Shown: positions 1 to 44,241 of the stretch, piece by piece
How the letters are laid out: the number at the start of each line of letters is the position of its first letter
How positions within the stretch are numbered: position 1 is the stretch's first letter
Sequence record: MK373773.1
Origin: Escherichia phage vB_EcoP_KAW1A4500
Reading direction: 5' to 3' (one strand)
DNA: 44,241 nucleotides
Program-made: the position numbers and the translations under genes
Notes under the pieces: model-generated
What the model saw: the letters and a program-made list of their open reading frames with translations, nothing else
Told to the model about the DNA's origin: nothing
The model's database searches: none

Positions 1-267
1 TCTCGCCCTCGCCCTCGCCGGATTTCCCCCATATGGGGCCGCGCTGCGGTTGGCTTGGGAGTTGGGCTGGGCTGGTCCGTCTTCGACGGGTGGCCTAGGG
101 CTTGCCGAGGTCTGCTCTTAGTGGCTGCACAAGGAGAACGCCTAGGAAGCGCTAGGGCACGCCTTAGTATTGGACAAGGTGATTGCCTTAGTGCAACCGC
201 TTAGGGCTTACACAGGCCGTTTTAGGGCCATTCCTGAGCTTTTGACAGGGTGGGCGTGGGTGGGCTA
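1..267. repeat. Left direct terminal repeat (DTR), 267 bp, GC-rich
   Basis: Bases 1..267 are identical to 43975..44241; both copies end at the same base and the right copy runs to the window end. Typical T7-group terminal redundancy. Confidence 0.9.
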
Positions 268-665
268 TCTGTTCGTTTCGCTCCACTGCGTTACGCTACA
301 CTCACCGCGCTTGTGTACCTTAGGTTATTCCTTGATGGATAGCTTAGGTTAGCCTTAGTGGACTACCTTAGTTAAAGCCTTAGTGCTTAGCTTAGTATCA
401 GCTTAGTAGTGTACCTTAGTCAGACTTAGTGTCTTCTCTTAGTGATTGCACATGCAAGCATGTAAGATGCCATTAGGTCGCGGTCGGTAGACCGCTAAAG
501 AAAGAGAATAGTAATAAGATGCAGTAGGAGGAACACCAGAAACCTAGCCTATCCTAGCTCTGTATCTATTGCTTTCCTTAGTCTCACATGTTAGACAACC
601 TATGTTTATCTTAGTAGTTGTGACATGTATCACATAAATAATCTATCTTAGTGAAACTTAGTGTT
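163..665. repeat. Array of about 18 short CTTAGT/CTTAGG repeats at the left end
   Basis: Irregularly spaced copies of (C)CTTAG(T/G) from inside the DTR to the first early promoter; positional analogue of the T7 left-end short-repeat array (analogy is inference). Confidence 0.55.
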
Positions 666-692
666 GACATAGGCAATCAACTGGTATACATT
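664..692 (+). promoter_or_regulatory. Host sigma70-type early promoter candidate (TTGACA-N17-TACATT)
   Basis: -35 TTGACA at 664..669, 17-bp spacer, -10 TACATT at 687..692; same arrangement recurs at 1631..1659. Confidence 0.5.
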
Positions 693-842
693 AGCAATCA
701 CTGAGACGGACCTAGCAAGCTGTCTCAGGTTATAAGCAGGAGAATTGATGCGTAAGCCATAGCTAGTGGATGTAGTCGCATGAAGGCTTGAGTAAGGGGC
801 CGCTTAATACCTTCTTCCTCTGGAGACAACGCTTATAACACT

Positions 843-855
843 GCTCTTTAACAAT
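843..855 (+). promoter_or_regulatory. Conserved 13-mer box GCTCTTTAACAAT (copy 1 of 3)
   Basis: Exact 13-mer repeated at 843, 1693 and 2005, each 55-110 bp upstream of an early gene start; function unknown. Confidence 0.4.
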
Positions 856-912
856 CTGCTTAGTGTAACCTATGTATGCCGTGGTTAATTACTTATTGAA
901 TAGGAATTACCT

Positions 913-1008
913 ATGAATTATGAAGAAATGTATGAAGTCTATTTCGACTCATTAGATGAAGGAGAAGAAGCATTATCCTTCGCTGAGTTTGTGGAGGCCT
1001 TATCGTGA
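913..1008 (+). CDS. Small acidic early protein (31 aa), hypothetical
   Basis: ATG at 913 after AGGA; below the ORF-track size cutoff; stop overlaps the GTG start of the next ORF. Confidence 0.3.
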   Translation: MNYEEMYEVYFDSLDEGEEALSFAEFVEALS

Positions 1009-1232
1009 AAGTACAGGTAAGGGCTTACAACATGCCAGTTGATGAGATTCAGCACTTTCTAGATAAAGGCTATGATTTATGTAAGATGCGCACACCAGAT
1101 AACTATGACTACTCACCTAAATATCTGCATTATATTGATCTTAAGATGGGTAAGAAGTTAGTTATTACAGGTACTGCATATAACCGCATTATCAAAGTTC
1201 TCAAAGAGGGTGCTAATCATGACATTAAATAA
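1005..1232 (+). CDS. Early protein, hypothetical (75 aa from GTG; alternative ATG at 1032)
   Basis: ORF track; GGAGG lies 7 nt upstream of GTG 1005; position in early operon. Confidence 0.5.
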   Translation: MKVQVRAYNMPVDEIQHFLDKGYDLCKMRTPDNYDYSPKYLHYIDLKMGKKLVITGTAYNRIIKVLKEGANHDIK

Positions 1233-1398
1233 CCGTGAACTGCACGTTCTCTTCACCCTGTTATGTTACATGATTCGTAACAACGAATTACTTACAGATG
1301 ATGAGTTAGCCTTGTATCACCGCTTTCTTAACGAAGGTTGGACCGATATAGTTAATCAATACCGTAACATGATAGATGAGTTGAGGGAGGGTAAATAA
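1219..1398 (+). CDS. Early protein, hypothetical (59 aa)
   Basis: ORF track 1210..1398; ATG at 1219 preceded by GAGGG; overlaps neighbours as in compact phage operons. Confidence 0.5.
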   Translation: MTLNNRELHVLFTLLCYMIRNNELLTDDELALYHRFLNEGWTDIVNQYRNMIDELREGK

Positions 1399-1622
1399 TG
1401 TATCAACATGAGGTATTCTTTGAATCAGCTAGCGAAGCTATTCGCTTCCGTGATGATATGATGCAAGCTGGTGTAGGCGTTGATGTGTATCACTATTTGA
1501 TAGACTACGACACTGAATATCACCGAGTTACCTTAGTATCTGAGTATGACAACCAAGTCATTACTGAGTATCTAGGTAGTGAAGATTATGATTACGATGA
1601 AGTAATCACGACAAATCTCTAA
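1398..1622 (+). CDS. Acidic early protein, hypothetical (74 aa)
   Basis: ORF track; ATG overlaps preceding stop (TAATG) with GGGAGGG upstream. Confidence 0.55.
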   Translation: MYQHEVFFESASEAIRFRDDMMQAGVGVDVYHYLIDYDTEYHRVTLVSEYDNQVITEYLGSEDYDYDEVITTNL

Positions 1623-1630
1623 ATTAACTA

Positions 1631-1659
1631 TTGACAACCACGGCATACAAGGTTACATT
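1631..1659 (+). promoter_or_regulatory. Host sigma70-type early promoter candidate (TTGACA-N17-TACATT)
   Basis: -35 TTGACA 1631..1636, 17-bp spacer, -10 TACATT 1654..1659; identical hexamers and spacing to the 664 promoter. Confidence 0.5.
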
Positions 1660-1692
1660 AAGCATCAAGACGGCGACGTCTTTAAACATCCC

Positions 1693-1705
1693 GCTCTTTA
1701 ACAAT
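1693..1705 (+). promoter_or_regulatory. Conserved 13-mer box GCTCTTTAACAAT (copy 2 of 3)
   Basis: Exact repeat of the 843 box, about 30 nt downstream of the predicted start of the 1631 promoter transcript. Confidence 0.4.
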
Positions 1706-1748
1706 AGGGCTAGTGCCTTGGTAGGCTAACTACTTACTAAGGTGAACT

Positions 1749-1961
1749 ATGAACTACTGCGACATCGCTCACGAATTACGCATGGAACGTGAGAAACAAG
1801 AGAAGCGGATTATCAAGAAGATGGCTGTACTGCTTGCACACTATAAGGCAGACAAACAGCCAACACATGATGAGTTCGTGGACTTCTGTAACATGTATCT
1901 TAATGTGAGTAAGGCCACTGGTTACAGATGGCTTAAAGCACTGAATGATGGAGAATTGTAG
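1749..1961 (+). CDS. Small early protein with helix-turn-helix-like C-terminus (70 aa)
   Basis: ORF track; C-terminal NVSKATGYRWLKALNDGEL resembles a DNA-binding helix-turn-helix (inference from motif only). Confidence 0.55.
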   Translation: MNYCDIAHELRMEREKQEKRIIKKMAVLLAHYKADKQPTHDEFVDFCNMYLNVSKATGYRWLKALNDGEL

Positions 1962-2004
1962 CAATAAGCCAGCTTAATAGCCAGCCTATCAAGGCACAAG
2001 CCAC

Positions 2005-2017
2005 GCTCTTTAACAAT
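2005..2017 (+). promoter_or_regulatory. Conserved 13-mer box GCTCTTTAACAAT (copy 3 of 3)
   Basis: Exact repeat, about 110 bp upstream of the Ocr start. Confidence 0.4.
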
Positions 2018-2113
2018 ATGGGTAGTCGCTTCTTAGTCTGGATAGGTTAAACCTAGGAGATTCTCTTGAGTCTCCTATAATGTAACCTAACTAACTAAAT
2101 GAGGATTAATAAC

Positions 2114-2470
2114 ATGGCTATGTCTAATAAGACTTACTCTCAGGTTTACAACACCGCTCATGCTGCATTAGTTGAACGTATCTGGGATGATGCTATTGAT
2201 TGTATCGATAACGCACATGATGCAATCCATGAGGTGGCGGATAGTGCTGTACCAATCTATTATGCTGACATCTTCTCGGTGATGGCCAGTGAAGGCATCG
2301 ACCACTTCTTCGAGGATTCTGGCTTAATGCCAGACACTAAGGATGTGACGGTCGTACTACAAGCCCGTATTTATGAACAACTCACCATTGATTTATGGGA
2401 ACGTGTTCAAGATATGATTGATGCGTACATCGATTCCGCTGAGGATTCAGAAGAAGAGGAGGAAGAATAA
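2114..2470 (+). CDS. ocr: Ocr-like DNA-mimic anti-restriction protein (T7 gene 0.3 family)
   Basis: Translation MAMSNKTY...[34 protein letters not shown]...[14 protein letters not shown]... with poly-Glu tail closely matches T7 Ocr as recalled; GAGGA RBS; first sizeable early gene. Confidence 0.88.
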
Positions 2471-2662
2471 AGATAGAAAGGCAATATAACTTCATCTTCT
2501 CAGACGGTGTAACCCTGAAATGTTCCTTACGATTTGCGCAGATTCGTGAGGAAGTACTAGGAACTACATACAAGCTATTTAGCTGACACTATAAGAGAAG
2601 GCTTAACAAGGCGTTGCTACGGTAGCGCCTGATTAAACTTTCACTTACTAGGAGTTAAGATT

Positions 2663-2890
2663 ATGGATTTAGATAGCATCATTATGGCATTTGCTCTTAT
2701 TGGCTTAAGCTGGTGCTCCTATCACCTTTACCGTGAGCTCTTATTTGATAAAGCTAAACGCAAACTAAGAAAGGAAGGCGGTAATTACCTTTGTATAAGA
2801 GGTGGCTTAGTCGAATACATTGCACCTAACGGCATGGAGTGCGCCATTAACAAAGATGCATTTATAGAGACGTGGCATTACATCAAGTAG
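2663..2890 (+). CDS. Small early membrane protein, hypothetical (75 aa)
   Basis: ORF track; N-terminal hydrophobic segment AFALIGLSWCSY; AGGAG RBS. Confidence 0.55.
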   Translation: MDLDSIIMAFALIGLSWCSYHLYRELLFDKAKRKLRKEGGNYLCIRGGLVEYIAPNGMECAINKDAFIETWHYIK

Positions 2891-2954
2891 CTAGCCTATA
2901 GCCTACCTGTGTGGGCTATGTGATATTTACTTACCACTATATAAGGTGACTATT

Positions 2955-3839
2955 ATGACTACTGAAAACACCCTCCTGTCTGTCCGCGAAGCTGCAACCG
3001 CTGAGATTAAGCAGCATTTGGATAATATCGGCACTTCTTACATCAAAGTAGGTGCTTGTCTGAATGAGTTACGCGGAGACTTCGAAGGTCAAAAAGAGTT
3101 CTTAGCCTATGTTGAAGCAGAGTTCGGCATCAAGAAAGCACAATGCTACAAGCTGATGAGTGTAGCCCGTGTCTTTGAAGGTGACGAACGATTCAAAGGC
3201 GTGGCTATGCGTGTAATGCTGGCGCTTGTTCCTTTCGCTGATGAGAGTATCATCATGGAGAAGGCCGCAGAACTTGCCGCAGAGGGCAAGCTGGACACTA
3301 ACGCCGTAAACGCCCTAATTGAGTCTAAGAAAGAGCCAAAGGCCGAGACGGTACAATCTAAGGCTGAGCCAGTAAAACCGCAGGAGAACGCGGCTGAGGC
3401 CGCAGAATCACAGGAAACGCAAGCGCCGCAGGTAGTGCCGCCAATGAGTGAGCCGGACACCGACGAATCCGCACAGTGGGAGGGCGAAAGCAAGCCGGAA
3501 GCACCTAAGGCTGCGCCTCTGGACAACACTGCTAACACAGAGAACGCCGCCATGGCTGGCCTGTTGGCACAAATTAAGGCACTGACTGAGCAATTACAGG
3601 CGGCTAACGACCGCATCGCAGCTCTAACCAGTGCACGTGAAAGCAAGAAGGCAGCCGCGCCTATGCTCCCACAATTCAAATCCAAATGTTTCTATGCTCG
3701 CTTGGGTTTGAGTGCTGAGGAGGCAGAGAAGAAAACAGCAGTGAACAAGGCACGCCGCGAACTGGTTAAACTGGGATACGGTGAAGGCCATGAGGCATGG
3801 CCCTTAATCTCTGAGGCAGTAGAAGAATTAACTAAGTAA
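2955..3839 (+). CDS. Early protein of unknown function (294 aa): HTH-like N-domain, Pro/Glu/Ala-rich linker, coiled-coil C-domain
   Basis: ORF track 2946..3839 with ATG at 2955; sits where T7 has gene 0.7 but shows no kinase-like sequence. Confidence 0.65.
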   Translation: MTTENTLLSVREAATAEIKQHLDNIGTSYIKVGACLNELRGDFEGQKEFLAYVEAEFGIKKAQCYKLMSVARVFEGDERFKGVAMRVMLALVPFADESIIMEKAAELAAEGKLDTNAVNALIESKKEPKAETVQSKAEPVKPQENAAEAAESQETQAPQVVPPMSEPDTDESAQWEGESKPEAPKAAPLDNTANTENAAMAGLLAQIKALTEQLQAANDRIAALTSARESKKAAAPMLPQFKSKCFYARLGLSAEEAEKKTAVNKARRELVKLGYGEGHEAWPLISEAVEELTK

Positions 3840-3902
3840 CCTTATCGGTGGCATCTTCTTAGGTGTCACCTATTAAGGTTTCTTTCACTAGGAGTAAACA
3901 AG

Positions 3903-6528
3903 ATGCAAGACCTACACGCTATTCAACTTCAACTTGAAGAAGAAATGTTTAACGGCGGTATCCGTCGCTTTGAAGCGGACCAACAACGCCAGATTGCATC
4001 CGGTAATGAATCAGACACGGCATGGAATCGCCGTTTATTGTCCGAGTTAATCGCGCCAATGGCTGAAGGTATTCAGGCATACAAGGAAGAGTATGAAGGT
4101 AAAAGAGGCCGTGCACCGCGTGCATTAGCTTTCATTAACTGCGTAGAAAACGAAGTGGCAGCATATATCACGATGAAAATCGTTATGGATATGCTGAATA
4201 CAGACGTTACCTTACAAGCAATCGCTATGAATGTAGCGGACCGCATCGAAGACCAAGTACGTTTTAGCAAGCTGGAAGGTCACGCAGCTAAGTACTTTGA
4301 GAAAGTGAAGAAGTCGCTTAAGGCTAGCAAGACTAAATCTTATCGTCATGCGCACAACGTAGCGGTAGTAGCTGAGAAATCTGTTGCTGACCGTGACGCG
4401 GATTTCTCCCGTTGGGAGGCATGGCCTAAAGATACCTTGCTACAAATCGGTATGACCTTGCTAGAAATACTGGAAAATAGTGTATTCTTCAATGGTCAGC
4501 CTGTCTTTCTTCGCACCTTGCGCACTAATGGTGGCAAGCATGGCGTTTACTACTTACAGACCAGTGAACACGTAGGGGAATGGATTACAGCATTTAAAGA
4601 ACATGTAGCGCAACTTAGCCCGGCTTATGCACCTTGCGTTATACCTCCGCGTCCGTGGGTTTCTCCTTTTAATGGCGGTTTTCACACTGAGAAGGTAGCA
4701 AGTCGTGTGCGTCTTGTTAAAGGCAGCCGTGAACGTCCGCAAGCTGACCAAAAAGCAAATGCCAGCGGTTTACAAGGCTGTTAACGCTTTGCAGGCGACT
4801 AAATGGCAGGTTAACAAGGAAGTTTTACAGGTTGTTGAGGACGTAATACGGCTTGATTTAGGCTATGGCGTACCTTCCTTCAAACCACTCATCGACCGCG
4901 AGAACAAGCCAGCTAATCCGGTGCCGTTAGAGTTCCAGCACCTGCGAGGCCGTGAACTGAAAGAAATGTTAACACCGGAACAATGGCAAGCCTTCATCAA
5001 CTGGAAAGGTGAATGCACCAAGCTGTATACCGCTGAGACTAAGCGCGGCAGCAAATCGGCGGCGACCGTCCGCATGGTAGGGCAGGCCCGTAAATACAGC
5101 CAATTTGACGCAATATACTTCGTGTATGCTCTGGACAGCCGCAGCCGCGTCTACGCGCAATCTAGCACGCTCTCTCCGCAATCAAACGACTTAGGCAAGG
5201 CATTGCTCCGTTTTACCGAAGGGCAGCGTCTTGATAGCGCTGAGGCGCTTAAGTGGTTTTTGGTGAACGGGGCTAATAACTGGGGTTGGGATAAGAAAAC
5301 TTTTGACGTGCGCACCGCTAACGTGCTGGATAGTGAATTTCAAGACATGTGCCGCGACATTGCAGCGGATCCGCTGACCTTCACTCAATGGGTAAATGCC
5401 GACTCCCCTTACGGCTTCCTTGCATGGTGCTTTGAATATGCGCGTTATCTGGATGCACTGGATGAAGGCACGCAAGACCAATTCATGACGCACCTCCCAG
5501 TCCATCAAGATGGTAGTTGTTCTGGTATCCAGCACTACAGTGCTATGCTACGCGATGCAGTAGGTGCGAAAGCGGTAAACCTTAAGCCCTCTGACTCACC
5601 TCAAGATATTTATGGTGCCGTTGCGCAGGTAGTAATTCAGAAGAATTATGCATACATGAATGCAGAGGATGCGGAAACCTTCACTTCTGGCAGCGTGACT
5701 TTAACAGGTGCAGAACTTCGTAGCATGGCTAGTGCGTGGGATATGATAGGAATCACTCGCGGCCTGACCAAAAAGCCTGTAATGACACTACCTTATGGCA
5801 GCACACGTCTAACCTGCCGTGAATCAGTGATTGATTATATCGTTGATTTGGAAGAAAAAGAGGCCCAACGGGCTATTGCGGAAGGGCGTACCGCCAATCC
5901 TGTACATCCTTTTGATAATGACCGCAAAGACAGCCTGACACCTAGCGCAGCTTATAACTATATGACAGCTTTAATCTGGCCTTCTATTTCGGAAGTGGTT
6001 AAAGCTCCTATAGTGGCAATGAAAATGATTCGTCAGCTTGCACGTTTCGCAGCTAAAAGAAACGAAGGCTTAGAATATCCCTTACCAACTGGCTTCATCT
6101 TGCAACAAAAGATAATGGCTACCGATATGCTCCGCGTATCCACTTGCTTGATGGGTGAAATCAAGATGAGTCTCCAGATTGAAACAGATGTAGTTGATGA
6201 AACGGCAATGATGGGTGCGGCTGCTCCTAACTTCGTCCATGGTCACGATGCTAGCCACCTGATTCTGACTGTATGTGACCTAGTGGATAAAGGTATTACA
6301 TCCATTGCAGTCATCCATGATTCTTTCGGTACTCATGCAGGACGTACCGCAGACCTGCGGGATAGCTTAAGGGAAGAAATGGTTAAGATGTATCAAAACC
6401 ATAATGCCCTGCAAAATCTGCTAGATGTGCACGAAGAGCGTTGGTTAGTAGACACCGGAATCCAAGTACCAGAGCAAGGAGAGTTTGACCTTAACGAAAT
6501 CTTAGTTTCAGACTATTGTTTCGCATAA
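3903..6528 (+). CDS. Phage single-subunit DNA-directed RNA polymerase (SP6-type), interrupted by an apparent frameshift near 4734
   Basis: Two overlapping ORFs (3903..4784 and 4705..6528) together give an RNAP of about 874 aa; N-terminus [19 protein letters not shown] and palm motifs ([21 protein letters not shown]) match SP6-type RNAP as recalled. Confidence 0.9.
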
Positions 6529-6535
6529 TATTAAT

Positions 6536-6564
6536 AGGCCATTCCTTAGGGAGTGGCCTTTTTC
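6536..6564 (+). terminator. Intrinsic terminator after RNA polymerase gene (early terminator)
   Basis: AGGCCA/TGGCCT 6-bp stem with internal pairing followed by TTTTT, 8 bp after the RNAP stop. Confidence 0.6.
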
Positions 6565-6602
6565 TTTACCTACTACCTGTAACATTTCATTAACATAAAA
6601 GT

Positions 6603-6618
6603 GTCTCACATGTGAGAC
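6603..6618. promoter_or_regulatory. Perfect 16-bp palindrome GTCTCACATGTGAGAC (family copy 1)
   Basis: Perfect dyad; 2 bp upstream of promoter P1. Family copies at 6794, 9103, 10261, 15203, 31645. Confidence 0.7.
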
Positions 6619-6620
6619 TT

Positions 6621-6643
6621 ATTTACCGGACACTATAGGATAG
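6621..6643 (+). promoter_or_regulatory. Phage RNAP promoter P1 (ATTTACCGGACACTATAGGATAG), variant
   Basis: Matches the genome-wide SP6-type consensus at the GGACACTATAG core; positional analogue of T7 phi1.1A. Confidence 0.65.
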
Positions 6644-6659
6644 CCGTCGGAGACGGGAA

Positions 6660-6790
6660 AGAAAGGGAAGATAAAGGATATAAAGGAAGTAATAGGTATT
6701 AAAGGTTATATAGGTTATCTAGGAACACCTAGGAATACCTATTACCTTCTTCCTTCCTCTTATTACCACTTAGAGGAAGGGCAGACCTAG
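6660..6790. other. AT/purine-rich TAGG-repeat element with dyad symmetry; candidate primary replication origin
   Basis: Repeats of TAAAGG/TATAGG/CCTAGG between two tandem phage promoters, downstream of the RNAP gene and upstream of gp1.1-like and primase genes, as at the T7 primary origin (analogy is inference). Confidence 0.4.
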
Positions 6791-6793
6791 GTT

Positions 6794-6809
6794 GTCTCAC
6801 ATGTGAGAC
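6794..6809. promoter_or_regulatory. Perfect 16-bp palindrome GTCTCACATGTGAGAC (family copy 2)
   Basis: Identical to copy 1; 5 bp upstream of promoter-like P2. Confidence 0.7.
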
Positions 6810-6814
6810 TTCGT

Positions 6815-6837
6815 ATTTACCGGACAGTATAGATAAG
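6815..6837 (+). promoter_or_regulatory. Phage RNAP promoter-like P2 (ATTTACCGGACAGTATAGATAAG), degenerate
   Basis: 19/23 match to consensus, with a C-to-G change in the core; positional analogue of T7 phi1.1B. Confidence 0.45.
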
Positions 6838-6863
6838 ACTAACTCACTTTGGAGATTTTAACC

Positions 6864-6992
6864 ATGCGTAACTTTGAGAAGATGTCCCGTAAAGCTAACC
6901 GTTTTGACATGGAAGAAGGGCAGACGAAAGGCAAGAAGCTGAATAAACCTGTCCGTGACCGTGCATCTAAACGCGCTGCGTGGGAGTTCTAA
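6864..6992 (+). CDS. Gene 1.1-like small basic protein (42 aa)
   Basis: Translation MRNFEKMSRKANRFDMEEGQTKGKKLNKPVRDRASKRAAWEF closely resembles T7 gp1.1 as recalled; GGAG RBS; below ORF-track cutoff. Confidence 0.7.
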   Translation: MRNFEKMSRKANRFDMEEGQTKGKKLNKPVRDRASKRAAWEF

Positions 6993-6995
6993 GTT

Positions 6996-8084
6996 ATGGC
7001 TATTATTCAGAACGTACCGTGTCCTGCCTGTCAAAAGAATGGACATGATATTACTGGCAACCATCTTATGATATTTGAGGATGGCGCTGGTTACTGCAAC
7101 CGTGGTCACTTCCATGATAACGGCAAGCCTTATTACCATAAGCCAGAGGGTGGCATCGAGATAACCGAATTACCTATTACTGGCAATATCAAATATACAC
7201 CTTCTCAGTTTAAAGAGATGGAGAAGGAAGGGAAGATTAGTGACCCTAAGCTACGCGCCATCGCACTTGGTGGTATGCGTATGAAAGACCGTTGGGAGGT
7301 CATGAATGAGCAAGAAAGGGCAGAACAAGAAGCAGAGTGGAAACTTGATGTTGAATGGTTCCTCACGCTCAAGCGTAAGAACCTTGTATCCCGTCACATT
7401 CGAGGTGACATCGCAGCAATGTACGATGTGCGCGTTGGACACGATGAAGAGGGAAGAGTCAACCGTCACTATTATCCACGATATGAAAAGGGTGTGCTTG
7501 TTGGAGCAAAATGCCGGACGTTGCCGAAGGATTTTAAGTTCGGACACCTAGGTAAACTCTTTGGTATGCAAGACCTTTTCGGTATGAACACTTTGTCTCA
7601 CGTGTTAGACAAGGGAAGACGAAAGGATTGCTTGCTTATTGTGGGCGGCGAACTGGATGCACTAGCAGCACAGCAGATGCTCCTTGATTCTGCCAAGGGT
7701 ACTAAGTGGGAAGGCCAGCCTTACCATGTATGGTCTGTCAATAAAGGTGAGTCTTGCCTTGAAGAGATAGTGCAGAACCGTGAGCATATCGCCCAATTCA
7801 AGAAGATTATATGGGGTTTTGATGGAGATGAGGTGGGGCAGAAGCAGAATCAGCAAGCGGCTCGCCTGTTTCCTGGCAAATCCTATATCCTTGAATACCC
7901 TTCTGGTTGCAAAGATGCTAACAAGGCATTGATGGCAGGGCTAAAGAGTTTGTTGATGCTTGGTTTAATGCCAAGTCATCTGATGAAGTCTTTGGTAGCC
8001 AGATTAAATCTATCGCATCTCAAAGGGATAAGCTCAAGGCTGCACGTCCAGAGCAAGGGTTATCATGGCCTTGGCCTAAGCTGA
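6996..8084 (+). CDS. DNA primase domain of a gene-4-like primase/helicase; ORF tail is out of frame
   Basis: N-terminal Cys4 zinc ribbon (CPACQ...CNRGH) and TOPRIM-like GFDGDE segment up to CKDAN; after about 7932 the homologous reading continues in another frame. Confidence 0.85.
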   Translation: MAIIQNVPCPACQKNGHDITGNHLMIFEDGAGYCNRGHFHDNGKPYYHKPEGGIEITELPITGNIKYTPSQFKEMEKEGKISDPKLRAIALGGMRMKDRWEVMNEQERAEQEAEWKLDVEWFLTLKRKNLVSRHIRGDIAAMYDVRVGHDEEGRVNRHYYPRYEKGVLVGAKCRTLPKDFKFGHLGKLFGMQDLFGMNTLSHVLDKGRRKDCLLIVGGELDALAAQQMLLDSAKGTKWEGQPYHVWSVNKGESCLEEIVQNREHIAQFKKIIWGFDGDEVGQKQNQQAARLFPGKSYILEYPSGCKDANKALMAGLKSLLMLGLMPSHLMKSLVARLNLSHLKGISSRLHVQSKGYHGLGLS

Positions 8085-8927
8085 ACAAGGTAACGCTAGG
8101 TATTCGTAAGAACCAGCTTATCATTGTAGGTGCAGGCTCTGGTGTAGGTAAGACTGAGTTCCTCCGCGAAGTGGTTAAACACCTCATTGAAGAGCACGGT
8201 GAATCTGTAGGCATCATTTCTACAGAAGACCCGATGGTCAAGGTGTCCCGTGCTTTTATCGGTAAGTGGATTGATAAGCGCATTGAGTTACCGCCAACCA
8301 ATGACCCGAAAGAAGACGGATACCGTGAGGTGTTCGACTACACCGAGGAAGAAGCTAACGCTGCCATTGATTATGTGGCTGATACAGGAAAGCTATTTGT
8401 GGCTGACTAGAAGGCGACTATTCTATGGAGAAGGTAGAGCAAACTTGCCTAGTTTGAGGCTATGGGCATTTCTAATATCATCATTGATAACTTAACGGGG
8501 ATTAAATTAGATGAGCGTGCTTTTGGGGAAGGTTGGTGCACTTGATGAATGCGTCAAACGAATTGGTACTATCAAAGACCGACATGCGGTTACGATTTTC
8601 CTTGTCTCTCACCTTACACGTCCTCCGGCAAACCGTACCCAACACGAAGAAGGTGGCGAAGTTATCCTTTCTGACTTCCGAGGCTCAGGCGCTATCGGAT
8701 TCTGGGCATCTTACGCCTTGGGATTGAGCGTAAGAGAACGCTTGATGAAAGGACTACCACGTACATCTCGTGTGTCAAAGACCGCGATCAAGGTATCTAC
8801 ACTGGAAAAGGTCATGCTTAAAGGTGACATTCAGACCGGACGTTTGATGGAACCACAAGCCCGTACTAAGTCATTTGATACAGTGAAGCAAGGCAGCAAG
8901 AGGTGCCTGATTTACCGGACACTATAG
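7922..8927 (+). pseudogene. Helicase domain of gene-4-like primase/helicase, split into at least three frame segments
   Basis: Walker A GAGSGVGKT in frame 2 (open 7922..8407), Walker B-like NIIIDNLTG in frame 2 (8453..8542), HEEGGEV...RGSGAI in frame 0 (8511..8927); stops in all three frames between 8404 and 8510. Confidence 0.8.
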
Positions 8928-8932
8928 AAGAG
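8910..8932 (+). promoter_or_regulatory. Phage RNAP promoter P3 (ATTTACCGGACACTATAGAAGAG)
   Basis: Near-perfect consensus 23-mer overlapping the 3-prime end of the helicase ORF. Confidence 0.8.
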
Positions 8933-8960
8933 AAAACTTTGAAGATGAACAGGAGTTTTA

Positions 8961-9086
8961 ATGGAAATTATTAAAAGTATTGATATCGGTATTGAGATTG
9001 TGATCAGATTATCACGATATGGATTCAAAGCGGTGAAAAATCTGGTTTTCTTATCAAATGTTCTTTATTGTAACACGCTTATCTAG
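8961..9086 (+). CDS. Small hydrophobic protein, hypothetical (41 aa)
   Basis: ATG at 8961 after AGGAG; first ORF downstream of P3; below ORF-track cutoff. Confidence 0.35.
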   Translation: MEIIKSIDIGIEIVIRLSRYGFKAVKNLVFLSNVLYCNTLI

Positions 9087-9102
9087 TGTATTTATCAGGG
9101 CT

Positions 9103-9120
9103 TGTCTCACACGTGAGACA
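9103..9120. promoter_or_regulatory. 18-bp palindrome TGTCTCAC-AC-GTGAGACA (family copy 3)
   Basis: Perfect 8-bp arms with 2-bp centre; GC-rich flanks extend the potential stem; intergenic. Confidence 0.7.
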
Positions 9121-9384
9121 GGCTTATTAAGTACATAAAAAATTGGAGATTGATTATGTATAATTAGTGCAGGTGATTATGTTCGTAACATCAATGCAAC
9201 CTCACGTAGATATCGTTGCCGTGGTACTAATGTAAGTGAAAACAGCTACTATGTAGAGTACAGTAATGGTATTAGACAGGCTTATCAAAAGGAATCAGCA
9301 CATAACTACCTTGAGAAGATTGGAGAGGTAAGCAATCAATGTAAGTGCGTACACGATGAGATTTGCGATAAGTGTGCCCGCCAG

Positions 9385-9816
9385 ATGCATAAAATGCTAT
9401 TATACCCTCTTCGCTATGGTGCTGGCATTCAAACCTTAGCAGAGGCATATGGCAAAGGTAAGACTACACTTAATAAAGATCGCCGCAATGTAATCACTAG
9501 TAAGACTCAAAGTGAAATGATTAAGCAATGTGGCACTGCACTAGGTGTTACGCAGTTTAACACTCGTGCTCTTGGTAAATCCACAGGACAAGCTATGGTG
9601 AAGATTGGTGAAGCCATGATGCACCCAAATGTACCTGTGCGAATCATGGATGTTGACCATGCAATCACAGAACACGGTACACCACGACGTGTAGCTAATA
9701 AGCATTTTGCCGACACTATAGAAGGTATTATCCGTAAGCAAGGGTTGAAAGGTCTTCACCTCTTGAATGGTGAAGAATTACTGTATCTCCCTATTGTTAC
9801 TGAAAAACCTACGTGA
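9385..9816 (+). CDS. Cys-rich protein, hypothetical; ORF may really begin at ATG 9156 (frame break at 9157-9165)
   Basis: ORF track 9385..9816; the same frame is open back to 9154 without a start codon, while a GGAG-preceded ATG at 9156 is one base out of frame. Confidence 0.5.
   Translation: MHKMLLYPLRYGAGIQTLAEAYGKGKTTLNKDRRNVITSKTQSEMIKQCGTALGVTQFNTRALGKSTGQAMVKIGEAMMHPNVPVRIMDVDHAITEHGTPRRVANKHFADTIEGIIRKQGLKGLHLLNGEELLYLPIVTEKPT
9703..9725 (+). promoter_or_regulatory. Weak internal phage-promoter-like site (GCCGACACTATAGAAGG core)
   Basis: Core GACACTATAGAAGG is exact; upstream recognition region has about 3 mismatches; lies inside the 9385..9816 ORF. Confidence 0.25.
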
Positions 9817-9836
9817 ATATTTAAGGAGTGTTAATC

Positions 9837-10052
9837 ATGACTAAAGTTCTAATTTATAAACAACGAGGTCTTAAGGCTTATGCTATTGTAGCACCAAATG
9901 GTGTTAAAAAAGTAAGTTGTAAGCCTCTTGCAATAAAAGGTGCAGGTATGTCTGCTAACTTCCAATTGCAACTTTTTGGCAATTTCACAGAAGCGCAATT
10001 CCGCAATAAACATGAAGTTATTGGTTCTTTTATGGTGAAACATGCAGAATAA
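9837..10052 (+). CDS. Hypothetical protein (71 aa)
   Basis: ORF track 9828..10052; ATG at 9837 with AAGGAG 8 nt upstream. Confidence 0.55.
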   Translation: MTKVLIYKQRGLKAYAIVAPNGVKKVSCKPLAIKGAGMSANFQLQLFGNFTEAQFRNKHEVIGSFMVKHAE

Positions 10053-10251
10053 ACACAGCCTTAAGATGTTTGATGGTCACGAAGACCTGCAAGCACACAT
10101 CACTAACCAAGCCTTCCTGTTTGCACAGTTAACTATGGCTGAAGCAAAGAAGAATAGTCTGACACGTGAGCAGGTTATCAAGGAGGCAACTTGGGAGCCA
10201 CACCAAGGCAAATACATGGGCCAGAGATTTACTGTAACACGCAGTCGATAA
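10042..10251 (+). CDS. Hypothetical protein (69 aa)
   Basis: ORF track; overlaps previous stop; a T7 gp2-like role is possible by position but unsupported. Confidence 0.45.
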   Translation: MQNKHSLKMFDGHEDLQAHITNQAFLFAQLTMAEAKKNSLTREQVIKEATWEPHQGKYMGQRFTVTRSR

Positions 10252-10260
10252 GTAAAGGGT

Positions 10261-10278
10261 TGTCTCACACGTGAGACA
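10261..10278. promoter_or_regulatory. 18-bp palindrome TGTCTCAC-AC-GTGAGACA (family copy 4)
   Basis: Identical to copy 3; 10 bp after the stop of the 10042..10251 ORF. Confidence 0.7.
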
Positions 10279-10308
10279 GCCTTTCATCATATTGATTGGA
10301 GGTACATT

Positions 10309-10416
10309 ATGTCACGTGATTATGATTCTGATTGGGACTACTATGACTCAATGAATCCAAAACCTGAACATTCAGATGATTATTATTGGGTGGAGGAAAT
10401 GTATGAAGACTGTTGA
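10309..10416 (+). CDS. Small acidic protein, hypothetical (35 aa)
   Basis: ATG at 10309 after GGAGG; overlaps the DNA polymerase start; below ORF-track cutoff. Confidence 0.3.
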   Translation: MSRDYDSDWDYYDSMNPKPEHSDDYYWVEEMYEDC

Positions 10417-12949
10417 TTGGAAGAAGGAGGCAGAAGGCCGTATCCTCGTGATGGATGCGGAAGCTAAAGGACTCCTTGACGCTATCCGCTATGGTCATCG
10501 TGAAGATGTGCATATCATTTGCTGCATGGACTTGCTTACTACCGAGGAGTTTCTCTTCTTTGACCCGTATGAGATGCGTGACCCTGAAGCAAGAGAACAC
10601 CTGAAGGAATGGGAAGGTCATCAAGATGGTGACTTGGTTGATGGTGTTAACTTCCTGAAGCACTGTGAAGCTATTGTGTCGCAGAACTTCCTAGGGTACG
10701 ACGGCCTTCTATTTGAGAAAGCATTCCCTGATATCTGGAAAGGCTTTAACTATACCGAGAGACGCGGCAAGGGCAGACTCCGCGCTGACCTGTGTCCGGT
10801 ACGCGTCATGGATACGCTGGTCATGAGTCGCCTGTTAAACCCCGATAGACGCCTCCCTCCGCAAGCATACGCCAAAGGCATGGGTAACGTAGCCCCTCAC
10901 TCAATTGAGGCGCACGGCATTCGTATAGGCCGTTATAAGCCGGAGAACGAGGATTGGTCTAAACTAACTGACCACATGGTACATCGTGTACGCGAGGACG
11001 TGGCGATAGGCCGTGACCTATTCCTCTGGCTATTTAACGGAGAATGGACGGAGCACAAACGCCGTGGCGTGAATAAACGCACTGGCCTAGGTATTGAGAC
11101 AGCCTTCCACATGGAGTCCATTGTGGCGCTGGAGATGAGCCGTCAGGCCGAGCGTGGATTCCGTCTGGATATAGATAAAGCATTAGCACGATGCGAGGAA
11201 TTGGACGCTAAGATTGATGAGACAGTCGCAGCGTTCCGTCCGCACATGCCTATGCGTATCAAGTCTAAACCTTTTAAACCGGAAGAAAAGAATGAAGTAT
11301 GCCAACGCGCAAATGAGTATGGAGCTAGCAACAATATACCTACTGTCCTTGACCCCTCTCACTTTCTTCACGCAGAGAGACGAGGAGATCGCAAGACAGT
11401 ATGGAGTGTCACTACTAAGTCTGGTGATTGGTCGGCTAGCGTCAAGAAAGACTTTCCTCACCTTAGAGGAAACCGTAATGACACGCCAAGCATCAAGTGG
11501 ATTGGCGCTTACTCGCCTGTTACTTTCGAAGAGATTCCCTTGGGTAACAGGGATACAGTTAAGCAAGTGCTCTATGATTATGGATGGAAAGGTGTTGAAT
11601 TTAACGATACCGAGCAAGCGCATCTCGATGAGCATGGCGTATTACCCAAGCCTTGGAGTGGGAAGATAAATGAAAAGTCCCTTACTTTATGGCAAGAGAG
11701 AGCCGCACGTGAAGGTAAAACAGTCCCTGATTGGTGCTTGGGTATCGCTGCATGGTACATACTCGTATCCCGTCGTGGTCAGATCCTCAACCGTGGTGAC
11801 GTTGAAGCCTTCGACCAGAAGGGGGTGTGGCCTTCGCAAGCTGGTATACGAAAGTGTCGCGGCCTTGTACCTGTAGCATTTAACAAGGAGTTAGGAATCA
11901 ATGCGCAGCAATACTACGAAAGGTACGGATGCTGGCCTACGTCAGACAAGGATGACGGAGAATGGCGTGTGCCAGCTATTGCTATTAGTATTGGAACTTC
12001 TACGTTCCGTATGCGTCATCGTAACGTGGTTAATATTCCTGCCCGTGGTTTGTATCCTTTACGTGATTTATTCATAGCCGGTAAAGGTAAGCTAATCCTT
12101 GGTTGTGATGGTGCTGGTCTTGAACTACGTGTACTGTCTCACTTCATGAATGACCCTGAATATCAAGATATTGTACTGCATGGTGACATTCACACCCATA
12201 ATCAAATGAAGGCTGGTCTTCCTAAGCGTGACATGGCGAAGACATTTATATATGCCTTCCTATATGGGTCTGGTATAGCTAACCTTGCAGCAGTATGTGG
12301 TGTTACTGAGGAAGAAATGGAGGAAGTTGTGGCAAGATTTGAGGTTGAACTACCATCTCTTGCACGTCTTCGTGAGAATGTTATCGCACAAGGTAACAAG
12401 TTTGGCTACCTACAAGCACCTGATGGTCATTGGGGTCGCATCCGTATGTCTGGTGGTGAACTTAAAGAGCACACTATGCTTAACGTACTACTCCAGATGA
12501 CTGGTTCTCTGTGTATGAAATACGCATTGGTCAGAGCGTTTGCAGTGATGCGCAAGGAAGGTGTGGCCTTAGATAGCATGGGAAACCCTTGCGGTATAGC
12601 TAACGTGCACGATGAAATCCAGATGGAAGTCCCTGAAGATGAGGTCTTGTATCTCAACTACGACTTGCCTTTCACCTTAGAAGGGTTCGAAACAGAGAAG
12701 GCTGCTGTGAAAGCAGTGTTCGATGCAGAGGAGAAACGTGTTCATGTGGATTCTGAAGGACGTATGTGGTCTGCTGCAAATCTCGTTAGCGTTGATGCTG
12801 ATGCTGGTGTACTTCATTGCCAGCGTCGTTATCACCGTGCAGGGCATATCATTGCCGATGCAATGACTTGGGCTGGTCATTATTTGAAGATGCGTTGTCC
12901 GATGGCAGGTGAGTATAAGATTGGTGCAAGCTGGAAGGAAACACACTGA
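10403..12949 (+). CDS. DNA polymerase, family A with 3-prime to 5-prime exonuclease domain (T7 gene 5 family)
   Basis: ORF track 10376..12949 with ATG at 10403 after GGAGGA; exo motif VMDAEAKGL, motif A GCDGAGLELRVLSHF, motif C VHDEIQ. Confidence 0.9.
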   Translation: MKTVDWKKEAEGRILVMDAEAKGLLDAIRYGHREDVHIICCMDLLTTEEFLFFDPYEMRDPEAREHLKEWEGHQDGDLVDGVNFLKHCEAIVSQNFLGYDGLLFEKAFPDIWKGFNYTERRGKGRLRADLCPVRVMDTLVMSRLLNPDRRLPPQAYAKGMGNVAPHSIEAHGIRIGRYKPENEDWSKLTDHMVHRVREDVAIGRDLFLWLFNGEWTEHKRRGVNKRTGLGIETAFHMESIVALEMSRQAERGFRLDIDKALARCEELDAKIDETVAAFRPHMPMRIKSKPFKPEEKNEVCQRANEYGASNNIPTVLDPSHFLHAERRGDRKTVWSVTTKSGDWSASVKKDFPHLRGNRNDTPSIKWIGAYSPVTFEEIPLGNRDTVKQVLYDYGWKGVEFNDTEQAHLDEHGVLPKPWSGKINEKSLTLWQERAAREGKTVPDWCLGIAAWYILVSRRGQILNRGDVEAFDQKGVWPSQAGIRKCRGLVPVAFNKELGINAQQYYERYGCWPTSDKDDGEWRVPAIAISIGTSTFRMRHRNVVNIPARGLYPLRDLFIAGKGKLILGCDGAGLELRVLSHFMNDPEYQDIVLHGDIHTHNQMKAGLPKRDMAKTFIYAFLYGSGIANLAAVCGVTEEEMEEVVARFEVELPSLARLRENVIAQGNKFGYLQAPDGHWGRIRMSGGELKEHTMLNVLLQMTGSLCMKYALVRAFAVMRKEGVALDSMGNPCGIANVHDEIQMEVPEDEVLYLNYDLPFTLEGFETEKAAVKAVFDAEEKRVHVDSEGRMWSAANLVSVDADAGVLHCQRRYHRAGHIIADAMTWAGHYLKMRCPMAGEYKIGASWKETH

Positions 12950-13065
12950 TGGACAGGTTTGATGTTGTTTGCCTATTCTCTATCTTCTTTCTTATATTCC
13001 TTATGCTTGCTTGCTATGGAAGTATGCGATTAGGTATACCTGATGAAGAGGAGGGTTACGATTGA
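12949..13065 (+). CDS. Small membrane protein, hypothetical (38 aa)
   Basis: ATG overlaps the DNAP stop; hydrophobic core VVCLFSIFFLIFLMLACY. Confidence 0.3.
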   Translation: MDRFDVVCLFSIFFLIFLMLACYGSMRLGIPDEEEGYD

Positions 13066-13163
13066 TGCAAACTGCTTTTATCATTCTTGGGATCATATTA
13101 TTTATGGTAGTATTCTGGGCTTTCTCTGGCATTGACCCAGATTGTGATGGTAACTACGACTGA
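13065..13163 (+). CDS. Small membrane protein, hypothetical (32 aa)
   Basis: ATG overlaps the previous stop; hydrophobic core AFIILGIILFMVVFWAF. Confidence 0.3.
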   Translation: MQTAFIILGIILFMVVFWAFSGIDPDCDGNYD

Positions 13164-13231
13164 GTTATACTCAAGGTCACTTACGAGTGGCCTTTATGAA
13201 TAACTTATTCCTACTTATTTTGTCTAACATG

Positions 13232-13254
13232 ATTTACTGGACACTATAGAAGGA
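13232..13254 (+). promoter_or_regulatory. Phage RNAP promoter P4 (ATTTACTGGACACTATAGAAGGA)
   Basis: Consensus 23-mer, intergenic. Confidence 0.8.
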
Positions 13255-13318
13255 AAGCCTAGGTAATCTAGGTTTATAAGGTAGTATAGGTAATTAAGTA
13301 AATATAGGAGATATAAAT
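13255..13318. other. AT-rich TAGG-repeat element downstream of P4
   Basis: CCTAGGTAATCTAGG...GTAGTATAGGTAATT resembles the elements at 6660..6790 and 38370..38435. Confidence 0.35.
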
Positions 13319-13696
13319 ATGTCTATGGTAACTACTCTGGTATTCGTGGCTCAATACTTTCGTGGTCTGGCTAATAAGTTCAAGGCTAAGGCTATCAAAG
13401 CTATTGAGTCTCGCATCGAAGCAGTGCAGGCAGAGCAGGTTGAAGTTGAAGAACATCGCAGCTCTCAAATGATTGACTGCCATAACCGCTACTATGCATC
13501 TCGTGATGACCTTAATGCGCGTCAAGTCAAAGAAGTGGAAGAGATGTTAGCTCGTCACCAGCAAGAGCGTGACAAACTGAAAGCTGACTTCGAAGAGAAC
13601 AAGGCATCCATTGCTCTGGTACATCAAGCTGCATCTGACAGTCTGAAGAAAGAGATTGTTATGCTGGAGATTGAACTGGACAACCTGACTAAGTAA
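13319..13696 (+). CDS. Coiled-coil protein, hypothetical (125 aa)
   Basis: ORF track; AGGAG RBS; charged heptad-like sequence. Confidence 0.6.
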   Translation: MSMVTTLVFVAQYFRGLANKFKAKAIKAIESRIEAVQAEQVEVEEHRSSQMIDCHNRYYASRDDLNARQVKEVEEMLARHQQERDKLKADFEENKASIALVHQAASDSLKKEIVMLEIELDNLTK

Positions 13697-13702
13697 GGAG
13701 TT

Positions 13703-14002
13703 ATGATGGAAGAAGTAATTCAAGCTAAACATGTAGGTATCATCTTTCGTGATCTAGAGCAGCGTAAAGTTGCAGGTCATACTCGTCTGGCTAAAGAAGA
13801 AGACACCGCAATCACTACTGTAGAACAAGCAGATACCTATCGTGGGCCAGAGTTCACTCAAGGTGAAACTTGTCACCAATTGAGCCTTTCACTTTGTGAT
13901 ACTATGGCTAGTGTAAATGTACAAGAGGTTGAAGATGGTGAATGTGTTAGCTATGTCTACCCTCTCGACACTATTGCACGTATTAAGGTAGTTCATAAGT
14001 AA
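13703..14002 (+). CDS. Hypothetical protein (99 aa)
   Basis: ORF track; AAGGAG RBS. Confidence 0.55.
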   Translation: MMEEVIQAKHVGIIFRDLEQRKVAGHTRLAKEEDTAITTVEQADTYRGPEFTQGETCHQLSLSLCDTMASVNVQEVEDGECVSYVYPLDTIARIKVVHK

Positions 14003-14023
14003 TTACTGGACACTATAGAACAA
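14001..14023 (+). promoter_or_regulatory. Phage RNAP promoter P5 (AATTACTGGACACTATAGAACAA)
   Basis: Consensus core; followed by a roughly 140-nt leader with short hairpins (GTGCATCTTGCAC, CCCGATACTATATCGGG). Confidence 0.7.
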
Positions 14024-14166
14024 TAGGTCGGCTTAGTTCGGCCTATGATTGTAAAGTGTTGAACCGCCTTTTGTGCATCTTGCACAACCCGATACTATAT
14101 CGGGCTTTCTAGTGAGTACATGCTTGTGCTCAGTACAAAGCTAACTGACAATAGGAGACTAAATAA

Positions 14167-14973
14167 ATGGCACGTGGTGATTTTGATTTTGGTGCTCAGG
14201 TTACTAAAGCTGAAGGTAAAGTATTTAAGAACCCTGAAGTTGGTGATCATGAAGCAGTAATCTCTGGCATCATTCATGTTGGTTCCTTCCAAGATATCTT
14301 TAAGAAAGGTAATACCACTGAAGTTAAGAAGCCAGCAAACTTTGTTCTTGTTAAGATTGTCCTGATGGGCGACGATGATAAGAACGAAGATGACTCTCGC
14401 ATGGAACAATGGATGGCTGTGCCTCTGAAGTCTGGTGATAAGGCAACACTAACTAAGTTCCTGAATGCAGTTGACCCTAAAGAGTTGCTGGGTGGCTTCG
14501 ATGATTTTATCGGTGAATGTCTGACTGCAACTATGGTTGGCTCTGGCGACAAGAATGATGATGGTACTTTCAAGTATGTTAACTGGAAAGGCTTTGGTGG
14601 TATGCCGGATAAGCTGAAGAAACTTGTCATTGCTCAGGTTGAAGAAGAGGGTCTGTCTATGACAGGTCATATTACCTTCGACAAGCTGACCAAAGAAATC
14701 CTTGATGATATTCCTGCTAACTTGGTGCGTCAATACTTCCTGAACGAGACGCCTCGTGGCAAGAACCTGTCTGTTGCTGGCTCTCACGTAGAAGCAATCA
14801 TCAAAGCTGCTCGTGAAGAAGACCCAGAGTGGAAGAAAGCTAAGAAGAAAGATGAAGAGGATGCCACTCCAGCTAATCGTAGATCTCTGGATACCGGCGA
14901 GTCTGTTCCACAGGAAGTACCTGAAGCGGAGGACAACCCTGCACCTGAAATGGATGAAGACGCGGAATACTAA
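14167..14973 (+). CDS. Hypothetical protein with acidic C-terminal tail (268 aa); possible gp2.5-like ssDNA-binding protein
   Basis: ORF track; AGGAG RBS; C-terminus ...EAEDNPAPEMDEDAEY is acidic with a terminal aromatic residue as in T7 gp2.5 (weak, inference). Confidence 0.6.
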   Translation: MARGDFDFGAQVTKAEGKVFKNPEVGDHEAVISGIIHVGSFQDIFKKGNTTEVKKPANFVLVKIVLMGDDDKNEDDSRMEQWMAVPLKSGDKATLTKFLNAVDPKELLGGFDDFIGECLTATMVGSGDKNDDGTFKYVNWKGFGGMPDKLKKLVIAQVEEEGLSMTGHITFDKLTKEILDDIPANLVRQYFLNETPRGKNLSVAGSHVEAIIKAAREEDPEWKKAKKKDEEDATPANRRSLDTGESVPQEVPEAEDNPAPEMDEDAEY

Positions 14974-14982
14974 GGAGGGCGG

Positions 14983-15201
14983 ATGAAAGTACAAATTGTA
15001 ACTCTGCATTGCAAGAAAGGCATCACCACGCTTGGCGGTGGCACTTTCCACTCCTTCTCCGAAGGAGACACATACTCTGACCTGCACTACATCTGGCGCG
15101 ATGGGCAGCACGTGGTGAACTATAGTGACCCGGCTACGGGGAAGCGCCACGGCGTATCGCTTCCGGCGCATGACATTGCTCAGGTGAACACAGTTTTATA
15201 A
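14983..15201 (+). CDS. Hypothetical protein (72 aa)
   Basis: ORF track; AAGGAGGG RBS. Confidence 0.5.
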   Translation: MKVQIVTLHCKKGITTLGGGTFHSFSEGDTYSDLHYIWRDGQHVVNYSDPATGKRHGVSLPAHDIAQVNTVL

Positions 15202-15202
15202 A

Positions 15203-15218
15203 GTCTCACGTGTGAGAC
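15203..15218. promoter_or_regulatory. 16-bp palindrome GTCTCAC-GT-GTGAGAC (family copy 5, centre inverted)
   Basis: Same 7-bp arms; starts 2 bp after the preceding stop and lies 15 bp upstream of P6. Confidence 0.7.
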
Positions 15219-15233
15219 AAATCGGTGTCCGGT

Positions 15234-15256
15234 ATTTACTGGACACTATAGAAGAG
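15234..15256 (+). promoter_or_regulatory. Phage RNAP promoter P6 (ATTTACTGGACACTATAGAAGAG)
   Basis: Exact consensus 23-mer. Confidence 0.85.
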
Positions 15257-15306
15257 AAGAATTTTAATCGGCGATAATGCCATAACCAACAAAAGGAGAA
15301 TTTAAT

Positions 15307-15678
15307 ATGTTCAAGATTGAAACTATCGTAAACCGTGTTGTTAAAGGTGCTGCTCTGGTATCCGTTGAGTCTTTCATTATCGTCGATGAAGCTGATCAAC
15401 TGGTAGCTGGTACTAAGGCTTACGATACCCGTGAAGAAGCTCAGGCTAAGATTGACAGCATGGGTAACTTCGCTGCTGGTCTGGAGTTCGCTCGTGCTTG
15501 CTTCCCTGAGCAGGCTGACAAAGCCCAGATCGGGAAGGCTAACATCGTAGCTGAATATCTGGATTGGATTGCTGCTGGTAAACCAGTGAAAGAAGTTAAA
15601 GCTGCTGAAGAAGCTGAAGCTCCTGCAGTAGAAGTGTCTGCACCGGAAGCTCCGGTTAGCGAAGAGGAAGAGTTTTGA
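15307..15678 (+). CDS. Hypothetical protein with acidic C-terminal tail ending EEEEF (123 aa)
   Basis: ORF track; AAGGAG RBS; acidic tail ending in Phe recalls T7 gp2.5/gp4 polymerase-binding tails (inference). Confidence 0.6.
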   Translation: MFKIETIVNRVVKGAALVSVESFIIVDEADQLVAGTKAYDTREEAQAKIDSMGNFAAGLEFARACFPEQADKAQIGKANIVAEYLDWIAAGKPVKEVKAAEEAEAPAVEVSAPEAPVSEEEEF

Positions 15679-15736
15679 TAATAGCAGGTGTAGCCTCTGT
15701 TAGTCCTAGTTGACTATCACGCTCACCTCATCTAAT

Positions 15737-15770
15737 GCCCTGTCTGCCTTAGTGTAGGCAGGGTCTTTTG
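15737..15770 (+). terminator. Hairpin plus T-tract terminator candidate
   Basis: GCCCTGTCTGCCTTAGTGTAGGCAGGGTCTTTTG; near-identical in sequence to the post-capsid terminator at 24772..24806. Confidence 0.5.
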
Positions 15771-15795
15771 CGTAATAGTTATTGGAGAATGAATT

Positions 15796-16068
15796 ATGCC
15801 GACTATTGAATCTCGAATTGAACTGGACATTAGCTACAATGCAATCACCAGACAGTATATTGGGGTTGCCTATGATTACAAAACTGGTGAGAAGCTAGTG
15901 GAGGTGAGACAATGGGATGACTATTGGTTAAGACAGAACCTCCATGATGCGGTGTCCTCCTTCTTGAAGGAGTGGCCTACATGCGACCAAACTTCGACTT
16001 CGGAGCTACAGTATCGGAAGACAATAATCTCATCCTGTGGCCGACTGAAGGTAATCGAATCGCTTTAA
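15796..16068 (+). CDS. Hypothetical protein (90 aa), 3-prime end overlaps exonuclease start
   Basis: ORF track; GGAG RBS; an 88-nt overlap with the exonuclease is unusual, so the true end is uncertain. Confidence 0.4.
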   Translation: MPTIESRIELDISYNAITRQYIGVAYDYKTGEKLVEVRQWDDYWLRQNLHDAVSSFLKEWPTCDQTSTSELQYRKTIISSCGRLKVIESL

Positions 16069-17009
16069 TAGATGCTGATATGTTACCCTACATCGTAGGT
16101 TATACAATCAGTGACATGACTTATTTACGAGCCACAACTCGTGTTAAGTCAGGACAAGTCCCATCAATCAAAGATACACCTGAGTGTAAGCAAGCATGTG
16201 ACCGTGTGAACTCCTTGCTTAACTCTTGGGTGTATGCAGCAGAGTGTGATGCAGCTAAGCTATTCATGACGAAATCAGAAGCTAACTTCCGTGTCCGCCT
16301 AGCATTCACAAAGCCTTATAAGGGTCAACGTAAGACCGAGAAGCCTCCGTTCTTCTATGAATTGCGAGAGCATCTCTTAGAGGTTCATGGTGCAATCTTG
16401 GCAGATGGAGAAGAAGCTGATGACCTCATGAGCATCGCACAATGGGACAGCCACCGCCGCTTCCAGCAAGATACAGGTAACGAGTTCCCTATCGGTAGTC
16501 CAGAGCATAAAGCATTCTCTGATACTTGCATCGTTTCCTTGGATAAGGATTTGATGATTGTACCCGGTTGGCATCTTCAGCCGGGAGGTGAGAAGAAATG
16601 GGTAGAACCTATGGGTTGGCTTGAGTTACGCCGCAAGGCTAATGGTCAAGTCAAAGACCTAAAAGGTGCTGGCCTCATGTTCCATTATGCACAGATGGTT
16701 ATTGGTGATGATATTGATAACTATGCTGGTATACCTGGACGTGGTGCTAAATACGCCTATGATCTTCTCAAAGATTGTAAGACAGAGAAAGAGTTGTACA
16801 TGGCAGTGCTTGGTGCATATAAGGCTAAGTTCGGACATGGACAAGTTAAGATTAAGAATTACCGAGGTGGTTATCGTATCGGCAAGGCTTTTGATCTCAT
16901 GCTTGAATGCGGTCGCCTAGCTCACATGGCAAGATTCAAAGGTGACATCTGGCGAGCCGATAAGAATGAAATCTTATGGGGAGAAGGTGATGGATGGCTA
17001 ATAAACTAA
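15981..17009 (+). CDS. 5-prime to 3-prime exonuclease (T7 gene 6 / FEN family)
   Basis: ORF track 15972..17009 with ATG at 15981 after AAGGAG; IALIDADMLPY, GEEADDLM and GDDIDNYAGIPG motifs typical of flap endonuclease-like exonucleases. Confidence 0.8.
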   Translation: MRPNFDFGATVSEDNNLILWPTEGNRIALIDADMLPYIVGYTISDMTYLRATTRVKSGQVPSIKDTPECKQACDRVNSLLNSWVYAAECDAAKLFMTKSEANFRVRLAFTKPYKGQRKTEKPPFFYELREHLLEVHGAILADGEEADDLMSIAQWDSHRRFQQDTGNEFPIGSPEHKAFSDTCIVSLDKDLMIVPGWHLQPGGEKKWVEPMGWLELRRKANGQVKDLKGAGLMFHYAQMVIGDDIDNYAGIPGRGAKYAYDLLKDCKTEKELYMAVLGAYKAKFGHGQVKIKNYRGGYRIGKAFDLMLECGRLAHMARFKGDIWRADKNEILWGEGDGWLIN

Positions 17010-17404
17010 AATCTTCAGAGGTGGCAACTTATAAGAAAGAGCTTATGGAAAAGCAAGGTTGGAAGTGCCCTCTGTGCGGAGGCAGCCTCAAGGCAGTAAG
17101 TCCTATCAACCGTGTACTTGACCATGATCATGAGACAGGTTTCTGTCGTGCTGTTGTGTGTCGAGGTTGCAACGGTGCAGAAGGAAAGATTAAAGGTGTT
17201 ATATCTGGCTACGGAAAGGCAGGTAATAACCGCTACTTCCAACTACAATGGTTAGAACGCCTGTATAACTACTGGAAGCTACATAGTACACCTCAGACAG
17301 ATAAGTTATATCATAATCATAAAACGGAGGCAGAGAAACGAGAGGCTAAGAATCGTAAAGCTCGCCTTGCTTATGCAAGAAAGAAGGAGGTTAAGAGTGG
17401 CTAA
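16994..17404 (+). CDS. Endonuclease VII-type Holliday junction resolvase (136 aa)
   Basis: CPLCG...DHDHETG...CRGCNGAEG zinc-binding and catalytic motifs as in T4 endonuclease VII. Confidence 0.8.
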   Translation: MANKLKSSEVATYKKELMEKQGWKCPLCGGSLKAVSPINRVLDHDHETGFCRAVVCRGCNGAEGKIKGVISGYGKAGNNRYFQLQWLERLYNYWKLHSTPQTDKLYHNHKTEAEKREAKNRKARLAYARKKEVKSG

Positions 17405-18404
17405 ACTTCGTAGCCTTTATAAAGACTCCGAGGTGCTTGATGCAATCGAGCAAGCTACCGACGAGAAAGGTAATGTTAACTATAATGAGATGGCGAAGAT
17501 TCTATCTAGCCACCCTGTGGGTAAGAAGATCACCCGTCAACTTGCTCGCTATTGGCATGGTCAATTCAAGAAGACCAAGAAGAATGGTGATTACTACCAG
17601 ACTCTTCTGCAAGAGGATAAGCGTATCAAAGAAGAGCGTAAGCTCAGGACTCCTGACCGCTACGAGGATTTGGCTATTGTACCATTGCCTGACTCGCCTC
17701 ATCGAAGTGTACTGGTAATCCCTGATACCCATGCACCGTATGAGCACCCAGATACCTTAGAGTTCCTTGCAGCAGTGGCAGCACGTTACCGTCCTGATAC
17801 GGTGGTTCATCTTGGAGATGAGGCAGACAAACATGCCTTATCGTTCCACGATTCGGACCCAAATCTGGACAGTGCTGGCATGGAATTAGAGAAGGCTCGT
17901 GTCTTCATGCACAAGTTGCACAAGATGTTTCCTGTGATGCGCCTGTGTCATTCTAATCACGGCTCTATGCACTTCCGTAAGGCAAGCGCCAAGGGTATTC
18001 CAGTGCAATATCTTCGTACATACCGTGAAGTCTTCTTCCCAAATGGAGGTGGCGACCAGTGGGATTGGCAACATACACACGTACTTGAGTTGCCGAATGG
18101 TGAACAGGTAGCATTCAAGCATCAACCTGCTGGCTCTGTCTTAGCAGATGCAGCGCATGAGCGTATGAACCTTGTGTGTGGTCACTTGCATGGTAAGATG
18201 TCTGTGGAGTACGCACGTAATACACATGAACAGTATTGGGCTGTGCAGGGCGGCTGTTTGATTGATGAGTCATCTCGTGCATTTGCCTATGGTCGTGAGT
18301 CCAAATACAAGCCAGCATTAGGTTGTGTGGTTATTCTGGAGGGTGTGCCGCACATTGTCCCGATGCAGACCAATAGTGACAATCGCTGGATTGGTAAGAT
18401 TTAG
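17397..18404 (+). CDS. Calcineurin-like metallophosphoesterase with N-terminal extension (335 aa from GTG)
   Basis: ORF track 17367..18404; GTG at 17397 follows AAGGAGG; metallophosphatase motifs DTHAPY, GDEAD, GHLHG. Confidence 0.72.
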   Translation: MAKLRSLYKDSEVLDAIEQATDEKGNVNYNEMAKILSSHPVGKKITRQLARYWHGQFKKTKKNGDYYQTLLQEDKRIKEERKLRTPDRYEDLAIVPLPDSPHRSVLVIPDTHAPYEHPDTLEFLAAVAARYRPDTVVHLGDEADKHALSFHDSDPNLDSAGMELEKARVFMHKLHKMFPVMRLCHSNHGSMHFRKASAKGIPVQYLRTYREVFFPNGGGDQWDWQHTHVLELPNGEQVAFKHQPAGSVLADAAHERMNLVCGHLHGKMSVEYARNTHEQYWAVQGGCLIDESSRAFAYGRESKYKPALGCVVILEGVPHIVPMQTNSDNRWIGKI

Positions 18405-18421
18405 TTGACACTATAGAACAA
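18399..18421 (+). promoter_or_regulatory. Phage RNAP promoter P7 (ATTTAGTTGACACTATAGAACAA)
   Basis: Consensus core with 2 upstream substitutions; overlaps the phosphoesterase stop. Confidence 0.65.
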
Positions 18422-18474
18422 AAAGGGGAGGTATTAGCTTACCCTTGATTGTATAGTGAATGGAGGAATTAATT

Positions 18475-18945
18475 ATGTCAAAGATTTATATTGGCGAATA
18501 CGTCGTACGCCGTGCAGCTTACCGAGATGCCTTCTGGAATAAATTGTGTGAAAGCCTAGGCAAGAAACCAGATGGGGTATTCAAAGTATCCCGTGCAGAG
18601 CCTAATTATAACTCTATCATGTTAGAAGGTGTTGAGAAGCGCGAATGGTATGCACCTTACTTCAAGGTTGTTGACTCATTGCAAGATGAAGATCCTAGCA
18701 CGTTGGACAACAATATGGTTACTAAGCCTAAGCACTACGAGTTCTTCGATGGGGTAGAGGCAATCACTATCATTGCTCGTAGTATGACCGAGAAGCAATT
18801 TGCTGGATATTGCATGGGTAATGCTTTGAAGTATCGTCTGCGTGCAGGTAAGAAATTCAATACTGAAGAAGACCTGAAGAAAGCAGACTACTATAAAGAG
18901 TTATTCCAGAAACATCGTCACGAATGTATTGATGAGGATATTTGA
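18475..18945 (+). CDS. DUF3310-like protein (156 aa)
   Basis: ORF track 18460..18945 with ATG at 18475; C-terminal KPKHYEFFDGVEAITIIA...GNALKYRLRAGKK...DLKKADYY matches the remembered DUF3310 pattern. Confidence 0.6.
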   Translation: MSKIYIGEYVVRRAAYRDAFWNKLCESLGKKPDGVFKVSRAEPNYNSIMLEGVEKREWYAPYFKVVDSLQDEDPSTLDNNMVTKPKHYEFFDGVEAITIIARSMTEKQFAGYCMGNALKYRLRAGKKFNTEEDLKKADYYKELFQKHRHECIDEDI

Positions 18946-18946
18946 T

Positions 18947-19063
18947 ATGACTTGTCCTAATTGTGGAAGTGAAGAAACAGAACATGTAGTTATGTCAGAT
19001 ACTTATCATTTCTATTTCTGTCATAACTGCGACACTACCATTGAAGAGGAAGAAGCTGTATGA
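18947..19063 (+). CDS. Small zinc-ribbon protein (38 aa)
   Basis: MTCPNCG...FCHNCDT gives a CxxC...CxxC pair; start and stop overlap neighbours (TGATATG, ATGA). Confidence 0.45.
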   Translation: MTCPNCGSEETEHVVMSDTYHFYFCHNCDTTIEEEEAV

Positions 19064-20007
19064 ATATCTTTGAGTTCCTAGGTCTTCCAGAAGATCACCG
19101 CAATCACCCATTCATGCTAGTGAAACATCGCGGTGAAGTCCCTGAGAAGAAACTTACTTTTCCATGTTATGCACAGGTGAAACGAGATGGTATCTTTTCT
19201 GCTGTTGCTGTTCGCACTGATGGTGTCGTTGGCATTTTTGGTCGCACTGGTAAGAAACTGGCAAACACTGAAGTCCTCGAACAAACATTTGCTACCTTTC
19301 CGGTTGGCATTTATCTTGGTGAGCTTCAGTCTATGGCCGTTGATATCTACCTTGAAGCTCTATCAGGGGTGGTAAATCCTAATCGTACAGAGCCGCTTGA
19401 CTTTATAGGCCAGCAGATTAAAGACAACCTGTATATCGACTTCTTCGATATGTTAACCATTAAGGCATTCCATGATGGATTCACTGATGTTTCTTATCTC
19501 AAACGTTACGATGCTTTACATCGTCGCATCGGCACTCATCTTAGCGGGTACAACGCTATCCTTCCTATTACTCCTTGCCATAATGAGCGAGAAGTTGAAG
19601 CGTTTGCGCAAGAGCAAATAGACGCAGGCCGAGAGGGTGCTGTGTTTAAGCTGGACTGTGATTATGAAGCAGGCCACAAAGGTTATCGTCAGACTAAAGA
19701 AGTCCGTAAGGTAACTTATGACCTTACTTGTATTGGCTTTGAAGAAGGCAAAGGTAAGTACAAAGGTAAGGTAGCTAACCTCATTTTCAAATGGAAAGGA
19801 GGCAAGACAATCAAAGCTATGTTAGGTAAAGGGTGGACTCATGCAGATGCAGAACAGATGTTCCACGACATTAAACATGGTGGACGATTGAATGTCATTG
19901 GTAAAATCTTTGAAGTAAAAGGTCTTCAGGATTCAAGCAAGGGCAACATTCGTCTGCCCAAAGCGGGAGAATTAAGACATGACAAAGATGAACCAGATTT
20001 CTTTTGA
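19060..20007 (+). CDS. ATP-dependent DNA ligase (315 aa)
   Basis: ORF track; adenylation motif I KxDG (AQVKRDGIFS) and ligase-like downstream regions. Confidence 0.78.
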   Translation: MNIFEFLGLPEDHRNHPFMLVKHRGEVPEKKLTFPCYAQVKRDGIFSAVAVRTDGVVGIFGRTGKKLANTEVLEQTFATFPVGIYLGELQSMAVDIYLEALSGVVNPNRTEPLDFIGQQIKDNLYIDFFDMLTIKAFHDGFTDVSYLKRYDALHRRIGTHLSGYNAILPITPCHNEREVEAFAQEQIDAGREGAVFKLDCDYEAGHKGYRQTKEVRKVTYDLTCIGFEEGKGKYKGKVANLIFKWKGGKTIKAMLGKGWTHADAEQMFHDIKHGGRLNVIGKIFEVKGLQDSSKGNIRLPKAGELRHDKDEPDFF

Positions 20008-20194
20008 TAGCATGAAGGCAACTCGTGCAGTTGAGGTAGCAGAAGCTATCTTTGAAACTTTATCCTGTGGCATGGAAGTGCCATATAACTTACTGGCGGA
20101 TGCAGAAGCGCTTGGTCTTTCTGTAGAAGCTATCCAAGAGAAGGTTGAGGAACTCTATGGTACAGACGAAGAAGAAACCGACGATTTCATTTGA
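19979..20194 (+). CDS. Acidic protein, hypothetical (71 aa)
   Basis: ORF track; GGGAG RBS. Confidence 0.45.
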   Translation: MTKMNQISFDSMKATRAVEVAEAIFETLSCGMEVPYNLLADAEALGLSVEAIQEKVEELYGTDEEETDDFI

Positions 20195-20327
20195 AGGAAT
20201 GGAGATGCTTGAGATGATTCTCAAGCCTTCATCTCCGAAGGTGACTAAGACTCATGAAGAGCTAATTGTTGATGAAGTGAAGCGTTACATAATGGATTGT
20301 GTCAGAGCACAACTGGTGGTCCAATGA
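20157..20327 (+). CDS. Hypothetical protein (56 aa)
   Basis: ORF track 20145..20327 with ATG at 20157; overlaps neighbours. Confidence 0.35.
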   Translation: MVQTKKKPTISFEGMEMLEMILKPSSPKVTKTHEELIVDEVKRYIMDCVRAQLVVQ

Positions 20328-20785
20328 TACGTCCAGCTTCATTCCTAGATATTCCTGAGATTATAAACCTTGGGAATAAATATGTGGAAGAGGAAGTCAA
20401 GGTAGTGGCCCATCACTCAGCCTCATGGAATGCAGAACAAAGCGCACATAACCTTTGCGCATCTCTTAGTAGAGAGGATTTATTCCTGTGGGTAGCTGTG
20501 GATGAAGGGCAGATTGTAGGATTCCTGTGGGCTGGTTATCACGAGTTGGCCCCTTGGACACCTGTAAGAGTTGCCTCTGATATTCTCTTTTACATTATAC
20601 CAGAGAAGCGAGGGACACTGCTTGGTATGCGTCTCATCAAAGCGCTTAAGCAATGGGCTAGTGATAATGAATGCTCTGAGGTTCGCCTGTCTATCGCCTC
20701 TGGTATTAATGAAGAACGTGTCGGACGTATGTATAAGCGACTTGGCTTTGAACCGTTTGGCACTGTGTACAACCTGAAGTTCTAA
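20324..20785 (+). CDS. GNAT-family N-acetyltransferase (153 aa)
   Basis: ORF track 20297..20785 with ATG at 20324; ...IVGFLWAGY...IIPEKRGTLLGMRLIKALKQWA...RMYKRLGFEPFG matches the GNAT acetyl-CoA binding pattern. Confidence 0.72.
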   Translation: MIRPASFLDIPEIINLGNKYVEEEVKVVAHHSASWNAEQSAHNLCASLSREDLFLWVAVDEGQIVGFLWAGYHELAPWTPVRVASDILFYIIPEKRGTLLGMRLIKALKQWASDNECSEVRLSIASGINEERVGRMYKRLGFEPFGTVYNLKF

Positions 20786-20794
20786 GGAGATAAC

Positions 20795-21004
20795 ATGGGT
20801 GTTGTAAAGAAAGCATTTAAGGCTATCGGTCTTGCTCAAGATGCACCACGTATTGAAGCCAAAGTCCCAGCACAGCAGCTTGAGCGTAAGCCTGAGACTG
20901 AAGCTGAAGATATTCAAATTGGTGCAGGTGGTGATGATGCGACTGCATCTGCAAAAGGTAAGCGCGGCCTTGTCCGTCCGGTAGCTTCTAGCTTGAAGGT
21001 GTAA
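20795..21004 (+). CDS. Small virion-associated protein, gp6.7-like (69 aa)
   Basis: ORF track; AAGGAG RBS; immediately upstream of portal; composition resembles T7 gp6.7 (weak). Confidence 0.5.
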   Translation: MGVVKKAFKAIGLAQDAPRIEAKVPAQQLERKPETEAEDIQIGAGGDDATASAKGKRGLVRPVASSLKV

Positions 21005-21005
21005 T

Positions 21006-22556
21006 ATGAAACAGAGCACAGATTTGGAGTATGGAGGTAAGCGGTCTAAGATACCTAAGCTATGGGAGAAGTTCTCCACTAAACGTAGCTCTTTCCTTGA
21101 TAGGGCGAAGCATTACTCCAAATTAACCTTGCCCTATCTGATGAATGACAAAGGTGATAACGAGACTTCGCAGAATGGATGGCAAGGTGTAGGTGCTCAG
21201 GCAACTAATCATCTAGCCAACAAGCTAGCGCAAGTACTATTCCCTGCACAGCGTTCCTTCTTCCGTGTAGACTTAACTGCACAAGGTGAGAAGGTTCTTA
21301 ATCAGCGTGGCCTGAAGAAGACAGAGCTAGCTACCATCTTCGCTCAAGTTGAAACACGGGCAATGAAAGAGTTAGAGCAACGTCAATTCCGGCCTGCTGT
21401 AGTGGAAGCATTCAAGCATCTTATTGTTGCTGGTAGCTGTATGCTATACAAGCCGAGCAAAGGTGCAATCAGTGCTATCCCAATGCATCACTATGTAGTT
21501 AACCGTGATACCAATGGCGACCTGTTAGACATTATCTTACTGCAAGAGAAAGCCTTACGCACCTTTGACCCAGCTACACGTGCTGTAGTAGAGGTTGGCC
21601 TGAAAGGTAAGAAGTGCAAGGAGGATGACAGCGTTAAGCTGTACACACATGCTAAGTATCTTGGTGATGGATTTTGGGAACTCAAGCAATCTGCTGATGA
21701 TATCCCTGTGGGTAAGGTGAGTAAAATCAAATCAGAAAAGCTACCTTTCATCCCATTAACTTGGAAGCGAAGCTATGGTGAGGATTGGGGTCGCCCTCTT
21801 GCAGAGGATTACTCCGGTGATTTATTCGTTATCCAATTCTTATCTGAAGCGGTTGCCCGTGGTGCTGCGCTGATGGCAGATATCAAGTACCTGATTCGTC
21901 CGGGTGCTCAAACTGATGTTGACCACTTTGTTAACTCTGGCACTGGTGAGGTTGTCACTGGTGTAGAAGAAGACATCCATATTGTACAGTTAGGTAAGTA
22001 CGCAGACCTCACACCTATTAGCGCGGTTCTAGAGGTATACACTCGCCGTATCGGTGTTGTCTTCATGATGGAGACAATGACACGCCGTGACGCCGAACGT
22101 GTTACTGCTGTAGAAATCCAGCGAGATGCGTTAGAGATTGAGCAGAACATGGGTGGTGTATACTCCCTCTTTGCTACTACTATGCAATCGCCAGTAGCGA
22201 TGTGGGGTCTGCTGGAGGCAGGGGAGTCCTTCACTAGTGACTTAGTGGACCCTGTGATTATCACAGGTATTGAAGCTTTAGGACGCATGGCTGAGTTGGA
22301 TAAACTGGCTAACTTTGCTCAGTATATGTCACTGCCATTACAATGGCCTGAGCCTGTCCTAGCTGCTGTGAAATGGCCTGACTATATGGATTGGGTGCGT
22401 GGTCAAATCTCTGCTGAACTGCCGTTCCTTAAATCGGCTGAAGAGATGGCACAAGAACAGGAAGCACAGATGCAAGCGCAGCAAGCACAGATGCTTGAAG
22501 AGGGTGTGGCTAAGGCCGTGCCTGGTGTAATTCAACAAGAACTTAAGGAGGCGTAA
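21006..22556 (+). CDS. Portal (head-to-tail connector) protein
   Basis: 516 aa; first gene of the late module directly before scaffold and capsid, as in the T7 group; overlapping start/stop. Confidence 0.82.
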   Translation: MKQSTDLEYGGKRSKIPKLWEKFSTKRSSFLDRAKHYSKLTLPYLMNDKGDNETSQNGWQGVGAQATNHLANKLAQVLFPAQRSFFRVDLTAQGEKVLNQRGLKKTELATIFAQVETRAMKELEQRQFRPAVVEAFKHLIVAGSCMLYKPSKGAISAIPMHHYVVNRDTNGDLLDIILLQEKALRTFDPATRAVVEVGLKGKKCKEDDSVKLYTHAKYLGDGFWELKQSADDIPVGKVSKIKSEKLPFIPLTWKRSYGEDWGRPLAEDYSGDLFVIQFLSEAVARGAALMADIKYLIRPGAQTDVDHFVNSGTGEVVTGVEEDIHIVQLGKYADLTPISAVLEVYTRRIGVVFMMETMTRRDAERVTAVEIQRDALEIEQNMGGVYSLFATTMQSPVAMWGLLEAGESFTSDLVDPVIITGIEALGRMAELDKLANFAQYMSLPLQWPEPVLAAVKWPDYMDWVRGQISAELPFLKSAEEMAQEQEAQMQAQQAQMLEEGVAKAVPGVIQQELKEA

Positions 22557-23476
22557 TGTCTTTCTCATTTACTGAACCGTCAACCACTCACCCTACTGCT
22601 GAAGAGGGTACGGTAGAAACCAAGGAGGTAACAACTGATGCTGCTATTACTGATGCTCCTGCTGACGCTGGCACTGCTGTACAAGATGACAATGCTGGTG
22701 CACAACCTACTGAAGACACCGGAGGAGAAGCTTCTGGACAGCCTTCAGAAAAAGGAGACAATGGCGGAGAGAATGGTGAACCTAAGCCAGATGATACCGC
22801 GACCGACACTGAGGAAGTGCAATACTTCTTCGGAGAACATGAAGTAACAGTAGACATCCCACAGGATGTAACTGACAGCCTTAAAGAGAAAGGCATTGAT
22901 GCCAAGCAGGTTGCCAAGGAACTCTATTCCAAAGGTGGCAAGTTTGAACTGTCAGATGCAACCAAGCAGAAATTGTATGATGCTTTTGGCAAGTTTGCGG
23001 TAGATGCTTACCTGTCAGGTCTTAAGGCTCAAAATGAAGCCTTCTTCCTGAAAGAAGCCAACGCAGCTAAAGAGTTGGAAGCAGCTAACACCCAACGATT
23101 CTCTGATGTTTCTAAGGAAATTGGTGGCGAAGAAGGTTGGTCCCGTCTTGAGGAGTGGGCGCTTGAAACTCTATCCGATGACGAACTCACGGCATTCAAT
23201 GCGGTGATGGAGTCTGGCAACCAGTACCTCCAGCAGTACGCTGTGCGTGAACTGGAGAGCCGCCGTAAGCAGGCACAGGGGGATGATAAGCCATCCCTGA
23301 TTGAGCCATCAGCACCTGCTAAGGCTAATGAAGAGAATGGCCCACTGACGCGAGATCAGTACGTTCAAGCAATCGCAACTCTTAGCCAGAAGTACGGCAA
23401 TGACCGTAAAGCTATGGCAGAAGCTCAGGCTAAACTGGACGCCCGTCGCCGTGCTGGCATGGCTCGCGGTATCTAA
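22556..23476 (+). CDS. Capsid assembly scaffolding protein
   Basis: 306 aa, acidic low-complexity N-terminus and helical C-terminus; between portal and capsid. Confidence 0.78.
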   Translation: MSFSFTEPSTTHPTAEEGTVETKEVTTDAAITDAPADAGTAVQDDNAGAQPTEDTGGEASGQPSEKGDNGGENGEPKPDDTATDTEEVQYFFGEHEVTVDIPQDVTDSLKEKGIDAKQVAKELYSKGGKFELSDATKQKLYDAFGKFAVDAYLSGLKAQNEAFFLKEANAAKELEAANTQRFSDVSKEIGGEEGWSRLEEWALETLSDDELTAFNAVMESGNQYLQQYAVRELESRRKQAQGDDKPSLIEPSAPAKANEENGPLTRDQYVQAIATLSQKYGNDRKAMAEAQAKLDARRRAGMARGI

Positions 23477-23482
23477 TTCAGT

Positions 23483-23505
23483 ATTTACTGGACACTATAG
23501 AAGGG
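23483..23505 (+). promoter_or_regulatory. Phage RNAP promoter P8 for capsid gene (ATTTACTGGACACTATAGAAGGG)
   Basis: Consensus 23-mer; transcript would begin with a GGGAGA/TCTCCC hairpin (23503..23519). Confidence 0.82.
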
Positions 23506-23555
23506 AGAAAAGCTCTCCCTAGTTATCAATTTGATTTATAAGGAGATTATAATAC

Positions 23556-24764
23556 ATGTCTACACCGAATACTCTGACTAACGTTGCTGTATCTGCATCC
23601 GGTGAGGTTGACAGCCTTCTCATTGAGAAGTTTAATGGTAAGGTCAATGAGCAGTACCTAAAAGGTGAGAACATTCTGTCCTACTTTGATGTACAAACTG
23701 TTACTGGCACTAACACAGTGAGCAACAAATATTTGGGCGAAACTGAGTTGCAGGTGCTAGCACCGGGTCAGTCTCCTAATGCCACCCCTACTCAGGCGGA
23801 TAAAAACCAGTTGGTAATTGATACCACTGTCATTGCTCGTAACACTGTGGCTCACATCCACGATGTACAAGGTGACATCGATAGCCTGAAACCAAAACTG
23901 GCTATGAACCAAGCCAAGCAACTGAAACGTCTGGAAGACCAGATGGCAATTCAGCAGATGCTGTTAGGCGGTATTGCTAACACCAAGGCCAAACGTAACA
24001 AGCCGCGTGTTAAAGGGCATGGCTTCTCTATCAACGTTAACGTAACTGAGAGTGAAGCACTGGCTAACCCTCAGTATGTTATGGCTGCGGTAGAGTATGC
24101 TCTGGAGCAACAGCTTGAGCAGGAAGTGGACATCTCTGATGTAGCTATCATGATGCCGTGGAAGTTCTTCAATGCTCTGCGTGATGCAGACCGAATTGTA
24201 GATAAGACTTACACTATCAGCCAGTCTGGTGCAACCATTAATGGCTTCGTTCTCTCTTCTTATAACTGCCCTGTGATCCCGTCTAACCGATTCCCTACCT
24301 TCGCTCAGGATCAGGCTCACCACCTGTTGTCTAATGAAGATAACGGCTATCGTTATGACCCTATCGCAGAGATGAATGGTGCAGTTGCTGTTCTGTTCAC
24401 TGCCGACGCACTGCTGGTGGGTCGTACCATTGAAGTGACTGGTGACATCTTCTATGAGAAGAAAGAGAAGACTTATTACATTGACACCTTCATGGCTGAG
24501 GGTGCAATCCCTGACCGTTGGGAAGCAGTGTCTGTAGTTACCACTAAACGTAATGCAACTACTGGTGCTGCTGAAGGTTCTGGTGATGATCACGCAACCG
24601 TACTGGCTCGTGCACAGCGTAAGGCTGTATATGTCAAAACCGAAGGTGCTGCGGCTGCATTCTCTGCTGCCCCAGCAGGTATCCAAGCGGAAGACCTTGT
24701 AGCGGCGGTACGTGCTGTAATGGCAAATGACATCAAGCCGACTGCAATGAAACCTGCTGAGTAA
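23556..24764 (+). CDS. Major capsid protein
   Basis: 402 aa; own strong promoter and strong terminator downstream; after scaffold as in T7 gene 10. Confidence 0.85.
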   Translation: MSTPNTLTNVAVSASGEVDSLLIEKFNGKVNEQYLKGENILSYFDVQTVTGTNTVSNKYLGETELQVLAPGQSPNATPTQADKNQLVIDTTVIARNTVAHIHDVQGDIDSLKPKLAMNQAKQLKRLEDQMAIQQMLLGGIANTKAKRNKPRVKGHGFSINVNVTESEALANPQYVMAAVEYALEQQLEQEVDISDVAIMMPWKFFNALRDADRIVDKTYTISQSGATINGFVLSSYNCPVIPSNRFPTFAQDQAHHLLSNEDNGYRYDPIAEMNGAVAVLFTADALLVGRTIEVTGDIFYEKKEKTYYIDTFMAEGAIPDRWEAVSVVTTKRNATTGAAEGSGDDHATVLARAQRKAVYVKTEGAAAAFSAAPAGIQAEDLVAAVRAVMANDIKPTAMKPAE

Positions 24765-24771
24765 TACCTAT

Positions 24772-24806
24772 GCCCTATCTACCTTGCGTAGGTAGGGTTA
24801 TTTTTG
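24772..24806 (+). terminator. Strong hairpin plus T-tract terminator after capsid gene
   Basis: GCCCTATCTACCTTGCGTAGGTAGGGTTATTTTTG; stem about 10 bp followed by TTATTTTT. Confidence 0.6.
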
Positions 24807-24818
24807 TTAGGAGGATTC

Positions 24819-25556
24819 ATGCCTGTAATTAGACAAACCAGTAAAGTAGGACACATGATGGAAGATGTGGCCTTCCAGATTATTGATAGTAAACTTGAAG
24901 CGGTCAACCTGTGTATGCGAGCTATTGGTCGTGAGGGTGTGGATTCTCTCGACTCAGGGGACTTGGACGCAGAAGATGCAAGCAAGATGATCGACATCGT
25001 ATCCCAGCGGTTCCAGTACAACAAAGGAGGTGGCTGGTGGTTCAATCGTGAACCAAATTGGCAGATTGCACCTGATACCAATGGTGAAGTCAATTTACCT
25101 AACAACTGCCTAGCAGTATTGCAGTGTTACGCTTTAGGTGAAAAGAAAGTACCTATGACTATGCGAGCAGGTAAGCTCTACTCTACTTGGAGTCACACCT
25201 TTGATATGCGTAAGCATGTTAATGCTAATGGTATGATTCGTCTTACCTTACTCACCTTACTACCCTACGAGCATTTACCTACAAGTGTAATGCAGGCTAT
25301 TGCCTATCAAGCTGCTGTAGAGTTTATTGTGTCTAAGGATGCAGATCAGACTAAGCTAGCCACTGCGCAGCAGATAGCCACTCAGCTTCTTATGGATGTA
25401 CAATCTGAGCAAATGTCACAGAAGCGATTAAACATGCTGGTACATAACCCCACTCAGCGTCAGTTTGGTATCATGGCTGGTGGCTCTCAGAATGTACCTG
25501 CTTACTCTCATTCACCTTATGAGAGTTGGGCGCTCCGTCCGTGGGAGGATCGTTAA
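24819..25556 (+). CDS. Tail tubular protein A (T7 gene 11 family)
   Basis: ORF track 24804..25556 with ATG at 24819 after AGGAGGA; follows capsid. Confidence 0.78.
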   Translation: MPVIRQTSKVGHMMEDVAFQIIDSKLEAVNLCMRAIGREGVDSLDSGDLDAEDASKMIDIVSQRFQYNKGGGWWFNREPNWQIAPDTNGEVNLPNNCLAVLQCYALGEKKVPMTMRAGKLYSTWSHTFDMRKHVNANGMIRLTLLTLLPYEHLPTSVMQAIAYQAAVEFIVSKDADQTKLATAQQIATQLLMDVQSEQMSQKRLNMLVHNPTQRQFGIMAGGSQNVPAYSHSPYESWALRPWEDR

Positions 25557-27958
25557 TGGAAGTACAAGGTTCATTAGGTAGACAAATCCAAGGGATTAGC
25601 CAGCAGCCGCCAGCGGTACGCTTGGATGGTCAGTGCACAGCTATGGTTAATATGATACCTGATGTAGTGAATGGTACTCAATCACGCATGGGTACAACTC
25701 ATATTGCAAAGATACTTGATGCGGGGACTGATGACATGGCTACTCATCATTATCGCAGAGGTGATGGTGATGAAGAGTATTTCTTCACGTTGAAGAAAGG
25801 ACAAGTTCCTGAGATATTTGATAAGTATGGGCGCAAATGTAATGTGACTTCACAAGATGCACCTATGACCTACCTCTCTGAGGTTGTTAATCCAAGGGAA
25901 GATGTGCAATTCATTACGATAGCTGATGTTACTTTCATGCTTAATCGTAGGAAAGTAGTTAAAGCTAGTAACAGGAAGTCACCTAAAGTTGGAAACAAAG
26001 CCATTGTGTTTTGTGCGTATGGTCAATATGGTACATCTTATTCCATTGTAATTAATGGGACCAACGCTGCTAGTTTTAAAACACCGGATGGTGGAAGTGC
26101 AGACCATGTTGAACAAATTCGAACTGAACGTATCACTTCTGAATTGTACGCTAAGTTGCAGCAATGGAGCGGTGTGAGTGACTATGAAATACAAAGAGAC
26201 GGTACTAGTATATTTATCGAGAGACGGGATGGTGCTAGCTTTACAATAACAACCACCGATGGTGCAAAAGGTAAGGACTTAGTGGCTATCAAGAATAAAG
26301 TTAGCTCTACTGACCTACTCCCTTCTCGTGCGCCTGCTGGTTATAAAGTACAAGTGTGGCCTACTGGCAGCAAACCTGAGTCTCGTTACTGGCTGCAAGC
26401 TGAGCCTAAAGAGGGAAACCTTGTGTCTTGGAAAGAAACAATAGCTGCTGATGTATTACTTGGGTTTGATAAAGGCACAATGCCTTACATTATTGAACGT
26501 ACAGGTATCATCGACGGCATAGCTCAATTCAAGATAAGACAAGGTGATTGGGAAGATCGTAAAGTAGGGGATAACTTGACTAACCCTATGCCTTCTTTTA
26601 TTGATGAGGAAGTACCCCAGACAATAGGTGGAATGTTCATGGTGCAGAACCGCCTATGCTTTACAGCAGGTGAAGCGGTTATTGCTTCTCGTACATCATA
26701 CTTCTTCGATTTCTTTCGTTATACGGTTATCTCTGCATTGGCAACTGACCCATTTGATATTTTCTCAGATGCTAGTGAAGTCTACCAGCTAAAACATGCA
26801 GTGACCTTAGATGGCGCTACCGTGTTGTTCTCTGATAAGTCACAATTCATACTGCCAGGCGATAAGCCTTTAGAGAAGTCAAATGCACTGCTTAAGCCTG
26901 TTACAACATTTGAAGTGAACAATAAAGTGAAGCCAGTAGTAACTGGTGAATCGGTAATGTTTGCCACTAACGATGGTGCTTACTCTGGTGTCCGAGAGTT
27001 CTATACAGACTCTTATAGTGACACTAAGAAGGCACAAGCAATCACAAGTCATGTGAATAAGCTTATCGAAGGTAACATTATCAACATGGCAGCAAGTACC
27101 AATGTCAACCGATTGCTTGTCACTACCGATAAATATCGTAACATAATTTACTGCTATGATTGGTTATGGCAAGGTACAGACCGTGTACAATCAGCATGGC
27201 ATGTATGGGAGTGGCCTATGGGTACAAAGGTGCGAGGTATGTTTTATTCTGGTGAATTACTTTATCTACTCCTTGAGCGAGGCGATGGCGTCTATCTGGA
27301 GAAGATGGACATGGGTGATGCACTAACCTATGGTTTGAATGACCGCATCAGAATGGATAGGCAAGCAGAGTTGATCTTCAAGCATTTTAAAGCAGAAGAT
27401 GAATGGATATCTGAACCACTTCCTTGGACTCCTACTAACCCAGAACTTTTGGATTGCATCTTAATAGAAGGGTGGGATTCATACATTGGAGGTTCTTTCC
27501 TGTTCAAATATAACCCTAGTGATAACACCTTGTCTACAACCTTTGACATGCACGATGATAACCACGTAAAAGCGAAGGTTATTGTTGGTCAGATTTACCC
27601 TCAAGAGTTTGAACCTACACCTGTAGTTATCAGAGATAGGCAAGATCGTGTATCCTATATTGATGTACCTGTTGTGGGGTTGGTTCACCTTAATCTTGAT
27701 ATGTATCCTGATTTCTCTGTGGAAGTTAAGAATGTGAAGAGTGGTAAAGTACGCAGGGTGCTAGCGTCAAACCGTATAGGTGGTGCTCTCAACAACACAG
27801 TAGGTTATGTTGAACCAAGGGAGGGTGTCTTCAGATTCCCACTGAGGGCTAAGAGTACGGATGCTGTTTATCGTATTATTGTAGAATCACCTCATACATT
27901 CCAGCTTCGCGATATTGAGTGGGAAGGGAGCTACAATCCAACCAAAAGGAGGGTCTAA
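25556..27958 (+). CDS. Tail tubular protein B (T7 gene 12 family)
   Basis: ORF track 25526..27958 with ATG at 25556; N-terminus MEVQGSLGRQIQGISQQP matches the T7 gp12 GGISQQP N-terminus. Confidence 0.85.
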   Translation: MEVQGSLGRQIQGISQQPPAVRLDGQCTAMVNMIPDVVNGTQSRMGTTHIAKILDAGTDDMATHHYRRGDGDEEYFFTLKKGQVPEIFDKYGRKCNVTSQDAPMTYLSEVVNPREDVQFITIADVTFMLNRRKVVKASNRKSPKVGNKAIVFCAYGQYGTSYSIVINGTNAASFKTPDGGSADHVEQIRTERITSELYAKLQQWSGVSDYEIQRDGTSIFIERRDGASFTITTTDGAKGKDLVAIKNKVSSTDLLPSRAPAGYKVQVWPTGSKPESRYWLQAEPKEGNLVSWKETIAADVLLGFDKGTMPYIIERTGIIDGIAQFKIRQGDWEDRKVGDNLTNPMPSFIDEEVPQTIGGMFMVQNRLCFTAGEAVIASRTSYFFDFFRYTVISALATDPFDIFSDASEVYQLKHAVTLDGATVLFSDKSQFILPGDKPLEKSNALLKPVTTFEVNNKVKPVVTGESVMFATNDGAYSGVREFYTDSYSDTKKAQAITSHVNKLIEGNIINMAASTNVNRLLVTTDKYRNIIYCYDWLWQGTDRVQSAWHVWEWPMGTKVRGMFYSGELLYLLLERGDGVYLEKMDMGDALTYGLNDRIRMDRQAELIFKHFKAEDEWISEPLPWTPTNPELLDCILIEGWDSYIGGSFLFKYNPSDNTLSTTFDMHDDNHVKAKVIVGQIYPQEFEPTPVVIRDRQDRVSYIDVPVVGLVHLNLDMYPDFSVEVKNVKSGKVRRVLASNRIGGALNNTVGYVEPREGVFRFPLRAKSTDAVYRIIVESPHTFQLRDIEWEGSYNPTKRRV

Positions 27959-28680
27959 TGGCTATAGGTTCAGCCGTTATGGCTGGTATGTCTTCTATTG
28001 GTAGCATGTTTGCAGGCAGTGGTGCAGCAGCCGCTGCTGGAGGTGCTGCCGCAGGTGGCGGAGGTTTGCTAGGTTCACTAGGCGGATTCCTAAGTGGTTC
28101 CACTGCTGGTTTCTCTAATGCTGGCCTTCTTGGTGCTGGCCTTCAAGGGTTAGGCTTGATTGGTGATCTATTTGGTGGAAGTGATGAAGCCAAGGCGATG
28201 AAGAAAGCACAAGAAGAGCAATGGCGGCAGCAGCTTATTGCTACACAAGAGGCGTACAAGACAGTGGCAGACGCAGAACGTTCTGCTGCTAAACAATATC
28301 ATGCAGATGCAATCAGTAATCAGGCTTCACTGCTACAGCAGCGAGCACAGGTTGCATTACTTGCTGGGGCTACTGGTACTGGTGGTAATTCTGTGTCCTC
28401 TATGCTTAATGACTTAGCAGCAGATGGCGGCAGGAACCAGAGTACTATCATTGATAACTATGAGAATCAGAAGATTAATTTCACCAACCAGCTTAAGTCT
28501 ATCCAACGTGGTGGTCAGATGCAGATGCGTGAGTTTAAGAAGCCTTCTGCTATGAATACCTTGGTTAAAGGTATTCCAAGTCTGGCATCTGCCTATGTAA
28601 CTGGTAGTAAGTCTGGCAAGGCATTGGGTAAAGCCTTAACTGATTCTCGCACATATTCATCTGGAACAAGAGGTATTTAA
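27958..28680 (+). CDS. Internal virion protein, Gly/Ala-rich membrane-associated (gp14-like)
   Basis: ORF track 27919..28680 with ATG at 27958 after AAGGAGGG; Gly/Ala-rich hydrophobic N-terminus. Confidence 0.62.
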   Translation: MAIGSAVMAGMSSIGSMFAGSGAAAAAGGAAAGGGGLLGSLGGFLSGSTAGFSNAGLLGAGLQGLGLIGDLFGGSDEAKAMKKAQEEQWRQQLIATQEAYKTVADAERSAAKQYHADAISNQASLLQQRAQVALLAGATGTGGNSVSSMLNDLAADGGRNQSTIIDNYENQKINFTNQLKSIQRGGQMQMREFKKPSAMNTLVKGIPSLASAYVTGSKSGKALGKALTDSRTYSSGTRGI

Positions 28681-31628
28681 TGGCAATTGAGCGACAAGCA
28701 GTACAAGGTCTGCCACAAGTGCAGGCCACTTCTCCTAATGTCATGACCTTTGCACCTCAACAAGTGGGAGGTGTGGAGGCTGGCGTGGCTTCTACCTCCG
28801 GTAGTAGATTTATCGAAGACCTTATTCGTGCAGCAAGCAGCGTGGCTGATGTTACCACTGGTATCCTTAATCAGAAGATTGAGGAAGATAAGGTTATTCA
28901 AATGGAGCGGGCATATAATGGATTAATGCCTTCTGAGGATGCAACTCGTGGTGGCGCTCGTGCTAACATGCTTGTCAAAGCTCAACTGCTAGCTAATGAT
29001 GAAGCAGCACGAATGAAAGACATGGCTACTCGTTTCCAAGGAACGGATGATGAGTGGACACAACTTATGGTTGACTCTCGTAATGAGATGCAGAATAAGC
29101 TGTTCCAGCAATACCCTGAGTTGCAAGGTGACAAAGATACTATGCGTATGGTCACTAATGTCTTCCAAGAACAGCAGCCTCAGATTTGGGCTACACGAAC
29201 CCAGCATAAACTTGACCGTGAACAAGCAGACCGTGAGGATACCTTTGACGGGCGAGTGGCTTCTACTTGGGATTCTAATATTGACCCTGAAGCCTCTGGC
29301 TATGCTTTACAGGAACGAATCCGCGAAGGTCTTACTCAAGGATTACTACCTGAACAGATGCACAAGAAGTTAGTCCAGCGAGCAATTTCACTTGCACAAG
29401 GCGGTGATGTTAGCATGGCTGAAGCCCTGAAGTATGTGAAGGACGATAAGGGTGTTTCTGTTTATGCTAAGAATCCACAGCTTATCACAGCCATCACTAG
29501 TGGTAATGCAGTTTGGGCTAGGAATAATGTAGCTGATGTAACTCGTATGTCTTTCGAAGTTAAAGAATCCTACCTTGCAGGTGATTTAACTGATGAAGAA
29601 CTGTTGGAACGAGCACAGCACATTAATAATCTGACAGGTAACTCTGTCTTCTCTAATCCAGAGCTAGAGGCACTGATGCGCCAACGGGCTAAGCAGAATG
29701 CAGAGCTAGGTGCAATGCAGGATATGCGACGTGAGCTTTACTCCGACCGCCTGACTGGCTTCCAAGGTAAGACTGATAAAGAGAAGAAGGCTTACATTGA
29801 TGTTATCAAACAGGATAGCCAACTTTATGCAGACCAGCAAATCAAACAACGTGGCTTGGACCCTTACAGTCAAGAGGCTGAAGCTATTCGTGGTGCAGTG
29901 GAAGTGCAGCGCCTGCAATTCATGAACTCCAAAGGCTTAGTGGATGATACCTTTGAGTCTCGTATCAAAGCCATGGAATCTATGCTATCGCCTGAGCACT
30001 TTGCCAAGGGCGAACCACAGGAGTTGATGACTATTCGCCAGTTGTGGGAACAGTTGCCAGAAGAGAGCCGAGGTGTCTTTGGTGACACGGTGAATGGCTA
30101 CATGGATAACTACAACACTGCACTACAAATGGGAGAGACACCTTTGCAGGCTGCAAGGTTTGCGCGTGAAGCACAGCAGAAATTCTCTCGTACTGAGAAG
30201 GAAACCAAGAAGTTCAACTCAGCTATTGGAGATGCACTGGATGAGGTATCTGGTGCTGGCTGGTTTGATGGTAAAACCGAAGTGTCAGACTTAGGTAAAG
30301 CTATTGCGGAAGAAGAGTTACGAGCTAAGGCCAATATGTTGTGGTCTAGTGGTATGCGTAACATGGATTCTATCAAGAAGGCTTTAATTACTTGGGGCAA
30401 TAAACGCTACACTCAAACAGAGGATGCAAAGACTTCCGGTGGCTATTTCATTAAAGGTGATTACACTTCTGCATCTGATATGCTTATGTCAGTTGGGAAA
30501 GGCGTAAACCCTACCGATGTACCTCTGGCGCTTGGTAGGTATGTAGAAACACAGATGCCAGAATTGAAGAAGGAGCTTCAAGAGTGGGAAACTAAAGATG
30601 ATATATACATTGATTACAATGAACAGAAAGGAACTTTTGTGATTCGTGCTGGTGCAGCAGGTCGCCCTCTTTCTGGAGTAATCCCTGTAACTTCTTTGGA
30701 TACCACTTCACTACTGGATTCTGCCTATCAGAAGAAAGTAGAAGAACGAGATAAAGGCGAGTATGTTCACCCGTATCGTACAGATATTGGTGCACAAGAG
30801 CCTATGCCAGCTAAACCAACTGCCAAAGATATTGGTAAATTTGGACTAGCTAACTTCCTCATGTCTTCTGCTTTTGCTTCTGGTGAGAATCTACCTTCTA
30901 ACTTCGAGATTAACTATCGAGGTAATATGCAACAATTCTATGACAAGCTAGCTATGGATGAGAATAAAGATAAAGTTGGCTTTAATAAGGCAACTGGAAC
31001 CTTTACTCCATATAAAGACGCTCACGGTGAGTCTATCGGTTACGGTCATTTCTTAACGGAAGAAGAGAAGCGAAACGGGTATATTAAGATTGGCGATGAA
31101 CTAGTTCCCTATCGAGGGTCTATGTCTCAGCTTACAGAGAGTAAGGCTCGCGCTCTTATGGAGCAAGATGCTAAGAAGCATGTGCCTTCTACTCGTGACT
31201 GGAAGATTCCGTTTGACCAGATGCATCCTGCACAGCAACGTGGCTTGATGGATTTAACCTACAATTTAGGTAAAGGTGGAATCCAGAACTCACCGCGTGC
31301 TCTTGCTGCATTCAAAGCTGGTAAGCTTACGGAAGGCTTTATCGAAATGCTGGGCACTGCATCAAGTGAAGGTAAGCGTATTCCTGGCCTACTGAAGCGA
31401 CGCGCTGAGGCATACAATATGGCATCTGCTGGTGGTGTGCCTAAGATTACCGAAGTGGAGACTCGTGAAGATGGCTCCATGTGGGTTAGGTTTGGTGGAC
31501 CTATGCCAGCAGGTTCTGTCTCGGCATGGACTCATAAACGTATTGGCGCGGATGGTTGGTATCAGGTTTATGAGGCTGCACCTACCAAGTTAGCTAAAGG
31601 TTCTAAGGTAGGTAAAGTTAAGTTGTAG
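28680..31628 (+). CDS. Internal virion (ejection) protein with C-terminal lysozyme-like domain (982 aa)
   Basis: Large ORF in the internal-core position; C-terminal region (about 31020..31470) has a phage-lysozyme-like pattern GYGHFLTEEE...GLMDLTYNLGKGG. Confidence 0.75.
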   Translation: MAIERQAVQGLPQVQATSPNVMTFAPQQVGGVEAGVASTSGSRFIEDLIRAASSVADVTTGILNQKIEEDKVIQMERAYNGLMPSEDATRGGARANMLVKAQLLANDEAARMKDMATRFQGTDDEWTQLMVDSRNEMQNKLFQQYPELQGDKDTMRMVTNVFQEQQPQIWATRTQHKLDREQADREDTFDGRVASTWDSNIDPEASGYALQERIREGLTQGLLPEQMHKKLVQRAISLAQGGDVSMAEALKYVKDDKGVSVYAKNPQLITAITSGNAVWARNNVADVTRMSFEVKESYLAGDLTDEELLERAQHINNLTGNSVFSNPELEALMRQRAKQNAELGAMQDMRRELYSDRLTGFQGKTDKEKKAYIDVIKQDSQLYADQQIKQRGLDPYSQEAEAIRGAVEVQRLQFMNSKGLVDDTFESRIKAMESMLSPEHFAKGEPQELMTIRQLWEQLPEESRGVFGDTVNGYMDNYNTALQMGETPLQAARFAREAQQKFSRTEKETKKFNSAIGDALDEVSGAGWFDGKTEVSDLGKAIAEEELRAKANMLWSSGMRNMDSIKKALITWGNKRYTQTEDAKTSGGYFIKGDYTSASDMLMSVGKGVNPTDVPLALGRYVETQMPELKKELQEWETKDDIYIDYNEQKGTFVIRAGAAGRPLSGVIPVTSLDTTSLLDSAYQKKVEERDKGEYVHPYRTDIGAQEPMPAKPTAKDIGKFGLANFLMSSAFASGENLPSNFEINYRGNMQQFYDKLAMDENKDKVGFNKATGTFTPYKDAHGESIGYGHFLTEEEKRNGYIKIGDELVPYRGSMSQLTESKARALMEQDAKKHVPSTRDWKIPFDQMHPAQQRGLMDLTYNLGKGGIQNSPRALAAFKAGKLTEGFIEMLGTASSEGKRIPGLLKRRAEAYNMASAGGVPKITEVETREDGSMWVRFGGPMPAGSVSAWTHKRIGADGWYQVYEAAPTKLAKGSKVGKVKL

Positions 31629-31644
31629 TACCTAACTCAAGGCT

Positions 31645-31662
31645 TGTCTCACATGTGAGACA
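31645..31662. promoter_or_regulatory. 18-bp perfect palindrome TGTCTCACATGTGAGACA (family copy 6)
   Basis: Between the two large internal virion protein genes; flanked by GGCT/AGGTC, extending the potential stem. Confidence 0.7.
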
Positions 31663-31692
31663 GGTCTTTATGATAGGCACTATGGAGGAATT

Positions 31693-34600
31693 ATGGAACA
31701 AGACATTAAGACTAATTGGGCTGGATATGTCCAGTCTACTCCTGAGCCGTTTTCTATTGAGGCGGCTCCGGTATCGGCTCCTACGATACGCCAGCGTAAT
31801 GAGTTACAAGAGCAAGTTCTTGAAGCTAAAGCTGACGCTGATATTTTAGGTGCTGTAGGTGCTGCCTTCCAGAATGAGTGGTTGGCATTCGGAGGCAAGC
31901 GGTGGTATGACCGTGCCACTGCTGATTTCACACCTCAACCAGACTTTGAGATACAACCTGAGCAACGTGAAGCACTACGTTTCAAATATGGTACGGATAT
32001 GATGCAGACAATCACTGAGGGTGTTCGTTCTGAGGATGAATTGAACTTCCGTATTCAGAATGCTGATGAAGACCTTGAGCGCAATAAGCGCATTGCTCAG
32101 GCTGGCTGGGTTGGCTCTGTGGCGACGATTGGCGCTGCTGTGCTTGACCCTGTGGGATGGGTTGCCTCTATTCCAACCGGTGGTGCCGCTAAAGTTGGAC
32201 TCGTAGGACGTGCTGTGCGTGGCGCTATCGCCGCTGGCGTGAGTAATGCCGCTATTGAATCCGTATTGGTCCAAGGTGACATGACTCGTGATTTAGATGA
32301 CATTATGGTAGCACTAGGTTCCGGTATGGCGATGGGTGGCGTTATTGGCGCTGTAGCGCGTGGTAGGGCCACTAAGCTCAGTGAGCAAGGGGATGACAGG
32401 GCTGCGAGCATTGTGCGCAGTGCAGACGCAGGGGACCGCTATGTGCGTGCTGTTGCTGATGATAGTATCGGTGCGATGCGTGTTAAGGGTGAAGAGGTAC
32501 TCACGGAGGGTGCATTTGATGTCTCTAGCAAAGGTGAAGATTTGCTGAAAACCCTACAGCGGGAAGGTAATGCAATTGATATGACCCCTCGCCGCTGGGC
32601 CGGAACTCTGTCTGCCCTTGGTACTGTCGTACATTCCTCTCAGGATGCAAGTGTACGCGGCCTTGGTGCTCGCCTGTTTGAGTCCCCCCAAGGCTTAGGT
32701 ATGCAGAAGGCATCTGCTAGTCTCATGCAGAATACTAACTTGAACCGTCTGAAATCTGCTGATATGAATCGTTTCAACGATGGGTTCGATTTATGGCTCA
32801 AAGAGAATAATATCAACCCGGTTGCAGGTCATACTAACTCTCACTATGTGCAGCAATATAATGAGAAGGTATGGGAAGCTGTACGCATCGGTATGGACGA
32901 GTCTACGCCTAAGTCTATCCGTATGGCAGCAGAGGGGCAGCAAGCTATGTATCGTGAAGCATTAGCATTACGTCAACGCTCTGGTGAAGCTGGGTTTGAA
33001 AAGGTTAAAGCAGATGATAAGTACATGCCTGATATTTTTGACAGTATGAAGGCTCGTCGTCAATTCAGTATGCACGATAAAGAGGACATCATTGAGTTAT
33101 TCTCTCGTGCATACCAGAATGGTTCTCGTAAGGTTCCAAAGGAAGTGGCTGATGATATTGCACGAGCACAAGTAAACCGCGTTGCTGATGCCACCTTGAC
33201 CGGACAGCTTAGCTTTGAAAAGGCTATGTCTGGTCAAACCAAAGCAGAATATGAAGCACTCATGCGCAAAGCAGGCTTTAGTGATGAAGAGATTGAAAAG
33301 ATGGTAGAAGCTCTGGATAATAAAGAAACCAGAGATAATATCTCTAACCGAGCTAAGATGAGTTTAGGCTTAGATGTTACTCAAGAGTACAATGGTATTC
33401 GTATGCGTGACTTTATGAACACTAACGTGGAAGAGTTAACAGATAACTACATGAAGGAAGCGGCAGGTGGTGCTGCCTTGGCTCGTCAAGGTTTCTCTAC
33501 CTATCAGGCTGCACTTAATGCAATTGATCTTGTAGAGCGAAATGCACGAAATGCAGCTAAAGATACAAAAGCACACGCACAATTTGAAGCGGAGTCGGCT
33601 AAGATCCGTCAATCAGAGCCTGATTACAAGAAGGCACAAGAGAAGATTGAAGAGTTAAAGAAGCGACTTAAATTGAAAGAGAAAGATGAAGCAGCAGGTC
33701 TGGCTATTGATGAAGAAATCCGTCAGATGCGAGAGGGGCTTCGCTTGATTATGGGTAAATCTATCGATTCAAACCCACAAGATTTGTCTACTAAAATGCT
33801 GCGTCGTGGGCGTGACATTACAGGCGTACTTCGCTTAGGTCAGATGGGCTTCGCACAGCTAGGTGAACTTGCTAACTTCATGGGTGAGTTTGGTATTGCT
33901 GCCACCACTATGGCTTTAGGTAAGCAATTCCGCTTCACCTCTAAGGCGTTGCGTAATGGCGATGGCTTCTTTCGAGATAAGAATTTAGCTGAGGTTGAGC
34001 GAATGGTAGGTTACATTGGTGAAGACAACTGGCTAACAACTAAGGGTGCGCGTCCAGATGAGTTTGGTGATGTAACCACAGTGCGAGGTATGATGGCCCA
34101 TTTTGACCAGTCCATGAACTCTATACGACGTGCTCAGACAAACCTATCCCTCTTCCGCATGGCACAGGGTTCTCTGGAGCGAATGACCAATAGGCAAATA
34201 GCTTTGTCTTTCATTGACCACCTTGAAGGCAAGAAGATTATCCCTCAGAAGAAACTGGAGGAACTTGGTCTTACTCAGGAGTTCATGACTAACCTACAGA
34301 AGCACTATGATGCTAACTCTAAAGGTTCTGGCTTGCTTGGCTTTGATACAATGCCTTATGCCATGGGTGAAACTTTAGCTAATGCTATTCGTCGTAAGTC
34401 AGGTCTAATTATCCAACGTAACTTCATTGGTGATGAAGGTATCTGGATGAACAAAGCACTAGGTAAGACATTTGCACAGCTTAAGTCATTCTCTCTTGTA
34501 TCTGGTGAGAAGCAATTTGGTCGAGGGATTCGACACGATAAAATTGGTCTTGCTAAGAAGACAGCTTACGGGTTTGCTTTGGGTTCAATAGTGTATGCGG

Positions 34601-35001
34601 CAAAAGCCTATGTGAACTCTATTGGGCGAGAAGACCAAGATGAATATTTGGAAGAGAAGTTATCGCCTAAAGGGTTGGCCTTTGGTGCAATGGGTATGAT
34701 GAGTACAACTGCTGTATTTAGTCTAGGTGGAGATTTCTTAGGTGGCCTAGGTGTTCTGCCTTCTGAGTTAGTACAATCCCGTTATGAGGCTGGCTTTCAG
34801 ACTAAGGGTTTGATAGACCAAATACCACTAGTAGGTGTTGGTCAAGATGCATATCGTTTAGCAGATTCTATAACTAAATATGCAGAGGGTGATACAGAAG
34901 GTGTAGATGTGGCACGTAGGGCTTTACGCTTAGTGCCTCTAACTAATGTAATAGGAATCCAGAACGCATTGCGTTATGGCTTAGATGAACTGGAGGATTG
35001 A
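31693..35001 (+). CDS. Large internal virion (ejection) protein, gp16-like (1102 aa)
   Basis: Largest ORF; GGAGG RBS; position equivalent to T7 gene 16. Confidence 0.75.
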   Translation: MEQDIKTNWAGYVQSTPEPFSIEAAPVSAPTIRQRNELQEQVLEAKADADILGAVGAAFQNEWLAFGGKRWYDRATADFTPQPDFEIQPEQREALRFKYGTDMMQTITEGVRSEDELNFRIQNADEDLERNKRIAQAGWVGSVATIGAAVLDPVGWVASIPTGGAAKVGLVGRAVRGAIAAGVSNAAIESVLVQGDMTRDLDDIMVALGSGMAMGGVIGAVARGRATKLSEQGDDRAASIVRSADAGDRYVRAVADDSIGAMRVKGEEVLTEGAFDVSSKGEDLLKTLQREGNAIDMTPRRWAGTLSALGTVVHSSQDASVRGLGARLFESPQGLGMQKASASLMQNTNLNRLKSADMNRFNDGFDLWLKENNINPVAGHTNSHYVQQYNEKVWEAVRIGMDESTPKSIRMAAEGQQAMYREALALRQRSGEAGFEKVKADDKYMPDIFDSMKARRQFSMHDKEDIIELFSRAYQNGSRKVPKEVADDIARAQVNRVADATLTGQLSFEKAMSGQTKAEYEALMRKAGFSDEEIEKMVEALDNKETRDNISNRAKMSLGLDVTQEYNGIRMRDFMNTNVEELTDNYMKEAAGGAALARQGFSTYQAALNAIDLVERNARNAAKDTKAHAQFEAESAKIRQSEPDYKKAQEKIEELKKRLKLKEKDEAAGLAIDEEIRQMREGLRLIMGKSIDSNPQDLSTKMLRRGRDITGVLRLGQMGFAQLGELANFMGEFGIAATTMALGKQFRFTSKALRNGDGFFRDKNLAEVERMVGYIGEDNWLTTKGARPDEFGDVTTVRGMMAHFDQSMNSIRRAQTNLSLFRMAQGSLERMTNRQIALSFIDHLEGKKIIPQKKLEELGLTQEFMTNLQKHYDANSKGSGLLGFDTMPYAMGETLANAIRRKSGLIIQRNFIGDEGIWMNKALGKTFAQLKSFSLVSGEKQFGRGIRHDKIGLAKKTAYGFALGSIVYAAKAYVNSIGREDQDEYLEEKLSPKGLAFGAMGMMSTTAVFSLGGDFLGGLGVLPSELVQSRYEAGFQTKGLIDQIPLVGVGQDAYRLADSITKYAEGDTEGVDVARRALRLVPLTNVIGIQNALRYGLDELED

Positions 35002-35963
35002 TGAGTTATACTTTCACAGAACATGTAGCCAATGGTACGCAAGTAACCTATCCCTTTAGATTTGCTGGCAGGGATAAAGGCTATCTTCGTGCCTCAGATG
35101 TGATAGTGGAATCTCTTCAAGGTAACACTTGGATTGAGGTTACATCTGGCTGGCAATTAACTGGTACGCATCAAATCACTTTTGATGTAGCACCTGTTGC
35201 AGGTTTGAAGTTCCGTATTCGAAGGGAAGTACAAAAGGAATATCCATACGCTGAGTTTGACCGTGGTGTTACCTTGGATATGAAGTCTTTAAATGGCTCT
35301 TTCATTCATATACTGGAGATTACACAGGAGTTACTTGATGGGTTTTATCCAGAAGGATACTTCATTAAGCAGAATGTAAGCTGGGGCGGCAATAAGATTA
35401 CTGACCTAGCTGATGGTGAGAATCCAAAAGATGCAGTAAATAAATCACAGCTAGATGCTATCGACAAGAAGCATACTGATTGGAACTCTGCACAAGATAT
35501 AGAGATTGCTGGTATTAAGAGAGGAATGGTGTCTGGTGTATCTCATCGCACTATTCCTTGGTATATGGTCGCCTCCGGTGGAGAGCAAATCATTCGACCA
35601 CCTTACTCATTTGATGATGCTATGGTGTTTATAAACGGTGTATTCCAGCATGAACTAGCAGGTGCAGTATCAGTGGGGTATAATGTTATAACCCTGTCCG
35701 AGCCATTACAGGCTGGGGATGAAGTTTATGTGCTTATCGGTAGTCGCTTAACCCCACCTACAAGTGCGGATACTATCCTCTTTACACAAGCAGTGAGTGA
35801 AGGTACACAATCTATCGACATTGTAACGGCTTTCCAACGTCTTGATGTATACTTGGATGGCCTGTATCAACCTAATAATGCTTATGAAATCGTAGGGTCT
35901 ACTATCACTTTCAGTGAGCCATTACCTGAGTGTGTCGTAAGTATGAAGCTACAACTAGTGTAA
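35001..35963 (+). CDS. Tail-fibre-type adaptor protein (T7 gp17 N-terminal domain homolog)
   Basis: ORF track 34998..35963 with ATG at 35001; shares the general N-terminal pattern of the T7 gp17 tail-attachment domain; length fits an adaptor rather than a full fibre. Confidence 0.75.
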   Translation: MSYTFTEHVANGTQVTYPFRFAGRDKGYLRASDVIVESLQGNTWIEVTSGWQLTGTHQITFDVAPVAGLKFRIRREVQKEYPYAEFDRGVTLDMKSLNGSFIHILEITQELLDGFYPEGYFIKQNVSWGGNKITDLADGENPKDAVNKSQLDAIDKKHTDWNSAQDIEIAGIKRGMVSGVSHRTIPWYMVASGGEQIIRPPYSFDDAMVFINGVFQHELAGAVSVGYNVITLSEPLQAGDEVYVLIGSRLTPPTSADTILFTQAVSEGTQSIDIVTAFQRLDVYLDGLYQPNNAYEIVGSTITFSEPLPECVVSMKLQLV

Positions 35964-35972
35964 GGAGGTGAG

Positions 35973-36167
35973 ATGATTAACTCCGAACTGGTAGATAGTG
36001 GTGTGAAGCTTGCGCCACCTGCATTAGTCTCAGGTGGGTACTTCCTCGGTATCAGTTGGGATAATTGGGTGTTAATAGCAACATTCATTTATACCGTGTT
36101 GCAAATTGGAGACTGGTTTTATACCAAGATTAAACTATGGAGGAAGAATCGTGAGCGTCCACAATAA
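35973..36167 (+). CDS. Class II holin (T7 gp17.5-like)
   Basis: 64 aa; ...VLIATFIYTVLQIGDWFYTKIKLWRKNRE resembles the T7 holin C-terminal region; AAGGAGG RBS. Confidence 0.72.
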   Translation: MINSELVDSGVKLAPPALVSGGYFLGISWDNWVLIATFIYTVLQIGDWFYTKIKLWRKNRERPQ

Positions 36168-36450
36168 ACATGCAGCTACAGAAGATGAGGTTGGCATCCT
36201 GCATGGTGCTATTACCAAAATCTTTAATAAGAAAGCACAGGCAATACTGGACACTATAGAAGAAGACCCAGATGCAGCACTGCATTTAGTCTCTGGTAAA
36301 GACATTGGAGCTATGTGTAAGTGGGTTCTTGATAATGGTATTACCGCTACACCTGCTGCACAGCAGGAGGAGTCCAAGCTATCTAAGCGCCTCAAGGCTA
36401 TCCGAGAGGCATCAAGTGGCAAGATTATTCAATTCACTAAGGAGGATTGA
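36151..36450 (+). CDS. Terminase small subunit (by position)
   Basis: ORF track 36106..36450; GTG at 36151 follows GGAGGAAG; located between holin and large terminase as T7 gene 18. Confidence 0.55.
   Translation: MSVHNKHAATEDEVGILHGAITKIFNKKAQAILDTIEEDPDAALHLVSGKDIGAMCKWVLDNGITATPAAQQEESKLSKRLKAIREASSGKIIQFTKED
36243..36265 (+). promoter_or_regulatory. Internal phage-promoter-like site inside small terminase gene (AATACTGGACACTATAGAAGAAG)
   Basis: 15-nt core GGACACTATAGAAGA is exact, with 2 upstream mismatches; could feed the large terminase gene. Confidence 0.3.
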
Positions 36451-38348
36451 TGGCTAAGGCAAGAGAATCACAAGCGGAGGCTCTTGCCAGATGGGAGATG
36501 CTACAGGAGTTACAGCAGACCTTTCCTTACACAGCGGAAGGTTTGCTTCTCTTTGCAGATACAGTTATTCATAACTTAATTGCAGGCAACCCTCATCTGA
36601 TTCGTATGCAGGCGGATATCTTGAAGTTCCTATTTTACGGACACAAGTACCGCCTCATCGAAGCGCCTCGTGGTATCGCTAAGACAACACTATCAGCAAT
36701 CTATACGGTATTCCGTATTATTCATGAACCACATAAGCGTATCATGGTTGTGTCCCAAAACGCCAAGCGAGCAGAGGAAATCGCAGGTTGGGTAGTTAAA
36801 ATCTTCCGTGGCTTAGACTTTCTTGAGTTTATGCTGCCGGATATCTACGCTGGGGACCGTGCATCCGTTAAGGCGTTTGAGATTCATTACACCCTACGTG
36901 GTAGTGATAAGTCTCCTTCTGTATCCTGTTACTCAATCGAAGCAGGTATGCAGGGTGCTCGTGCTGATATTATTCTAGCGGATGACGTAGAGTCGATGCA
37001 GAATGCTCGTACGGCAGCGGGCCGTGCCTTGCTTGAGGAACTGACTAAGGAGTTTGAATCTATCAACCAGTTTGGGGATATCATTTACCTTGGTACACCT
37101 CAGAACGTAAACTCTATCTACAACAACCTACCTGCTCGTGGTTACTCTGTTCGTATCTGGACTGCGCGTTACCCTTCAGTAGAGCAAGAGCAATGTTATG
37201 GCGACTTCCTTGCACCTATGATTGTTCAAGATATGAAGGACAACCCAGCACTTCGCTCAGGATACGGGTTGGATGGTAATAGTGGTGCACCTTGTGCCCC
37301 TGAAATGTATGATGATGAAGTCCTGATTGAGAAGGAAATCTCTCAGGGTGCTGCTAAGTTCCAGCTTCAGTTCATGCTTAACACTCGCATGATGGATGCT
37401 GACAGATACCCATTACGCCTGAACAATCTAATCTTCACCTCGTTTGGTACAGAGGAAGTCCCTGTGATGCCTACGTGGAGTAATGATTCCATAAACATCA
37501 TTGGTGATGCACCTAAGTATGGTAACAAGCCTACGGATTTCATGTACAGACCTGTAGCTCGCTCATACGAATGGGGTGCTGTCTCCCGCAAGATTATGTA
37601 TATTGACCCTGCGGGTGGTGGTAAGAACGGAGATGAGACGGGTGTAGCCATCGTATTCCTGCACGGCACATTCATTTATGTGTATCAGTGCTTTGGTGTA
37701 CCTGGCGGATACCGAGAGTCGTCCCTGAATCGCATTGTGCAGGCCGCAAAGCAGGCGGGTGTTAAAGAGGTATTCATTGAGAAGAACTTTGGTCATGGCG
37801 CGTTTGAGGCGGTAATTAAGCCGTACTTTGAACGAGAGTGGCCTGTAACTCTGGAAGAGGATTACGCCACCGGACAGAAAGAGTTGCGTATCATTGAGAC
37901 GCTGGAGCCGCTCATGGCAGCCCATAGGCTTATCTTCAATGCAGAGATGGTGAAGTCAGACTTTGAGTCGGTACAGCACTATCCGCTTGAACTACGCATG
38001 TCCTACAGTCTTTTCAATCAAATGTCGAACATAACGATTGAGAAGAACAGCCTCCGGCACGATGACCGCCTAGACGCCCTGTATGGCGCTATACGGCAAT
38101 TAACTTCTCAGATAGACTATGACGAGGTTACACGGATTAATCGCCTCAGAGCGCAGGAGATGCGCGATTACATCCATGCTATGAATACACCTCATCTACG
38201 CAGGGCAATGCTATATGGAGATTACGGTACTGAGCGAAGAGTGACCAACACTTCCGTAGCGATGCAGCAGCGAGTTTACGGGCAGAACTACCGAAATAAA
38301 TCGGCAAGCAGAAATACACTTTCTGCAAGGATTTCAAGGACCTATTAA
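36447..38348 (+). CDS. Terminase large subunit (633 aa)
   Basis: Large ORF after the small terminase with overlapping start; size and position as T7 gene 19. Confidence 0.82.
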   Translation: MMAKARESQAEALARWEMLQELQQTFPYTAEGLLLFADTVIHNLIAGNPHLIRMQADILKFLFYGHKYRLIEAPRGIAKTTLSAIYTVFRIIHEPHKRIMVVSQNAKRAEEIAGWVVKIFRGLDFLEFMLPDIYAGDRASVKAFEIHYTLRGSDKSPSVSCYSIEAGMQGARADIILADDVESMQNARTAAGRALLEELTKEFESINQFGDIIYLGTPQNVNSIYNNLPARGYSVRIWTARYPSVEQEQCYGDFLAPMIVQDMKDNPALRSGYGLDGNSGAPCAPEMYDDEVLIEKEISQGAAKFQLQFMLNTRMMDADRYPLRLNNLIFTSFGTEEVPVMPTWSNDSINIIGDAPKYGNKPTDFMYRPVARSYEWGAVSRKIMYIDPAGGGKNGDETGVAIVFLHGTFIYVYQCFGVPGGYRESSLNRIVQAAKQAGVKEVFIEKNFGHGAFEAVIKPYFEREWPVTLEEDYATGQKELRIIETLEPLMAAHRLIFNAEMVKSDFESVQHYPLELRMSYSLFNQMSNITIEKNSLRHDDRLDALYGAIRQLTSQIDYDEVTRINRLRAQEMRDYIHAMNTPHLRRAMLYGDYGTERRVTNTSVAMQQRVYGQNYRNKSASRNTLSARISRTY

Positions 38349-38369
38349 TTACTGGACACTATAGAAGGA
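38347..38369 (+). promoter_or_regulatory. Phage RNAP promoter P9 (AATTACTGGACACTATAGAAGGA)
   Basis: Consensus 23-mer overlapping the terminase stop; positional analogue of T7 phiOR. Confidence 0.75.
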
Positions 38370-38460
38370 AGGCCAGATAATAAGAGAAATAATAGGTAAT
38401 ATAGGTTAACCTAGGTTATATAGGTATGCCTTAGTATGGGTGTACTCCTGTACACCCTAT
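38370..38460. other. AT-rich TAGG-repeat element plus 8-bp-stem hairpin downstream of P9
   Basis: AATAATAGGTAATATAGGTTAACCTAGGTTATATAGGTAT resembles 6700..6745 and 13258..13300; hairpin GGGTGTAC-TCCT-GTACACCC at 38438..38457. Confidence 0.4.
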
Positions 38461-38503
38461 TCCTTACTACCTTACTATATTTACATAATAGGAGAGAGAG
38501 ACA

Positions 38504-38779
38504 ATGGCTAATGATTATAGTAGTCAACCATTAACAGGTAAGTCTAAGAGAAAGCAGGTACAACCTGTAAGTGAAGAACTAATGCTTCCGGTAATCCCAA
38601 AAGAGGCAGCTAGTAAGAAAAGCAATGTTATTAATGATGCCACCAAATCAGGTAAACAGAAAGGGGCCATGGTATGCCTTGAAGTGGACGGTGCATTGAA
38701 GATTGCTATCGCTGTTGATGGCAAAGAAGATTCAGAGTGGAAGTTAGTGACAGGGGAACCCACTGTTACCCCAGTTTAA
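38504..38779 (+). CDS. Paralog family member 1 (91 aa), hypothetical late protein
   Basis: ORF track; shares SGKQxGAMV...IAIAVDGKE...W core with the next two ORFs. Confidence 0.6.
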   Translation: MANDYSSQPLTGKSKRKQVQPVSEELMLPVIPKEAASKKSNVINDATKSGKQKGAMVCLEVDGALKIAIAVDGKEDSEWKLVTGEPTVTPV

Positions 38780-38797
38780 GAGAAGGAGGAAGATTAC

Positions 38798-39085
38798 ATG
38801 GCTAAATATGGTACTACAGGTTCTGTTACGGGTCAGGCTTTTCGAGTGAAAGCAGTACAAACTATTGCAACGGCAATTCCTATGCCTGTTGTTGCTGAAG
38901 AAGACCTTAAGAAGAAAGATCATCCTATCAACATCAAATATTTATCAGGTAAACAGAGAGGTGCAATGGTTGTTATTTCGAGAGCGGACACAACCGTGCA
39001 TATTGCTGTTGCACGTGGTAGTGAGCCCACCGACGCTTGGGATGTAACTGCTATGGATATCACTGCTGTTACACCAGGGGAGTGA
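38798..39085 (+). CDS. Paralog family member 2 (95 aa), hypothetical late protein
   Basis: ORF track; motif KYLSGKQRGAMVVISRADTTVHIAVARGSEPTDAW; AAGGAGGA RBS. Confidence 0.6.
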   Translation: MAKYGTTGSVTGQAFRVKAVQTIATAIPMPVVAEEDLKKKDHPINIKYLSGKQRGAMVVISRADTTVHIAVARGSEPTDAWDVTAMDITAVTPGE

Positions 39086-39092
39086 TATTATC

Positions 39093-39770
39093 GTGTTAGG
39101 TATTACAGGACAACGAAGTGTAAGTCATCAAGCTAAGGTTGCCACGGAAGTGGCTCCTATCGTTGATATCTCAGATGTGTCTGACGCTAACTCTTATCTA
39201 AACCAAAAGTACCTATCAGGTAAACAGGAAGGATATACTGTTCTGACTAAGAAAGGTTCACGTTATTCATTGTATGCTGCAACAGGTTCTAAGCCAGAAG
39301 ATAAGTGGTTGCCTTTAGAGCAAGCAACCCTACCTGATTCGAGTGCATTAGGGCTAATTGACACCATCGATGTTGAAGTTGCAAGTGCAAGCGACACAGT
39401 AGAGGTTAATGTAACCAAAGAGAGGACTGTGTGCATCCAGACGCCTATGAAGGACTTAGCAGGTGATACAGTTTACCGGCAAGAATTGACTGCCAACATT
39501 AACCTTACCATTAATGAAAACGGAAGCCCAAGCGATACGGTTAAATTAAACATATCAATTCCTAATTTGCCAGGAACATCTAGTGGGTCTTACTATACAG
39601 TTGACAATGTGCTGTGTACTTCTTTTGGAGACGACAGTCCTGTTATTGCCAATATAGATGTCGATAAGGCTACCACTAACTTGATTGCTGTTACACTTCG
39701 TAAAGAGACGGCAACAGATATTAGGCTGTCTCTTGTAATTAGGTGGTCAATGCCAGTGGGGGTTGTATAA
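39093..39770 (+). CDS. Paralog family member 3 (225 aa) with C-terminal extension
   Basis: ORF track; motif KYLSGKQEGYTVLTKKGSRYSLYAATGSKPEDKW followed by a Ser/Thr/Asn-rich extension. Confidence 0.6.
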   Translation: MLGITGQRSVSHQAKVATEVAPIVDISDVSDANSYLNQKYLSGKQEGYTVLTKKGSRYSLYAATGSKPEDKWLPLEQATLPDSSALGLIDTIDVEVASASDTVEVNVTKERTVCIQTPMKDLAGDTVYRQELTANINLTINENGSPSDTVKLNISIPNLPGTSSGSYYTVDNVLCTSFGDDSPVIANIDVDKATTNLIAVTLRKETATDIRLSLVIRWSMPVGVV

Positions 39771-40114
39771 TGCTTAACAAATACTTCAAGCGTAAAGAGT
39801 TTGCTTGCCGTTGTGGGTGCGGTACATCCACTGTTGATGCTGAGTTACTACAGGTAGTAACAGATGTGCGTGAGCACTTTGGTACTCCTGTTGTTATCAC
39901 TTCTGGTCATCGCTGCGCCAAGCACAATGCTAATGTAGGTGGAGCTAAGAACTCTATGCATCTTACTGGTAAGGCTGCTGACATTAAGGTACGAGGCATC
40001 TTACCTTCTGATGTACATAAGTACCTTACTGATAAGTACCAAGGCAAGTATGGTATTGGTAAATATACCTCCTTTACTCATATTGATGTACGTGACGGGT
40101 GTTCACGATGGTAG
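39770..40114 (+). CDS. Endolysin, peptidase M15-like (114 aa)
   Basis: ORF track 39743..40114 with ATG at 39770; zinc-peptidase pattern SGHRCAKHNANVGGAKNSMHLTGKAADI...HIDVR. Confidence 0.75.
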   Translation: MLNKYFKRKEFACRCGCGTSTVDAELLQVVTDVREHFGTPVVITSGHRCAKHNANVGGAKNSMHLTGKAADIKVRGILPSDVHKYLTDKYQGKYGIGKYTSFTHIDVRDGCSRW

Positions 40115-40222
40115 GTTGTGTTGCATGGTGTGAACGCATGGTTGCTAAGGCTTCAGAGGAAGGCAACTATGAAGATTGGCAGAACTACTCAACTTTATTA
40201 GCTCAATGGAAAGGGAGATGCA

Positions 40223-40372
40223 ATGAAAAAGCTGTTTAAGTCTAAGAAAGTGGTAGGTGCACTGGTTGCACTGGTGATTGCTCTTGTTTCTGTAGGTCTT
40301 GGCGTAGACCTAGGTGAAGGTACGGAAGGCTCAGTCACTGACGTGGTATGCCAAGTAATCACCTGTGAATAA
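40223..40372 (+). CDS. Small membrane protein (49 aa), lysis-cassette associated
   Basis: ATG at 40223 after GGGAG; single hydrophobic segment VVGALVALVIALVSVGLGV; below ORF-track cutoff. Confidence 0.35.
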   Translation: MKKLFKSKKVVGALVALVIALVSVGLGVDLGEGTEGSVTDVVCQVITCE

Positions 40373-40586
40373 GGTGCTTGAGGTGGTGGCAGGTCTTATT
40401 GGCCTGCTGCTTGCCGCTAAGAAGAAGAAGGAAGAGAAGGAGGTACAAAGTGAGGCGAATCATGCTAGCGACAATCCTGCTGATTGGTTCGCTGATCACT
40501 TCAGGGTGTCAGACGGCGTTACCAGAGAATCCAAAGGTGAAACCTCTGAAGCCGACGCTTACGGCAGTCTACGAGGTGGACGATAG
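40365..40586 (+). CDS. Putative i-spanin (Rz-like) with N-terminal transmembrane segment (73 aa)
   Basis: ORF track; N-terminal hydrophobic VLEVVAGLIGLLLAA then charged region; overlapped by a lipoprotein ORF in another frame; shorter than typical i-spanins. Confidence 0.35.
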   Translation: MNKVLEVVAGLIGLLLAAKKKKEEKEVQSEANHASDNPADWFADHFRVSDGVTRESKGETSEADAYGSLRGGR

Positions 40587-40659
40587 AGTCTGCTTCAGTA
40601 AACCTGACGCTACAAAATTGGGTCTGTACATTCTCTCGCTAGAACGCGGATATAATTAA
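40462..40659 (+). CDS. Putative o-spanin (Rz1-like) lipoprotein (65 aa)
   Basis: Internal ATG of ORF 40378..40659; signal peptide plus lipobox MLATILLIGSLITSGC; Pro-rich mature region. Confidence 0.5.
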   Translation: MLATILLIGSLITSGCQTALPENPKVKPLKPTLTAVYEVDDRVCFSKPDATKLGLYILSLERGYN

Positions 40660-40688
40660 TACATAGTTTTATGTATCAGTGTCTTACG

Positions 40689-40711
40689 ATTTACTGGACA
40701 CTATAGAAGAG
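40689..40711 (+). promoter_or_regulatory. Phage RNAP promoter P10 for tailspike genes (ATTTACTGGACACTATAGAAGAG)
   Basis: Exact consensus 23-mer upstream of the tailspike remnant and endosialidase. Confidence 0.85.
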
Positions 40712-40790
40712 ATGAGATAGTGCCGTTCTTTTGAGCGGCCTATTACTAGCCAATCTTCATAGGGAGGGTTGGGAAGTAATAGGAGAGTAT

Positions 40791-41126
40791 ATGGCTAAGT
40801 TAACTAAACCCAAGACAACGGGCTTACTACATAGAGATACTGTACTAGCTAACTTATTAGATAATTTACTATCTAAAAGGCGTGTTACATTTGAAGGTGT
40901 AGCCCCAAGTGAAGATACTAAAATTGAGATAGAAGTACCTGTAACAGGAGACTTAGATTCTTCGTGGGCATCAATTGTATCATTAAGTACACCTGCACTT
41001 TGTACAGCTTGGATCACTAAACTGTCAGATACTACTTTAGAGATTCATGTCTTTCATACAGCACAAGTAGAAATAGACATAGAGGTAGATGTTTACGTTC
41101 TAGGTAAGCACACTGTCAGTGCGTAA
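40791..41126 (+). CDS. Truncated tailspike N-terminal (adaptor-binding) remnant, 111 aa
   Basis: ORF track 40731..41126 with ATG at 40791 after AGGAG; a roughly 111-aa ORF before the endosialidase is described for phage K1E (recalled literature). Confidence 0.6.
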   Translation: MAKLTKPKTTGLLHRDTVLANLLDNLLSKRRVTFEGVAPSEDTKIEIEVPVTGDLDSSWASIVSLSTPALCTAWITKLSDTTLEIHVFHTAQVEIDIEVDVYVLGKHTVSA

Positions 41127-41193
41127 GCACTGCTTTTCGCGCAACTTTTCTTAAAGGTTATCATGATGGTAGCCTTTCAGAAAAGGAGGTTAC

Positions 41194-43629
41194 ATGATTC
41201 AAAGACTAGGTTCTTCATTAGTTAAATTCAAGAGTAAAATAGCAGGTGCAATCTGGCGTAACTTGGATGACAAGCTCACCGAGGTTGTATCGCTTAAAGA
41301 TTTTGGAGCCAAAGGTGATGGTAAGACAAACGACCAAGATGCAGTAAATGCAGCTATGGCTTCAGGTAAGAGAATTGATGGTGCTGGTGCTACTTACAAA
41401 GTATCATCTTTACCTGATATGGAGCGATTCTATAACACCCGCTTCGTATGGGAACGTTTAGCAGGTCAACCTCTTTACTATGTGAGTAAAGGTTTTATCA
41501 ATGGTGAACTATATAAAATCACGGATAACCCTTATTACAATGCTTGGCCTCAAGACAAAGCGTTTGTATATGAGAACGTGATATATGCACCTTACATGGG
41601 TAGTGACCGTCATGGTGTTAGTCGTCTGCATGTATCATGGGTTAAGTCTGGTGACGATGGTCAAACATGGTCTACACCAGAGTGGTTAACTGATCTGCAT
41701 CCAGATTACCCTACAGTGAACTATCATTGTATGAGTATGGGTGTATGTCGCAACCGTCTGTTTGCCATGATTGAAACACGTACTTTAGCCAAGAACGCAC
41801 TAACCAATTGTGCATTGTGGGATCGCCCTATGTCTCGTAGTCTGCATCTTACTGGTGGTATCACTAAGGCTGCAAATCAGCGTTATGCAACAATCCATGT
41901 ACCTGATCACGGATTATTCGTGGGCGATTTTGTTAGCTTCTCTAATTCTGCGGTAACAGGTGTAACTGGTGATATGAAAGTTGCAACAGTTATAGATAAG
42001 GACAACTTCACGGTTCTTACAGCCAATCAGCAGACCTCTGATTTGAACAATGCTGGAAAGAATTGGCACATGGGTACTTCCTTCCATAAGTCTCCATGGC
42101 GTAAGACAGATCTTGGCCTGATACCTCGTGTCACTGAAGTTCATAGCTTTGCTACTATTGATAACAATGGCTTTGTTATGGGTTATCACCAAGGCGACGT
42201 AGCTCCACGCGAAGTTGGTCTTTTCTACTTCCCTGATGCTTTTAACAATCCATCTAATTATGTTCGTCGTCAGATACCATCTGAGTACGAACCGGATGCT
42301 GCAGAGCCATGCATCAAGTACTATGACGGTGTGTTATACCTTATCACTCGTGGTACTCGTGGTGACAGGCTTGGAAGCTCTTTGCATCGCAGTAGAGATA
42401 TAGGTCAAACTTGGGAGTCACTAAGATTTCCACATAATGTGCATCATACTACTTTACCGTTTGCTAAGGTAGGAGATGATCTTATTATGTTTGGTTCAGA
42501 ACGTGCAGAAAATGAATGGGAAGCAGGTGCACCTGATGATCGTTACAAGGCATCTTATCCCCGCACCTTCTATGCACGATTGAATGTAAACAAGTGGAGT
42601 GCAGATGACATTGAATGGGTTAACATCACAGACCAAATCTATCAGGGTGACATTGTTAACTCCAGTGTAGGTGTAGGTTCGGTGGTAGTTAAAGACAGTT
42701 ACATTTACTATATCTTTGGTGGTGAAAACCATTTCAACCCAATGACTTATGGTGACAACAAAGATAAAGACCCATTTATTGGACATGGACACCCTACTGA
42801 TATATACTGCTATAAGATGCAGATTGCAAATGACAGTCGTGTATCTCGTAAGTTTACATATGGTGCAACTCCTGGTCAGGCTATACCTACTTTCATGGGT
42901 ACTGATGGTATTCGTACTATTCCTGCTCCACTTCACTTATCAGGAGAGGTAGTTGCCGCAGATATGACTGTAGAACATCTTACCCTGAAGGCGAGTACAA
43001 GTGCTAATATTCGCTCAGAGATGCTGATGGAAGGTGAATATGGGTTCATTGGTAAGACTATACCAACGGATAACCCAACCGCACAACGTGTTATCATCTC
43101 GGGTGGAGAAGGTACAGCAGCAGATAAAGGTGCTCAGATTACCCTACATGGAGCAGGTTCTAGTACTTCTAGACGCGCAGTGTATAATGCCAATGAGCAC
43201 TTGTTCAAAAGTGGGGCTATCATGCCATACAACGATAACCTGTACCCTGCTGGCGGTCCTCATAATAGATTCACCACTATCCATCTTACAAGTGACCCTA
43301 TTATTACATCGGATGCCACTCATAAGTATGGCTCACAAGGTATTGATGAGAGTGTACTAAAGGCATGGGGTAAGGTTGCCTTCAAGCAGTACAAGTTGAT
43401 TGGCGAGATGTCTCGTGGTGTGCATCACACTCACTTTGGTGTATTGGCACAAGACATTGTAGCTGCTTTTGCATCCGAAGGGTTAGATGCAATCGACTTC
43501 GGCATTGTCTCCTTCGAAGAAGGTCAGTTTGGTGTTAGATATAGTGAAATCTTAATCTTGGAGGCTGCTTATACTCGCTATCGTTTAGACAAGTTAGAGG
43601 AGATGTATGCCACTAATAAAAGCAGTTAA
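41194..43629 (+). CDS. Endo-N-acetylneuraminidase (endosialidase) tailspike, 811 aa
   Basis: Two Asp-box sialidase motifs (SGDDGQTW, SRDIGQTW); N-terminus MIQRLGSSLVKFKSKIAG...GAKGDGKTND and 811-aa length match K1E/K1-5 endosialidase as recalled. Confidence 0.88.
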   Translation: MIQRLGSSLVKFKSKIAGAIWRNLDDKLTEVVSLKDFGAKGDGKTNDQDAVNAAMASGKRIDGAGATYKVSSLPDMERFYNTRFVWERLAGQPLYYVSKGFINGELYKITDNPYYNAWPQDKAFVYENVIYAPYMGSDRHGVSRLHVSWVKSGDDGQTWSTPEWLTDLHPDYPTVNYHCMSMGVCRNRLFAMIETRTLAKNALTNCALWDRPMSRSLHLTGGITKAANQRYATIHVPDHGLFVGDFVSFSNSAVTGVTGDMKVATVIDKDNFTVLTANQQTSDLNNAGKNWHMGTSFHKSPWRKTDLGLIPRVTEVHSFATIDNNGFVMGYHQGDVAPREVGLFYFPDAFNNPSNYVRRQIPSEYEPDAAEPCIKYYDGVLYLITRGTRGDRLGSSLHRSRDIGQTWESLRFPHNVHHTTLPFAKVGDDLIMFGSERAENEWEAGAPDDRYKASYPRTFYARLNVNKWSADDIEWVNITDQIYQGDIVNSSVGVGSVVVKDSYIYYIFGGENHFNPMTYGDNKDKDPFIGHGHPTDIYCYKMQIANDSRVSRKFTYGATPGQAIPTFMGTDGIRTIPAPLHLSGEVVAADMTVEHLTLKASTSANIRSEMLMEGEYGFIGKTIPTDNPTAQRVIISGGEGTAADKGAQITLHGAGSSTSRRAVYNANEHLFKSGAIMPYNDNLYPAGGPHNRFTTIHLTSDPIITSDATHKYGSQGIDESVLKAWGKVAFKQYKLIGEMSRGVHHTHFGVLAQDIVAAFASEGLDAIDFGIVSFEEGQFGVRYSEILILEAAYTRYRLDKLEEMYATNKSS

Positions 43630-43756
43630 GCAAGCTGCTGTACGCCAGAACATAGAAGAGCTTATTCAATCAGGACGTGACCCTAAGCAGGCTTATGCCA
43701 TTGCTAAGGGTGTACAACGTCGTGTCATGAAGAAACCTTCTGCATCTTCTGCGTGA
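43607..43756 (+). CDS. Small basic protein (49 aa), last gene before right terminal repeat
   Basis: ATG at 43607 after GAGGAG, overlapping the endosialidase 3-prime end in another frame; below ORF-track cutoff. Confidence 0.35.
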   Translation: MPLIKAVKQAAVRQNIEELIQSGRDPKQAYAIAKGVQRRVMKKPSASSA

Positions 43757-43974
43757 GCAGGTTAATATCTTAGTGTACACAAGGGCAGACCTAGGTTTGC
43801 TCTTAGTGCCATCAAAGGAGGGTGTAGGTATGTTATCTTTGTTGTGTATACTCAGTGATGTCCTAGGTCGTAAGAGGTACATTCTTAGTGAAGACCAAAT
43901 AAGGGACGAGAAGATACGGAGGTCGCTCACAAAGTAACCAAAGTCAAAATTTTGATATAGGCGTGTGTGAGGTG

Positions 43975-44241
43975 TCTCGCCCTCGCCCTCGCCGGATTTC
44001 CCCCATATGGGGCCGCGCTGCGGTTGGCTTGGGAGTTGGGCTGGGCTGGTCCGTCTTCGACGGGTGGCCTAGGGCTTGCCGAGGTCTGCTCTTAGTGGCT
44101 GCACAAGGAGAACGCCTAGGAAGCGCTAGGGCACGCCTTAGTATTGGACAAGGTGATTGCCTTAGTGCAACCGCTTAGGGCTTACACAGGCCGTTTTAGG
44201 GCCATTCCTGAGCTTTTGACAGGGTGGGCGTGGGTGGGCTA
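43975..44241. repeat. Right direct terminal repeat (DTR), 267 bp
   Basis: Identical to 1..267; preceded by CTTAGTG-type short repeats at about 43770..43890. Confidence 0.9.

Follow-up and report, generated by a model that had tools for sequence, protein, structure and literature searches.

Short tandem repeat arrays behind three promoters of a K1E/K1-5-like phage: candidate replication-origin modules

Results

Tandem arrays follow three of the 11 phage promoters

The window, i.e. the whole stretch of 44,241 nucleotides that was analysed, is the complete genome of a K1E/K1-5-like Vectrevirus. Searching it with the phage-promoter pattern (GGACAC/GTATAG form) returns nine matches for none expected. 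The original prediction had also counted nine promoters; this number was corrected to 11 by adding two promoters, at 14008 and 18406. Only three of these 11 phage-RNAP promoters, P1, P4 and P9 (transcription starts, +1, at 6638, 13249 and 38364), are followed by arrays, designated here E1, E2 and E3 respectively. The arrays are placed 12-60 nt 3' of the promoters, begin between +12 and +37 and are tandem repeats of period 9/10 with the 9-base consensus ATAGGTAAT, carried by the sense strand in all three elements. The strings on which the original prediction was built are present at their positions, and its claim that related repeats come after P1, P4 and P9 is borne out by Tandem Repeats Finder (TRF), which independently called the following arrays:

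6671-6718, in E1, unit ATAAAGGAT
6692-6723, in E1, unit ATAGGTTAT
6719-6741, in E1, unit CTAGGAACAC
13260-13308, in E2, unit TAGGTAATA
38392-38426, in E3, unit ATAGGTAAT

The start-to-start spacing of the [TA]AGG[TA] motif is 9, 10, 9, 9, 9 and 10 nt in E1, 9, 9, 9 and 18 nt in E2 and 9, 10 and 9 nt in E3. Like iterons, the arrays thus consist of at least three regularly spaced direct repeats with a conserved core. Clusters of at least four TAGG[TA] within 60 nt occur three times on the + strand and never on the - strand, for a mean of 0.04 and a maximum of one in whole-genome dinucleotide shuffles. When each element is shuffled alone, which controls for local AT-richness, the P value for TAGG[TA] is 0.004-0.02. 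Across the genome, CTAG/CCTAGG and TAGGT are neither over- nor under-represented notably. A scan of IMG/VR with TAGGT-N4-TAGGT-N5-TAGGT retrieved mainly unrelated arrays, plus further SP6-type copies of E1.

Organization of the three loci

E1 lies between two promoters, upstream of gene 8:

6603-6618, no strand assigned: 16-bp palindrome GTCTCACATGTGAGAC, just 5' of P1, with a second copy at 6794-6809, 5' of P2
6621-6638, + strand: promoter P1, ATTTACCGGACACTATAG, +1 at 6638, which drives E1 (pattern search; conserved in relatives)
6644-6656, + strand: 5'-proximal hairpin CCGTC-GGA-GACGG, +7 to +19 of the P1 transcript (folding)
6671-6741, + strand: E1 array, seven [TA]AGG[TA] units starting at 6674, 6683, 6693, 6702, 6711, 6720 and 6730
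6734-6780, + strand: pyrimidine-rich inverted arm and second hairpin (inverted repeats, fold)
6794-6832, + strand: second palindrome copy and promoter P2, ATTTACCGGACAGTATAG, +1 at 6832, closing the E1 module
6864-6992, + strand: gene 8, 42-aa basic protein of the Phage_1_1 family, homologue of T7 gp1.1 (Pfam PF08200, E = 1.4e-14)

The alignment indicates that the extra 10-bp unit CTAGGAACAC is specific to the window, being absent from K1E and K1-5. The 5'-proximal hairpin shows compensatory variants in relatives, CCATC..GATGG in L052, L274 and L275 and CCTTC..GAAGG in SE29 and L276. Further downstream, the arms 6683-6700 and 6734-6751 (18 nt) are 89% complementary, and positions 6752-6760 pair with 6772-6780 in the second hairpin. 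The energy of the arm-to-arm duplex is better than in shuffles in the window (z = -3.0) as well as in SP6-, SE29- and Koku-type relatives, with z from -2 to -3.4 over all of these; the long E1 dyad is conserved. The fold of the whole leader has a z of -1.9. The palindrome GTCTCACATGTGAGAC has eight copies in the genome for 0.21 expected, and other lineages carry GTCCAACGTGTTGGAC instead at both positions, 5' of P1 and 5' of P2.

E2 is located about 300 bp 3' of the DNA polymerase gene, and its last unit, TAGGAG (13305), is the Shine-Dalgarno (SD) sequence of gene 15 (ATG at 13319):

13169-13199, + strand: T7-type RNase III site consensus ACTCAAGGTCACTTACGAGTGGCCTTTATGA, immediately 5' of P4 (motif scan)
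13232-13249, + strand: promoter P4, ATTTACTGGACACTATAG, +1 at 13249
13260-13308, + strand: E2 array, units at 13260, 13269, 13278 and 13287, last unit at 13305 (TRF)

No partner of E2 was found among the inverted repeats, and its overall fold is not significant (z = -0.6). The initial transcribed sequence, GAAGGAAxGCC, is common to P4 and P9.

E3 follows the gene of the terminase large subunit and precedes gene 41:

38347-38364, + strand: promoter P9, AATTACTGGACACTATAG, +1 at 38364, directly 3' of the terminase large-subunit gene
38392-38426, + strand: E3 array, TAGGT units at 38393, 38402, 38412 and 38421 (TRF)
38438-38457, + strand: GC-rich hairpin GGGTGTAC-TCCT-GTACACCC, 3' of the array (inverted repeat, fold)
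38458-38503, + strand: pyrimidine-rich, G-poor tract, with the SD sequence TAGGAG (38489) of gene 41 (ATG at 38504)

A perfect 12-bp palindrome, TAACCTAGGTTA, occupies the centre of the array. In relatives, pairing of the GC-rich hairpin is kept by at least six different stems, for instance GGGAGGTA..TACCTCCC, GAGGGTAC..GTACCCTC and GGGAC..GTCCC. Such compensatory changes, here as in the 5'-proximal hairpin of E1, are consistent with selection on a folded RNA (or a DNA hairpin). A long RNase III-like hairpin joining a purine arm and a pyrimidine arm in E3 was rejected, its pairing being equal to that of composition-matched shuffles (20 homologues, mean z = -0.05). The overall fold of E3 is not significant (z = -0.2), and RNAalifold gives it only -7 kcal/mol, with no covariation term.

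The repeat cores are conserved at syntenic sites

A three-way alignment reveals an ordered core, TAATAGGTAnTATAGGTT..ATATAGGTTATATAGGTAT, common to E1, E2 and E3. Among relatives, arrays stand at the three corresponding, syntenic positions in Vectrevirus, Zindervirus and Ulipvirus as well as in SP6-like contigs that are further removed. E1 and E3 are kept in SP6-like contigs despite different promoters and an RNAP identity of only 71-74%, indicating that the arrays are independent of promoter specificity; E3 is found in the distant lineages L297, L299 and L307. The E2 array is absent or reduced in the distant lineages L321 and L327, being missing in L321. The number of units per array varies from two to seven, and there are length variants such as an extra ATAT in E3 of K1-5 and about 30 extra nt in E3 of IME184. 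Natural unit variants include the stronger SD-like GAGGT and TAGGAGG. In Koku, the first 24 nt of E2 and E3 are identical, suggesting concerted evolution.

In all three elements, the spacers have diverged more than the AGG cores (16-20 distinct homologues per element). Identity is 0.75 for the core and 0.59 for the spacers in E1, 0.93 and 0.82 in E2 (18 distinct homologues) and 0.95 and 0.74 in E3 (20 distinct homologues), and core conservation exceeds every register-shift control. Moreover, in the distant lineage L276/L297 the spacers are GC-richer and the YAGGTA units are kept; hence, low stability is not the most deeply conserved feature. Persistence of E1 and E3 despite another promoter specificity and GC-richer spacers therefore points to an ordered motif beyond AT-richness. 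The alternative left by the original prediction, mere compositional AT-richness, fails on these grounds and on the aligned core, and its inference that ordered sequence shared beyond the promoter implies a common function is upheld by core conservation and by the syntenic sites.

The arrays lie in the least stable DNA of the genome, as do the origin-type promoter regions of T7

Duplex stability was measured by a nearest-neighbour scan with windows of 60 and 100 bp. E2, E1 and E3 rank first to third among the least stable 100-bp windows of the genome, by small margins (z of 3.4, 2.9 and 2.9, and 2.8 for the next window), and E2 is the least stable stretch at both 60 and 100 bp. In K1-5 and G3A1, too, the three elements take the first three ranks; in K1E, SP6, SE29, Kenya-K31 and Koku they fall within the top six. 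With the same scan, the four least stable 60- and 100-bp windows of T7 are phiOL, the phi1.1B origin tract, phi6.5 and phiOR, with a clear gap (z of 4.1-4.9 versus 3.2). An AT-rich region, which we take to belong to the T7 origin, is seen 3' of phi1.1B. The promoters phi1.1A and phi1.1B occupy the interval between the RNAP gene and gene 1.1 of T7 and are its primary origins (PMC8373140). According to the part of that source citing Rabkin & Richardson 1988, phiOR and phi6.5 are secondary origins of T7.

In the window, the RNAP ORF ends at 6528 and is followed by P1, P2 and gene 8. Since gene 8 encodes a gp1.1 homologue, E1, and only E1, is syntenic with the T7 primary origin: in both phages, the RNAP gene precedes two tandem phage promoters and a gp1.1-family gene, and a tract of low stability lies directly 3' of a phage promoter. 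Furthermore, T7-group contigs carry, exactly at the post-RNAP position, arrays of three to seven YTTAAG/TTAAAG units with variable spacers. A lineage-specific array of short units after the post-RNAP promoter, variable in spacers and unit number, is therefore common to both subfamilies. However, the unit is YTTAAG in the T7 group and YAGGTA here. The T7 array comes after the second promoter, whereas that of E1 lies between the promoters, in the place of R1.1 in T7, and forms the long dyad with an inverted pyrimidine arm on its 3' side. Origin activity has been demonstrated in T7 only.

E2 and E3 resemble phiOR, phi6.5 and phiOL in that a phage promoter precedes DNA that ranks among the least stable of the genome and in that there are several such modules per genome. 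Like phiOR, E3 directly follows the terminase large-subunit gene. It is nevertheless located 6 kb from the right end, because in the SP6 group lysis and tailspike genes come after the terminase gene. Nothing in T7 corresponds to E2 in position. In addition, phiOR, phi6.5 and phiOL have only one to three YTTAAR units and no regular 9-bp arrays.

Discussion

SP6 RNAP comes from the SP6/K1-5/K1E group, whose phages are used therapeutically against K1 E. coli, Salmonella and Klebsiella. To our knowledge, replication origins have never been mapped in this group (Molineuxvirinae), and our full-text search of the literature returned no description of these arrays and no paper on SP6-group origins.

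By analogy with T7, E1, E2 and E3 could be the T7-type, transcription-activated origin and unwinding modules of the SP6 group, a reading that we prefer tentatively and hold at somewhat less than even confidence. In each element, a phage-RNAP promoter lies directly upstream of the tract and is oriented to transcribe into it, as in T7-type origins. The promoter would fire straight into a short tract of 9-10-bp YAGGTA-type repeats made of the easiest-melting DNA of the genome. Initiation by the phage RNAP would open the duplex; the transcript, or a bubble in the low-stability tract, would then start DNA synthesis within the first 10-100 nt, the RNA 3' end being handed to the phage DNA polymerase, and the displaced sense strand would load the primase-helicase. 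The T7 primary origin would have its homologue in E1, with its succession of RNAP gene, P1, array and dyad, P2 and gp1.1 homologue; further origins would be provided by E2 and E3 as paralogous modules. The original prediction had proposed secondary replication origins. Circumstantial support for the origin part of this proposal comes from the position of E1, which is syntenic with that of the primary origin in T7, and from the elements being the three least stable stretches; the word secondary does not suit E1, which would correspond to the primary origin. For E2, the part of PMC4837284 that cites Dobbins et al. 2004 mentions a suggested origin near the SP6 DNA polymerase gene. Since the spacers drift around conserved AGG cores, the tract would be more than an unwinding element and would contain a sequence-specific signal. 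Moreover, since the tracts are also mRNA 5' ends, a second role as leader is likely.

Several possible bases of the repeat unit were examined and rejected. R-loop thermodynamics (Sugimoto RNA:DNA minus SantaLucia DNA:DNA) is extreme only at the start of E1, E2 and E3 being at the 15th-18th percentile, and this measure is not diagnostic because T7 origins score unfavourably. Evenly spaced GG doublets stabilising the 8-bp elongation hybrid in a weak tract do not account for the unit, as the weakest-window energies equal those of shuffles here and in T7. A specificity signal for the RNAP was considered as TAGGT resembles positions -13 to -9 of the SP6 promoter; the arrays are unchanged with the promoters TACTGGAC, AAGACCAC, GGGGCTAC and TGGCGAG. 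The SP6 primase is said to recognise 5'-GCA-3', reportedly from work of Tseng, Frick and Richardson in 2000, and this trinucleotide is not in the repeat unit. It is absent from the inside of the E2 and E3 arrays; E1 has one, at 6781 (GGGCAGAC), kept in K1E and SP6 types and lost in SE29 and Koku. The detrended cumulative GC-skew has its minimum near E1 in the window, SP6 and K1-5, T7 being a poor control; the early/middle transcription boundary confounds this signal.

A role in the RNA only, although we consider it fairly unlikely, is a rival to the origin reading. The arrays would be A/U-rich, C-poor 5' leaders whose repeated weak SD-like AGGU/AGGA cores dock 30S/S1, as a standby site or enhancer, or would set the stability and processing of the mRNAs of genes 8, 15 and 41. 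All units are indeed on the sense strand and none on the opposite strand. The AGGU or AGGA that each of them contains matches the anti-SD over 4 nt, and TAGGAG is found both as the last unit of E2 and as the SD sequence of genes 15 and 41. Stronger SD-like variants occur naturally, and the hairpins of E1 and E3 show compensatory changes. The leader of T7 gene 10 (epsilon enhancer) and standby leaders likewise provide an A/U-rich 5' leader motif that recurs before several genes, and the T7 origin tract itself contains the epsilon-like TTTAACTTTAAG. However, the arrays, unlike these leaders, are multi-copy and periodic, and their distance to the start codon is variable and sometimes long. It is nil in E2, the only element in which a core adjoins the start codon; in E3, about 80 nt and a stable hairpin intervene, and in E1, which adjoins no ribosome-binding site, an entire second promoter does. 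The separation of the E1 array from gene 8 and that of the E3 array from its start codon count against a purely translational role. Furthermore, the gene 15 homologue of L321 keeps its promoter without the array, which is thus dispensable there, the analogous YTTAAG arrays of the T7 group mostly lack GG and are not SD-like, UAGGU is kept with no drift to the stronger GGAGG, and the folds of E2 and E3 are not significant. A known RNA family was rejected, with no Rfam match at gathering threshold, as was a CsrA-type sponge (A(N)GGA): only the K1E-type E1 is GGA-rich, which is not conserved, and units of the SP6-type E1 and of E2/E3 are mostly GGU. We consider it unlikely that the repeats are instead iterons bound on DNA by a phage or host protein that recognises 9-10-bp repeats with CCTAGG palindromes, in a promoter roadblock or switch or in DNA organisation. 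Such binding would fit a regular spacing close to one helical turn, cores kept among varying spacers in arrays of two to seven units, units that persist where AT-richness does not, CCTAGG invariant in E3 across 20 homologues within its 12-bp palindrome, and the E2/E3 identity of Koku. Regular direct repeats with a conserved core and variable spacers, beside easily melted DNA, are also found in the O-binding repeats of the lambda ori and in Rep iterons. Nevertheless, lambdoid and plasmid iterons are of about 17-22 bp and thus far longer than the units described here, whose mean period of 9.3 bp drifts off the helical phase. Binding to dsDNA does not require the strict single-strand orientation of the arrays, which are transcribed and fixed in orientation to their promoter. 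Moreover, no initiator gene was recognised: neighbouring and small early/middle proteins have no DNA-binding Pfam/PHROG domain above threshold, and no DNA-binding or initiator family reached threshold among 18 phage proteins scanned with Pfam, five of which, with one further ORF, were also compared to PHROGs. The only DNA-binding match is a sub-threshold HTH_23 in ORF 1749-1961 (16 bits for a cut-off of 24.6).

Improbable, in our view, is a processing role restricted to E1, in which the array would be the 5' arm of a long imperfect P1-P2 hairpin, counterpart of R1.1 of T7, E2 and E3 being unrelated look-alikes or decayed copies. The positions of the RNase III consensus motif in T7 are presumably the sites R0.5, R1.1, R1.3 and R4.7, which are not annotated in the T7 record, and we take R1.1 to lie between phi1.1A and phi1.1B on the T7 map. 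Only E1 forms an imperfect hairpin of at least about 20 bp, with an arm duplex that beats shuffles both here and in divergent lineages. Like the T7 motif at 5876 (promoters at 5848 and 5923), the E1 dyad is flanked by two post-RNAP promoters, and its 3' arm contains the 10-mer ACCTTCTTCC, common to the T7 sequence just 3' of the motif (3' arm of R1.1). Against this, E2 has no inverted partner, arm pairing in E3 equals that of shuffles, and both have the same units under the same constraint. For E1, the fold of the entire leader has a z of no better than -1.9. In addition, the motif scan did not find the consensus CAAGGTC...GAGTGGCCTTTATGA in the arrays; it is found in T7 and, as a true copy (ACTCAAGGTC..GAGTGGCCTTTATGA), upstream of P4, outside E2. 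It is very improbable that the arrays are neutral minisatellites, i.e. duplicated promoter-plus-leader cassettes whose 9-bp repeats slip without any function of their own. Variation in unit number (10-bp extra unit of the window in E1, length variants of E3 in K1-5 and IME184) and the common initial transcribed sequence of P4 and P9 fit this reading. However, the arrays have been retained in place even between phages that share only about 71% RNAP identity, their cores are conserved above the spacers and all register shifts, and the T7 group has a parallel architecture.

If the elements are origins, as we tentatively prefer, they are mutable targets for engineering, for instance for replication-competent minimal genomes or phage-dependent amplification of plasmids, and the T7 paradigm of transcription-activated origins reaches a second subfamily. 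If they are RNA leaders instead, they constitute a new recurrent 5'-UTR module of phage-RNAP transcripts. According to a long-held view, T7-type origins need just a promoter and non-specific AT-rich DNA. Provided that the modules are origins, conservation of the cores without AT-richness and the parallel YTTAAG arrays suggest an overlooked sequence-specific origin signal. A bolder version, which we regard as doubtful and hardly more than improbable, is that, across the T7 supergroup, the arrays serve as origin iterons with sequence specificity, YAGGTA in the SP6 group and YTTAAG in the T7 group, read by a lineage-matched factor licensing transcription-primed origins; if true, it would overturn this view. 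The reader may be the primase-helicase or the tiny, very basic gp1.1-family protein, which in the latter case would gain a function. The gp1.1-family gene stays beside the post-RNAP module in both subfamilies.

Periodic arrays behind three phage promoters

The genome is complete and K1E/K1-5-like (Vectrevirus, Molineuxvirinae, SP6 group; 44,241 bp). Its identity is 97.9% over 2 kb to vB_EcoP-UTI89UKE2 and 95% to K1E, whose gene order it shares, and every gene and promoter lies on the + strand. The pattern GGACA[ACG]TATAG with five degenerate downstream positions finds nine promoters (0 expected), and a looser pattern adds two, at 14008 and 18406. Among these 11 phage-RNAP promoters, only P1, P4 and P9 are followed by a repeat array (E1, E2 and E3, respectively).

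The original prediction described related AT-rich TAGG-repeat tracts behind these promoters, and the strings it quoted are found at their positions. Tandem Repeats Finder, a hypothesis-blind caller, returned period-9/10 arrays at 6671-6741, 13260-13308 and 38392-38426, with near-identical consensus units (ATAGGTTAT, TAGGTAATA and ATAGGTAAT). The start-to-start spacing of [TA]AGG[TA] is 9,10,9,9,9,10 in E1, 9,9,9,18 in E2 and 9,10,9 in E3. The + strand has three clusters of at least four TAGG[TA] per 60 nt and the - strand has none, against 0.04 in genome dinucleotide shuffles; with local AT-richness controlled by per-element shuffles, P = 0.004-0.02. Since a three-way alignment also gives an ordered core common to E1, E2 and E3, the shared motif is more than mere AT-richness.

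Conservation of the repeat unit

Arrays occupy the same three syntenic sites in K1E, K1-5, SP6, SE29, IME184, Kenya-K31, G3A1, Koku and IMG/VR contigs. Among distinct homologues, mean pairwise identity is higher in the AGG core columns than in the other array columns: 0.75 vs 0.59 for E1 (n=16), 0.93 vs 0.82 for E2 (n=18) and 0.95 vs 0.74 for E3 (n=20). This excess beats all eight register-shift controls in each element. The number of units per array varies from 2 to 7, E1 of the window having one 10-bp unit more than K1E and K1-5.

Furthermore, SP6-like contigs with only 71-74% identity in the RNAP C-terminal region keep E1 and E3; their promoters are ..GACCACTATAG, ..GGCTACTATAG, ..GGCGGACTATAG or ..GGCGAGTATAG. 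In the L276/L297 lineage the spacers are GC-richer (ATACC, ATTCC, ATGCCC), yet TAGGTA and CAGGTA units remain. At E2, contig L327 has only two units left and contig L321 has none; promoter and gene 15 homologue are still there. What is conserved across divergent promoters and spacers is thus the YAGGTA unit in a register of ~9-10 bp, most deeply at E1 and E3, and it does not depend on promoter specificity. P4 and P9 also have a common initial transcribed sequence, GAAGGAAxGCC, and in Koku the first 24 nt of E2 are those of E3.

Organisation of the three modules

E1 is flanked by the RNAP gene and by gene 8, a homologue of T7 gp1.1 (Pfam Phage_1_1, E = 1.4e-14), in the module below.

Features of the E1 module, in order (window coordinates; promoters on the + strand)
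6603-6618: 16-bp palindrome, first part of the module
+1 at 6638: promoter P1, after the first palindrome
6644-6656: 5' hairpin, with compensatory variants in relatives
Between the 5' hairpin and the second palindrome: E1 array, then a pyrimidine-rich inverted arm, then a second hairpin
6794-6809: second copy of the palindrome, ahead of P2
+1 at 6832: promoter P2, then gene 8

Pairing of the array with its inverted arm beats composition-matched shuffles, with z = -3.0 in the window and z from -2 to -3.4 in divergent lineages (SP6-, SE29-, Koku-type and others). Hence, E1 holds a genuine long imperfect dyad.

An inverted-repeat search gave no inverted partner for the E2 array, which runs straight into the Shine-Dalgarno (SD) sequence and start of gene 15. 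Directly upstream of P4 and E2, the sequence at 13169-13199 matches the consensus of T7 RNase III sites almost perfectly (ACTCAAGGTCACTTACGAGTGGCCTTTATGA); in T7, R4.7 likewise precedes phi4.7. E3 adjoins the terminase large-subunit gene on its downstream side. Downstream of its array come an 8-bp GC hairpin (38438-38457), with a stem sequence that is wholly replaced among relatives while pairing is kept, a G-poor pyrimidine tract and the RBS of gene 41. The purine and pyrimidine arms of E3 pair no better than shuffles do (mean z = -0.05), and the E3 consensus fold is weak. Rfam families have no match anywhere in the window.

The palindrome of the E1 module, GTCTCACATGTGAGAC, occurs eight times with up to two mismatches (0.21 expected), starting at 581, 6603, 6794, 7595, 9104, 10262, 15203 and 31646. 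It often directly precedes a phage promoter (the two of E1 and the one at 15241). Other lineages carry GTCCAACGTGTTGGAC in its place, so that both halves change symmetrically. The palindrome could be a hairpin/terminator or the operator of a dimeric protein. A hairpin with a T-run at 6540-6575, related to the RNase III-site copy at 13169-13199, looks like an early-transcription terminator after the RNAP gene.

Comparison with T7 and possible functions

Between its gene 1 (RNAP) and gene 1.1, T7 has phi1.1A, phi1.1B and then an AT-rich tract, which counts as part of the origin. Dunn and Studier are said to have called phiOL, in 1983, a 'replication promoter'. PMC8373140, which cites Rabkin & Richardson (1988), names phi1.1A/B as primary origins and both phiOR and phi6.5 as secondary ones. 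By its place between the RNAP gene and the gp1.1 homologue, E1 is thus in synteny with the primary origin of T7. Behind the second post-RNAP promoter, 17 distinct T7-group contigs have a tract made up of 3-7 YTTAAG/TTAAAG units, separated by variable spacers. Its architecture is the same as that of the SP6-group arrays, but the unit differs (YAGGTA in the latter).

Nearest-neighbour duplex stability, scanned in 60- and 100-bp windows, served as a proxy for an unwinding element. The four least stable windows of T7 at both sizes are phiOL, the phi1.1B tract, phi6.5 and phiOR, with a clear gap before rank 5. Here, E2, E1 and E3 are the three least stable 100-bp stretches (ranks 1, 3 and 4 at 60 bp), with smaller margins than in T7 (z = 3.4, 2.9 and 2.9 vs 2.8 for the next window). 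The three elements are also the least stable in K1-5 and G3A1, and inside the top six in K1E, SP6, SE29, Kenya-K31 and Koku. According to PMC4837284, Dobbins et al. (2004) suggested a bidirectional replication origin at the SP6 DNA polymerase gene; E2 is ~300 bp downstream of the DNA polymerase gene.

The original prediction offered secondary origins, a 5' leader module or a protein-binding site. The best-supported reading, which we favour tentatively, is that the arrays are T7-type transcription-activated origin modules; it draws on the observed promoter adjacency, periodic conserved units, synteny, low duplex stability and parallel T7-group arrays. E1 would be the homologue of the primary origin, E2 and E3 would be paralogous copies, and DNA synthesis would start at these modules. 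A plain unwinding element would leave the conserved AGG cores unexplained, so that these must presumably be read by a sequence-specific factor. A protein-binding iteron array, compatible with the origin reading, matches the periodicity and the core/spacer pattern; it is nevertheless improbable, and no binder was found: no DNA-binding family scored above threshold among 18 phage proteins searched with Pfam, or among five of them and an additional ORF compared with PHROGs.

That the arrays act as RNA leaders is doubtful, although the next most plausible reading. All units are on the sense strand and each contains an AGGU or AGGA anti-SD match, actual SD sequences being TAGGAG. However, array-to-start-codon distances are inconsistent, the gene 15 homologue of L321 does without an array and the T7-group arrays are not SD-like. 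An RNase III site would fit the E1 dyad, but that dyad only, and we consider it quite unlikely. Least probable of all is a neutral minisatellite, which deep array retention and constraint on the cores contradict.

Other candidates were rejected. R-loop energetics fails on T7 origins, evenly spaced GG doublets stabilising the elongation hybrid give values equal to shuffles, and a CsrA sponge lacks conservation across homologues. The SP6 primase recognition site, GCA, is absent from the unit. Resemblance to the SP6 promoter is excluded since the arrays stay constant while promoter specificity changes. CTAG and CCTAGG statistics are unremarkable, and GC skew as origin evidence is confounded by the early/middle transcription boundary.

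No description of the arrays appears in the literature searched; the two 2004 SP6/K1-5 genome papers, outside that search, may mention them. The module is of a known kind, the T7-type promoter with an AT-rich origin or leader, but three features set it apart: the regular 9-10-bp YAGGTA array, its three copies per genome and the added dyad in E1. The most interesting outcome is the cross-subfamily parallel, with YAGGTA and YTTAAG arrays at one site, cores conserved and spacers free, which hints at sequence-specific recognition at T7-supergroup origins.

Other observations

Compared with K1E, 2 bp are deleted from the RNAP gene at 4733, which leaves two ORFs (3903-4784 and 4705-6528) in its place, and nine 1-5-bp deletions at 7933-8883 fragment the primase-helicase gene into several ORFs. 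Sequencing or assembly errors are the most likely cause; otherwise, the genome is defective.

The direct terminal repeat is 267 bp long (1-267 = 43975-44241). ATCTGTT, the T7 class II pause/termination motif, begins on its last base (267-273) and so straddles its inner edge; in T7 it starts at 161, one base beyond the 160-bp repeat. From this similar position, a concatemer-junction pause signal appears conserved in the SP6 group. The hexamer CTTAGT, often within CCTTAGTG, has 22 of its 34 copies in ~1.6 kb at the genome ends (117-860 and 43769-43884, plus those within the terminal repeat), including a period-24 array at 316-396; one copy lies within E3 (GCCTTAGTATGGG). These end clusters resemble the T7 CCTAAAG arrays adjoining terminal repeats.

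Promoters at 14008-14080 and 18406-18470 belong to a 'TATAGAACAA' class, each followed by a hairpin kept in all relatives examined. The 3' arm of this hairpin (TTGATTGTATAGTG or TTGTAAAGTG) repeats the -7..+6 region of the same promoter in inverted orientation, and would therefore sequester the transcript 5' end.

Outside the phage, a perfect K1E/K1-5-type promoter identical to P4, ATTTACTGGACACTATAGAAGGA, occurs in an IMG/VR prophage contig (L013:3973-3995) and in the E. coli M217 chromosome (NZ_AP019189.1; L455:1534-1556). In these lambdoid prophages it falls within an unannotated stretch that is bounded by a gene for an HNH endonuclease and by iss/bor, which encodes a serum-survival lipoprotein; iss is on the same strand, ~360 nt downstream of the promoter. 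Of 5,426 complete E. coli genomes, 570 contain the whole 401-bp region. K1E-like infection could thus drive iss/bor or a small ORF via the phage RNAP, and the promoter could serve as a decoy or sensor, or else trigger a defence.

Finally, unrelated environmental IMG/VR viral contigs (L198, L233, L191, L181 and others) carry 4-7 (G)ACCTAGGT units at 10-11-bp spacing, a form for which the search pattern itself selected, adjoining a conserved segment ..TTCTAAGGCCATACTG..TGTCCTATCTATGG...

Follow-up and report, generated by a model that had tools for sequence, protein, structure and literature searches.

The question raised by this locus is what an acetyltransferase-like gene does between the DNA ligase gene and the virion-assembly genes of a phage, and on what its product might act. 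The window, i.e., the whole stretch of 44,241 nucleotides that was analysed (Escherichia phage vB_EcoP_KAW1A4500, sequence record MK373773.1), is that of a K1E/K1-5-type coliphage (Vectrevirus), and portals 100% identical to its own occur in further Vectrevirus records. The open reading frame under study was found exactly where a preliminary description of the DNA had placed it: it begins with an ATG at 20324, ends with a TAA at 20783-20785 and encodes 153 amino acids followed by the stop. Its homologue clusters are also mostly 153 amino acids long, starting with MIRP, and its G+C content (0.455) matches that of the genome (0.452). The features of the region are listed below.

18402..18416, + strand: phage RNAP promoter-like site, TAGTTGACACTATAG (pattern matches in the window)
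19060..20007, + strand: ATP-dependent DNA ligase gene (open reading frame; ligase annotation in related records)
19979..20327, + strand: two small overlapping open reading frames of unknown function, equal to K1-5 genes 25 and 26 (K1-5 annotation)
20315..20319, + strand: Shine-Dalgarno-like GGTGG, 4 nt 5′ of the GNAT ATG (sequence reading)
20324..20785, + strand: predicted GNAT acetyltransferase gene, K1-5 gene 27 orthologue (open reading frame and translation, Pfam, PHROG, AF2)
20600..20626, + strand: codons of P93-E-K-R96-G97-T-L-L-G101, the β4-α3 loop, predicted to bind the CoA pyrophosphate (motif A)
20699..20749, + strand: codons of S126-G-I-N129...Y137...G141-F142 (α4, motif B)
20795..21004, + strand: gene of a gp7.3-like small protein of 69 amino acids, tail-assembly or "host range and adsorption" type (PHROG matches)
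21006..22556, + strand: portal (head-tail connector) gene (open reading frame; head-tail adaptor in the K1-5 annotation)
22556..23476, + strand: scaffolding protein gene (open reading frame; K1-5 annotation)
23486..23500, + strand: next phage promoter-like site on this strand, just 5′ of the major capsid gene (pattern match)

Upstream, the ligase gene is the last recognisable gene of DNA metabolism. It is followed by the two small open reading frames, of 71 (19979-20194) and 60 (20145-20327) amino acids, which match phrog_5860 (1.2e-40) and phrog_6507 (2.7e-37), and the TGA of the second overlaps the ATG of the GNAT gene as ATGA (20324-20327). Downstream, an AAGGAG ribosome-binding site for the gp7.3-like gene overlaps the GNAT stop codon and runs past it. 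The gp7.3-like protein itself matches phrog_9033 (1.1e-12) and phrog_1320, "host range and adsorption protein" (1.9e-11).

The assignment of the product to the GNAT family, made in the preliminary description, was upheld by Pfam, PHROG, structure prediction and PDB matches, in all of which the likeness was far above chance. The protein passed three Pfam models: Acetyltransf_1 (PF00583; 38.9 bits against a gathering cutoff of 20.7), Acetyltransf_7 (PF13508; 37.1 against 27) and Acetyltransf_10 (PF13673; 26.0 against 23.6). It matched phrog_1249, "acetyltransferase", over residues 1-151 with an E value of 6.6e-54. The AF2 model (pLDDT 89.9) has the element order β1-α1-α2-β2-β3-β4-α3-β5-α4-β6-β7, with a short β6-β7 hairpin and no extra domains; a Foldseek search with this model retrieved 701 PDB chains at E<=1e-3, and the best 50 of the 701 were all GNAT-type acetyltransferases. 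TM-scores of the structural neighbours were 0.7-0.78 at 15-25% identity, and the best PDB match at the sequence level was 4j3g (8.4e-6). The product is thus predicted to be a soluble, single-domain GNAT-fold protein, and it is probably an acetyl-CoA-dependent N-acetyltransferase.

The acetyl-CoA-binding pattern to which the preliminary description had pointed holds in part. The string IIPEKRGTLLGMRLIKAL is present at residues 91-108, but R96-G97-T-L-L-G101 agrees with the Q/R-x-x-G-x-G/A pattern at positions 1 and 6 and has Leu in place of Gly at position 4, which is short of a strict fit. Across the family, the loop takes the form P-[ED]-x-R-G-[GST]-x-x-[AG], and it is best read as a variant of motif A, not as a strict match. 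The segment P93-G101 aligns with the RGxGxG loops of 4j3g and SSAT2, and among 137 diverse family members R96 is conserved in 98.5%, G97 in 87% and A or G at position 101 in 88%. In GNATs, motif B on α4 contacts the pantetheine and is the source of the general acid. All of its elements (N/S...Y...G-F) are found in the product, as N129, Y137, G141 and F142. Among the 137 members, G127 is conserved in 82% and G141 in 96%; position 137 is Y in 70%, F in 13% and L in 11%, and N129 is invariant in close relatives and variable in distant ones. With the R96-G97...G101 loop and the N129...Y137...G141-F142 residues of α4, the product would retain the elements for acetyl-CoA binding. Residues R3, D9, E23, D86 and W111 are conserved and specific to the phrog_1249 type of GNAT; none of R3, D9, E23 and W111 is typical of GNATs in general. 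The two acidic ones, E23 on α1 and D86 on the β4 strand just ahead of the CoA loop, occupy positions where GNATs usually hold and deprotonate the amine acceptor.

Outside a 22-amino-acid insertion in the K1-5 protein, the product is 99% identical to K1-5 gp27 (YP_654128.1), which is named "acetyltransferase" in RefSeq, and it is 76% identical to the SP6 "acetyltransferase". The K1-5 insertion is an in-frame imperfect duplication (HHSASWNAEQSA...) in the α1-α2 region, which the copy in the window lacks. The neighbours are the same in K1-5 as in the window: ligase, two small open reading frames, GNAT, small open reading frame, portal. Judged by sequence, the gene belongs to phrog_1249 and has K1-5 gene 27 and the SP6 gene as orthologues. 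We regard the GNAT enzyme identity and the orthology of the open reading frame at 20324-20785 as very likely. The identification itself is already known: K1-5, SP6 and many related phages have public records that name an acetyltransferase. One related record names its copy "aminoglycoside acetyltransferase". The literature on the SP6/K1-5 gene yielded annotation-level mentions only, and no published function was found for these proteins; the "acetyl-CoA acetyltransferase" label in one paper belongs to another protein, of 95 amino acids. A pattern scan of 185,579 bacterial and archaeal genomes, with patterns specific to close relatives, retrieved no close (prophage) copies.

The position of the gene proved to be conserved. 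In the window, it is the first gene of a block of GNAT, gp7.3-like, portal and scaffold genes, and directly precedes the gp7.3-like and portal genes. This block was met in Molineuxvirinae, Colwellvirinae, Gajwadongvirus, Ghunavirus and Phikmvvirus, and the order of GNAT, small protein, portal and scaffold was found in K1-5, LUZ19, 17A, Ulitu01, phi-A318, ECBP5, Tola and one metagenomic contig; the GNAT gene frequently overlaps or abuts the next gene of the block. The preliminary description had located the gene in a DNA-metabolism module, which is correct insofar as it comes after the ligase gene, but the neighbours conserved along with it, the gp7.3-like and portal genes, lie directly downstream. 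In Zobellviridae and CRP-810, members of phrog_1249 are flanked by tail fibre or appendage genes on one side and by uncharacterised open reading frames on the other, a position that has been reported for cobaviruses as lying between internal-virion-protein genes and tail tubular genes (PMC6775973). Since the numbers of portal and GNAT records per genus are virtually identical, the gene looks like a core gene, both in the SP6/K1-5 group and in the more distant relatives of that group. As K1-5 gene 27, which appears to be present wherever the related portal occurs, it is neither novel nor accessory.

The pattern of phage promoter-like sites places the gene in one unit with its downstream neighbours. 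There are 13 matches in the window, compared to 1.3 expected by chance. The site at 18402..18416 heads a unit containing the ligase, GNAT, portal and scaffold genes, and between it and the site at 23486 lie the ligase, GNAT, gp7.3-like, portal and scaffold genes. Counts of σ70 promoters and terminators around the GNAT gene were at or near chance.

The same slot is occupied by GNAT-like proteins in phages of other lineages. LUZ19 Rac (gp28, phrog_3986), a small GNAT of 157 amino acids compared to 153 in the window, is encoded immediately ahead of the genes for a small virion protein and the portal. Its family carries a DDDDxHVGP motif and lacks the SxASGI.E/N motif of the window family, and many of its members have PEAPxG where the window family has PExRG. 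BLASTP of the window protein against Rac returned nothing and phrog_3986 was not matched. An hhalign comparison of the two families gave probabilities of 57-64% (E values of 6e-5 to 1e-4, over 56-76 columns of the GNAT core), and the profile compared with the single Rac sequence gave 0.6%. The sole PHROG match of Rac beyond its own family is to phrog_1249 (4.9e-4). Direct homology was rejected for want of a BLASTP match and with a family-level profile probability of only 57-64%; for the same reasons, we consider Rac a positional and fold analogue and not a family member. Rac is the sole experimentally studied occupant of the slot and, among phage GNATs of this kind, the only one to have been characterised. 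It triggers cleavage of the host RNAP α subunit, for which it needs its acetyl-CoA pocket residues, and cellular Lys acetylation rises generally (PMC7552054). The cleavage is reported to be specific to the genus Phikmvvirus; in LKA1, which has a homologue in the same place, α stays intact (PMC7552054).

In T7, the slot is filled by gene 7, which lies close to gene 8 and immediately precedes gene 7.3; its product (NP_041992.1, phrog_2746) is annotated "host range". According to the preliminary description, T7 has no such gene. As far as sequence signatures are concerned, this is correct: gp7 has no Pfam GNAT match, belongs to a different PHROG, and its family shows no significant relationship to the window family by hhalign (probability of about 1%, 1-1.5%). 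At the level of fold, the statement does not hold. The model of a 98%-identical gp7 homologue (pLDDT 90.6) is a predicted GNAT with the order β1-α1-α2-β2-β3-β4-α3-β5-β6, and each of its 50 best PDB matches has a GNAT fold, two of them being GNAT toxin entries and the rest acetyltransferases. BLASTP of gp7 against the Rac-type protein of 17A gave an E value of 0.001 over 69 amino acids in the right register. Homology of gp7 to the window protein at the sequence level was rejected on the hhalign result, and the fold-level likeness alone stands. With 133 amino acids, gp7 is shorter and lacks both α4 with motif B and the R-G loop, and it is probably not an acetyltransferase. In the virion proteome of phiPsa17, gp6.7 and gp7.3 were found and the slot protein, labelled gp7, was absent (PMC4517105), which fits an enzyme or an assembly factor rather than a structural protein.

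Structural neighbours do not point to one substrate class. The fold and the acetyl-CoA architecture are shared with cellular GNATs as different as PAT, PA4866, BAR and ArsN1; SSAT and DpA; and Naa60, Ard1 and RimI. Assignment of a substrate from the neighbours was rejected, as Naa60, PAT/BAR, polyamine and aminoglycoside acetyltransferases are mixed and none is specific. No NCBIfam equivalog model scored above its cutoff, the best score being 27.9 bits and the cutoffs 124-170; the product fell under every cutoff for the named resistance and housekeeping GNATs ArsN1, AAC(6′), RimI and MshD (ArsN1a 27.9/170, AAC(6′) 25.5/140, RimI 23.5/86.4 bits). PADLOC returned a single insignificant match, to PDC-M11A (E 0.015, 53 residues). 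A Mom-like role in DNA modification, to which the nearby ligase gene might point, was also rejected, as there is no similarity to Mom, and we know of no DNA hypermodification reported in the SP6/K1-5 phage group.

We tentatively favour a protein target linked to the virion. At the middle-to-late transition, the enzyme would move an acetyl group from acetyl-CoA to a primary amine of a protein, either a Lys side chain or the N-terminus. The target would be a component of the virion assembly or infection apparatus, e.g., a tail protein, an internal protein or the gp7.3-like protein, which is rich in Lys, and the enzyme would tune particle infectivity or host range without being a virion component. 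T7 gene 7 ("host range"), the occupant of this slot in T7, would then have its catalytic counterpart in the window GNAT. The recurring gene order may be taken to support this proposal, as circumstantial evidence, and so may the place of phrog_1249 members near tail genes in Zobellviridae, the core-gene character of the GNAT and the predicted GNAT fold of T7 gp7. The departure of the predicted motif A loop from the canonical pattern counts against it, and so, by analogy, may the fact that Rac, the studied occupant of the slot, acts on the host. The T7 gene 7 phenotype may also not carry over, because gp7 lacks α4, the R-G loop and a significant sequence relationship. Acetylation of virion proteins in the T7 group has not, to our knowledge, been reported, and one structural paper that was checked for the word "acetyl" does not contain it.

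A close rival is takeover of the host in the manner of Rac, with host proteins being acetylated in mid-infection so that host functions such as transcription are shut down or redirected. By analogy with LUZ19 Rac (PMC7552054), host manipulation by the window GNAT is plausible. The shared position, the dependence of Rac on its acetyl-CoA pocket with the attendant rise in Lys acetylation and the weakly positive comparison of family profiles all speak for it, and so does the timing, as co-transcription places the gene at the boundary between class II and class III. However, the two proteins belong to different families, the effect on α is described as confined to one genus even among phages with a protein in this place, and the Zobellviridae members of phrog_1249 lie within tail and internal-protein modules. 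On this evidence, we consider such a takeover possible but doubtful.

Acetylation of a small molecule during infection, e.g., a polyamine, an amino-acid analogue, an aminoglycoside or another metabolite, appears unlikely. The closest neighbours in sequence and structure do include enzymes of the phosphinothricin/MSX type (4j3g, 5dwn, PA4866, BAR), the polyamine enzymes DpA and SSAT, and AAC(6′); the short β6-β7 hairpin without extra domains would be in keeping with such an activity, a cationic amine would go well with the conserved acidic E23 and D86, and the aminoglycoside label of one related record points the same way. However, all equivalog matches are far under their cutoffs, the neighbouring genes indicate no metabolite pathway, and a metabolic or resistance gene would not be expected to stay so strictly linked to virion genes, as the GNAT gene does in two phage families.

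Less likely again is a non-catalytic GNAT-fold protein serving in binding or assembly, e.g., as a chaperone of the gp7.3-like protein or of tail assembly, with vestigial acetyltransferase chemistry. The off-pattern loop with Leu at position 4, the Phe or Leu that replaces the usual general-acid Tyr137 in about a quarter of the family, the reduced T7 gp7 in the same slot and the PEAPxG variant of many Rac-family members are consistent with it. Against this stand the three Pfam GNAT models passed and the strong conservation of R96, G97, A/G101, G127 and G141, which is hard to explain without cofactor binding.

GNATs are versatile enzymes, and GNAT toxins acetylate aminoacyl-tRNA. That versatility, and the use by phages of the GNAT-fold enzyme Mom with charged tRNA (PMC13219725), could favour a counter-defence enzyme acetylating a host defence effector, a signalling molecule or aminoacyl-tRNA, but this role, or a tRNA-linked one, as raised in the preliminary description, went unsupported and is most improbable: the best PADLOC match is insignificant, toxin-antitoxin toxin models are absent among the NCBIfam matches and AtaT-type toxins among the sequence-level PDB matches, and whereas typical anti-defence genes are accessory and differ from one close relative to the next, this looks like a core gene that every related genome keeps at a fixed position in a structural module.

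The proposal of a virion-linked target can be extended to the whole slot, in a form that we consider speculative and rather unlikely. The position upstream of the gp7.3-like and portal genes would be held by a GNAT fold throughout the T7 supergroup, as phrog_1249, as the Rac family or as the stripped-down gp7, and the ancestral role would be acetylation of virion or ejection proteins (mere binding where the protein has degenerated) that sets infectivity or host range. Under such an extension, the Rac family would represent the slot in Phikmvvirus and Ghunavirus, the effect of Rac on RNAP α would be a lineage-specific side branch, and Zobellviridae would have retained the GNAT among tail and internal-virion genes. 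Identification of the enzyme alone adds nothing new. What is worth keeping is the context of this widely conserved podovirus gene, which looks like a core gene with a constant place at the start of the virion-assembly genes, in a slot common to Rac and T7 gene 7. If the extended reading were true, the "host range" phenotype of T7 gene 7 would be tied to post-translational modification of the virion.

ORF calling and translation returned a 153-aa ORF at 20324-20785, at the position and length given in the preliminary description. Its ATG shares ATGA with the TGA of an upstream 60-aa ORF and is preceded by GGTGG, its G+C content (0.455) matches the window's (0.452), and most homologue clusters likewise have 153 aa and the N-terminus MIRP. 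The assignment of the product to the GNAT family was borne out by Pfam (three GNAT models above gathering scores), by a full-length match to phrog_1249, "acetyltransferase" (E 6.6e-54), by an AlphaFold2 model (18 homologues as input, pLDDT 89.9) with the canonical order of GNAT elements, and by Foldseek, which retrieved 701 PDB chains at E<=1e-3, the best 50 of the 701 all being GNAT-type acetyltransferases. The observation is confirmed with one qualification, which concerns motif A: the segment IIPEKRGTLLGMRLIKAL, in which the acetyl-CoA binding pattern had been seen, is present but does not strictly fit Q/R-x-x-G-x-G/A, since Leu occupies position 4 of the loop R96-G97-T-L-L-G101.

Conservation was scored in an alignment of the query and 136 full-length representatives of 50%-identity clusters from 1.84 billion proteins. 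R96 (98.5%), G97 (87%), G127 (82%) and G141 (96%) are conserved, position 101 is A or G in 88%, and Y137 is Y in 70%, F in 13% and L in 11%. Conserved residues of the family's own are R3, D9, E23, D86 (D or E in 89%) and W111, and the family signature, P-[ED]-x-R-G-[GST]-x-x-[AG], is a motif A variant. Judged from these sequences, the cofactor-binding elements are kept in the GNAT fold, and conserved acidic residues are found at the presumed acceptor site.

The finding is genuine, yet as an identification it is ordinary, since existing records already annotate this gene. K1-5 gene 27 (YP_654128.1, "acetyltransferase" in RefSeq) is 99% identical to the studied protein outside an insertion, and the SP6 "acetyltransferase" is 76% identical. 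What sets the K1-5 reference copy (gene at NC_008152 19630-20157, or 4266-4793 of K1-5 locus L001) apart is a 66-nt in-frame imperfect tandem duplication in the alpha1-alpha2 region, absent from the window copy, that adds 22 aa, HHSASWNAEQSA ITFVHLLIET; this suggests either an error in the reference sequence or tolerance of a disrupted copy by the laboratory strain of K1-5. In the literature on phrog_1249-type GNATs, we found annotation-level mentions only and no functional study.

Relatives are coded in 239 phage records by tblastn with the GNAT, and the portal query retrieved 214 (E<=1e-100). Counts per genus (first word of the organism name), which are aggregates and not record-by-record comparisons, are the same for portal and GNAT in Escherichia (59 each), Klebsiella (36), Vectrevirus (18), Salmonella (15), Pseudomonas (15), Proteus (13), Erwinia (10), Pectobacterium (5) and Marinomonas (5), and are 22 and 23, respectively, in Vibrio. 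Counts this similar indicate a core gene accompanying the portal gene, as opposed to an accessory one. Patterns sensitive to close copies only gave no close relative among 185,579 genomes of bacteria and archaea.

The 3.6 kb around the gene are 96-98.5% identical to genomes of Vectrevirus (Autographiviridae, subfamily Molineuxvirinae), including K1E, K1-5 and T145P2. Every long ORF of the window lies on the plus strand. The features under discussion are as follows.

Features of the window
19060-20007, plus: DNA ligase gene, upstream of the GNAT gene
Between ligase and GNAT genes, plus: two small ORFs, function unassigned
20795-21004, plus: 69-aa ORF, 9 nt downstream of the GNAT gene, with its own AAGGAG site; portal and then scaffold genes follow
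20480-21079, minus: 199-aa ORF overlapping the GNAT gene, the 69-aa gene and the portal start
2580, 6624, 8913, 9707, 13235, 14004, 15237, 18402, 23486, 36245, 38350 and 40692, plus: GACACTATAG promoter-like sites
2075, minus: the single minus-strand promoter-like site
24772-24798: strong terminator-like hairpin (11-bp stem, then a T-run), directly 3' of the major capsid gene
3903-4784 and 4705-6528, plus: overlapping ORFs of the phage RNA polymerase gene

The phage-RNAP promoter-like element ..GACACTATAG, mostly read as TACTGGACACTATAG or TACCGGACACTATAG, matches 13 times in the window, where chance would give 1.3, and the sites at 18402 and 23486 flank a unit that contains the GNAT, portal and scaffold genes. 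The hairpin probably corresponds to the T-phi terminator of T7. The minus-strand ORF is most likely spurious, because the recognised genes are all on the plus strand. The RNA polymerase ORF is split by a 2-nt deletion near 4733 (GTGAACACGTCC -> GTGA--ACGTCC) relative to the intact gene of K1E KY435490, probably through a sequencing or assembly error or in a defective clone.

The gene had been placed in a DNA-metabolism module. The ligase gene does lie upstream, but a gp7.3-like gene, portal and scaffold follow directly, in the same order across relatives; this is not really a DNA-metabolism gene. The initial interpretation is supported in part. Both phrog_9033 and phrog_1320 ("host range and adsorption protein") are hit by the 69-aa product, a protein of the T7 gp7.3 type with Lys/Arg-rich ends (12 K+R).

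Gene order GNAT, small protein, portal, scaffold, with the PHROG of the GNAT (by profile scans unless stated)
K1-5, Vectrevirus: phrog_1249 orthologue (by 99% identity)
Ulitu01, Colwellvirinae: phrog_1249
phi-A318, Colwellvirinae: phrog_1249
ECBP5, Gajwadongvirus: phrog_1249
Aeromonas phage Tola, Autographiviridae: phrog_1249
Metagenomic contig, not classified: 53% identical protein (by Pfam, weak Acetyltransf_1)
17A, Ghunavirus: phrog_3986
LUZ19, Phikmvvirus: phrog_3986

Outside Autographiviridae, phrog_1249 members likewise lie within structural modules: in Roseobacter phage CRP-810 (L009 2857-3315) and Celeribacter phage P12053L (Zobellviridae; L010 2896-3354) the gene follows a tail fibre/appendage gene and precedes uncharacterised ORFs. 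In cobaviruses a GNAT was placed between internal virion and tail tubular proteins, with a speculated correspondence to T7 gp13 (PMC6775973). The studied gene behaves like a core gene and has a fixed position as the first of the morphogenesis genes.

Among GNATs in this slot, directly upstream of the gp7.3-like and portal genes, only LUZ19 gp28 (Rac) has been characterised. Mutations in its predicted acetyl-CoA pocket abolish its host effect, cleavage of RNAP alpha, and it raises cellular Lys acetylation; the authors call the effect genus-specific, since the LKA1 homologue in the same place leaves alpha uncleaved (PMC7552054). We take Rac as the closest functional precedent and a positional analogue, and rejected its membership in the studied family. 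By sequence it belongs to a different family: BLASTP between the two proteins gave no match, Rac belongs to phrog_3986 (its only other PHROG match being phrog_1249, at 4.9e-4), and hhalign of the families reached a probability of just 57-64% (E about 1e-4) across the GNAT core. The Rac-type family also occurs in T7-like Pseudomonas phages (Ghunavirus; locus L004, 2438-2881), exactly at the T7 gene 7 position. It has a conserved DDDDxHVGPxLGVQW motif. PEAPxG replaces PExRG in many members, whose CoA loop may thus be degenerate. In phiPsa17 the Rac-type protein was labelled "gp7"; gp6.7 and gp7.3 were detected in virions and this protein was not (PMC4517105).

According to the preliminary description, T7 is not known to have such a gene. 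Sequence signals are indeed weak, but the slot is filled by gene 7, "host range" (133 aa; NC_001604 19130-19531, L003 1131-1532), directly upstream of gene 7.3, with a predicted GNAT fold. A Pfam scan of gp7 gave no match, its PHROG is separate (phrog_2746), and profile comparison with either GNAT family revealed no significant similarity; pairwise BLASTP with the 17A protein gave E 0.001 in the correct register. The AlphaFold2 model of its 98% identical homologue P0061 (11-sequence alignment, pLDDT 90.6) has the topology b1-a1-a2-b2-b3-b4-a3-b5-b6 and matches 248 PDB chains at E<=1e-3 (best E 8e-6, TM-scores <=0.70), the best 50 of the 248 all having the GNAT fold (acetyltransferases and two GNAT toxin entries). 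Alpha4/motif B and the R-G (CoA) loop, both present in the studied protein, are missing from gp7, which is therefore probably a non-catalytic GNAT-fold protein. We found no paper stating the GNAT fold of T7 gp7.

The studied protein would move an acetyl group from acetyl-CoA onto a primary amine. Which acceptor is used does not follow from the structure, since the Foldseek matches listed mix enzymes that acetylate N-termini, amino-acid analogues, polyamines and aminoglycosides. Our tentative choice is protein acetylation tied to virion assembly and infectivity, which we favour because in two phage families the gene always accompanies genes for tail, gp7.3, portal and internal proteins, because the same-slot T7 protein is annotated "host range" and because the slot protein was not detected in phiPsa17 virions. 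The 69-aa protein would be a candidate substrate should the enzyme modify virion proteins. Its T7 counterpart, gp7.3, is rich in Lys and forms a scaffold where adaptor and nozzle meet, touching the end of the DNA (PMC11784390). A close rival, possible if somewhat doubtful, is a host-directed acetyltransferase like Rac, which occupies the same slot but belongs to another family. A small-molecule substrate is unlikely; polyamine and aminoglycoside enzymes are among the neighbours, and all NCBIfam equivalog matches fall far under cutoffs. Quite unlikely is a non-catalytic role, as proposed here for T7 gp7. The counter-defence role suggested initially is very improbable, and a PADLOC search with the protein gave no useful match. 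Two modest side results, the conserved pattern of a GNAT-fold protein in this slot and the GNAT fold of T7 gp7, open the function of the gene to experiment.

Follow-up and report, generated by a model that had tools for sequence, protein, structure and literature searches.

The late region of Escherichia phage vB_EcoP_KAW1A4500 raises the question of why a compact T7-type genome should carry three related genes side by side immediately upstream of its endolysin, and of what their products might do for the phage. The stretch analyzed here (the window) is the whole record MK373773.1 with its 44,241 bp, the genome of a Vectrevirus from the K1E/K1-5 branch of the SP6-like Autographiviridae (Molineuxvirinae), and the closest records in the phage collection are likewise Vectrevirus genomes (Phi100-A, 99.2%; fTuEco01, 98.5%). 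A first-pass annotation of the sequence had regarded the three genes as an unusual local triplication of diverged paralogues which could not be assigned to a known family and which might have a rapidly evolving function in virion decoration, receptor interaction or lysis timing. The three products, referred to here as gp41, gp42 and gp43, are identical to QBQ76755-57, each of which is named 'hypothetical protein' in the record.

Layout of the locus and the shared module

The open reading frames of 91, 95 and 225 aa lie exactly at the coordinates first assigned to them (Table 1; gp43 as a whole spans 39093-39770), and the promoter and endolysin that had been placed upstream (as P9) and downstream, respectively, were both recovered. 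As in the family at large, the genes occupy the interval between terL and the endolysin on the plus strand, 3' of a late phage promoter. This promoter is the ninth of ten consensus matches in the window, where 0.58 would be expected, and only this copy and the one at 13239 match perfectly; the promoter of the capsid gene at 23490 has one mismatch. It drives gp41-gp43 together with the lysis cassette. The hairpin in the 5' leader may serve as a weak terminator or in the processing or stability of the RNA, and the leader as a whole folded no better than shuffled sequences (z=-0.2). The ribosome-binding sites of gp41 and gp42 are strong (AAGGAGG in gp42), and that of gp43 is weaker and combined with a GTG start. 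A programmed frameshift from gp42 into gp43 is not favoured, since a GGGGAG site sits 10 nt 5' of this GTG and since the orthologues of gp43 (type C, see below) in Kp7 and KpH01 start independently with their own ATG at the same motif. The stop codon of gp43 overlaps the ATG of the endolysin gene (TAATG). At its other end the gp43 frame, in the +1 register with respect to gp42, is free of stop codons from 39048 onwards and shares an overlap with the end of gp42.

Table 1. Features of the gp41-gp43 locus and its surroundings in the window.
Feature	Coordinates	Strand	Remarks
Late promoter core of the phage RNA polymerase (SP6/K1E-type), GGACACTATAGAAGGA	38354..38369	+	Perfect consensus match
8-bp GC-rich hairpin, GGGTGTAC-TCCT-GTACACCC	38438..38457	+	From a terminator-like scan; in the 5' leader, between promoter and gene 1
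Paralogue A, KAW1A4500_00049 (K1E/K1-5 gp41 type), 91 aa, ATG start	38504..38779	+	Single module
Paralogue B, KAW1A4500_00050 (gp42 type), 95 aa, ATG start	38798..39085	+	Single module
Paralogue C (gp43, 225 aa, GTG start), N-terminal anchor module, residues 1-81, begins LGITGQR	39093..39335	+	
Paralogue C, linker and lineage-restricted C-terminal beta-rich domain, about 140 aa, proposed to face outward	39336..39770	+	
Endolysin, M15 peptidase	39770..40114	+	PF08291, E=1.4e-32; context, not a family member

The three proteins are paralogous. BLASTP aligned gp41 with gp42 at 34% identity over 93 aa (E=1e-12), gp42 with gp43 at E=2e-9 and gp41 with gp43 at E=1e-3, and the motif they had been said to share withstood a control with shuffled sequences, in which none of 2000 shuffles reached the real Smith-Waterman score (z=17.4 for gp41 and gp42, 13.3 for gp42 and gp43, and 6.2 for gp41 and gp43). 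Within the motif as first described, SGKQxG...V, A...G and W are indeed invariant, but 'KYL' is present in only two of the three proteins, gp41 reading ATKSGKQ at this place. Likewise, the core of roughly 60 aa turned out to be part of a longer region, which extends further N-terminally through TG[QK]..R....P[VI][VI] and amounts to a module of about 85 aa common to all three proteins. With 23 orthologues added to the alignment, the invariant columns were T-G near residue 11, R16, P30, N45, SGKQxG (50-55), V58, A72 and W81, which places the beginning of the core earlier than the motif originally noted. The resulting family signature, TG[QK]...P[VI][VI]...N...SGKQxG..V...A..G....W, the columns of which are invariant in the alignments, is found in gp41 (as TGK...TKSGKQKG...W), gp42 and gp43, and a profile scan detected no additional copies of the module elsewhere in the window. 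A Walker-A-like reading of SGKQKG was rejected on inspection, as the sequence departs from GxxxxGK[ST] and lies in too small a protein.

In contrast to the initial view that no known family could be assigned, the proteins belong to phrog_2725, which is matched by gp41 (E=2.6e-37), gp42 (E=4.1e-42) and gp43 (E=3.7e-16), and gp43 additionally matches phrog_32357 over its full length (E=9e-118). For gp42 alone 100 orthologues were found, nearly all of them on contigs of about 44 kb. The family is thus known, if essentially uncharacterised, and gp41-gp43 are not a new kind of system. Pfam and NCBIfam returned no match for the module at E<=1, a PDB sequence search with gp42, gp43, the family profile, Kp7 gp45 and Kp7 gp47 returned no chain that matches it, and fold searches with AF2 models gave nothing significant for it.

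Distribution, divergence and distal domains

A tblastn search located the module in 180 phage records, at one to three places in each, and every record that was opened had it at the same locus. The terL-endolysin layout is common to K1-5, fTuEco01, mutPK1A2, SP6, PP1, KpH01, Kp7, AAPEc6, UKE2, K1E and Era103, and the size of the array varies. K1-5, K1E and AAPEc6 have two genes and lack the long third paralogue that is present in the window; arrays of three genes are found in KAW1A4500, fTuEco01, mutPK1A2, 101117UKE2, SP6, PP1 and Kp7, an array of four in Klebsiella phage vB_Kp_H01, and one short and one long gene in Era103. The products gp41 and gp42 of K1E and K1-5 and gp42, gp43 and gp44 of SP6 (phrog_2725) correspond as orthologues to paralogues A and B and share with them the promoter, the leader and the position, the window copies of A and B being 90% and 81% identical, respectively, to those of K1-5.

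In a neighbour-joining tree of all modules the grouping follows the position in the array and not the phage, indicating that the duplications predate the split of the SP6-like phages of Escherichia, Salmonella, Klebsiella and Pectobacterium. Type A comprises gp41-like modules (TGK, TKSGKQ), type B gp42-like modules (KYG..TGQAFR), and type C gp43-like modules, whose N-terminus is short (TGQR) and which mostly continue into an extension at the C-terminal side; the module of gp43 from the window clusters with the position-3 copies of SP6, Kp7 and a metagenomic collagen member. The three copies are ancient orthologous groups across the SP6-like phages, and the variable part of the locus consists of the presence of type C and of its distal domain. 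What had appeared to be an unusual local triplication is better described as three old orthogroups at a locus conserved throughout the SP6-like phages, only the third of which is accessory.

The suspicion of rapid evolution was borne out when six Vectreviruses were compared with the window. While the identity of terL was 99-100% in K1-5, fTuEco01, mutPK1A2, AAPEc6 and K1E and 95% in 101117UKE2, that of gp41 ranged from 48 to 97%, that of gp42 from 62 to 97% and that of gp43, where present, from 31 to 98%, so that all three diverge far faster than terL within the genus. The pattern is mosaic, as seen in mutPK1A2, in which gp41, gp42 and gp43 are 48%, 62% and 94% identical to their counterparts in the window. 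Mosaicism extends to the capsid protein (84-99% identity), and no clear co-variation between its divergence and that of gp41 and gp42 was found among the six phages. Fast divergence of the cassette together with a mosaic C-terminal domain is the pattern that would be expected of exposed host-interaction proteins.

The extension of the third gene product had been characterized as rich in Ser, Thr and Asn, and these residues do account for 28% of it as compared to 15% of the terminase. Rather than a low-complexity tail, however, the prediction, of low model confidence, shows a folded domain of 8 beta strands. This C-terminal domain (phrog_32357) was found in 14 phage records, all of them SP6-like, and its identity between two Vectreviruses is only 25-32%. 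The third paralogue of Kp7, gp47, ends in an Ig domain (PF13927/PF13895), which matches phrogs labelled 'Hoc-like head decoration' as well as the PDB decoration proteins 5lxk and 8zvi, these PDB matches being to decoration proteins of the T5 pb10 type. In contrast, the distal domain of gp43 is an unrelated beta-rich domain (12% identity) without a Pfam match, including any to the Ig domains of the Hoc/pb10 type. Further type-C modules are joined to about 23 collagen triplets (PF01391) followed by a domain common to N4-like and Aeromonas phage proteins (P0222, encoded at the same locus 3' of terL and two short copies), to a tail-needle knob of the Sf6 type (P0168; PF16532, E=2e-30), and to a segment of a 'head fiber' phrog (Era103 gp48). 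Comparison of the C-terminal domain classes by hhalign found them unrelated (probabilities of at most 0.2%). Type-C proteins represent a case of domain shuffling, in which one N-terminal module is paired with unrelated, exchangeable C-terminal domains. Both collagen and the Sf6 knob fold as trimers, and it can be argued from such stalks in the homologues that type C may trimerise.

Virion evidence and proposed function

Direct evidence for the presence of such proteins in virions comes from Klebsiella phage Kp7 (ON148527), like KAW1A4500 a member of the Molineuxvirinae, whose locus consists of terL, gp45 (88 aa), gp46 (88 aa), gp47 (178 aa) and the endolysin. The three Kp7 proteins cluster with types A, B and C, respectively, align with the window proteins (44% identity between gp41 and Kp7 gp45), and share with them the TG[QK]/SGKQxG/W signature and the gene order terL-short-short-long-endolysin. 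In GenBank, Kp7 gp45 and gp46 are named 'minor capsid protein' and gp47 'minor capsid protein with Ig-domain' by the depositors, a cryo-EM group, and SDS-PAGE combined with mass spectrometry of purified Kp7 identified 'minor capsid proteins (gp32, gp45, gp46, and gp47)' (preprint 10.1101/2024.05.19.594906). This mass spectrometry is the only direct virion evidence for the family found in our analysis, and the searchable literature yielded no virion proteomics for K1E, K1-5, SP6, fTuEco01 or KAW1A4500. Kp7 gp32 is a small protein encoded beside the portal gene and listed under the same 'minor capsid' label, which may therefore mean only a small virion protein. The capsid protein of the window is 75% identical to PDB entry 7y3t (E=1e-182) and its tail adaptor matches 7y22, both of which are apparently unpublished structures of Kp7. 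Despite this deposited related capsid and tail, no PDB chain matches the family or documents an ordered decoration of the lattice or a position on the particle.

Among the functions first considered for the three genes, virion decoration or receptor interaction is the best supported, because syntenic homologues in Kp7 were detected in purified virions by others and annotated as minor capsid proteins. We estimate a probability of about 0.6 that gp41-gp43 are accessory proteins on the outside of the virion, of the minor capsid, decoration or head-fibre type, which are built on a common anchor module and to which gp43 contributes an exchangeable adhesion domain. Besides the Kp7 homologues, this reading is supported by the exposed-appendage domains carried by type-C homologues (Ig/Hoc-like, collagen, Sf6 knob and head fiber), by the perfect-consensus late promoter and the strong ribosome-binding sites of gp41 and gp42, by fast divergence relative to terL together with the mosaic C-terminal domain, and by the lack of membrane segments and of matches to enzyme or lysis families. 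Weighing against it are the annotation of all three KAW1A4500 genes as hypothetical, the preprint statement and depositor annotation that form the basis for Kp7, the low confidence of the AF2 models, and the lack of a significant fold match and of co-variation with the capsid protein.

AF2 monomer models were obtained of gp42 and gp43; their confidence is low, with pLDDT values of 68 and 61, and they consist of a coil arm and beta strands, with helices of only 3-5 residues. In gp42, a conserved N-terminal arm of low confidence (residues 1-30) precedes a small beta domain (31-84), and residues 1-20 of the arm have a pLDDT of 40-47 although they form the most conserved stretch. High conservation at a pLDDT below 50 would be expected of an arm that folds on a partner, and arms ordering on a partner are seen in several decoration proteins. 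In the mechanism we propose, the module of about 85 aa would consist of an unstructured but conserved arm, TG[QK]..R...P[VI][VI], and a small beta domain with the SGKQxG loop and the conserved Trp, and would dock on the particle from outside, with the HK97-fold capsid lattice as the most likely site, the arm becoming ordered upon binding. In this scheme, gp41 and gp42 would be anchor-only forms, and gp43 would combine the anchor with a beta-sandwich-like distal domain of about 140 aa, which phages exchange freely and through which they probably adhere, weakly and reversibly, to glycans of the host surface or the environment. The external location, the docking on the capsid in preference to the neck or tail, and the adhesion through the distal domain, as well as the action in threes considered below, are what we infer from the combined evidence.

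It is unlikely that the proteins are instead virion appendages at the portal, neck or tail, such as short fibres resembling whiskers or a collar, outside the icosahedral capsid lattice. Such a position would suit the homologues with trimeric distal domains of the fibre type (collagen, Sf6 tail-needle knob), the name 'tail protein' that some depositors gave to proteins like Kp7 gp47, and the fact that tail proteins and a 'putative neck whiskers protein' (9occ) are among the matches to the Kp7 gp47 Ig domain; in addition, gp41-gp43 share a late operon with the tailspike genes, and the deposited capsid entry of a close relative models no family member. However, the tail entry of this relative, 7y22, is likewise without a family match, the group that solved the Kp7 particle chose minor capsid and not tail as the annotation, and the strong expression signals of gp41 and gp42 suggest, by inference only, a high copy number. 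It is very unlikely that the proteins are non-structural late proteins, either chaperones for tailspike or capsid assembly or modulators of lysis or superinfection, with the Kp7 virion signal resulting from carry-over. The genes are directly 5' of the lysis cassette and translationally coupled to it, the virion evidence comes from a single source (a preprint, with the structure unpublished), and the family is without a deposited structural model, all of which would agree with such a role. However, the proteins contain no transmembrane or signal segments and match no holin, antiholin or spanin, distal domains of the Ig, collagen, knob and head-fibre kinds do not sit easily with intracellular regulation, and the locus is retained where the lysis genes are of a different type, as in Era103 with its SAR lysozyme. 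A direct role in lysis or at the membrane was rejected, as gp41, gp42 and gp43 have no hydrophobic segment and no matches to lysis families, and the lysis-timing function suggested at first found no support. Finally, the reading of the proteins as thiolases, taken from the label 'acetyl-CoA acetyltransferase' that RefSeq and PHROG attach to phrog_2725 and that several papers repeat, has propagated annotation as its sole backing and is refuted for practical purposes by a size of 91-95 aa, a quarter of the approximately 390 aa of thiolases, by the complete lack of Pfam and NCBIfam matches at E<=1, including the N- and C-terminal thiolase domains with the catalytic Cys, by the lack of PDB sequence matches, and by a predicted fold of a disordered arm and a sheet of 3-4 strands, so that this name should be dropped.

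Three-module relatives and comparison with known virion appendages

The interpretation of gp41-gp43 as surface proteins can be extended by metagenomic relatives in which the module occurs in fused form. A search of the family profile against 1.84 billion cluster representatives gave 260 matches, and architectures were derived from the best 150. Among these best 150 of the 260, 83 are single short modules, 18 have an N-terminal module with an extension of at least 60 aa, and about 44 are three-module proteins of 260-300 aa, with three modules detected in 29 and two in about 15 more of the same length; proteins with more than three modules were absent from this set. Three modules are followed by an extension in P0169, P0184 and P0180, although only two modules were detected in the last. 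Fusion of otherwise separate genes is a classical sign of joint action, and the occurrence of the separate modules as fusions elsewhere therefore argues that they act together, while their constant number of three suggests that they might work as a threefold or pseudo-threefold unit. The modules of the window would then probably also come in threes, with each paralogue forming its own homotrimer at non-equivalent sites or all of them combining in a 1:1:1 heterotrimer, but a strict 1:1:1 heterotrimer fits poorly with the presence of only two copies in K1-5, K1E and AAPEc6. Tentatively, and with rather less than even odds, the module may represent an undescribed capsid- or virion-anchoring fold of threefold or pseudo-threefold symmetry, realized by three genes, by homotrimers with trimeric stalks (collagen or knob) or by single-chain forms, which would serve the SP6-like phages as a universal socket for exchangeable surface domains and whose paralogues would partition among non-equivalent lattice sites. 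If so, it would amount to a programmable, fast-evolving outer coat that affects adsorption or environmental persistence and might become a display platform in therapeutic K1 phages.

Neighbouring paralogues with a common capsid-binding motif, one short and the other lengthened by a projecting fibre or spike, which occupy non-equivalent lattice sites, have been described in another branch of the Autographiviridae as alpha-claw/alpha-paw decoration proteins, namely in Pectobacterium phage PhiM1 (gp44/gp43), Shigella phage HRP29 and the phiKMV-like Ar-KM (gp55/gp54) (PMC11440229; 10.64898/2026.05.18.726046). The window resembles them in having adjacent short and long paralogues with an additional domain in the long one, a likeness that we take as an analogy of design only. 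The alpha-claw motif is a dimeric helix-turn-helix (four-helix) bundle at 2-fold sites, whereas the module of the window is predicted to consist of an arm and beta strands and apparently comes in threes; a helix-turn-helix claw motif was not seen in the AF2 models, and no PDB sequence match to the family was found, including in PhiM1, HRP29 and Ar-KM. Similarly, the head fibres and decoration proteins Hoc of T4, pb10 of T5 and gp8.5 of phi29 are dispensable accessories with an architecture of an anchor on the capsid and a displayed adhesion domain of the Ig or fibre kind, analogous to that proposed here. However, an Ig domain of the Hoc/pb10 kind is present in the third paralogue of Kp7 and absent from gp43, and the anchor is unrelated in sequence.

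Textbook inventories of virions of the K1E/K1-5/SP6 type contain only capsid, portal, tail and internal proteins, the adaptor and the tailspikes. If gp41-gp43 are surface proteins, these model and therapeutic phages would possess an unrecognised, rapidly diversifying outer layer on the particle, which could affect adsorption kinetics, stability, immunogenicity and in vivo clearance, and gp41-gp43 would be a natural site for the display of foreign domains. Apparently undescribed in the searchable literature are the division into three old orthogroups, the modular build of the type-C proteins and the fused relatives with exactly three modules, all of which should be of moderate interest to phage structural biologists.

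The fused and split three-module forms also constitute a clean case of gene fusion or fission, which predicts physical association of the separate proteins. A search of viral contigs for related loci with one of the fused proteins (P0109) as query returned nothing. Wherever context was available, the fused gene was located directly 3' of a T7-type large terminase: in L009 the upstream fragment is 43% identical to terL of the window, and in L019 the gene order is terS-terL-fused gene. In L018 a gene for three bare modules (283 aa) comes after the end of terL and is succeeded by a gene for three modules and a distal domain (407 aa), a short-then-long order that mirrors gp41/gp42 followed by gp43.

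Extreme forms of the cassette in metagenomic relatives

Among the metagenomic relatives, one carries two three-module genes, each a fused form with three copies of the shared module, in tandem, the second of which also bears a distal domain. In another relative, the type-C gene, the third-position paralogue corresponding to gp43, contains approximately 23 collagen triplets, and its C-terminal domain occurs both in proteins of N4-like coliphages (Bp4, pSb-1) and in 'collagen-like' proteins of Aeromonas phages. This distribution indicates that domains move between unrelated phage families.

Naming and deposition of family members

The label 'acetyl-CoA acetyltransferase' has spread in RefSeq and PHROG over dozens of phage proteins of 88-100 aa and over phrog_2725, the family of the paralogues, and no thiolase similarity was detectable in the members so named. 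In addition, the 90%-identity clusters that contain gp42, gp43 and the syntenic gp45-47 of Klebsiella phage Kp7 also include 'hypothetical proteins' that were submitted as chromosomal products of Yersinia pseudotuberculosis, Salmonella enterica and Enterobacter hormaechei. The contigs encoding them measure 8.6-43 kb, and these entries probably represent phage contamination of, or phages carried in, the bacterial assemblies.

Other features of the window

All 402 residues of the major capsid protein were matched in Vectrevirus, Zindervirus and Proteus relatives, whereas only residues 1-361 were matched in Kp7-like, Erwinia and Vibrio relatives and in PDB 7y3t (363 aa). The E. coli/Salmonella branch thus has a C-terminal capsid extension of about 40 aa, which by analogy with T7 10B is possibly located on the particle surface. 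Within Vectrevirus the capsid protein is mosaic (84-99% identity), while terL, the large terminase gene, is constant at 99-100%.

The small ORF just upstream of the endosialidase tailspike is preceded by a phage promoter of its own and is probably 111 aa in true length, starting internally. Its counterpart in K1E is the small truncated 'gp46', which there replaces the K5 lyase of K1-5.

The GC-rich hairpin lies approximately 70 nt downstream of the late promoter and approximately 45 nt upstream of gene 41, with a weak T-rich tract following it. Its possible roles are recognition by RNase III, RNA stabilisation, or leaky termination of read-through transcripts arriving from the terminase.

Coordinates of the features discussed
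Feature	Source	Position	Remark
Extreme cassette form	L018, metagenomic (two tandem three-module genes)	540-2627	
Extreme cassette form	L011, metagenomic (type-C gene with collagen triplets)	5965-7598	
'Acetyl-CoA acetyltransferase' label, example	L001	3661-4248	
'Acetyl-CoA acetyltransferase' label, example	L005	2872-3744	
'Acetyl-CoA acetyltransferase' label, example	L006	2651-3264	
Major capsid protein	window	23556-24764	402 aa
Hairpin	window	38438-38457	8-bp stem, GGGTGTAC TCCT GTACACCC
Promoter of small ORF	window	40696-40711	
Small ORF	window	40731-41126	131 aa; full-length match to phrog_15083
Endosialidase tailspike	window	41194-43629	811 aa

Follow-up and report, generated by a model that had tools for sequence, protein, structure and literature searches.

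Layout and proposed expression of the right-end tailspike operon

The window, that is, the whole 44,241-bp stretch of DNA analysed here, is a complete K1E-like Vectrevirus genome with 267-bp terminal repeats. A tailspike cassette lies at its right end, behind a promoter for the phage RNA polymerase and with a conserved leader and intergenic spacer; on the plus strand, the order is promoter, structured leader of 85 nt, gene 46, hairpin-bearing spacer of 67 nt and gene 47. We consider with a probability of about 0.9 that a K1E-type Vectrevirus (an SP6-like podophage) has its right-end tailspike operon here and that this operon works by the mechanism proposed below. Such a cassette is ordinary for the K1E-like group, and its anatomy and reading are already published for phage K1E. 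For the present genome, its anatomy and homologies, the selective constraint on gene 46 and the junctions of the mosaic were established directly, and each feature named in the original prediction, made earlier from the DNA letters, was confirmed at its position.

The promoter (40689..40711, plus strand) is of the SP6 type and consists of the exact 23-mer ATTTACTGGACACTATAGAAGAG, which recurs at 15234 and matches the majority base at every position, as expected of the perfect consensus that had been predicted. Its +1, by comparison with SP6 promoters, is presumably G40706. Promoter-like sites with three mismatches or fewer number 8 in the genome against 0 expected from shuffles, and the core ACACTATAG occurs at 11 genome sites, including this one. 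The name P10 given to it earlier was that prediction's own numbering; by our count, the cassette promoter is the last of the 11. In the records X78310 and Y10025, too, the corresponding position carries an annotated promoter.

The leader folds into two adjacent hairpins (40722..40782, plus strand) with a minimum free energy of −33.9 kcal/mol (z −5.7), and none of 200 shuffled sequences folded equally well. Covariation was uninformative because the leader is nearly invariant in seven relatives, and no Rfam family matched positions 40300–44241 at E values up to 1. Simple scans showed neither sigma-70 promoters nor intrinsic terminators in excess, and no terminator was found to mark the transcript's 3′ end. 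During late expression, the phage's own RNA polymerase would start at this promoter and produce an mRNA that carries the structured 85-nt leader and then three ORFs in turn. Beyond gene 47, and overlapping its end by 23 nt, lies a small, conserved 49-aa ORF (43607..43756, plus strand; phrog_2423, E 1.9e-22) of the K1-5 gene 48/SP6 gp51 family, which is annotated at the equivalent place in K1-5, fTuEco01, ACG-C91 and others.

The endosialidase gene 47

Gene 47 (41194..43629, plus strand) encodes an 811-aa endosialidase tailspike with a 90.3 kDa precursor. It follows a conserved intergenic spacer (41127..41193, plus strand) with an 11-bp hairpin at 41153–41177 and the ribosome-binding site AAGGAGG at 41183–41189; this spacer is nearly identical in K1E, K1-5, K5 and the metagenomic contig L014, and its fold has a z score of −3.0. 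Five Pfam endosialidase domains were found in gp47, namely End_N_terminal, End_beta_propel, End_beta_barrel, End_tail_spike and Peptidase_S74. The six-bladed catalytic beta-propeller (PF12217, aa 103–545, E 8.7e-222) carries an inserted beta-barrel (PF12195, aa 214–296, E 7.4e-45), and aa 38–705 align to the endosialidase of phage K1F, endoNF (PDB 1v0e/3gvl), with long identical stretches, making this part near-identical to the crystallised core. Searching the translation with the pattern S.D.G.[TS]W returned two Asp-boxes, SGDDGQTW at aa 152–159 (41647..41670, plus strand) and SRDIGQTW at aa 400–407 (42391..42414, plus strand). The endoNF active site comprises E581, R596 and R647, residue numbers attributed to Stummeyer 2005. 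With a single offset of 210, these residues become E371, R386 and R437 of gp47, all within stretches identical to endoNF. Judged by domain content, gp47 is a complete endosialidase, in line with the predicted 811-aa enzyme with two Asp-box motifs.

The propeller is followed by the stalk (End_tail_spike, PF12219, E 1.5e-83; aa 546–705, 42829..43308, plus strand) and by a C-terminal intramolecular chaperone (43309..43629, plus strand), recognised through Peptidase_S74 (PF13884) at aa 706–763 and a match to PDB 3gw6. An SDATHK motif at position 706 supplies a Ser-Lys dyad, Ser706 and Lys711. By analogy with its family, the S74 domain would aid trimer folding and then be cut off at Ser706, so that the chaperone is presumably released by autocleavage with computed products of 78.5 and 11.7 kDa. 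The beta-propeller, for its part, would depolymerise the alpha-2,8-polysialic acid of the K1 capsule and thereby let the phage drill to the outer membrane.

Gene 46 and its origin

Gene 46 (40791..41126, plus strand) starts with ATG, 5 nt downstream of a ribosome-binding site, AGGAG, that can be read at 40781..40785 on the same strand. Its 111-aa product belongs to the family of K1E gp46, the "12 kDa ORF" (phrog_15083; profile match over 111 of 111 positions, E 9.9e-69). Relatives with 86–100% amino acid identity occur in 26 phage records, and a word-indexed search returned four clusters, every one 111 aa long, at 58–95% identity. A HMMER search of 1.84 billion representative proteins for distant relatives recovered the protein's own cluster only, and scans of viral and metagenome contigs found just seven relatives, all close. 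Searched against Pfam, gp46 matched no domain, enzymatic or otherwise.

The N-terminus had been predicted to be the adaptor-binding part of a second tailspike, and here the prediction was borne out: codons 1–26 (40791..40868, plus strand), which encode MAKLTKP and about 19 further residues, form a docking module common to full-length position-46 tailspikes. Aligned with the K5 lyase N-terminus, gp46 gave a pairwise BLASTP E value of 8e-8 (37% identity over 64 aa), an E value of 0.005 against PDB 2x3h and a profile-profile probability of 96.9%; the same N-terminus is homologous to the EC22.5-2 spike. When the alignment of 40791..41126 with K5 lyase and the SP6 tailspike was carried out as had been proposed, the expected likeness was thus found for K5 lyase, whereas SP6 gp46 has "LTKP" alone in common.

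How far does this likeness extend? In shuffle tests, the similarity to tailspikes was limited to about the first 26 residues, and past the docking module the similarity to the K5 lyase KflA was at chance level (p 0.36 for aa 15–111, 0.27 for aa 27–111). At the DNA level, the alignment of gene 46 with kflA decays about 45 nt into the ORF; on this and the shuffle tests we reject a recent kflA truncation. Residues 27–111 resemble nothing else among the 1.84 billion representative proteins. The term "truncated remnant" used in the original prediction therefore fits some 26 residues only: the other 85 have no counterpart elsewhere and are kept by selection, which makes the ORF more than a shortened K5 lyase.

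Purifying selection acts on gene 46. Its dN/dS is 0.15–0.44, with bootstrap intervals that mostly exclude 1, as against about 1 in shifted frames; for aa 27–111 alone the ratio is 0.41–0.61. The gene is exactly 111 codons long in all non-frameshifted alleles, including one of only 58% identity, and up to a dS of about 0.88 the alleles examined have no stops or length changes except in K1A and mutPK1A2. In phage mutPK1A2 a frameshift shortens gp46 to 46 aa, and in the K1A sequence gp46 matches in two pieces only; residues 47–111 are thus dispensable for growth on K1 hosts. Two metagenomic contigs bear on the use of the gene: in L014 the same small gene, leader and spacer stand ahead of a spike of 663 aa that has a relative in siphophage Sa179lw, and in L023 they stand ahead of a 727-aa pectate-lyase-like spike, neither of the two being an endosialidase. 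Positions 46 and 47 thus assort independently.

The cassette had also been described as visibly AT-rich, and a GC profile bears this out to a modest extent: its GC content of 42.1% is below that of the genome (45.2%) and of the lysis genes before it (46.1%) and lies in the lowest 1.5% of same-size windows. The bias is real and concentrated in gene 46 (37.2% GC), whose GC3 of 0.223 is lower than in any other of the 31 ORFs with 100 aa or more (mean 0.405, sd 0.06); gene 47, with a GC3 of 0.34, is inside the range of other tail genes.

What, then, is gene 46? Selected, constant in length and reused before non-endosialidase spikes, it looks like a maintained placeholder and not a decaying K5-lyase fragment. 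We give even odds to the full form of this reading, in which gp46 stands on its own as an allele that selection maintains for the adapter's first docking site, is composed of the docking module and a unique small beta-rich domain, and circulates among Vectreviruses by recombination, paired with at least three second tailspikes and with both adapter alleles. It is unlikely that the gene is instead a non-functional, pseudogene-like leftover between the promoter and the endosialidase gene, at a site where the DNA flanks alone matter. Several observations would suit such decay, namely the lack of an enzymatic domain or Pfam match, the frameshifted allele of the viable phage mutPK1A2 along with the split K1A match, and the lowest GC3 in the genome, which is expected under weak codon constraint. 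However, decay is difficult to reconcile with a dN/dS well below that of the other frames, with an ORF intact over such divergence outside K1A and mutPK1A2, with a ribosome-binding site of its own, and with the retention of the gene beside three different downstream spikes.

According to a review (PMC5380687), Clarke 2000 hypothesised that K1E arose from a K5-type phage by gain of an endosialidase and truncation of kflA. Gene 46 indeed shares with kflA its locus, promoter, leader and first seven codons, in addition to the 37% identity noted above, and the motif FGAxGDxTxDDT of the lyase may persist as a faint trace, F34-E-G-V-A-P-S-E-D-T43. Yet direct truncation of kflA is very unlikely: in their flanks, K1-5 and the window agree at more than 95% of positions, but the ORF bodies cannot be aligned, similarity beyond the docking module does not exceed chance, and the HMMER search returned no family but gp46's own. 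The gene may be of ancient origin from some other tailspike. Highly doubtful, too, is the idea that gp46 might be a minimal receptor-binding knob, a docking peptide joined to a small lectin-like beta-sandwich that would aid adsorption. It draws on an AlphaFold2 model, built from a 5-sequence alignment, in which residues 26–104 are predicted to be all-beta and for which the best Foldseek probabilities fall on small fibre-tip domains (the R1 pyocin fibre foot 6cxb, TM 0.50, probability 0.97, and the Pam1 tailspike RBD), as well as on the selection acting on aa 27–111. But confidence in the model is low (pLDDT 59.5), and a Foldseek search of the PDB yielded no match with E below 0.3; moreover, K1E is restricted to K1 hosts according to reviews, and frameshift alleles retain growth on K1.

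Proposed docking on gp37 and exchange of spikes

The placeholder reading gives gp46 a partner, the adapter gp37. Outside the cassette, a tblastn search with K1E gp37 ("endosialidase adaptor protein") located gene 37 (35001..35963, plus strand), whose 320-aa product is 98.4% identical to its K1E counterpart over 320 aa and has an N-terminal Phage_T7_tail domain (PF03906), as befits a separate adapter with a T7-gp17-like N-terminus and no body for receptor binding. Both docking peptides are present exactly, MAKLTKP on gp46 and the undecapeptide MIQRLGSSLVK on gp47 (codons 1–11, read at 41194..41226, plus strand); in Salmonella phage SE29, the position-47 spike begins with the undecapeptide as well. 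The reviews PMC6872550, PMC6966330 and PMC5380687, which summarise Leiman 2007, Stummeyer 2006 and Scholl 2001, provide the framework: the heptapeptide and the undecapeptide dock on gp37 (PMC6872550, citing Leiman 2007), and for K1E and K1-5 it is known from cryo-EM that both proteins are attached to gp37 in the virion (reviews including PMC6872550). For the present genome, we read the docking of gp46 and gp47 by likeness to these phages. The docking module of gp46, from residue 1 to somewhere between residue 7 and about 26, would attach to the first site on the gp37 trimer, and the undecapeptide of gp47 would dock on the second. Because gp46 has no enzymatic body, it would occupy or cap the first site without adding host specificity.

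A strict coupling between the K1E-type docking half of gp37 and the small gp46 is refuted by ULINTec6, in which the small gene occurs together with an adapter of the K1-5 type. Strict co-adaptation fails likewise in SE29, where a K1E-like adapter half is paired with a full-length SP6-type spike.

The predicted K1E-type arrangement was found throughout. In K1E (AM084415; earlier X78310, with the gp90 endosialidase and the "12 kDa ORF"), promoter, leader, 111-aa gene, spacer and 811-aa endosialidase follow in identical order, collinear with genes 45-46-47 and with 89.6% nucleotide identity over the cassette, the same docking peptides and a 98% identical gp37. Two segments differ: the present gene-46 allele is of the UTI89UKE2/PhiNW-E1 type (100% amino acid identity, as against 88% to K1E), and the third of gene 47 that encodes stalk and chaperone is of the K1A/fTuEco01 type, the stalk being a mosaic segment with a sliding identity of 99–100% to fTuEco01 and only 62–76% nucleotide identity to K1E. 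Over the whole region, the K1E-like phage fTuEco01 is 98.4% identical to the present genome. The proposed host-range change by cassette exchange is illustrated by K1-5 (AY370674; K5 lyase gp46 and endosialidase gp47). This phage has the same promoter, leader, MAKLTKP codons, spacer and endosialidase, but between the same flanks a 632-aa K5 lyase takes the place of the 111-aa protein, and the docking half of its gp37 (aa 163–320) is only about 50% identical to ours.

Among relatives with different spikes, two stretches are near-invariant: (i) the promoter and leader together with the opening codons of gene 46; and (ii) the intergenic spacer with the first codons of gene 47. These stretches would serve as homologous landing pads through which recombination can swap the spike at either position and change the host range. 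The cassette determines host range, here the K1 capsule found on neonatal-meningitis and on avian pathogenic E. coli, and represents textbook modular tailspike exchange, of use for engineering phages and for therapeutics and reagents based on endosialidases; all this was known before from K1E, K1-5 and K1F. The only, and small, addition is that the "truncated" partner gene 46 behaves as a conserved, selected gene reused with other tailspikes, which bears on the need to cap empty adapter sites and on the interconversion of single-spike and dual-spike phages.

More distant systems share parts of this design. K1F endoNF (PDB 1V0E, 3GVL) has the same catalytic beta-propeller, beta-barrel insert, stalk and C-terminal chaperone, but, according to reviews, it attaches by its own T7-gp17-like N-terminal capsid-binding domain, in contrast to the short docking peptide and separate gp37 of the present phage. 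KP32- and KP34-like phages of Klebsiella, as described in a review (Latka 2019, PMC6872550), likewise have truncated second receptor-binding proteins, short proteins that retain only a conserved docking peptide and are proposed there to be left over or to serve for a time as the docking place of a newly acquired spike. These phages differ from ours in genus and in docking peptide, use an anchor-branch where a separate adapter is found here, and are unrelated in sequence.

A K1E-type tailspike cassette

The window has identical 267-bp GC-rich direct repeats at its two ends (1–267 and 43975–44241) and so represents the whole of a linear phage genome. Genome-wide it is most similar to the K1E-like Vectreviruses SHAK7704, fTuEco01 and the K1E isolate KY435490 (~95–96% identity), and over the left 25 kb identity to the nearest deposited genomes is only about 95–96%. 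The final operon ahead of the right terminal repeat had been predicted to be a K1E-type cassette, fitting a change of host range by tailspike exchange, in which a dedicated promoter precedes a truncated 111-aa tailspike remnant and an endosialidase. We found all of these elements at their predicted positions, collinear with K1E genes 45-46-47, together with the adapter gp37 and both docking peptides, and this interpretation is supported. This very gp46/gp47/gp37 arrangement is set out in reviews of the work of Leiman 2007, Stummeyer 2006 and Scholl 2001 (PMC6872550, PMC6966330, PMC5380687). Thus, the arrangement is the published, already known K1E-type tailspike cassette, carried by a slightly divergent, mosaic K1E-like genome. 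Our additions are modest: a docking homology longer than the published peptide, a selected orphan domain in gp46, and the association of the small gene with other spikes and both adapter alleles.

The predicted promoter is the 23-mer ATTTACTGGACACTATAGAAGAG at 40689–40711, the same sequence as a site at 15234 and one of eight window sites with at most three mismatches (shuffled sequences gave none); the core of this SP6-type phage-polymerase promoter occurs in 11 copies in the window. The leader, 85 nt long on the assumption, taken from SP6 promoters, of a transcription start at G40706, contains two adjacent plus-strand hairpins (40722–40782, −33.9 kcal/mol, z −5.7), and an 11-bp plus-strand hairpin lies in the spacer, within 41145–41185, just upstream of the gene 47 ribosome binding site (z −3.0). 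Across K1E, K1-5, K5 and metagenomic relatives hardly anything changes in the promoter, leader or intergenic spacer, whereas the ORF bodies differ. The hairpins flank gene 46 in a nearly unchanging form that leaves no covariation information, and neither matches an Rfam family; possible roles are mRNA stabilisation, processing or translational coupling.

The prediction that the cassette is AT-rich also held (42.1% GC, against 46.1% for the preceding lysis genes and 45.2% for the genome), its GC content falling within the lowest 1.5% of same-size windows. This bias is concentrated in gene 46 (37.2% GC), whose GC3 of 0.223 is below that of every other ORF among the 31 compared (mean 0.405, sd 0.06); gene 47, with a GC3 of 0.34, is inside the range of the other tail genes.

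Two further features lie upstream. A 225-aa ORF at 39093–39770, between a gp42-like gene and the M15 peptidase (endolysin), is an accessory insertion: a 678-nt CDS is annotated at this place in fTuEco01, UTI89UKE2 and mutPK1A2, and the gene tables of K1E and K1-5 list no matching CDS. A small AT-rich hairpin (40659–40676, ATACATA-GTTT-TATGTAT) has the final base of the spanin-like gene's stop codon as its first position and stops 12 nt short of the cassette promoter; in relatives its stem is kept and substitutions fall in the loop only.

Gene 46: docking module and orphan domain

Gene 46 (40791–41126, plus strand) encodes the expected 111 aa, and AGGAG precedes its ATG by 5 nt. By sequence, its product is a member of the K1E gp46 family, the "12 kDa ORF" of the 1990s K1E sequence, and matches phrog_15083 across all 111 positions. 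Is it the remnant of a tailspike? When aligned with the N-terminus of K5 lyase, gp46 showed 24/65 identities (pairwise E 8e-8), K5 lyase (2x3h) was its sole PDB hit (E 0.005), and profile-profile comparison of residues 1–54 with the N-termini of four position-46 spikes, those encoded at this place in relatives, gave 96.9% probability. In shuffle tests, residues 1–14 and 8–111 scored far above chance against both K5 lyase and the unrelated 707-aa EC22.5-2 spike, while residues 15–111 and 27–111 did not (p 0.09–0.39). The shared docking module thus spans ~26 residues and exceeds the published heptapeptide. With SP6 gp46, also proposed for comparison, gp46 shares "LTKP" and nothing further. The remaining 85 residues had no match, and a HMMER search of 1.84 billion representative proteins returned only gp46's own cluster. 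Similarity to tailspikes is thus confined to the N-terminal ~26 residues, beyond which there is no recognisable K5-lyase fragment.

Gene 46 has been proposed to be a truncation of kflA, the K5 lyase gene (an idea that PMC5380687 credits to Clarke 2000). The shared N-terminus fits such an origin. A recent truncation is argued against by the DNA alignment with K1-5 and K5, in which similarity fades ~45 nt into the ORF and returns ~26 nt before its stop, within a conserved junction, and by the TAA that ends K5 lyase, which is also present in this junction, out of frame for gene 46. The final eight codons of gene 46 (41100–41126) sit in the same junction. As a modest refinement, we read gp46 beyond ~26 residues as an orphan domain under purifying selection. 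Nei-Gojobori dN/dS was 0.08–0.41 across eight alleles, compared with ~1 or more in the other two frames; with a metagenomic allele (58% protein identity) it was 0.33–0.44 at a dS of ~0.7–0.9, with bootstrap intervals excluding 1, and for codons 27–111 alone 0.41–0.61. All alleles without a frameshift have exactly 111 codons. The exception is the K1A/mutPK1A2 lineage: K1A (EF507428) matches gp46 in two pieces only, and in mutPK1A2 (L010 3201–3341) a 1-nt deletion cuts gp46 to 46 aa, yet this phage is viable and grows on K1 hosts. Under laboratory conditions, then, the phage can do without residues 47–111, even though purifying selection acts elsewhere. A weak AlphaFold2 model (pLDDT 59.5) suggests a disordered N-terminus (1–16) followed by an all-beta domain (26–104); Foldseek with this model found nothing significant, the best probabilities going to small fibre-tip beta-sandwiches.

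Gene 47: the endosialidase

In the product of gene 47 (41194–43629, plus strand, 811 aa), Pfam recognises the full set of five endosialidase domains (End_N_terminal, End_beta_propel with E 8.7e-222, End_beta_barrel, End_tail_spike and Peptidase_S74), and the two anticipated Asp-boxes are present (residues 152–159 and 400–407). Residues 38–705 align with long identical stretches to the crystallised K1F endoNF, and E371, R386 and R437 occupy the positions of the endoNF catalytic residues E581, R596 and R647. The S74 chaperone domain begins at Ser706 (S-D-A-T-H-K711), which predicts a mature spike of 78.5 kDa from a 90.3-kDa precursor. A conserved 49-aa ORF (43607–43756; phrog_2423) shares its first 23 nt with the end of the gene; it is gene 48 in K1-5 and is annotated as similar to SP6 gp51 in ACG-C91, and it is absent from the annotation of the K1E record AM084415.

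Exchange of spikes and adapter alleles

The 3.1-kb cassette region is 98.4% identical to fTuEco01 and 89.6% to K1E. The cassette in the window is a mosaic: overall it is closest to fTuEco01, yet in gene 46 it carries the UTI89UKE2/PhiNW-E1 allele (100% aa identity). The stalk and chaperone start of gene 47 (42850–43450, aa ~553–752) exist as two deeply divergent alleles, and the window carries the K1A/fTuEco01 type (99–100% to fTuEco01, 93–97% to vB_EcoP_C and UTI89UKE2), with only 62–76% nucleotide identity to K1E, PhiNW-E1 and ULINTec6, phages that share at least 89% identity with it in the propeller part. On the left, the breakpoint falls at a Pfam domain boundary, aa 546.

In K1-5-type phages, the K5 lyase gene lies between the same flanks in place of the small ORF. 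Two metagenomic Vectrevirus contigs have the same promoter, leader, 111-aa gp46 homologue and spacer, followed by spikes other than endosialidases: in L014 (1–2548) a 663-aa spike (N-terminus MLQRLSSKLVR, body 47% identical to the siphophage Sa179lw tail spike), and in L023 (3416–6084) a 727-aa pectate-lyase-like spike that ends in an S74 chaperone and shares 98% identity with the spike at position 47 of KMB14, a phage that itself has a full-length position-46 spike. Positions 46 and 47 thus assort independently, and the small gene has been paired with three or more different second spikes.

The gp46 heptapeptide MAKLTKP and the gp47 undecapeptide MIQRLGSSLVK dock on two gp37 sites (PMC6872550, citing Leiman 2007), and both are exact in the window. 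The gp37 gene lies at 35001–35963, its product 98.4% identical to K1E gp37. K1E-type phages and K1-5 share ~97% identity over residues 1–162, whereas the docking half (residues 163–320; window 35487–35960) occurs as K1E-type and K1-5-type alleles that are ~50% identical. All small-gene phage records but ULINTec6 hold the K1E-type half (at least 80% identity; ACG-C91 just 81.6%). In ULINTec6 the small gene occurs alongside a K1-5-type adapter, and in Salmonella phage SE29 full-length SP6-type spikes accompany a K1E-like docking half. As a further modest refinement, the small gene thus keeps company with other tailspikes and with either adapter allele, and its coupling to the adapter reflects descent, not necessity, consistent with docking through short conserved peptides.
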